DNA of 20,000 bases, taken from positions 45,975 through 65,974 of the IMG/VR virus record IMGVR_UViG_3300037991_001521. One strand, written 5' to 3'. Made by a program: the position numbers and the translations under genes. The notes under the pieces were generated by a model. That model ran no database searches. It was given only the letters and a program-made list of their open reading frames with translations, and was not told the origin of the DNA. Within the stretch, counting starts at the first letter, position 1. Each line of letters begins with the position of its first letter. The DNA is from an uncultured virus (IMG/VR IMGVR_UViG_3300037991_001521). Its lineage: Duplodnaviria > Heunggongvirae > Uroviricota > Caudoviricetes > Autographiviridae. Of this stretch, positions 1 through 20,000 are shown piece by piece.

Positions 1-1893
1 AGAAGCAATCATCGAACGCAGGAAGAACGACACAGAAGCACCGCTACTTACAGCACCATTAAGACCGAGGTTTTGTGTACGGTCGCTGGTGTCAGGACGG
101 CTAATAGTTACAGTCCATCCGCTGCCTGCAGCAACTGCTGAAAGCACAGGATACGTGTTACCGCCAATGTCCACAAGCATGTTGTCTTGCGGGCGAGTTG
201 CAGAACCATGCCAACCAGAGGCAGCTGTAGGAGCGTCAATAGTAAATGTAGTAGAACCATCAGCAGCAGAGGCTGTGGTGCTTGCAGTAAAGATTGCACT
301 GGTAGACCGACCATCAGCAATTAGCGAAAACTCACCAAAGTCAGAAGTTGATGCAGCCAAGTTAGCTTGACCACCATTTAAGCAAGCAATATGAAAATGG
401 TTAAAGAAAGCATAGCTACTTGTACACTGTGCATAACCATTGTTGGTCACAAAAATGCCAGGTGCATCTAGACCAGTGTGGGTATAGCTATCAGCAACAA
501 TAGACCGGAGAGGTGAGTCGTCGTGAGGCGTAGAGCCATCAACTAGCAGACCACCGCCAGTAGGAGCAGAGTCCAAATCACCGGCACGTCCCTTGTCTTC
601 TGTACCAGCATAGAATGCCAGGTTGCTGTTATCAATCTCAGAATCAGAGAAGTTAGTACAGTTCTGGATGTACGGAGACTTGTAGATCATCGCGTCGGGA
701 TAGAACGAAACGTTCCAGCCCTGAGTTGGCGGAAGACCATAAGTAGAATCTTCCCACAAGGATCCAGTGTCACCGCGGGTACCACTAGCTTTCATACCCG
801 TAAACGTCATGTTATGCAGGTATGTGCCGCTGTTTACACGGAACAAGCTATTGGTTTCAGTAGCAGCAGTCGGGTGTACGATAACGTTACGGATAGAAGC
901 ACCAATGATTGCAACATCACGCTTTTCAATGTCAATAGGTGCAGCTTCCTGATAAATACCAGGTGCAACCAAGACAACACTACCATCACCATACGTTGAA
1001 TCATCGTTAATTGCTTCTACAGCACCTTTAATACTGGCTTTTGGTGTAGAAATACGGTGACCATCGTTGGTATCGTCACCATTGATACTATCAACATAGA
1101 TAACTTTTTCAAGTTTGGTAAACGTACCACCAGAGGTAATGCCTTCCCAGCTTGACCCGTTCCATACATGGAAGGTTTTGTCGCTATCATTTTGATACCA
1201 GAACTTACCGGTTTGATAAGTAGAACCAGCCGGTGTACCAGTTTGAATTAGTGTATCGTGACGAGTCTTGGCTGCAAGAGCAGTAAAGATATTGGTATCT
1301 GCAGGAGCAGGAGACTGTGCATCTTGCTCTGCATTGTTAATAATGTCACTATTTTTCAACCGGTCAAGGTCAATAGTGTTTTGTGCTAGACCTAGCGTAA
1401 TAGTGCCGTCACCATCATCTGTAACAGTAACACCGGTACCATCAGTACCGATATCGTTAGTGATTGCGGTGTCAATAGTGGCAGAGACACGGTTGTCAAT
1501 TGCTTCTGTAGTAGCAATCTGTGTGTCAACACTTGACCACGTCTCTCCACTTTTAATAGTTTCAGTGTCAAAGTCCCACGTAGATTCTCGTAGTTCTTCA
1601 ACAGCAAAGTTGTTTTGAGTAAAGTTATCGTTTAGATCTTCTGCTTTAATAGCAGAACCTGCAAAGAACGTAGCCTTAAGATTAGATACATCCGTCTCAC
1701 GATAAATACGGATTTTTGCATTGTTTGCAGGTGCAGTAGTGAAGCTAAGGGTGGTAGCGTTGGCAAATGTAAATGCAGTTGTGGCAGTACCGTCAATGGT
1801 GACTTTGACTTCTGCTTCTTTGATGTATTCAAATGTAAAAGAATAGTTCGTGGTTGAACCATTCCCTGTGTATTCAATAAAAGTGTTAGCCAT
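1..1893 (-). CDS. gp17: Tail fibre/tailspike protein (T7 gp17-like N-terminus plus predicted beta-helix region), 3' end beyond window
   Basis: Not in the ORF track because there is no stop inside the window. Manual translation from ATG at 1893 stays open to base 1: MANTFIEYTGNGSTTNYSFTFEYIKEAEVKVTIDG...FTTAPANNAKIRIYRETD...FFAGSAIKAEDLNDNFTQ (T7 tail-fibre N-terminal adaptor pattern), later IYVDSINGDDTNDG...PKASIKGAV...VLVAPGIYQE (typical start of a pectin-lyase-like beta-helix). Lies directly after gp16. Confidence 0.9.
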   Translation of the reverse strand, partial: MANTFIEYTGNGSTTNYSFTFEYIKEAEVKVTIDGTATTAFTFANATTLSFTTAPANNAKIRIYRETDVSNLKATFFAGSAIKAEDLNDNFTQNNFAVEELRESTWDFDTETIKSGETWSSVDTQIATTEAIDNRVSATIDTAITNDIGTDGTGVTVTDDGDGTITLGLAQNTIDLDRLKNSDIINNAEQDAQSPAPADTNIFTALAAKTRHDTLIQTGTPAGSTYQTGKFWYQNDSDKTFHVWNGSSWEGITSGGTFTKLEKVIYVDSINGDDTNDGHRISTPKASIKGAVEAINDDSTYGDGSVVLVAPGIYQEAAPIDIEKRDVAIIGASIRNVIVHPTAATETNSLFRVNSGTYLHNMTFTGMKASGTRGDTGSLWEDSTYGLPPTQGWNVSFYPDAMIYKSPYIQNCTNFSDSEIDNSNLAFYAGTEDKGRAGDLDSAPTGGGLLVDGSTPHDDSPLRSIVADSYTHTGLDAPGIFVTNNGYAQCTSSYAFFNHFHIACLNGGQANLAASTSDFGEFSLIADGRSTSAIFTASTTASAADGSTTFTIDAPTAASGWHGSATRPQDNMLVDIGGNTYPVLSAVAAGSGWTVTISRPDTSDRTQNLGLNGAVSSGASVSFFLRSMIAS

Positions 1894-1912
1894 TACGCTT
1901 TAGTTTTGTTTG

Positions 1913-4900
1913 TTAGTAGGAATACTCTTCCATCATTTTCAGGAACCTTTCAGCAGCTTCAAAGTTTTCTGCTTCTAAATAAGCTTCGACTGTTTGGTTA
2001 ATAGCCATTTTACGGGCTACAACGTCCTTGTCAGAAGACAAAGCCGATGCCATTCTCATGGCAAGCCGGAGTTCGGCGTCAAGCAACCTATGGACTTGAC
2101 CTACATCATTTATATCTGGCTTAAAGCCCATATTTACAGCCTTCATGTATTTTTTCCGAAACTCTTTTCCTGTCGTTGTCTTCATTACACGCTTAATTCC
2201 TTCCTTGAAAAAGCCTCTTTGACCCATAATGTTGGTGATTTCTGAGCGTTGATCAGGTGTCAACTCAACACCACGGCCGTTTGTACGCAATCTAGGCAAA
2301 GCATCATACTCAACCATTTGCAAAAACTTTTTCTCGTCAGAAATTTTTCCGCTAATTTTCCAAGGCATGTAATTATTCCAGACACGAGTCATGAACCCTT
2401 CGTACGTATTGCCAGCCTTGTCTGGATAACCAATTCGATCCCCGTCAATCCAGTCGTACTTCTGTGGAAGTTGACTTCTAAACAGTGGTAGGCGGTTACG
2501 TGCCATGTCAAGAATAGTTGACTCTACTTCTTTGAGTCCAGGATCCATCAAACGACCCATTTCTGCCATCAAACTAGATCCAGGCACATTTGCTGCAACT
2601 GCGAATTGACCTCCCCAACGGCTCAACGCACCAACATCACCACGTGCAACATCCATGAAAGGCTCTAGACCAGCCATAAATGATTTGTCAGTAATTGATG
2701 CTGCAAGAATAAATCCAAGTTTGCGGAATTGTTCTGCCATATCGTTTGGAGTCAATGAATCCATGTTGTCAGCAACGTCAGCTACAGCAGCAAACCAATT
2801 GCTTACAGGACCAAGGTTGTCGTAACTAATCCAGTTACCACCTGGCAAACGAATCGAACGTGGTTTCCAACCCGTTTCACGACGCAAAGCTTGTTTTTGT
2901 TTGTCAGCAAGTCCGTTGCCAGTAATTCTATCGGTTACAAACAAACCAAGAGCACCCATAACTGTAAGAGTGCCAATAGCTGTTCGCCCATACAAATCTG
3001 CACGAATCTCACCGTACCGCATGTATTTTTCTTCCACACTCATCTTGTTAACTTCCATCTCTTTCATGCCGCGACTTCTGAGAATATCGTCAATCTGCTG
3101 CATTGGAAGTTCGTTAGGCTTCATGCGGAAATCTCTGTACTCCTTCATAAACAAATTATGGGGAGAATAAGATTTTGCAAGAATAAGATCGTTAATAGGA
3201 GTCTTGGTAAACAACACAAACGGCTTGAGTACAGGGAAACGTGAAATAAAACCTGAAACGCTGTTTGTCAACTCGTTATCCAAAGACATTGCAAGTTCAC
3301 CTGCAGTATGCCTGACAATTTCATCTTTGATAAGACCATCTTCATCAAACATTTCTTTTTTAATTTCAGCATACATGCTTTCAGCAAGTTTGCCGTCAAA
3401 CTCTTTAGCACCGTTGTTAGTAACCTTATCAAATGCACGTCCACGAATTTCTGCGTGCATAATCATGTTTTGAGTAAAGCCGTCAAGCGCCTGCATAGCC
3501 CTGTTACCAAAACGGAGCCAAGGATGGTTTGCCAAGTCGTTCATGGCTTTAATGCGTTCAACTGCAGCGAGTGGTGCTGAATCACCTTCTGCGTCTTTTG
3601 CAACAGCAATTGCTTCTAAAATCTCAATTTGCTCTTGGTTCTTCATCGTAATGTTTTCACGCTGCAAATCAGCAACGTTCAGTTCTGTAGCACTGCGTTT
3701 GAAAACATCACCCATATACTTCAGTGAGTCCTGAAGGACTTCAAAGTTTAGGTTATATTGATAAAGAGCACGACGCATGTTTGCGGTATCGCCTAATAGC
3801 TGACTGCCAATAAGTGCACCTAATGGTTTTTCCACCAGACCAGCCATGTTACTAAAGCCAGCCTTTATAGGGGTTGCAAAAGCACTCAATGTAGAGTTAT
3901 AAACATTAGACCAGAATGCGTTCAGGATTACTGATTGTGTTCCAGGATCATCGTTTACCAGTGAGTTTCTAAAAATACCAGTAGATTTTTTGAGGAACTT
4001 ATTTAATGACACCATTGTGTTTACTTTGCCATCAGTAAACTCATATGCCATAATTAAAGGTGCAAAAAACTCTGGCTTTTCTGTGCGAATTTCACGAAGT
4101 GTATCGGCTGTGAACTTTGCATCGAGACGAATCCTGTCAATTGCACGCAAGGTTTCGTTTGATTCTTCCTTAAGAATACGGTCAATACGCTTGGCATAAG
4201 CAGCTTGGTTTGCCTTACTGCCTGATGCAGTTAAACGATTCCACATGTTGGTAAGGTTGAGCGCCCGACCACGGATATATGCAGACCGACCACGCATTGC
4301 CATAAGGTATTCAATGCGGTCAATGATTAAATTCGATGCATTATCAATAGCAGGCGTGCCCTCTGTCATCCGCACACCTTGTGCAATGTCAGAAACTTGA
4401 CCAGCAAGAGATGTCGCAAGATACGTTTCTGCTTTGACATCATCCAGATTCATCAAATCAGTAGTGTATTGTTTAATCATTTTTCGGGCAGCTTCCATGC
4501 CCACTTCACTTAGGCCTTCTACACCAGCACGCCGATCAACAATACCAGATGCTTTGACGTCTTCCATGAAAAGCTTTTTAACTTGTTCCCAAGGAAGTTG
4601 CATATATTCTGTCGCCATTTCATCGCCAACCTTGGCAATGTCAGCAGCAGTGGCATAGTCTCCATTAGGAAACTTGACATCCATTTTTGTGTCTTTTAGC
4701 TGTGAGCCAATGCCTTTGAGCATGATAGTCATGTCCTTATCAAGCTTCAAGCCGTCTTTAAGGAAGGGCTCAGTAATCATGCTACCTACTCGGCCATTCA
4801 CGCTTCCGCCTTTATTAGTAGCAACCTGCCACGCATCTACTGCAGCAAGGTTTACATCACCATCTAACGAGCGTTGAACAACTTCCTGTGCACCGTATAG

Positions 4901-5917
4901 ATCGTGGACTCCGTAGATTGGCTCTGACAGGGCAAGCTCAACATCACCGCCAGCCTTTTCAACAGCTTCGTCTAGATTCCATTTGCCAAGATCGTCTAAG
5001 GCTTGTGAGCGTTTAGCAGCCGAAAAATTAACTGATTCTTCTGGATCAAGAGCTTGTTCTGCATTGTATTTAGCAGCATACTGACCAGCTTTTTCGTTTT
5101 TAGGAATGTAGTTTGTAGTCAGTCCCCTTCTACCGTTAAGAAGTTTTGCTGCACCGACTAGCAAATCAGTACCTACACCCAGATAAACACCTTCAGTAAC
5201 GTTCTTGGCACGTTTCATGTCAGCACCATCAGACGCTAGAGTTGCTAGGTCATCAGGAATCCAACCATAAAATCTAGGCCAGGTTTGTTTAAGAACACCA
5301 GTAAGGTTGTCGTCAGTTTGATTGATCTCAACTGTGTAGTCAACAAAGGCACCAGTACCAGCACTGAATGCCATGCCTCCTACTTTTTTGACCATAGGGT
5401 CTACAAGAAATTGAAGCTTAGACGCTTTAGACGCTTTAGACGCAATAGAAGCAGCTCTGCCTGCCAGAGCAGCAGTCCCTAGTCCACTCAATCCAATAGT
5501 AGGAATGATGATAGAAGACATTTCCCGTACTGTTTGTGTGATTTCACTTTCAAACTCAGGAACTTTTTCAATCTCTACACCAGGGACTAGGTTGAGAAGG
5601 TCAGCACCAAAATCAAGAACACCGACAGGTGCTGCCGCAGCGAGTTCACCTACAAATTCAATTGCAGATTGATCGTCCTCGTCTTCATCTTCGTCGTCTT
5701 TTTCTTTTTCCTCTTCTTTGAGAGTAGTTTCTACTTGTTCAACTTTTTCTTCTGGTGTCAAAACTTGTGGTTGTGCAGGTTCAGATGTCGCCGTAGCTTC
5801 ATCAGTATCTTCAGTTTCTTCCTGCTTTCTGAGTTCTTCTAAAGCTTTCTGTTGCTCGATGAACTCCGTATCACGGCTAGGTAACCCTTCCGTAAAATTG
5901 TTTAGAAATTCATTCAT
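1913..5917 (-). CDS. gp16: Internal virion (ejection) protein, T7 gp16-like, ~1334 aa
   Basis: Largest ORF, helical/charged with hydrophobic segments, located between gp15-like and tail fibre. Start moved from 6010 to ATG at 5917 (MNEFLNNF), which overlaps the gp15 stop by 8 nt. Confidence 0.8.
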   Translation of the reverse strand: MNEFLNNFTEGLPSRDTEFIEQQKALEELRKQEETEDTDEATATSEPAQPQVLTPEEKVEQVETTLKEEEKEKDDEDEDEDDQSAIEFVGELAAAAPVGVLDFGADLLNLVPGVEIEKVPEFESEITQTVREMSSIIIPTIGLSGLGTAALAGRAASIASKASKASKLQFLVDPMVKKVGGMAFSAGTGAFVDYTVEINQTDDNLTGVLKQTWPRFYGWIPDDLATLASDGADMKRAKNVTEGVYLGVGTDLLVGAAKLLNGRRGLTTNYIPKNEKAGQYAAKYNAEQALDPEESVNFSAAKRSQALDDLGKWNLDEAVEKAGGDVELALSEPIYGVHDLYGAQEVVQRSLDGDVNLAAVDAWQVATNKGGSVNGRVGSMITEPFLKDGLKLDKDMTIMLKGIGSQLKDTKMDVKFPNGDYATAADIAKVGDEMATEYMQLPWEQVKKLFMEDVKASGIVDRRAGVEGLSEVGMEAARKMIKQYTTDLMNLDDVKAETYLATSLAGQVSDIAQGVRMTEGTPAIDNASNLIIDRIEYLMAMRGRSAYIRGRALNLTNMWNRLTASGSKANQAAYAKRIDRILKEESNETLRAIDRIRLDAKFTADTLREIRTEKPEFFAPLIMAYEFTDGKVNTMVSLNKFLKKSTGIFRNSLVNDDPGTQSVILNAFWSNVYNSTLSAFATPIKAGFSNMAGLVEKPLGALIGSQLLGDTANMRRALYQYNLNFEVLQDSLKYMGDVFKRSATELNVADLQRENITMKNQEQIEILEAIAVAKDAEGDSAPLAAVERIKAMNDLANHPWLRFGNRAMQALDGFTQNMIMHAEIRGRAFDKVTNNGAKEFDGKLAESMYAEIKKEMFDEDGLIKDEIVRHTAGELAMSLDNELTNSVSGFISRFPVLKPFVLFTKTPINDLILAKSYSPHNLFMKEYRDFRMKPNELPMQQIDDILRSRGMKEMEVNKMSVEEKYMRYGEIRADLYGRTAIGTLTVMGALGLFVTDRITGNGLADKQKQALRRETGWKPRSIRLPGGNWISYDNLGPVSNWFAAVADVADNMDSLTPNDMAEQFRKLGFILAASITDKSFMAGLEPFMDVARGDVGALSRWGGQFAVAANVPGSSLMAEMGRLMDPGLKEVESTILDMARNRLPLFRSQLPQKYDWIDGDRIGYPDKAGNTYEGFMTRVWNNYMPWKISGKISDEKKFLQMVEYDALPRLRTNGRGVELTPDQRSEITNIMGQRGFFKEGIKRVMKTTTGKEFRKKYMKAVNMGFKPDINDVGQVHRLLDAELRLAMRMASALSSDKDVVARKMAINQTVEAYLEAENFEAAERFLKMMEEYSY
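5418..5443. repeat. In-frame 9-nt tandem repeat (ttagacgct x ~3) encoding ASKASKASK in gp16
   Basis: Directly visible: ttagacgct ttagacgct ttagacgc. Confidence 0.85.
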
Positions 5918-8531
5918 CTTCGAATGGGGTAAATCCGATAATAGCGTTTGCTGCTGCAGACCATGCAGCCTCTGCTTCATCAGTGTACGGGAGAGTGGTT
6001 GGCGGAGCAACGTCGATAGCTACACCACGAGAATGTGCACTTCCAGTATCGTTAGGACGTAAGTAAGAAGTAACCCTAAATCCTGCCTGTTCAAAAGCTA
6101 GCTTTGCAGCAGCAGCCTGTTGTGGAGTTTCGAATTCATAATGGTTATGGTAGTTTCTTCCACCATGACCACGAGGTCCATCGCCATTGTCATAAACAAT
6201 ACGGCCATCAGCAGTTGACTTACCACGAATTGCAGGATCACCACTTACGTATTGAACAACTTTGAACATAGATGTCCTCATCGGTGCCGTAGCAGCCGAC
6301 TTGTTATCACCAATGTTTGCTCGTCCAGTTCGTTCAGCAGTGCGATATTTGTTTCTAATATATGTATACGGCGTATCAACATACTGCTGATATTTAGCCT
6401 TCATTTCTTTATCTACTTTATCCATTGACAACTTGAGGTTGCCGTCTCCAATGTGTGTAGAAAGAATCTTTAGAGCAGCAAGCGGTGTCCTGTTAATAGC
6501 ATCTGCGTAAACAACTACTGCAGGGGGTATTGCATAGTTAGGATTAGTGTAGTTTTGTGCAAACATCTCGATTTCTTTGTGATTCATCAAAGCTGCGGCT
6601 TGCTGTGCTCTGGCATCGTCTGTCAAGCTACCATCACGCGCAATTTCAATAAGTTTTTTAATGTTCTCTTCGCCAGTAGTTGCAATACCTCTGAACTTAC
6701 CAGCTTGATCAGCATCAATAGGTTTTCTACGAAACGCGTCTAAACCTCCTTTAGGTTGATGTCTTTTCTCGAGATCATCCTGCATTTCAAATAAGACAAG
6801 ATCATAAGCCTGTTTTCTTGCTTTATCATAATTCATCTCTGTGTCTGCAGCCATGAACTTCTGCGTGTACGTTCTGTACCGACTGTTATAGTCAGCAATA
6901 GCAAGCGCGTAATTTATTTCATTAGCTTTTGGGTTGACAGCCCTTGCAGCTGTGACTGCTGGATGATTATCAAATTCGTTTTTAAGCTTTAAAAGGTCTG
7001 TTTTAGATCCCTCATGTGCATAAAGTTTTTCTTGAGTCCTTGCAACACCTTCCCAAAAAATACGCCTGTTGATGTCATTGTACTTACCGTTGTTGACATG
7101 ATCCATGGTCAGACGACCAGCCTGAGACAACCTTTCATTGAATTGTTCTGTTTCAAGAGCAACCGCAGCGTCAGGAGTCATCATTTTGACTTTTGCAAAT
7201 TCTTTGGAAGTCATTCCTGGATACGTACGATGCAGCTCTATTTGCAACCTATCAACATCAGCCTCTGACAAAACACCGTCATCCATGCCCAGCTCGTTTG
7301 CTCGGTCAATAACAAAAGACTCCATTTCGCGCTGCTCCCGCGCTGCTTCGGCTTTCCAAGCATCTTCTTCACGCTTAAGGATCTTACGTTGAATTTCTTC
7401 TAACTCAGCTGTAGTGCCAGCAAAAGACTCTCTAATACTTTTTCCGTTAGAACCTCCTCCTGGTGCATTTAAAAGATTTTCAATATCTTCAACGCCCCAA
7501 GTGTAAGCGCCGCCACCTTCAACTGCCAGTTCAATGGCTTTAACCATGTCCTGACGTTTTTGGTAAGAAGGGTTTTGCCCGTTGTACCGAAGGACACCTT
7601 GAAGGCGTTCTGTTTGCCAGGTTGTCAAAAACGCATTATGGCGGTCACGTGCAAACTCTTCTTTGTGAAGCTTTCGTCTTTCTGTGACAAAGACATCCCT
7701 ACGGTCATTAGCTAACTCATCCAGTTTGGAATACACACCAAGTCCAGAAAGAACCTCTGGCCTTGCCGTGCCGACAAAGTGTATGCCAATAAACTCACGC
7801 TTTGCCTCATCAATGACAGAATCAAAATCATCAATCGGCTGTCCTGTTGCTTCCCGAATCTCGTTAATCTTTGCGTCAAGGAATGAAGGAAAAGCATTCA
7901 AAGAATTAGCAAAGAATGCTTTGTGTTCAATCCACCGTTTAGTGTTTCTATTTTGGTAGATCGTAAATAAAGCATCAACCTGGTCAGGTGCAGCATTTGG
8001 TCCCAACATTTTTTGGACACTGTCTTGTGCAGCAAACTCAGCCTTTGTCAGGTTGTCATTGAGCGTTTGAATTTTGATTAATTCTTCGTAAGTCGAGCCG
8101 GATCTTGCAATGACATCGTGTGCAATTGCGACTTTTTTTTGTTCCTGCTCTTCTAAATAGCCGCTAATCATACCAAAGGCAGTTTGGCTGAGCTGACTAA
8201 TTTCTTGCAGCTCACGCTGCCTGCCTTGGTTCTGACGATCCAGATTGTCCATCTGGATTTTGTAATCACGAGTCAGTGCGTTTCGGTAAGATTCACGCTC
8301 AACCGTCTGCATGTCAAAGTTAGTTTGACGGTTTCTTTCCTCTGCAGCGTTGACAAGACGCTGTGCACGCATATAAATGTCTCTGTTTCTTTCAAGAGAC
8401 CGTTGTGCTCTTTCCCGACCCTGTACTACGCGTTGTTTTTCTTCTTTTATTTTGCCGGTTTGATCTGGAGTTTTAATTTGAAATTCACTAAAACTTCCCG
8501 GCTTAGCATATGTTTTGTAGTTTTTAGGCAT
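5910..8531 (-). CDS. gp15: Internal virion protein, T7 gp15-like, with C-terminal M15-like Zn-peptidase (putative peptidoglycan hydrolase) domain
   Basis: 873 aa helical protein between gp14- and gp16-like genes. The C-terminus has RVTSYLR...SAHSRGVAIDV (S-x-H-x-x-G-x-A-x-D) and an upstream HNH. Confidence 0.75.
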   Translation of the reverse strand: MPKNYKTYAKPGSFSEFQIKTPDQTGKIKEEKQRVVQGRERAQRSLERNRDIYMRAQRLVNAAEERNRQTNFDMQTVERESYRNALTRDYKIQMDNLDRQNQGRQRELQEISQLSQTAFGMISGYLEEQEQKKVAIAHDVIARSGSTYEELIKIQTLNDNLTKAEFAAQDSVQKMLGPNAAPDQVDALFTIYQNRNTKRWIEHKAFFANSLNAFPSFLDAKINEIREATGQPIDDFDSVIDEAKREFIGIHFVGTARPEVLSGLGVYSKLDELANDRRDVFVTERRKLHKEEFARDRHNAFLTTWQTERLQGVLRYNGQNPSYQKRQDMVKAIELAVEGGGAYTWGVEDIENLLNAPGGGSNGKSIRESFAGTTAELEEIQRKILKREEDAWKAEAAREQREMESFVIDRANELGMDDGVLSEADVDRLQIELHRTYPGMTSKEFAKVKMMTPDAAVALETEQFNERLSQAGRLTMDHVNNGKYNDINRRIFWEGVARTQEKLYAHEGSKTDLLKLKNEFDNHPAVTAARAVNPKANEINYALAIADYNSRYRTYTQKFMAADTEMNYDKARKQAYDLVLFEMQDDLEKRHQPKGGLDAFRRKPIDADQAGKFRGIATTGEENIKKLIEIARDGSLTDDARAQQAAALMNHKEIEMFAQNYTNPNYAIPPAVVVYADAINRTPLAALKILSTHIGDGNLKLSMDKVDKEMKAKYQQYVDTPYTYIRNKYRTAERTGRANIGDNKSAATAPMRTSMFKVVQYVSGDPAIRGKSTADGRIVYDNGDGPRGHGGRNYHNHYEFETPQQAAAAKLAFEQAGFRVTSYLRPNDTGSAHSRGVAIDVAPPTTLPYTDEAEAAWSAAANAIIGFTPFEDE

Positions 8532-8546
8532 AATCAGAAAGTTTTA

Positions 8547-9593
8547 CTATAAGCCGGCAACTGTACTTGCAATGCTTAGGCTATTACGGAAGAATGCACC
8601 AGCAATGTTAGCTTGATATGGAATGCTCTTAGCAGGCTTAGGACCTTGCTTAGGCTTGTAAATATCCTGAAATTCAGGCCTAGGCAGTGTAAAGGGACGT
8701 GGAATTGGAGGAGGTAATGTTGGCTTCAAAAGCACACTAGCTTCTGCATCAAGATCTGCCTGTAAACGCTGCATCTTAATTTGTTGACGAGACATTCTAT
8801 CAGCAGCTACAAGATTGTTACCACTTAATTGAAGTGCTAAATTATCTTGCATATTTTGATAACGAGACGAAAGCAGATCCATGTCTACTTGCGAAGTACC
8901 ATTTAAAAGTTCTTCTACAATTTCTGACTCAACAGCATTTGCTTCAGCTTGAATTGCGTTCAGTGTTTTAGCACCAGAACGTCCACTCTGGCCGCGTGAA
9001 GCGGCTTCACCACTAGCCTTTAAAGCAGCAATGTTAGACTTTCTGAGTTCAGCAACAGCTTGTGATTTAAGACCTTTTTTCTTGAGTAAAAGTCCATGAG
9101 ACTGAGCAGTGTAGTTAAGTAGAGTTTCTTTCTCATTCAACTCAAGCTCAATCTGCTGCTCCATCAAGTTGCGATCTTGCTGCAAATTAGCAAAATCAGA
9201 ACCTACTTGATTAAATTGTTTTTGACTTTCCGCTTGTGCCACTGATTGATTATAAGCACGCAAATCTTGCGCGGTCTCATAATCACGGATACCCATCGCG
9301 TAATTATATTCTTGAAACTGTGCATCCTGTTTAAATCTTAAATCAGCTTCAAGGTTTCTTTTTGCAATCTCAAGGCTTTCCTTTTCGTGCTTATACCGCC
9401 TCTTAATTTCTTTACCTTCGTGTTTATATGCTTTTTCGTTAAACTTGTTTATTTCTTTGGATTGTTTTTTGGCGTGTTTATTTTTTGTAGATGCACCGCC
9501 AGTAAAAATATCCTTAATAGTGCCAAAAATATTAAGCTCTAAACCAGACTCCGCAAGCTGTTGATCAAGTATATTTTCTTTTGGGTTGAACAT
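8547..9593 (-). CDS. gp14: Internal virion protein, gp14-like, ~348 aa
   Basis: Q/E/K-rich coiled-coil protein with a G/S/A segment (ASGEAASRGQSGRSG) and a Pro-rich C-terminal part; immediately follows gp12. ATG at 9593 overlaps the gp12 TGA (TGATG). Confidence 0.65.
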   Translation of the reverse strand: MFNPKENILDQQLAESGLELNIFGTIKDIFTGGASTKNKHAKKQSKEINKFNEKAYKHEGKEIKRRYKHEKESLEIAKRNLEADLRFKQDAQFQEYNYAMGIRDYETAQDLRAYNQSVAQAESQKQFNQVGSDFANLQQDRNLMEQQIELELNEKETLLNYTAQSHGLLLKKKGLKSQAVAELRKSNIAALKASGEAASRGQSGRSGAKTLNAIQAEANAVESEIVEELLNGTSQVDMDLLSSRYQNMQDNLALQLSGNNLVAADRMSRQQIKMQRLQADLDAEASVLLKPTLPPPIPRPFTLPRPEFQDIYKPKQGPKPAKSIPYQANIAGAFFRNSLSIASTVAGL

Positions 9594-12229
9594 CAAGCCC
9601 TCCTATAGAATCGCGGTGTATATTGTCCTTCCCACATCATTGCATTTACAGCAACAGGAAAAGGTGAGTTGTTAAACATTTTAAGTCTAAAATTTTCAGT
9701 GCGTTGATGGATGGGAATAGTAAATACTGTCTCGTTATTTAGGGGTACGTCGTTAGCAAGGTATTGGTTTGCTTCTGCTACAGGTTGAATGTCAAACCAT
9801 TCATCAATGTAGAACTTAATTGCAGCATTATTAGCAGGTGCTGTTGTAAATACAATAGTTGTGTCGTTAGTAAAAGTAAACCCTGTTTCATTGACACCGT
9901 TGACGCTTACCTTGACATCAGACCTGTCAGCAAAATCAAGGTCACGTTTGTTGTAGGTATAGGTAGTGGTAGAACCATTACCAGTAAATTCAACACTGTA
10001 TGGAAGCCTGCCTTGCTGTTTGATTTTGAAGCTCATCATGCCTGACAAACCAACTGCAAACTTCATGCGTGCAATAGTTACATTGGCTGTAAAATCTGTA
10101 ATTGGATTTTCAGGTCGGTAGTATGTACGGGGTAGCTCTACATCAAAATTATATTTAAATCCAACAATTACATCATCAGCAACGTTAAGAGGGTCTTCAC
10201 CAGATGCCGTCAAATTTTTGTTGGGAATAATAAAGAAGGTTTCAGTGCTTGGAGAGTTAGGACCGTTTGTATCTGACCCACGTTCAGGTGTGAGGGTAAA
10301 ACCAGACTCTACAAACGTACCACCACTTGTGTCACCCTTGACGACAATGATAGGTGTCAATGACGAGACGTCGTTGTAGGGAATGTAGCACTTAGTACGG
10401 TTGTTAGTTGAGTCGTAGATGACTGCACTAGATGCAATGTTCTTGTATAGGTCGATAGCAGGGTTAACTTTCTCACCTTCGTTGTTGACAATAATTGCTT
10501 GTTCAGGGCTTTGGCTAAGCGCAGCCTTAAGCAGCGTGAACTGGTTACCCTGTTTAGTCACTGCATACATGTCGTCAGAATCGGCTGCAAGAAACTGCAC
10601 GTTGCCTGGCATTAACCAACTGACCCATGCTTCCATCAGGTTCTTTTCTCCGTCGTTGTAGTAACGGAACAAGAACACCTCATTTAAACTCTGACCACTT
10701 AAAGCAATCAAAGAGTTTTGTGGGCTAGAAATCATCAGGTCTACGTCTGGTGAAATCCATTCCTTAACTACACGAGAGGTGTCTAGGACCTGTGGATTTT
10801 CCTGCTGACCACGTGTAATCATACTAAACACACGGCTATATCCAGGTGTCTTGCTGACAAAGTTGATGTTGGTACCAACGTCTACAGGATGGATGTCACG
10901 ATCCATCTGATAGTTAGAAAGAGTCCTAATCGTTGCCAGTGAAGGTGTCAACACACCAGTGTCAGAGAACAGGATAAACTGTTGGTTTTCACTAAACAAA
11001 ACAACACCCTGAGCTGTAGGCAGTACAGCACTTAGTGACGTAGGTCGAATAGAAGAGCAACTGATGTCAATAGGGTCAGATTCAATAACTGTCTGAGCAG
11101 TGGTAAAGAAGAAGTTATAGAAATCACCTGACCGACTCATGATAACATTGTCACGAGAGATAAAACCTAGACGATTGTTATGAAAGAACCCACCTGTAAT
11201 TTTGTTGCCTACAAAACTTGGTTGTGAATTAGTGGTGTCGTCACCTACCTGTCTGTCAACATAGTTAATTTGTCGGAAAATAAACGTATCAGTAGCAGTG
11301 TTGACAAGTTCGTGCGGCATGGTCGAGTTATCAAGACCAACCGAAACTGTTGGGTTAATTGTTTCTTCCCAGTAACCTTCACCACCAGTACCGTTGTGTG
11401 CTACAAACTTAACCCAATAGTCTGCATCGTTTGCACCAGTCAGTACAACCTTTATAAGCCTACCATTTCTAGACTGTACAGGCAAGTCAGCAGTTGTTGT
11501 AACAACATCTTCAATTGCAAGCAAATCAAGATTGTTGATACCACCTTCTGCATGGACATCCATGTCAGCAGTGTGTACAAGCTCCAGTTCGTTGGCAAAC
11601 TGACTGACAGTGATACCAGCATGGTCACCAGTCATTGCTTCAATGTCTGTTTTCAAATCAGCAAGAACATCTGACGCATCACTTGAACTGGTGGCTGTAA
11701 AGGTTGCTGTCTGCTTTGTGCTGTTGACAGTAATATCAATCGTGTATGTAGCACCGTTGACTACAGTGCCAAGGACGATCGACACTGACCTGTGTGGATC
11801 ATAGTTGGAGTCAGTTACAGCAGAGTCAGCACTTACGTTGTCTTTGCTATTGATAATGATGCTGGTGTCTTGGACAGTAATAATTTCGTAGTTATTTTTT
11901 GTACCGTCCAGGTAACCAGTGCCATCAGGAAACGTAACCGTAGCTGCATTCCCAGTGACTGCATTCCAGATGTCAATGTCAGTACCTTTGATTACACCAA
12001 TGTATTCCTCATCGTTATCACGTTTGATGTAAAACCACTTACCATCATCGTAGGTAGTACCAGTGCCAAGGTTGAGAATATGCTCAAAACCAGGACGCTT
12101 TGTCAAACCATATGTAGCATCAGGAAATCCGTTGTAACACTCACGGACCTGACCTGGCAGCATTTTATCATCTGATTGTTTGGAGACGCCACCAAGGTAG
12201 CTTCCGACCCGTTGAGTTACTGATGCCAT
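9593..12229 (-). CDS. gp12: Tail tubular protein B (nozzle)
   Basis: 878 aa; N-terminus MASVTQRVGSYLGGVSKQSD...GLTKRPG, internal PSFVG...FFHNNRLGF...SRSGDFYNFF, C-terminus WEGQYTPRFYRR; follows gp11. Confidence 0.93.
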   Translation of the reverse strand: MASVTQRVGSYLGGVSKQSDDKMLPGQVRECYNGFPDATYGLTKRPGFEHILNLGTGTTYDDGKWFYIKRDNDEEYIGVIKGTDIDIWNAVTGNAATVTFPDGTGYLDGTKNNYEIITVQDTSIIINSKDNVSADSAVTDSNYDPHRSVSIVLGTVVNGATYTIDITVNSTKQTATFTATSSSDASDVLADLKTDIEAMTGDHAGITVSQFANELELVHTADMDVHAEGGINNLDLLAIEDVVTTTADLPVQSRNGRLIKVVLTGANDADYWVKFVAHNGTGGEGYWEETINPTVSVGLDNSTMPHELVNTATDTFIFRQINYVDRQVGDDTTNSQPSFVGNKITGGFFHNNRLGFISRDNVIMSRSGDFYNFFFTTAQTVIESDPIDISCSSIRPTSLSAVLPTAQGVVLFSENQQFILFSDTGVLTPSLATIRTLSNYQMDRDIHPVDVGTNINFVSKTPGYSRVFSMITRGQQENPQVLDTSRVVKEWISPDVDLMISSPQNSLIALSGQSLNEVFLFRYYNDGEKNLMEAWVSWLMPGNVQFLAADSDDMYAVTKQGNQFTLLKAALSQSPEQAIIVNNEGEKVNPAIDLYKNIASSAVIYDSTNNRTKCYIPYNDVSSLTPIIVVKGDTSGGTFVESGFTLTPERGSDTNGPNSPSTETFFIIPNKNLTASGEDPLNVADDVIVGFKYNFDVELPRTYYRPENPITDFTANVTIARMKFAVGLSGMMSFKIKQQGRLPYSVEFTGNGSTTTYTYNKRDLDFADRSDVKVSVNGVNETGFTFTNDTTIVFTTAPANNAAIKFYIDEWFDIQPVAEANQYLANDVPLNNETVFTIPIHQRTENFRLKMFNNSPFPVAVNAMMWEGQYTPRFYRRA

Positions 12230-12844
12230 TTATCGATAGAGTGCGTTGTAAGGTTTATAGCTCTGGTAACGATTCGTTTCTCCAGAGTGTCCAAAGAACG
12301 TGTAGTCACCTTGGTTGCATTCATACTCCATAGCCATAGCCCTGGTGAATGCTTCTTTTTGTTGTAGCATTTGATATTGATTTGTGTCACCAACAATGCG
12401 GCTAGACACAATAGAAGCTGCCCGTGCAGTAATGAAGTCTGCAATGGGTTTAGGCAGGTCTACCCAGTCAAACAACCAGACAATGTCACATTCAATGTCT
12501 TGATCAAATGTGTACTTGTGGTGTGCCTTGTCATACAGCTTACCGCTACGACGGATAACGTCGAGTTCTACGTTTGCTGCGTTGTCAGTTGCGTCAATCT
12601 GCAGTACGTTGTTGGGAATAGCAATTTCGTTGTCAGTGTTACGAGTCATTTTATAATGACCCTCTTTGTTAAATGTCCATCCCTCCGCCTGTACTTCCCG
12701 TGAGACTTCAAGCAAAGTCTGATAGGCAATCGCAACGTCCGGGTTGGTTTGATCTAGGGTAGTCACAGGCGCTTGACCACATGACTGCAGAATTTGATTC
12801 ACAGCGGGAAGTTCTTGCTGCGAGTTAGTGGTAGGAAAAGCCAT
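12230..12844 (-). CDS. gp11: Tail tubular protein A (adaptor/gatekeeper)
   Basis: 204 aa; ELPAVNQILQSCGQAPVTTL, EVQAEGWTFNKE, IRRSGKLYDKAHHKYTF are gp11-type motifs; follows capsid. Confidence 0.93.
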   Translation of the reverse strand: MAFPTTNSQQELPAVNQILQSCGQAPVTTLDQTNPDVAIAYQTLLEVSREVQAEGWTFNKEGHYKMTRNTDNEIAIPNNVLQIDATDNAANVELDVIRRSGKLYDKAHHKYTFDQDIECDIVWLFDWVDLPKPIADFITARAASIVSSRIVGDTNQYQMLQQKEAFTRAMAMEYECNQGDYTFFGHSGETNRYQSYKPYNALYR

Positions 12845-12850
12845 ATAAAT

Positions 12851-12875
12851 AAAAAAAGGGACCCCGAAGGATCCC
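12851..12875 (-). terminator. Intrinsic terminator after the capsid gene (T-phi position)
   Basis: Minus strand reads GGGATCC-TTCG-GGGTCCC-TTTTTTT: 7-bp stem, C(UUCG)G tetraloop and U7 tract, between gp10 and gp11. Confidence 0.92.
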
Positions 12876-12895
12876 TGTATACGTTGATAAAAAAA

Positions 12896-14041
12896 TCAGA
12901 ATGCAGCGTTACCAGTAGAACCGACGGCTGCACCAGCAATCAGTTCAACACAGCAAGCAGGGTTCAGATAGTCAGCGCCCATGGCGAGACGACCCAGAAG
13001 CACGTCACCTTGGTAGACCACGGAGACGTCACCGCTGGTGACCTGAACTTGAGGACCGATGGCTTCAACACAACCAGCACCTTCGCGCTGGAAGATCAAA
13101 CCACAGGAGTTAGCGAATTCGGTTTCTTCACCGTACTCGTTGTTGATGCCAGTGACATCGTTAGCAGCATCCTCAACACTTTCACCGACAAAGGAGCCAG
13201 TGTTACCAGGAGAGGTAGTGCCAGGGTTGGTAGCAGAACCAGTACCATACTTGGTACCGTAGTTGCTGAAGAACGGAATGTTCATGGACTTGAAGATCTT
13301 GATACCAGCAATCTCCACAATGCCCTGACCAGACTGCAGAGCGGCACCCTGCTCGTCACGGTTGATCAGTCCGTTGTTGCCAACTTCCTGGATCAAGGCA
13401 TAGTATTGTCGTGGGTTGAGGACCCCGACTCTGCCCTCGCTGCTGACCCCTTTTTCATCCATCGCAGCAGCGGCGTCGAAGAAAGCGGTGGTCAGCTTTT
13501 GAGCATCGTAAGCATCAGAAGCGTTAGCAGTAGCGCCAACACGAATCTGGGTGCCGCCGGGCTCAACAAAGCTAGACTTGGTAATCGGAGATGCAGCACG
13601 TGCACCACGGGTGATAGCACGGAAGATCAGACGATCATATTTCTGGGCAAGAGCATAGCCAATCTTACGGCTGATCTCAGAGCGCAGATCGTAGTGAGAC
13701 AGAGTCTCGTCAAGATCATACACGAAAGCCGAGCTGATGAGCAGGTCGTCAACCGTGATGGTCTTTTCAGCCACCGGGGGCGCACCGTCGGAGTTACCGA
13801 GGATAGCGTTTCCGGGGGTGTGGAATTCAGCAGTAGTGCGACCCGTGTAGATGAACTGCATAGATTTGCCGTTCTTCAGGGTACGCTTCATGACCAGGTC
13901 ACGAGCGATAGCATTATACTGGAATCCTTTGAACATCTCTCCAGAGAAGAGCTTCAAATAAAGAGCGCGGGCGTCTCCCGCGGAGTTAGATTGACCAGCC
14001 CTAGTTAGGGAAGTGGTCAGATCAGAAGACTGATGTGCCAT
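12896..14041 (-). CDS. gp10: Major capsid protein
   Basis: 381 aa; ALYLKLFSGEMFKGF, RTLKNGKSMQFIYTGR, EKTITVDDLLISSAFVYDLDE, YDLRSEISRKIGYALA, GRLAMGADYLNP match T7-like cyanophage capsids. Confidence 0.96.
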   Translation of the reverse strand: MAHQSSDLTTSLTRAGQSNSAGDARALYLKLFSGEMFKGFQYNAIARDLVMKRTLKNGKSMQFIYTGRTTAEFHTPGNAILGNSDGAPPVAEKTITVDDLLISSAFVYDLDETLSHYDLRSEISRKIGYALAQKYDRLIFRAITRGARAASPITKSSFVEPGGTQIRVGATANASDAYDAQKLTTAFFDAAAAMDEKGVSSEGRVGVLNPRQYYALIQEVGNNGLINRDEQGAALQSGQGIVEIAGIKIFKSMNIPFFSNYGTKYGTGSATNPGTTSPGNTGSFVGESVEDAANDVTGINNEYGEETEFANSCGLIFQREGAGCVEAIGPQVQVTSGDVSVVYQGDVLLGRLAMGADYLNPACCVELIAGAAVGSTGNAAF

Positions 14042-14073
14042 TTGTTAGGTACGAAATAAGTGTATAAGCAGTC

Positions 14074-14198
14074 TCCAAACGTTTGGAAAGGCAATGTGCC
14101 AAAATTTTTTGTGGTCTATCCCACCGTCATGACGGCGAAGGGTATCCGCGTACGGGCCAACGCCAATGCAAGGGAGGTCCGACTCTGAGGTGCCTCCC
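14074..14198 (-). promoter_or_regulatory. Structured 5' leader of the capsid gene (candidate cis-regulatory RNA or operator array)
   Basis: ~170-nt non-coding gap containing GGGAGG-N15-CCTCCC, GGCG...CCG-TACG-CGG...CGCC, perfect palindromes CCGTCATGACGG (14124-14135) and TCCAAACGTTTGGA (14074-14087), and GTGG-GATAGA-CCAC. Confidence 0.5.
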
Positions 14199-14211
14199 AA
14201 GCTGTTAAGAT

Positions 14212-14370
14212 TTAGTAGCCACGCATTTTTTTACGGGCTTCATTGATTGCGTTTTTCCTGCGTTGCAGCTTTGCAGCAGGTGAAACATTCTTTGGATTTT
14301 CTAGATGCTTTTTAACTTTGGTTTTGGCTTTACGCCCAACACCATCAAGAAAAGATTTGACAAGATCCAT
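14212..14370 (-). CDS. Small basic hypothetical protein (52 aa, MDLVKSFLDG...KKMRGY)
   Basis: ATG at 14370 lies 1 nt after the upstream TGA (14372-14374); K/R-rich; fills the gap on the coding strand. Confidence 0.6.
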   Translation of the reverse strand: MDLVKSFLDGVGRKAKTKVKKHLENPKNVSPAAKLQRRKNAINEARKKMRGY

Positions 14371-14371
14371 A

Positions 14372-14524
14372 TCAGAGGAGCCCTTTAAGACACTTTTTTT
14401 GTTTGCGACATTGTGGCTTTTTGTTACCACAGTGACCACAGCGATTGAAAACAATACTGTTATCTACAGACACAGGGTCCATCTTTGTAACAGCAGCTTT
14501 GACAACTTTAGATTGATGTGGCAT
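14372..14524 (-). CDS. Small Cys-rich basic protein (50 aa, MPHQSKVVKAAVTKMDP...RCGHCGNKKPQCRKQKKCLKGLL)
   Basis: ATG at 14524 follows an A-rich unstructured stretch; four Cys (CxxC...C...C); abuts the next ORF. Confidence 0.6.
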   Translation of the reverse strand: MPHQSKVVKAAVTKMDPVSVDNSIVFNRCGHCGNKKPQCRKQKKCLKGLL

Positions 14525-14546
14525 AATGTATTTTATTGTGTGTAGG

Positions 14547-14610
14547 CGTGGGCGCTTTCCGAACACCCACTCCTTAAACCGTTCCTTCGGGCTTTACAAT
14601 TGTGGAAAGC
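14547..14610 (-). ncRNA. Candidate structured RNA element upstream of the MPHQS peptide
   Basis: GCTTTCCACAATTGTAAAGC-CCGAAGGAACGG-TTTAAGGA-GTGGGTG-TTCGGAAAG-CGCCCAC: three possible hairpins, plus complementarity GCTTTCC/GGAAAGC and CCGAA/TTCGG. Confidence 0.4.
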
Positions 14611-14619
14611 TCTTTGTAT

Positions 14620-14733
14620 TCAGTTTTTAATTGTGCGCTTGACAATGTAAGCAACGCCCCGATACTTTAAGACAATCTCTTTTTGCTTGGCTTGCTGTTC
14701 ACGGATGCGCTGACGTACTTCAACTTGAGACAT
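14620..14733 (-). CDS. DUF4278-like 'downstream peptide' (37 aa, MSQVEVRQRIREQQAKQKEIVLKYRGVAYIVKRTIKN)
   Basis: Manual translation (below the ORF-track size cutoff); contains LKYRGVAY, the YRG motif of peptides downstream of Downstream-peptide RNAs; sits just 3' of the riboswitch. Confidence 0.85.
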   Translation of the reverse strand: MSQVEVRQRIREQQAKQKEIVLKYRGVAYIVKRTIKN

Positions 14734-14748
14734 GATTAGTTCAGAAAT

Positions 14749-14805
14749 AACCTACCCCCCGTTCCATGAGTAGGTTGCCTGCGTCCCGATAACGGGATGA
14801 ACGTA
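14749..14805 (-). ncRNA. Glutamine-II riboswitch (Downstream-peptide RNA motif)
   Basis: Minus strand: CGTTCA-TCCCG-TTAT-CGGGA-CGCAGGC-AACCTACTC-ATGGAACG-GGGGGTAGGTT. P1 CGTTC/GAACG, P2 TCCCG/CGGGA, 9-bp pseudoknot AACCTACTC/GGGTAGGTT, followed by a YRG peptide. Confidence 0.85.
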
Positions 14806-14819
14806 CGGCCTGAGTCTAA

Positions 14820-15164
14820 TTAAAAATCGTAAGTGAAGCCAACTTTTGTGCCATAGTTGTTGTCACTGTCAGCAGTCATAAACGACACTTCGCCATATGC
14901 AGACACGCTGTCTGAAAGGCTGACAGAACCTCCGACTTTGCCAGAGAATTCAAGTTCAGTGTCACCACCGTCAGGAGCGACGATGGCAGGACCTGCTTGG
15001 ACGAACCAGTTGTCCTTTTTGTAACCGACATGGTTGTCAATTACAGTGCCGCCATAGTTTGATCCAGAGAAACCAGAGTTGGCTTCCACGTTCAAATAGG
15101 GCTGGGCAGAGACTGGAGCTGCAACAGCAATGAGTGCTGCGGGGAGGAAAGCAGTGAGTTTCAT
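14820..15164 (-). CDS. Secreted small outer-membrane beta-barrel-like protein (114 aa)
   Basis: Sec signal peptide MKLTAFLPAALIAVAAPVSA, alternating amphipathic beta-strands (YLNVEAN, WFVQAGP, LEFSGKVGGSV, VSAYGEVSF), C-terminal YGTKVGFTYDF ending in Phe like a BamA beta-signal. Confidence 0.75.
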   Translation of the reverse strand: MKLTAFLPAALIAVAAPVSAQPYLNVEANSGFSGSNYGGTVIDNHVGYKKDNWFVQAGPAIVAPDGGDTELEFSGKVGGSVSLSDSVSAYGEVSFMTADSDNNYGTKVGFTYDF

Positions 15165-15173
15165 GTCAGTGTG

Positions 15174-15323
15174 TTAGCGTTTTTTGGCGGTTTTGGCAGC
15201 ACGCTTGAAGTTGGCGGCAGTCGGTGCTCCTTTGGAACCCGGCTTCCTCATCTTCTCGTTACTGCCTGCGGCGATACGACGCCGCTTAGCATGGATGTTA
15301 GCGTAGAGTCCAGGTTTTGCCAT
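15174..15323 (-). CDS. Small basic phage protein (49 aa, MAKPGLYANIHAKRRRIAAGSNEKMRKPGSKGAPTAANFKRAAKTAKKR)
   Basis: Manual translation; ATG overlaps the upstream TGA (TGATG); GLYANIHAKR...GAPTAANF resembles small hypothetical proteins I recall from marine phages. Confidence 0.8.
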   Translation of the reverse strand: MAKPGLYANIHAKRRRIAAGSNEKMRKPGSKGAPTAANFKRAAKTAKKR

Positions 15324-15490
15324 CACTTCATCCTCCGTTTACGCAATGCTGCAAAATCAGCACCGTCAATTTTCATTTTGTTACCAGCCATCCCAGCAAT
15401 CTTCTGTTGCTTAGACGACAATTTTTTGTTTTTGTTTTTATTTTTAGGCCGACCCACTTTGGAGCCGTATGTTCCAGGTCCGTAAGGCAT
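15323..15490 (-). CDS. Small basic phage protein (55 aa, MPYGPGTYGSKVGRPKNKNKNKKLSSKQQKIAGMAGNKMKIDGADFAALRKRRMK)
   Basis: Manual translation; starts 2 nt after the scaffold stop and its stop overlaps the next ATG. Confidence 0.75.
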   Translation of the reverse strand: MPYGPGTYGSKVGRPKNKNKNKKLSSKQQKIAGMAGNKMKIDGADFAALRKRRMK

Positions 15491-15492
15491 GG

Positions 15493-16245
15493 TTAAAAAT
15501 CAATGTCAGATAGTTCAAGCTTACGCATAATGTCGTTCCTGTATGCAGCGTCACGCTCGTAACGAGGATCGTTCATAGCATTGACAAGTTCAGCTTGACT
15601 GCGGAAACCTTCAGCGGAATCCGAAGCAGCCCGTCCTTGAATCAGCTCGCCTTCAGTACCCATTGAATCTTGGTACCGAAGGGCAAGTGCCTGAACAGCA
15701 AAGAAAGCAGCTTGAGTGTTACCACTCTCCATAATAGAATCATACATATCAATCTCTTGTTCGGAAAAGTTGTCCTTTGCCCAACCAAGTAGATTTGTGT
15801 ATTCACCATCACCACCAACCATATCTTTGAGCTGCGTTGCAGTCTCTTCGGTCATAGGCTCAAACGTATTTGCTTCCATCTGACGACGGTAATCAAGGTG
15901 CATCTGTGCTAGGTCAGTAGGATCGGCGTTGCTCAACTCTTCAAGAATGTCATCACTAAAATTATCATTTATTTCACCTTCCCAAAGACGGTCAAACAAA
16001 TCACTATCAGTTTCTTCAAGCTGTTGATCCTCAACTTGTTCTTCAGGCTCATCACCATCAGCGCCAAGTTTCTTTTGCAGTTCAAGGTATGCAGACTCAA
16101 GTTCTTGTGCGTTCTTATATTTGCCAGCTAGCATCTGTTCATGCTGAGCTTCTAGCTCTTCGCCTACTTGCAAAGAATCTTGTTCTTCTGCATTAAGTTC
16201 ACCCGGACCATTTTCTTCCGGGATCATAGACATTACTTCAGCCAT
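15493..16245 (-). CDS. gp9: Capsid assembly scaffolding protein
   Basis: 250 aa, very acidic; LAGKYKNAQELESAYLELQKKLG, VGGDGEY..LLGWAKDN, FRSQAELVNAMNDPRYERDAAYR; follows portal. Confidence 0.93.
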   Translation of the reverse strand: MAEVMSMIPEENGPGELNAEEQDSLQVGEELEAQHEQMLAGKYKNAQELESAYLELQKKLGADGDEPEEQVEDQQLEETDSDLFDRLWEGEINDNFSDDILEELSNADPTDLAQMHLDYRRQMEANTFEPMTEETATQLKDMVGGDGEYTNLLGWAKDNFSEQEIDMYDSIMESGNTQAAFFAVQALALRYQDSMGTEGELIQGRAASDSAEGFRSQAELVNAMNDPRYERDAAYRNDIMRKLELSDIDF

Positions 16246-16247
16246 AG

Positions 16248-17816
16248 TTAGGTGGTTTCTTGTTCGGGTGGTTGTTCTGCCATTTCAGGATTTTTAGAAG
16301 GATCCATCATCGGCGTTTTCATTGCATCAACGCTAAGTTTCTGCTGTTCAAGTTGCATCTGTTGTTGCATCTGTTGTTGGCGTTCACCCTGCACCTCTTC
16401 CATAGAACGTACAAGATTTAGTACGTCAATACCTTGAGATGCAGCAAGACGTTTGATGACTTCGTCAGTGTTAATAAACTGTGCAATGGACTCAGGTCCT
16501 AGAGTCTGTGCCAGTGTTGTCAGGAATGAACCAAGGCTTTCACGATCTTGGCCGCGGCCTAGTGCGTTGACACCTGCAACAATAGTAGGCTTGACAATGT
16601 TCTTAGGAATGCGTGGGATCTCACCCTTACGCTGTGCTTCACTAAGTTTTCGATTGAGATAAGGAACAAGAAAGTCAACAGTCAGCAAACTAAACAAGCC
16701 ACCGAGTTGTTGTTCCAGTTCCATTTGTGTCATACGTACCTCCTCTGCAGTTGTACGTTCTGATTGCCTGACATTGAGAATCAGAAACGCTTCGCTAAGG
16801 CGACGTTCTAATACTTGTGTCATTTCAAATGCAGTTCGGAAGTCTGCAGTCTTACCAACTTGCACAACACCCACGTCATCAGGACGACCCTGAATAATTG
16901 CACCGTTGCCTGCAGCTGCAAGTGTACTGGGTTTGGTTGTACTAGAAGGGCTGACAGTAAACACAACCTTAGCGGCTGCTGCACTGCCTTCAACCAAAGC
17001 TTGGCTAAGACCTTCTAAAGACTTAAGGTCACCAATAAATTGACCAACCCTGCCACGTCCATAGCTTTCACCATCGACTGTGTTGAATCGCAGGGGAATC
17101 CAAGGGGTGTTGTTAATAGGTGACTTGCCTTGCGAACCTTTAATAATTTTGTCAGACACTTCTTGGTGCCAAACAAACCTGTTGTTGTCACGCTTGACAT
17201 GTGTATATACATCAATGTCATCAGCGTAGGAGCCTTCTTCACTCACACTTTTCGTGTCAGCAAAGAAATCTTTGGGCAGTTGATCCCGAAGGATTCGTTT
17301 TGAAATACGTTCTTTTGTAATTATTTCAACTACTTGACCGTTGCCGTCCCGATCCACAACGTAGCGATTCAAAGGGTAGACTTTTAATCCATTCTTGCTC
17401 ATAAAAATCATAGCGTTTCCTGCGACAACCAAATGCAACAAAGCTTGATGCACCGCAACACGGTCATCAGACGCAGCAATTGATTCTAGAATGATACGTT
17501 CGATTTTTGCAAAAGACAAATCAAGTTCGGATTTGATTTCTGGTCCGAAATCTTGACCCAACTGACTTTCGTCAAGTTGCAATTTAAAGAAACTGGTTTG
17601 CACAGGGAGTAGCGCCAGCATCAACTTTGATGCCAGCGTCACACAGCCCTTCGCCCCAACGCTTTGGTATGGTGTCTTCAATTGTTTCATGCCCATGGTG
17701 TATTCTTCATGACCACGAATCAAGTATGGAAGTGTCAGTTCTGATGCTTGACGTGCTTCTTCAAGAAACTGGGAACGGTCGCTAGTTAAATAATCATATC
17801 GTGTACGTGCAGACAT
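16248..17816 (-). CDS. gp8: Head-to-tail connector (portal)
   Basis: 522 aa; PYQSVGAKGCVTLASKLMLALLP, PWIPLRFNTVDGESYGRGRV, RQSERTTAEEVR are gp8-type motifs. Confidence 0.96.
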   Translation of the reverse strand: MSARTRYDYLTSDRSQFLEEARQASELTLPYLIRGHEEYTMGMKQLKTPYQSVGAKGCVTLASKLMLALLPVQTSFFKLQLDESQLGQDFGPEIKSELDLSFAKIERIILESIAASDDRVAVHQALLHLVVAGNAMIFMSKNGLKVYPLNRYVVDRDGNGQVVEIITKERISKRILRDQLPKDFFADTKSVSEEGSYADDIDVYTHVKRDNNRFVWHQEVSDKIIKGSQGKSPINNTPWIPLRFNTVDGESYGRGRVGQFIGDLKSLEGLSQALVEGSAAAAKVVFTVSPSSTTKPSTLAAAGNGAIIQGRPDDVGVVQVGKTADFRTAFEMTQVLERRLSEAFLILNVRQSERTTAEEVRMTQMELEQQLGGLFSLLTVDFLVPYLNRKLSEAQRKGEIPRIPKNIVKPTIVAGVNALGRGQDRESLGSFLTTLAQTLGPESIAQFINTDEVIKRLAASQGIDVLNLVRSMEEVQGERQQQMQQQMQLEQQKLSVDAMKTPMMDPSKNPEMAEQPPEQETT

Positions 17817-18472
17817 TATACGTTAAGTGAAGAGATTTTCATTAGCCGTTCACCAGCGCGACCGAAGGTGCCACGGATACCACGACGTTTTAGTTGTTGT
17901 TGAGTTGCACCACCAGTGCCACGATCTGCAAACCGAATGCTTTCTACACGGGGACGTTCACTACGTTGTGCCATAGCCTGTGCAAAAGAACCTTGCATTT
18001 CTTCCATGCGTTTGGCTGCAGCATCACGCTCTTGCTGCATCTGTGTTTTCAAAGAACCTAATTCACCTTGCAGACCTTTCAATTGATTATTCAAATTTGT
18101 TTGTTGCTCTATTCTTGCATCTTCAGATCGAAATAAATTTTGAGCGTTTGTCCCAAATGTAACGCCTTCTCTAGCAGCTTGACTACGAATGTCACTAATA
18201 CTCATTCCAGCAGCTTGTGCACGGTTAACAGCCATCATGCCTGAATGACCCATCGTATTTTCGTTACCACCATACTGTGCAATAAACGATGAAGCAGGGC
18301 GGGCAGCAAGAAACTCAGTTGCCTTGCTCCCAGTCTGCACACCTTCTCTTGCAAGTTGGTTTCTAATTTCATTAATAGTCATGCCTGCATCAATGGCTTT
18401 TTGAATGCTCTTCATGCCAGTGTGTCTACCAGTGCTCTGGTTACCGCCGAACCTATCAATAAAACTTGCCAT
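17816..18472 (-). CDS. Hypothetical protein before portal (gp6.7/7.3 position), 218 aa, with a tandem ~59-aa repeat and coiled coil
   Basis: Probable start ATG at 18472 (GGAGGAG upstream, TGATG overlap); its TAA overlaps the portal ATG. Confidence 0.75.
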   Translation of the reverse strand: MASFIDRFGGNQSTGRHTGMKSIQKAIDAGMTINEIRNQLAREGVQTGSKATEFLAARPASSFIAQYGGNENTMGHSGMMAVNRAQAAGMSISDIRSQAAREGVTFGTNAQNLFRSEDARIEQQTNLNNQLKGLQGELGSLKTQMQQERDAAAKRMEEMQGSFAQAMAQRSERPRVESIRFADRGTGGATQQQLKRRGIRGTFGRAGERLMKISSLNV

Positions 18473-18651
18473 CAGTTCTCCTCCATATATTGAATGACCC
18501 ACTCAACGACACTTCGTTGACCAGATCGGTACATAATTTTTTCCATTGTATCGTCAGGTGTAGGATTGGTGGGTGGGAAAGATTCCTCAAGTGCATGGAC
18601 AAGACCCTGGGAGTTCATCCCAAGAACTTCAAGCATATTTGGGGAGGTCAT
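18472..18651 (-). CDS. Small hypothetical phage protein (~59 aa, ...IMYRSGQRSVVEWVIQYMEEN)
   Basis: LEESFP...YRSGQRSVVEW pattern that I recognise from small genes preceding T7-like head modules; start uncertain (MTSPNM at 18651 chosen over 18723). Confidence 0.65.
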   Translation of the reverse strand: MTSPNMLEVLGMNSQGLVHALEESFPPTNPTPDDTMEKIMYRSGQRSVVEWVIQYMEEN

Positions 18652-19345
18652 TGTTACTGTGTTCAAAGAAAGCTGGCACTCGTGATGCTCGTGTAAAGGT
18701 AAGCTCAGGAGCTTTGCCTTCATACATTAGACGGTCGCTAGAATCCAGCCAAAATTTTTTGTTCAAATATTTATTGGGGTTTGTTGCAGACAGTGGCTGC
18801 AGCACCCAATTTATAGTTGCCTTCCTGAGACGATCAAGAGAAGGACTGATGTTATACCCCAGCTCAGTATGAACCAAACTATTGGTAGCCACGTGAATTT
18901 GCTCATCTCTACTTATGTCTGCGGAAACTGTTCGCATTCCAGAGTCACCAACAGCGCGAAAGAGTGGTAGAAGAACGAAGAAAATTGCACGCTCAGCGAC
19001 CATGGCCTTAGTGATTGTATGATCCGGATGCGCTGTCCAAGCATCACGGAGCCGTAACGCTTCGGCCTCAGCTTTCTCATCAACCCCGTGAGCATTGGCA
19101 ATGTAACCAAGTGCGAGATCATGTTTTTCCTCGTCTTTGACGTTGGACAGTAGTAGCTCACGCGCCAACGGCGGTACTTCGGTAGATAACGCTTCATTAA
19201 TAAACTCTCCCACAGGCAGTTCCATATGTCTGATGGCAAGAGCACGTTTCAATACTTCTTCGGCCCCCTCCTTTACTGTACCAGCAGTTGTTTGTACTGG
19301 TGTCCAGGTTCTTTTTCGTTCGTGTAGTTTTTGATACGGGTTCAT
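18629..19345 (-). CDS. nrdB: Ribonucleotide reductase class I beta subunit-like ferritin-fold protein (cyanopodovirus type)
   Basis: Dimetal ligand pattern E(LPVGEF)...DEEKH...E(RAIFF)...DEQIH; ATGA overlap with the RNR alpha stop. Confidence 0.75.
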   Translation of the reverse strand: MNPYQKLHERKRTWTPVQTTAGTVKEGAEEVLKRALAIRHMELPVGEFINEALSTEVPPLARELLLSNVKDEEKHDLALGYIANAHGVDEKAEAEALRLRDAWTAHPDHTITKAMVAERAIFFVLLPLFRAVGDSGMRTVSADISRDEQIHVATNSLVHTELGYNISPSLDRLRKATINWVLQPLSATNPNKYLNKKFWLDSSDRLMYEGKAPELTFTRASRVPAFFEHSNNDLPKYA

Positions 19346-20000
19346 TCTTGACAGTCACATTGTGGTTCACTTTCTGCCTCCTCAAATAGAAATTCAAGAT
19401 ACTCTTCAATGTCCTCACCTAATGCAGCATAGACATCTGATTTATCTTGTGTGTCTCCCATTACTTGGAGGGAATAATATAGGGAGGTTTGCGGAGAATT
19501 CAACCACTCTTCGATAAAGGCTTCGTCATATGTAACGACATCACTCCAACTGTTGAAGCTATACCCGTGAAGAAGTCCCGTGCGGTCGAGCATGGTCATG
19601 ATGCCGTCCGCGACTCGCTTATAATTTTTCCATCCTACTGAACTGGCGATTTCTACTTCGCCATATTCGTATGTCTCGACACCAAAGGTGCCACTATCCC
19701 TGTCTACTGTACGTCCGACAGGCGGAGCGATTTCTGGTGTGCAAGTATAACCATCCAGATCCTTGCTGCGATAACTGCAGGAGGCAGTGGGTGCGATAGC
19801 AAAGGCTCGAACCATATTATGAGACCTAGCCATTGCGGCGGCAGATTCAATACCAATGTGGAATTGATGCACCAATTCATAGGCTGGTGTGCGTACCACT
19901 TCTCCTGCATTGTGCTGGTCCAAAGCGATACCGAACTGTTCATAAGTTACTCCGTACCGCCGTAGGAGATTTGCCAGTCCGAGCATTCCGAGTCCGACTT
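19342..20000 (-). CDS. nrdA: Ribonucleotide reductase alpha subunit, C-terminal part (5' end beyond window)
   Basis: VGLGMLGLANLL, FAIAPTASCS, TPEIAP, TSLYY (Tyr pair of class I alpha subunits) and C-terminal CDC redox cysteines; frame open to the window edge. Confidence 0.88.
   Translation of the reverse strand, partial: VGLGMLGLANLLRRYGVTYEQFGIALDQHNAGEVVRTPAYELVHQFHIGIESAAAMARSHNMVRAFAIAPTASCSYRSKDLDGYTCTPEIAPPVGRTVDRDSGTFGVETYEYGEVEIASSVGWKNYKRVADGIMTMLDRTGLLHGYSFNSWSDVVTYDEAFIEEWLNSPQTSLYYSLQVMGDTQDKSDVYAALGEDIEEYLEFLFEEAESEPQCDCQE

What the first reader, a model, noticed from the sequence alone, without database searches (positions are those of the whole stretch)
14042..15490. Scaffold-capsid island: micro-ORFs interleaved with three structured leaders, without psbA/hli
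Seen: between gp9 and gp10 lie six short genes (55, 49, 114, 37, 50, 52 aa) and three non-coding gaps, each rich in stems; no psbA or hli. Known: P-SSP7 carries hli/psbA at this locus. Inference: an alternative host-interaction cassette (outer-membrane protein, N-sensing peptide, RNA-controlled micro-proteins), possibly a serial RNA-regulated module feeding capsid expression. Three of the six ORFs are absent from the ORF track and two are given with different starts.
Basis: partly seen in the sequence, partly recalled or inferred. Interest (0 to 1): 0.75.

Follow-up and report, generated by a model that had tools for sequence, protein, structure and literature searches.

The report
Phage antisense RNA to host psbA
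Some marine viruses that lack their own photosystem-repair gene psbA carry a short RNA element complementary to the start of the host's psbA message, which suggests they control the host's gene with RNA instead of bringing their own copy.

Summary
The six small genes, three gaps and absence of psbA/hli are real. The interval is the known variable island of T7-like cyanophages. Its proteins are not an alternative to psbA: three are as common beside psbA, and the full set occurs in 2 of 69 intervals. Gap 1 is a known glutamine-II riboswitch.

Gap 2 (14544-14612) is the main result. On the phage-sense strand, 21 nt are the exact complement of the Synechococcus psbA leader (-40 to -20), and a hairpin loop matches -12 to -6. 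The element occurs in 21 of 28 psbA-less and 0 of 41 psbA-carrying intervals. It recurs with different flanks in Syn5, S-TIP28 and a third lineage, and its variants follow host alleles. Best reading: a phage trans-antisense RNA on host psbA mRNA (pairing about 0.8). Protection is slightly favoured over silencing. Expression is not shown.

Gap 3 is a conserved, covarying capsid-leader RNA, absent from Rfam, with two perfect palindromes; the downstream one varies freely in sequence, which points to RNA dimerisation. Neither element turned up in the literature searched, but Fremin 2023's alignments were unreadable.

The parts
15493..16245 (-). gp9 scaffold gene (upstream boundary)
   Evidence: PF05396, phrog_1052
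15323..15490 (-). 55-aa basic protein (29% K+R), no family; island gene also found beside psbA
   Evidence: coding pattern in 48 homologues; 51 of 69 intervals by tblastn
15174..15323 (-). 49-aa basic protein, phrog_16028 (unknown function)
   Evidence: E 6e-30; 1736 synonymous vs 494 non-synonymous codon changes; 61 of 69 intervals
14820..15164 (-). 114-aa cyanophage outer-membrane-protein-like beta barrel
   Evidence: PF24653 E 1e-36, phrog_417; 51 of 69 intervals
14750..14806 (-). Glutamine-II (Downstream-peptide) riboswitch
   Evidence: RF01704 59.5 bits vs gathering 33; 17 of 20 related loci; P-SSP7 already in the 2010 alignment
14620..14733 (-). 37-aa DUF4278/IF17-like peptide under the riboswitch
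   Evidence: PF14105 18.3 bits, below the 25.3 cut-off; coding pattern; family association in PMC6212724 passages
14544..14612 (-). Candidate trans-antisense RNA to the host psbA leader: weak 5' hairpin, seed, 3' hairpin
14571..14591 (-). 21-nt seed, exact complement of Synechococcus psbA 5' UTR positions -40 to -20 (PhotoRC-I motif)
14555..14561 (-). 7-nt conserved loop of the 3' hairpin, complementary to host leader -12 to -6
   Evidence: exact in 25 of 32 distinct elements, variant in 5, absent in 2
14372..14524 (-). 50-aa basic protein with a conserved Cys/His cluster (possible metal site, inferred)
   Evidence: coding pattern in 42 homologues; 28 of 69 intervals, 11 of them with psbA; no Pfam or PHROG hit
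14212..14370 (-). 52-aa basic protein, rare
   Evidence: 2 of 69 intervals; 9 synonymous vs 3 non-synonymous codon changes against L097
14172..14198 (-). Capsid leader, first slot: hairpin with a conserved loop; relatives carry a T-arm hairpin or a tRNA-Gly here instead
   Evidence: 98 of this type, 65 T-loop type, 6 other, of 169; stem paired in 94-98 of 98 at six positions; tRNA-Gly in NATL1A-7 and L171
14111..14164 (-). Capsid leader core: P1/P2 with conserved asymmetric loop and tetraloop, palindrome 1 (14124-14135), hairpin P4 (14111-14124)
14074..14087 (-). Palindrome 2 of the capsid leader: perfectly self-complementary, sequence free among relatives
   Evidence: 135 of 154 with zero-nt loop, 11 of 16 possible centres, first mismatch G.U 102 vs A.C 0
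12896..14041 (-). gp10 major capsid gene (downstream boundary)
   Evidence: PF21703; 92% to MedDCM-OCT-S28-C3, 91% to S-RIP2

Best explanation
The interval is the known variable island II of T7-like cyanophages, a mosaic of exchangeable parts. The part specific to psbA-less phages is an RNA element in the phage-sense transcript. Shown: its 21-nt seed is complementary to the host psbA 5' UTR from -40 to -20, and its 3' hairpin loop to -12 to -6. Inferred: it is made during infection, within or processed from the scaffold-capsid transcript, and pairs in trans with host psbA mRNA (probability about 0.8). Inferred, with less certainty: the duplex shields the leader from endonucleolytic decay and keeps host D1 synthesis going, as PsbA2R/3R do in Synechocystis, so that the phage can do without its own psbA. 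Separately, the capsid leader is a conserved structured RNA whose two perfect palindromes most likely pair between two copies of the RNA (about 0.55). Its tRNA or T-arm slot probably marks a processing site (inferred).
For: (1) Target. A 19-nt pattern from the seed gave 20 hits in 185,579 genomes, 17 of them Synechococcus/Parasynechococcus. psbA starts on the opposite strand 19 nt away in 9 of these 17; the other 8 share the same flanks but gave no psbA hit. (2) Exclusion. 21 of 28 psbA-less and 0 of 41 psbA-carrying intervals carry it, and 0 of 43 hli-carrying ones. Each label needs at least 4 changes on a capsid tree, and sister pairs switch together: L038/L082 and L092/L083. For host WH8109, Syn5 has the element and no psbA; S-TIP37 has psbA and no element in its interval. 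(3) Recurrence. The seed sits in the same gap and orientation in Syn5, S-TIP28, L367, L371/372, L376, L384 and L492 with different hairpins, and in L373/L386 without them. (4) Allele tracking. 13 of 32 distinct elements pair 21/21 with one of three host alleles. Four fit best a host allele that differs at three positions, in both clade-B-type and clade-A-type flanks. (5) Energy. Binding is -20 to -28 kcal/mol, against -8.8 +/- 2.8 for 100 shuffles. (6) Strand. The 3' hairpin covaries (3 of 10 pairs change on both sides; 0/500 shuffles reach the count of such cells), and the sense strand folds better in 19 of 23. (7) Sign. The duplex ends 19 nt before the AUG, the same offset as the PsbA2R/3R start sites (PMC6596454 passages). 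Duplexes mask RNase E sites during P-SSP7 infection (PMC3113571 passages). Phage psbA leaders lack the target (best -24 vs -43 kcal/mol), so self-targeting does not explain the exclusion, whereas redundancy would.
Against: No expression, strand or end data. The loop match at -12 to -6 covers a mostly unpaired ribosome-landing region, which fits silencing better. A perfect 21-bp duplex could also draw RNase III (established knowledge). The exclusion is confounded by relatedness, by block inheritance of the island and by host: several psbA-carrying phages infect hosts with a different leader. The element is not required in psbA-less phages: 7 of 28 intervals lack it, and P60, S-CBP42 and S-CBP2 have neither. 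No antisense to the other two host allele groups was found in a podovirus gap among 93 hits. The 5' hairpin shows no covariation and is broken in 3 of 17. The tree is the quick version, on 54 of 69 rows.
Confidence: 0.47

Rival explanations
1. Same trans pairing, opposite sign. The RNA silences host psbA: the loop blocks -12 to -6 and the duplex triggers cleavage, which frees ribosomes and amino acids for capsid synthesis in phages that do not sustain photosystem II.
For: Loop match at the ribosome-landing region, conserved across clades and not collinear with the seed. The element lies just upstream of the capsid gene. hli is absent as well. T7-like cyanophages also carry nblA, which harms photosynthesis (PMC12695635 passages).
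Against: It does not explain why none of 41 psbA-carrying phages has the element, since their own leaders are not targeted. L373 and L386 keep the seed without the loop. The seed stops short of the ribosome footprint.
Confidence: 0.33
2. The opposite strand is the functional one. A + strand sigma-70-type promoter (14499-14527) makes a mimic of the psbA leader that titrates a host factor.
For: 11/12 promoter match with extended -10 just upstream; 7 sites found vs 2.6 +/- 1.8 expected. Rfam PhotoRC-I hit on the + strand, 25.2 bits, below the cut-off of 45.
Against: The + strand folds no better than shuffles (68/200). The mimic does not keep the host's second hairpin (by inspection). The promoter overlaps the start of the 50-aa ORF and is not apparent, by eye, in the 5 loci where the element abuts the capsid leader. 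The distinct transitions seen are A to G or C to U on the sense strand, which keep pairing.
Confidence: 0.07
3. A neutral relic of an inverted psbA-leader fragment that hitchhikes on a psbA-less island haplotype and at most acts as a cis hairpin.
For: The 3' hairpin has the same outline as the complement of the host's first hairpin. The island is exchanged in blocks.
Against: The seed is kept while stems, flanks and capsids (about 42-50% identity between lineages) diverge. It follows host alleles in two clades. The loop match is out of order for an inversion.
Confidence: 0.07
4. One reading: a fixed alternative cassette whose three leaders act in series on the small genes and the capsid.
For: All parts lie on one strand in a fixed order, and the riboswitch could affect downstream read-through.
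Against: 23 combinations in 69 intervals; full set in 2; the proteins co-occur with psbA. The capsid leader is general to these phages, with or without psbA.
Confidence: 0.05
5. For gap 3 only: the palindromes act within one molecule or on DNA (hairpins, cruciform, promoter, protein site), not between RNA copies.
For: Each palindrome can fold as a hairpin with a 4-nt loop. S-CBP1 has an imperfect palindrome 1. The predicted dimer gain is modest and follows from the construction: -13.6 vs -8.8 kcal/mol with both centres broken, n=38.
Against: The innermost positions cannot pair within one strand, yet they stay complementary in all four possible ways. G.U 102 vs A.C 0 points to RNA on the sense strand. 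The core occurs once per module, not as a repeated promoter. The isolated core folds with palindrome 1 left single-stranded.
Confidence: 0.35

Closest known systems
PsbA2R/PsbA3R antisense RNAs of Synechocystis PCC 6803 (PMC6596454, passages read)
   Same: Pair with the psbA 5' UTR, starting 19 nt before the start codon; protect against RNase E.
   Different: Host-encoded in cis with their own promoter. The element here is phage-encoded and would act in trans, has flanking hairpins and a second site at -12 to -6, and its sign is untested.
PhotoRC-I RNA motif, RF01716 (PMC2864571: passages and supplement alignment read)
   Same: The seed is the reverse complement of its centre.
   Different: PhotoRC-I is a cis motif on host psbA mRNA. 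Here the complement lies on the phage-sense strand with no psbA nearby, scoring 25 bits against a cut-off of 45.
CfrI of myovirus S-PM2 (passages in PMC12197685 and PMC9602691)
   Same: Cyanophage antisense RNA linked to psbA.
   Different: Cis to the phage's own psbA 3' end, not directed at the host leader.
Phage trans-acting sRNAs on host mRNAs: PreS, 24B_1, misc_4 (review PMC12197685, passages)
   Same: Phage RNA that regulates a host mRNA by pairing.
   Different: Enterobacterial phages, mostly temperate (recalled). None of the passages read describes one that targets photosynthesis or alternates with an auxiliary metabolic gene.
Genomic island II of cyanopodoviruses (Labrie 2013, as cited in a PMC7885011 passage; original not read)
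   Same: Same variable interval next to psbA; the same small genes are annotated in S-TIP37, S-SBP1 and S-RIP2.
   Different: This copy lacks psbA and hli.
Glutamine-II riboswitch with DUF4278/IF17-like peptide (PMC6212724, passages)
   Same: Full Rfam match and the same downstream peptide type.
   Different: No difference found. Its presence at this phage locus is already on record for P-SSP7.
Dimerising RNAs with self-complementary sequences, such as retroviral dimer initiation sites and phi29 pRNA (recalled, no call); capsid-proximal candidates DNAVirus_231, 3706, 3823, 3864, 5397 (PMC10690425, table rows read)
   Same: Perfect palindromes of variable sequence; the Fremin candidates lie upstream of T7-type capsid genes in aquatic phages.
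   Different: No sequence relationship was tested. The Fremin alignments could not be read, so overlap with the capsid leader is open.

Membership tests
Glutamine-II riboswitch (RF01704) | Covariance-model score above the gathering threshold | tested here: met
   59.5 vs 33 bits
Glutamine-II riboswitch (RF01704) | Upstream of a short DUF4278-type ORF | tested here: inconclusive
   37-aa ORF 17 nt downstream; PF14105 18.3 bits, below the 25.3 cut-off
Glutamine-II riboswitch (RF01704) | Glutamine-dependent switching | not testable with these tools
   needs binding or reporter assay
PhotoRC-I (RF01716) | Score above the gathering threshold | tested here: not met
   25.2 vs 45 bits
PhotoRC-I (RF01716) | In the 5' UTR of psbA, on the sense strand | tested here: not met
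   no psbA in the contig; match is opposite to phage gene direction
PsbA2R/3R-type cis antisense RNA | Complementary to the psbA 5' UTR, ending 19 nt before the AUG | tested here: met
   offset from PMC6596454
PsbA2R/3R-type cis antisense RNA | Encoded in cis, opposite its target | tested here: not met
   phage-encoded; target is on the host chromosome
PsbA2R/3R-type cis antisense RNA | Stabilises psbA mRNA against RNase E | not testable with these tools
   needs decay or cleavage assays
Phage trans-encoded base-pairing sRNA | Conserved complementarity to a host mRNA at another locus | tested here: met
Phage trans-encoded base-pairing sRNA | Expressed as an RNA with defined ends during infection | tested here: inconclusive
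   contigs of RNA libraries cover it but show no strand or ends
Any Rfam 15 family (capsid leader) | Match to a covariance model | tested here: not met
   none at E<=5 in the window; in 10 related loci at E<=1 only tRNA and glutamine-II hits
T7 phi10-type promoter and leader | Promoter sequence repeated in the genome; T7-like leader layout | tested here: not met
   one close copy per module; the T7 leader has no palindrome of 8 nt or more
Cyanophage OMP (PF24653) | Pfam score above cut-off | tested here: met
   126 vs 27 bits

The most novel reading that the evidence does not exclude
T7-like cyanophages have two interchangeable ways to keep photosystem II repaired: carry psbA, or carry a roughly 70-nt antisense RNA that protects the host's psbA mRNA while other host messages decay. 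The RNA would be an RNA-only substitute for the best-known auxiliary metabolic gene, kept matched to the host allele. In the same operon, capsid mRNA leaders would pair with each other through two palindromes.
Probability: 0.4. Interest if true: 0.92.

Novelty: new variant of a known kind. Interest (0 to 1): 0.8.

Why it matters
Only 36% of complete T7-like cyanophage genomes carry psbA (PMC12695635 passage). How the others treat host D1 turnover is, to my knowledge, open. A phage RNA aimed at the host psbA leader gives a direct, testable answer of either sign. It is present in two cultured phages with named hosts, Syn5 and S-TIP28. It would mean that counts of auxiliary metabolic genes miss RNA-based control of photosynthesis. 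The seed also predicts which Synechococcus group a metagenomic phage infects. The capsid leader adds a widespread structured RNA with an unusual signature of pairing between molecules.

Tried and rejected
RNA libraries: 19 runs were listed, none holding half the sampled words. Four were laid (3 studies). Contigs cover the element (X5 record 11, X6 record 20, X8 record 27), but they show no strand, ends or level and may be DNA, so this is not counted as evidence.

Antisense to the two other host allele groups: 34 + 59 viral hits, none in a scaffold-capsid gap.

Capsid leader as a known ribozyme or Rfam family: no hit. The tRNA-adjacent look-alike L172 shares only the 3' motif and has no capsid gene after it. 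I saw no HDV-like pseudoknot by eye; that comparison is recalled and was not tested. Phage-promoter reading: not repeated in the genome. RNAalifold on the MAFFT alignment missed P1 because of register shifts, so motif-anchored counts were used; 8 of 158 cores could not be anchored.

The dimer-energy columns were mis-indexed and were redone. The careful tree did not finish and the quick tree was used; 15 of 69 rows were left out (1 interrupted capsid gene, 6 with short read frames, 8 duplicates). The Fisher p of 4e-12 is inflated by relatedness and is not relied on. tblastn undercounts DUF4278-like peptides in psbA-carrying phages (3 of 41; clustering gave two families in 34 and 15 of 69 loci). 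The ESM Atlas gave only unnamed clusters for the 49-aa protein. Earlier scan findings: none. Paper search returned nothing of use.
Full report
Setting. The window is the structural region of a T7-like cyanophage, with genes on the - strand. Its capsid is 92% identical to MedDCM-OCT-S28-C3, 91% to S-RIP2 and 72% to P-SSP7. The 66-kb contig holds two related copies of the module and three N gaps, and is probably a chimeric assembly. The window's layout recurs in full in an independent contig, L097. No psbA or hli was found in the contig; the hli test is weak, as it missed the annotated hli of S-CBP42.

Observation. The six ORFs are present at the stated sizes. All show third-position-biased change without stops; the 52-aa ORF has only 1 homologue. 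The 114-aa protein is PF24653, the 49-aa protein phrog_16028, and the 37-aa peptide a sub-threshold DUF4278. Five of the six are 22-31% lysine plus arginine. Single-sequence folding beats shuffles clearly only for gap 2 (1/200); gap 1 gave 9/200 and gap 3 gave 25/200.

The island. I fetched the best 80 of 598 capsid relatives and the best 80 of 90 scaffold relatives, plus six GenBank records. Of these, 76 span both genes, giving 69 distinct intervals, including the window and its second copy. This is island II of the cyanopodoviruses, as described in a passage of PMC7885011 that cites Labrie 2013 (original not read). The order of parts is largely fixed but the content is mosaic: 23 combinations, with the window's full set in 2 of 69. 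The 55-, 49- and 114-aa genes occur in 27, 35 and 35 of 41 psbA-carrying intervals and in 24, 26 and 16 of 28 psbA-less ones. The proteins are therefore ordinary island residents, not a replacement for psbA.

Gap 1 is known. It is a glutamine-II riboswitch (59.5 bits), found in 17 of 20 loci tested. The P-SSP7 copy is already in the 2010 alignment (PMC2864571 supplement). The link to DUF4278/IF17-like peptides is described in PMC6212724 (passages).

Gap 2 points at the host. Rfam gave a weak PhotoRC-I hit on the strand opposite to the phage genes. A 19-nt pattern from the phage-sense strand gave 20 hits in the genome collection, 17 of them Synechococcus or Parasynechococcus. In 9 of these 17, psbA begins on the opposite strand 19 nt away; the other 8 share the same flanks but gave no psbA hit. 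Window 14571-14591 is thus the exact complement of host psbA leader positions -40 to -20. Predicted binding of 23 distinct clade-B-type elements to their best host leader is -20 to -28 kcal/mol, against -8.8 +/- 2.8 for 100 shuffles. The 3' hairpin covaries (3 of 10 pairs change on both sides); the 5' hairpin does not. The sense strand folds better in 19 of 23. The loop of the 3' hairpin matches host -12 to -6, exactly in 25 of 32 elements, as a variant in 5, and is absent in 2. Only 57 of 16,384 possible 7-mers would match the leader. The order of seed and loop is not that of a simple inversion.

Distribution. A profile built from 21 podovirus hits out of 48 (the other 27 are unrelated) finds the element in 21 of 28 psbA-less and 0 of 41 psbA-carrying intervals, and in 0 of 43 with hli. 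On a quick capsid tree of 54 rows each label needs at least 4 changes, and sister pairs switch together. The seed recurs in the same gap and orientation in Syn5 and S-TIP28, between different hairpins with a similar loop. A further scan gave 8 of 23 hits in this context, among them two loci of a third lineage with the seed but no such hairpins. Complete genomes S28-C3, Syn5 and S-TIP28 have the seed and no psbA. P60, S-CBP42 and S-CBP2 have neither. Syn5 and S-TIP37 share host WH8109 and show opposite states (for S-TIP37 only the interval was examined). Caveats: relatedness, block inheritance, and hosts with other leaders among the psbA-carrying set. Scans for antisense to two other allele groups found none in context among 93 hits.

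Allele tracking. The 2010 alignment shows host alleles of the leader (strain names for its accession numbers are recalled: CC9605 and WH8102 for the common type, CC9902 and BL107 for the three-change type). Of 32 distinct phage elements, 13 pair 21/21 with one of three alleles. Four fit the three-change allele best: three in clade-B-type flanks and one (L492) in clade-A-type flanks. Most remaining differences are G.U-compatible; a few are true mismatches. This is the strongest argument that pairing itself is under selection.

Mechanism. Shown: complementarity, conservation, allele match and exclusion with psbA. Inferred: expression and pairing in the cell (about 0.8). The sign is open. For protection (0.47): the duplex ends 19 nt before the AUG, as PsbA2R/3R do (PMC6596454 passages); duplexes mask RNase E sites during P-SSP7 infection (PMC3113571 passages); psbA leaders are RNase E targets (PMC8682795 passages); and redundancy explains the exclusion, whereas self-targeting does not. 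For silencing (0.33): the loop covers a mostly unpaired ribosome-landing region, hli is missing too, and the element lies next to the capsid gene. A decoy from the + strand promoter at 14499-14527 and a neutral relic each get about 0.07.

Gap 3 is a conserved capsid-leader RNA. Of these, 114 are followed by a capsid homologue, 4 are truncated copies and 2 are unrelated. In 150 of 158 distinct cores, P1 and P2 covary with G.U allowed, around a conserved asymmetric loop. The first slot holds the window's hairpin type in 98, a T-loop hairpin in 65 and something else in 6 of 169. NATL1A-7 and L171 have an intact tRNA-Gly there, which suggests a processing signal (inference). Perfect palindromes of 8 nt or more occur in 93 of 99 and 96 of 99 leaders, against 7% and 12% background. 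For the downstream one, 135 of 154 have a zero-nt loop, 11 of 16 possible centres are used, and the first mismatch is G.U in 102 and A.C in 0. Central bases cannot pair within one strand, so pairing between two RNA copies is the simplest reading (about 0.55). The isolated core folds with palindrome 1 single-stranded. Predicted dimer gain is modest and expected by construction. Related layouts or palindromes appear in Syn5, S-CBP1, S-CBP2, S-SRP01 and SS120-1, but not in T7. What dimers would do, such as tuning capsid translation, presenting a nuclease substrate or nucleating assembly, is untested.

What is in print. Full-text searches found no description of either element, and five motif strings gave 0 papers. 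The 2010 alignments lack the strings tried. Passages of PMC12197685, PMC9602691, PMC9004378 and PMC12254263 mention at most CfrI, PhotoRC-II and glutamine riboswitches in this connection. Limits: subscription papers are missing. In PMC10690425 (passages and table rows read) five aquatic candidates lie upstream of T7-type capsid genes; three supplements were too large, two gave no text and one was not searched, so the capsid leader may be among them.

Verdict. The island and the riboswitch are known, and the serial-cassette reading is not supported. The finding does contain a well-supported candidate for a phage trans-antisense RNA aimed at host psbA, alternating with phage psbA, and an uncatalogued palindromic capsid leader. 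Novelty: new variant of a known kind. Interest 0.8.

Noticed in passing
G000 contig 13661-17023 and 58870-62219: The contig carries two related copies of the structural module (77-88% DNA identity over the larger blocks) and three N gaps; probably two phage genotypes joined. Both copies have the antisense element and no psbA.
   Followed up: partly
window 14499-14527 (+): Near-consensus sigma-70-type promoter (11/12, extended -10) facing into the element, the DUF4278 gene and the riboswitch; it overlaps the start of the 50-aa ORF.
   Followed up: partly
L285:3306-3376, L171:758-830, L208:759-826: Intact and decayed tRNA-Gly(UCC) genes directly before the capsid-leader core; a series from tRNA to bare T-arm hairpin fills this slot.
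   Followed up: partly
psbA leaders of L015, L024, L079, L083, L118, L122, L130, L134, L143, L148 (about 90 nt before the start): A shared hairpin motif with covarying stem and conserved loop precedes phage psbA; no Rfam hit at gathering level in L083.
   Followed up: no
psbA leaders of L057, L060, L073, L111, L141: A T-loop hairpin followed by a second conserved motif precedes psbA, the same hairpin type as in the capsid leader's first slot.
   Followed up: no
L362:9375-9626, L363:9930-10072: Pelagiphage HTVC011P and HTVC019P capsid leaders show a stem with a similar asymmetric loop and an 8-nt A/T-rich palindrome; the family may extend beyond cyanophages.
   Followed up: no
L072 near 5000-5230: The capsid gene is interrupted shortly after its start by an insertion (match spans 1356 nt), possibly an intron.
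   Followed up: no
L172:574-760: In an unrelated 68-kb phage, a tRNA-Leu is followed by a structured stretch that shares the 3' motif of the capsid-leader core, with no capsid gene behind it.
   Followed up: partly
L084, L086, L289 and others, between core and capsid start: An extra 7-9-bp hairpin precedes the downstream palindrome in P-SSP7, P-GSP1, P-SSP2 and relatives; some leaders carry a third short palindrome.
   Followed up: no
window 12857-12876 (-): Intrinsic terminator-like hairpin right after the capsid gene.
   Followed up: no

Follow-up and report, generated by a model that had tools for sequence, protein, structure and literature searches.

The Glutamine-II aptamer and its surroundings in the structural operon

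The window (the whole 20-kb stretch of DNA analysed here) was identified from Pfam matches and gene order as the structural operon of a T7-like cyanopodovirus, carried on the minus strand; the record nearest to it is that of an uncultured Autographiviridae phage. Genes encoding the portal, scaffold, major capsid and tail-tube A proteins (PF12236, PF05396, PF21703 and PF17212) lie in T7 order on one strand. The portal gene (17816..16248) is followed by the scaffold (capsid assembly) gene (15493..16245; 34.2 bits), by two small ORFs from the ORF list, and by a 114-aa gene for a cyanophage outer-membrane-protein-like (OMP-like) beta-barrel (14820..15164; PF24653, 126.2 bits, E = 1.1e-36), the stop codon of which lies 13 nt before an RNA element at 14806..14750. 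Between this element and the major capsid protein gene (12896..14041; Gp10A-like, 247.8 bits) are a 37-aa ORF (14733..14620) and a small CxxC ORF (14372..14566; 64 aa as listed), which has no match in Pfam, is conserved in relatives, and has a counterpart annotated as a 195-nt CDS in MedDCM-OCT-S28-C3. The tail tube A and B genes come after the capsid gene in minus-strand order. The element had been predicted to be phage-borne and to belong to the head operon, and it does lie between the scaffold and capsid genes, on the same strand as both. We considered host contamination of the contig; it is ruled out by the same-strand phage structural genes on both sides. The window's phage record lacks psbA.

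The element matches the whole of the Rfam covariance model for the Glutamine-II (Downstream-peptide) family (RF01704, model positions 1-60 of 60) at 14806..14750, with a score of 59.5 bits (E = 2.3e-12) against a gathering score of 33 bits; no other Rfam family exceeded its own cut-off in the 20-kb window. The original prediction of a complete aptamer of this class is thus upheld by a significant match in the covariance-model search that had been proposed as its check. All of the element lies on the minus strand; the prediction had not given the strand.

The three pairings predicted for the fold are all present in the sequence where they had been placed, but their labels were swapped relative to the helix nomenclature (PK, P1 and P2) set out in the available text of Huang 2019 (PMC6698751), which also identifies the conserved glutamine-contacting nucleotides of Glutamine-II. 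Under that nomenclature, CGUUC/GAACG is PK, UCCCG/CGGGA is P1, and AACCUACUC/GGGUAGGUU is the nested P2 hairpin of 8-9 bp, not the pseudoknot. The PK 5' strand CGUUC (14799..14803) includes the ligand contacts C1 and G2 (crystal numbering), as found by comparison of the sequence with Huang 2019. The P1 hairpin UCCCG-UUAU-CGGGA (14784..14797) and the P2 hairpin (14750..14775) were placed from the RF01704 alignment, and the strand CGCA linking them (14780..14783) corresponds to C17, G18 and C19, of which G18 belongs to a base triple and C19 to a long-range pair. The P2 loop, AUGGAACGG, holds the PK 3' strand (14760-14764), and PK pairs the 5' CGUUC with GGAACG of this loop, with both the P1 and P2 hairpins present in the window. 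Compared by eye with Huang 2019 (PMC6698751), the window motifs CGUUCA ... CGCA ... CAUGGAACGGG make up the conserved ligand site: CGUUCA, CGC and A..GGAACGGG agree with the published ligand-site nucleotides, C1, G2, G18, C19, A33, C39, G40, G41 and G42 are all in the window, and the positions of the long-range pair C19:G41 and of A33:G42 are kept. This element is a Glutamine-II aptamer with every helix and every published ligand-contact nucleotide.

Nested folding of the region gives a minimum free energy of -25.1 kcal/mol (z = -0.47), a stability equalled or exceeded by 63 of 200 shuffled sequences. As the folding energy is no better than that of shuffles, the case for something more than chance is carried by the covariance-model score together with conservation and covariation in relatives; a chance match is ruled out by the E-value and this conservation.

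The ATG at 14733 lies 16 nt past the last aligned aptamer base (linker 14734..14749) and opens the 37-aa ORF, which extends to 14620 with its stop codon included, in agreement with the predicted YRG ORF about 15 nt beyond the aptamer. The peptide, MSQVEVRQRIREQQAKQKEIVLKYRGVAYIVKRTIKN, has a single YRG motif. The prediction had linked such peptides with DUF4278 (PF14105); the peptide matches profile positions 37-57 of 57 at 18.3 bits (E = 0.0031), below the Pfam gathering cut-off of 25.3 bits, and is not a member of DUF4278 at that cut-off.

Prevalence and conservation among T7-like cyanophages

A blastn search with the 196-base unit returned 22 phage records, all of them cyanophages. We found RF01704 above cut-off in eight of eight related loci, which form a biased sample because they were picked from the blastn results: a second copy in the window's own record, MedDCM-OCT-S28-C3, S-CBP1, S-CBP4, S-TIP37, S-RIP1, P-SSP7 and NATL2A-133. 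Among five further isolates, S-RIP2 and KBS-P-1A each carry the aptamer (56.1 bits in both), Syn5 and P60 gave no match to RF01704, and S-SBP1 keeps only the 3' half of the aptamer (19.6 bits). As the 5' half is lost in S-SBP1 and the peptide ORF behind it is intact, the peptide can apparently be kept without sensing. Overall, the aptamer of the aptamer-plus-YRG-ORF unit scores above cut-off in 10 of 13 related records, P-SSP7 included. Each of the first nine loci examined has an ATG 15-16 nt past the aptamer that opens a YRG ORF of 17-38 aa. S-TIP37 and MedDCM-OCT-S28-C3 have the homologous ORF annotated; the annotations of P-SSP7, S-CBP1, S-CBP4, S-RIP1 and NATL2A-133 omit it.

A strict aptamer pattern matched at least 120 IMG/VR loci. 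The 120 listed, seven related loci and the window give 128 pattern matches; among these listed matches, 116 have an ATG-initiated YRG ORF no more than 45 nt away, and the other 12 mostly have a GTG start or are cut by the end of the locus. Upstream of the 120 listed IMG/VR loci, the neighbouring gene is psbA in 67 cases, hli in 16, an OMP-like gene in three, scaffold in two and others in three, with none in 29; downstream it is capsid in 31, OMP-like in 18 and the CxxC ORF in eight, with none recognised within 400 nt in 63. Every best-matching neighbour at these loci shares the strand of the aptamer. These counts indicate that the cassette is a regular part of an accessory island between the scaffold and capsid genes. 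One riboswitch class appears to be a regular accessory of psbA-carrying T7-like cyanophages, the laboratory models P-SSP7 and S-TIP37 among them, where it sits beside photosynthesis genes.

The helices of the aptamer vary in a manner that preserves pairing. In the 110 unique viral cores among the matches listed, P2 is always 6-8 bp long and is built from 46 distinct 5' strands (mean 7.6 bp, versus 4.8 when partners are swapped), and P1 occurs as 83 distinct hairpins (mean 4.2 consecutive pairs, versus 2.7 swapped). An alignment of 29 sequences from the window's clade has 95.1% of its cells paired, and none of 500 shuffles matches the covariation score, a control that is inflated by kinship. 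The proportion of paired cells in this alignment is 100% for PK, 99.1% for P1 and 99.6% for P2, and two P2 pairs are changed on both sides. The PK 5' strand CGUUC is invariant in all 29 sequences; because PK never varies in the clade, it carries no covariation evidence.

The ORF is likewise constrained. Its pooled pairwise pN/pS is 0.12 (16 unique clade variants), and in the 128 unique viral ORFs among the matches listed the codons for Y, R and G vary synonymously, with two, six and four codons used respectively. Judged by these sequence comparisons, many T7-like cyanophages keep the aptamer-plus-ORF unit, with covarying helices and with purifying selection on the YRG ORF at the protein level.

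These results bear on the possibility that the ORF is a cis-acting leader, such that the passage of ribosomes alters the stability or translation of the mRNA for the downstream small ORF or capsid and the product itself is irrelevant. In NATL2A-133 the ATG of the next gene is only 5 nt past the peptide stop codon, and some peptides are merely 13-17 aa long, as might be expected of a leader; however, the codon changes within the YRG motif are synonymous and leave the protein motif intact, both the gene that follows and the spacing to it vary, and the next start in the window is at least 53 nt away. We therefore consider a cis-acting leader improbable. The idea, put forward in the original prediction, that the element tunes late-gene output is without consistent support for a similar reason, as both the distance and the identity of the next gene differ between phages.

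Phage copies compared with host copies and known systems

NtcA-type boxes have the consensus GTAN8TAC. The same aptamer pattern matched at least 120 host loci, those listed being all from Prochlorococcus or Synechococcus. Among the matches listed, an NtcA-type box is found within 80 nt upstream of 103 of 120 host copies versus 5 of 120 viral copies, and the last 60 nt before the aptamer contain the end of a long same-strand ORF in 86 of 113 viral copies versus 9 of 118 host copies; 64 of those 86 viral ORFs end 4-9 nt before the aptamer. The peptides differ as well: in the same listed matches, host peptides mostly have two YRG repeats in 33 aa or three in 57 aa, whereas viral peptides have one repeat and are 13-21 aa or about 29-42 aa long. 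The DUF4278 cut-off is passed by 19 of the 25 host peptides scored (out of 66 unique) and by one of 43 viral peptides (all unique peptides of at least 20 aa), in both cases among the matches listed; within that listed viral set, 27 more give sub-threshold DUF4278 matches, nearly all to the last 20-odd profile positions.

The window copy follows the viral pattern. It shares the aptamer and the ligand-site nucleotides with host Glutamine-II units of Prochlorococcus and Synechococcus (for example, the MED4 yfr6-type leader) and, like them, directly precedes a short YRG ORF. Host copies, however, are stand-alone units and their YRG peptides have two to three repeats, whereas the window copy is intercistronic, has no NtcA-type box, and precedes a single-repeat peptide that falls below the DUF4278 cut-off. 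Neither mark of a host unit applies to it: no NtcA-type box lies shortly upstream, and an upstream gene abuts it. No NtcA-type box occurs near the element (five are present in the window versus 3.2 expected, every one more than 2 kb off) and a scan of the minus strand from 14000 to 16300 gave no sigma-70-like site, so a promoter of its own is not suggested. Given the lack of an NtcA-type box or own promoter, and a start only a few bases past the upstream stop codon, we take the phage copies to be read from the phage's polycistronic mRNA.

This remodelling has to be set against the idea that the cassette is a functionless passenger, acquired from host DNA together with psbA or hli. The accessory island that holds the cassette, between scaffold and capsid, is indeed host-derived, and the absence of the cassette from Syn5 and P60 and its half-loss in S-SBP1 are what such a passenger might show. 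Helix covariation and purifying selection extend across many diverged lineages, however, and the remodelling is consistent, comprising loss of the NtcA-type box, tight packing behind the upstream gene and a single-repeat peptide. We consider a functionless passenger very improbable.

Among known systems, the closest is that of Prochlorococcus phage P-SSP7, also a T7-like cyanophage, in which the same RNA family likewise precedes the capsid gene; it has been part of the family since the first description in 2010, as row NC_006882.1/19588-19642 of the Downstream-peptide alignment (Weinberg 2010, Additional file 5). The P-SSP7 aptamer scores 48.1 bits against RF01704. Unlike the window, P-SSP7 has a 17-aa peptide with GGAG before its ATG and no strong helix between the aptamer flank and the linker (about -3.5 kcal/mol; see below), and its cassette lies behind a small gene that follows psbA, a gene missing from the window's phage record.

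The type 1 glutamine riboswitch (glnA RNA, RF01739; gifB/IF17 in Synechocystis) shares the ligand and controls a small protein. In the portions available of Huang 2019 (PMC6698751), the binding pockets of types 1 and 2 are described as nearly identical; type 1 is a three-way junction, whereas the Glutamine-II aptamer of the window is a pseudoknot. The IF17 protein of the type 1 system carries DUF4278 and a C-terminal IF7-like part that inactivates glutamine synthetase, a part which the short YRG peptides lack according to the text available of Klahn 2018 (PMC6212724).

Other phage-borne glutamine aptamers have been noted. The available text of McCown 2017 (PMC5473149) describes riboswitches as rare in phage genomes and gives two glutamine aptamers in two cyanophage genomes; passages of PMC9964418 and PMC9602691 mention glutamine riboswitches for T4-like cyanophages, and PMC9004378 describes a glnA-type glutamine riboswitch in Melnitz-like myophages. 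The T4-like and Melnitz-like cassettes resemble the window in being phage-borne glutamine aptamers; the window has one Glutamine-II aptamer, wedged between two late genes. Klahn 2018 (PMC6212724), in the portion available, calls glutamine riboswitches exclusive to cyanobacteria and has no mention of phages. Our literature search on native riboswitches in T7-like cyanophages found none, returning only synthetic theophylline switches or unrelated text. The Glutamine-II and YRG element is thus already known from hosts and from one related phage (P-SSP7), and the window element is one more member of the phage set, not a new kind. What is added here is incremental: the regular presence and remodelled context of the element in T7-like cyanophages, and a candidate flank helix. 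With single-repeat peptides, some of 13-17 residues, and no promoter of their own, the phage versions are the smallest natural forms, and they could offer a handle on the role of the host's many riboswitch-controlled YRG peptides.

Proposed regulation of the peptide ORF and a candidate flank-linker helix

The Glutamine-II element of MED4 is an ON switch, with glutamine raising reporter output, according to the available text of Klahn 2018 (PMC6212724) and Huang 2019 (PMC6698751); the latter states that the ligand stabilises PK and puts forward, as a mechanism, competition between this and a fold that masks the ribosome-binding site. The explanation we favour, with somewhat better than even confidence, is that the window carries a functional type-2 glutamine riboswitch before a YRG ORF, which makes translation of the peptide glutamine-dependent in a T7-like cyanopodovirus. 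L-glutamine would stabilise the pseudoknot and so change ribosome initiation on the peptide ORF. By analogy with MED4, ON is the likelier direction, and more peptide would be made at high glutamine in the infected cell. Beyond the identity of the aptamer, any such control is something we infer from the host systems. If the element is functional, the phage reads host glutamine, the main nitrogen signal of the cell, in late infection.

The region before the start codon has a further feature. A GGAG-type Shine-Dalgarno is absent from the linker (14734..14749) in the window's lineage, whereas an SD-like word is found in 84 of 109 viral loci among the matches listed, a difference that counts against the favoured explanation. 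From duplex energies, the linker and GGC of the aptamer are possible pairing partners of the 5' flank, giving a putative helix that we refer to as P0. Its 5' strand (14807..14820) consists of AUUAG (14820-14816), UCAG (14813-14810) and GCC (14809-14807), and its first base is also the final one of the stop codon upstream; its 3' strand (14735..14744), about -12 to -2 from the ATG, consists of CUGA (14744-14741) and CUAAU (14739-14735). In the window P0 has an energy of -6.8 kcal/mol and 35 of 1000 shuffled linkers are as good, which is weak for the window alone.

Larger samples give a clearer signal. In the viral set among the matches listed, 22-nt flanks pair with their own linkers at a mean of -5.46 kcal/mol, versus -4.52 (sd 0.15) when partners are swapped, whereas the listed host matches show no signal (-5.56 versus -5.46). 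A clade-specific pattern brought 43 more loci. All 28 unique flank/linker combinations of the clade form the helix, at -6.5 to -19.4 kcal/mol; its 5' strand begins at or inside the upstream stop codon and its 3' strand covers the stretch that precedes the start codon, where sister lineages have their GGAG. For the clade the helix averages -8.84 kcal/mol, versus -4.25 for shuffled linkers, with none of 100 shuffle sets as low, and 17 of 29 clade sequences beat at least 95% of their own shuffles. In the P0 columns of the clade alignment 82.8% of cells are paired and two of six core pairs are changed on both sides; the register of the helix differs between subclades. RNAalifold, applied to the clade alignment, did not recover a flank-linker helix, and gave instead an invariant GCC/GGC pairing and an alternative CGUUC/GGACG hairpin, both without covariation. 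On balance the helix is probably real, at odds slightly above even.

In the RNA phage MS2, translation is coupled through a long-range helix that masks a start site until a ribosome comes through from upstream. The candidate helix is similar in that its 5' strand overlaps the upstream stop codon and its 3' strand covers the pre-start stretch; it differs in being a candidate only, drawn from energies and partial covariation. In the window's clade, the flank available for pairing with the pre-start stretch overlaps the stop codon of the upstream gene, so peptide translation is probably also coupled to that of this gene, and the helix is probably a sign of the coupling.

Such a helix would also allow a different reading, in which the aptamer binds glutamine but, in this clade, either switches expression OFF or does not switch it. 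The start region would be shut by the closing helix, ribosomes terminating on the upstream gene would drive translation of the peptide, and glutamine would stabilise the closed state or leave it unaltered. The occurrence of the helix in every clade combination and the position of its 5' strand at or within the upstream stop codon are consistent with this reading, as is the predicted accessibility of the start region (-13 to +3), which under nested folding is 0.43 both with the PK strands free and with them blocked. This equality implies that simple secondary-structure competition does not explain a switch in the window's clade, and says nothing on the direction of switching. Moreover, we read the geometry in the available text of Huang 2019 (PMC6698751) as placing the exit of the 5' tail at the junction of PK and P2, with 5 + 4 unpaired nt that could allow a helix beside P2. 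The closing helix may be able to form alongside the bound fold, in which case switching would be OFF or independent of the ligand. Against this, MED4, the only Glutamine-II element tested, is an ON switch in the text available of Klahn 2018 (PMC6212724), the helix is not predicted by RNAalifold, and P-SSP7-type lineages have a weak helix (about -3.5 kcal/mol) or none. An OFF switch, or none, is thus unlikely, and we retain glutamine-dependent translation of the peptide as the preferred reading.

As to the function of the peptide, the original prediction that it modulates nitrogen assimilation is best treated as conjecture, given the single repeat, the score below the DUF4278 cut-off, and the lack, in short IF17-like forms, of the part that binds glutamine synthetase. 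The analogy with IF17 is weak because that C-terminal part is missing even in the short host proteins, as described in the available text of Klahn 2018 (PMC6212724). Only the analogy with the YRG peptides that hosts place under riboswitch control makes an influence on host nitrogen metabolism plausible.

Coupling and sensing might also be combined in a two-input gate. Ribosomes terminating upstream would open the flank helix hiding the start site, so that the peptide would be made only if the upstream late or photosynthesis gene is translated and glutamine is above the threshold of the aptamer; the peptide might then match amino-acid supply to capsid synthesis through a host nitrogen or translation target. 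We offer this as a speculative and rather doubtful scheme.

Some RNA data are available for the region. In six RNA runs, only 8-10% of the sampled words were present; four of these runs were compared with the region, and parts of it that they leave uncovered carry no information. Contigs from RNA libraries of three studies include relatives of the region at 90-99% likeness; these contigs, which show no strand, starts or levels, weakly favour transcription of the region, one of them spanning 14421 to 14839 and another 14686 to 15003.

A second, similar region in the virus record

The complete virus record, G000, is 65,974 bases long, or approximately 1.45 podovirus genome lengths, and its final 10.4 kb (positions 55574-65974) align with positions 10404-20980 at an offset of approximately 45.2 kb, although at only 67-87% identity. 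The record also carries a second Glutamine-II riboswitch (47 bits), which differs from the copy in the window and has no OMP-like gene ahead of it. G000 looks like either an assembly join of two related phage genomes or a concatemer of variants.

Variation of the riboswitch and peptide in related phages

In the cyanophage S-SBP1 (L302, record positions 19145-19178), the aptamer is reduced to its 3' half (model positions 25-60, 19.6 bits) and lacks both the CGUUCA strand and P1; an intact 35-aa YRG ORF lies 17 nt downstream of this remnant. The S-SBP1 cassette is a natural 'sensor-less' variant. In two other cyanophages, S-RIP2 and KBS-P-1A (L300 and L301), the linker that follows the aptamer contains CUCC and, only a few nucleotides away, GGAG. 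The resulting local hairpin could mask the Shine-Dalgarno sequence, whereas the window's clade would use another solution, its candidate flank helix, in which the 5' flank of the aptamer would pair with the stretch just before the peptide ATG.

The peptide itself also varies. RNA-library contigs of relatives have 80-116 bases replaced in the region of the peptide ORF (window 14628-14745), and a shorter peptide form of 28 aa, beginning MSQTAQKKE, was found in the scan of 43 loci of the clade; the replacement is consistent with this shorter form.

Genes and signals around the cassette

The product of the OMP-like gene (window 14820-15164, minus strand) is 114 aa long, has an N-terminus resembling a signal peptide and matches the Pfam family 'Cyanophage outer membrane protein like beta barrel' with 126 bits. 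This gene is upstream of the riboswitch in the window, whereas at the NATL2A-133 locus its homologue, gp222 (L009 2069-2425), is downstream and starts 5 nt past the stop codon of the YRG peptide.

On the capsid side, inspection by eye revealed a putative G+C-rich hairpin (window 14548-14570, minus strand; 7 bp including one G-U pair, 9-nt loop) between the peptide stop and the next ORF, with no U-run after it. A small ORF with a CxxC pair (window 14372-14566, minus strand), listed as 64 aa but perhaps starting at an internal ATG, has no Pfam family; it is conserved in the other copy within G000 and annotated in the related phage record MedDCM-OCT-S28-C3.

Two strong sigma-70-like sites are found on the plus strand, antisense to the genes, at window 14499-14527 (TTGACA-17-CATAAT with TG, 11/12) and 14639-14666 (TTGACA-16-GATACT, 10/12). 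Putative transcripts from both would cross the peptide ORF and the riboswitch in antisense. The first site falls within conserved codons of the CxxC ORF, and coding reasons may therefore account for it.
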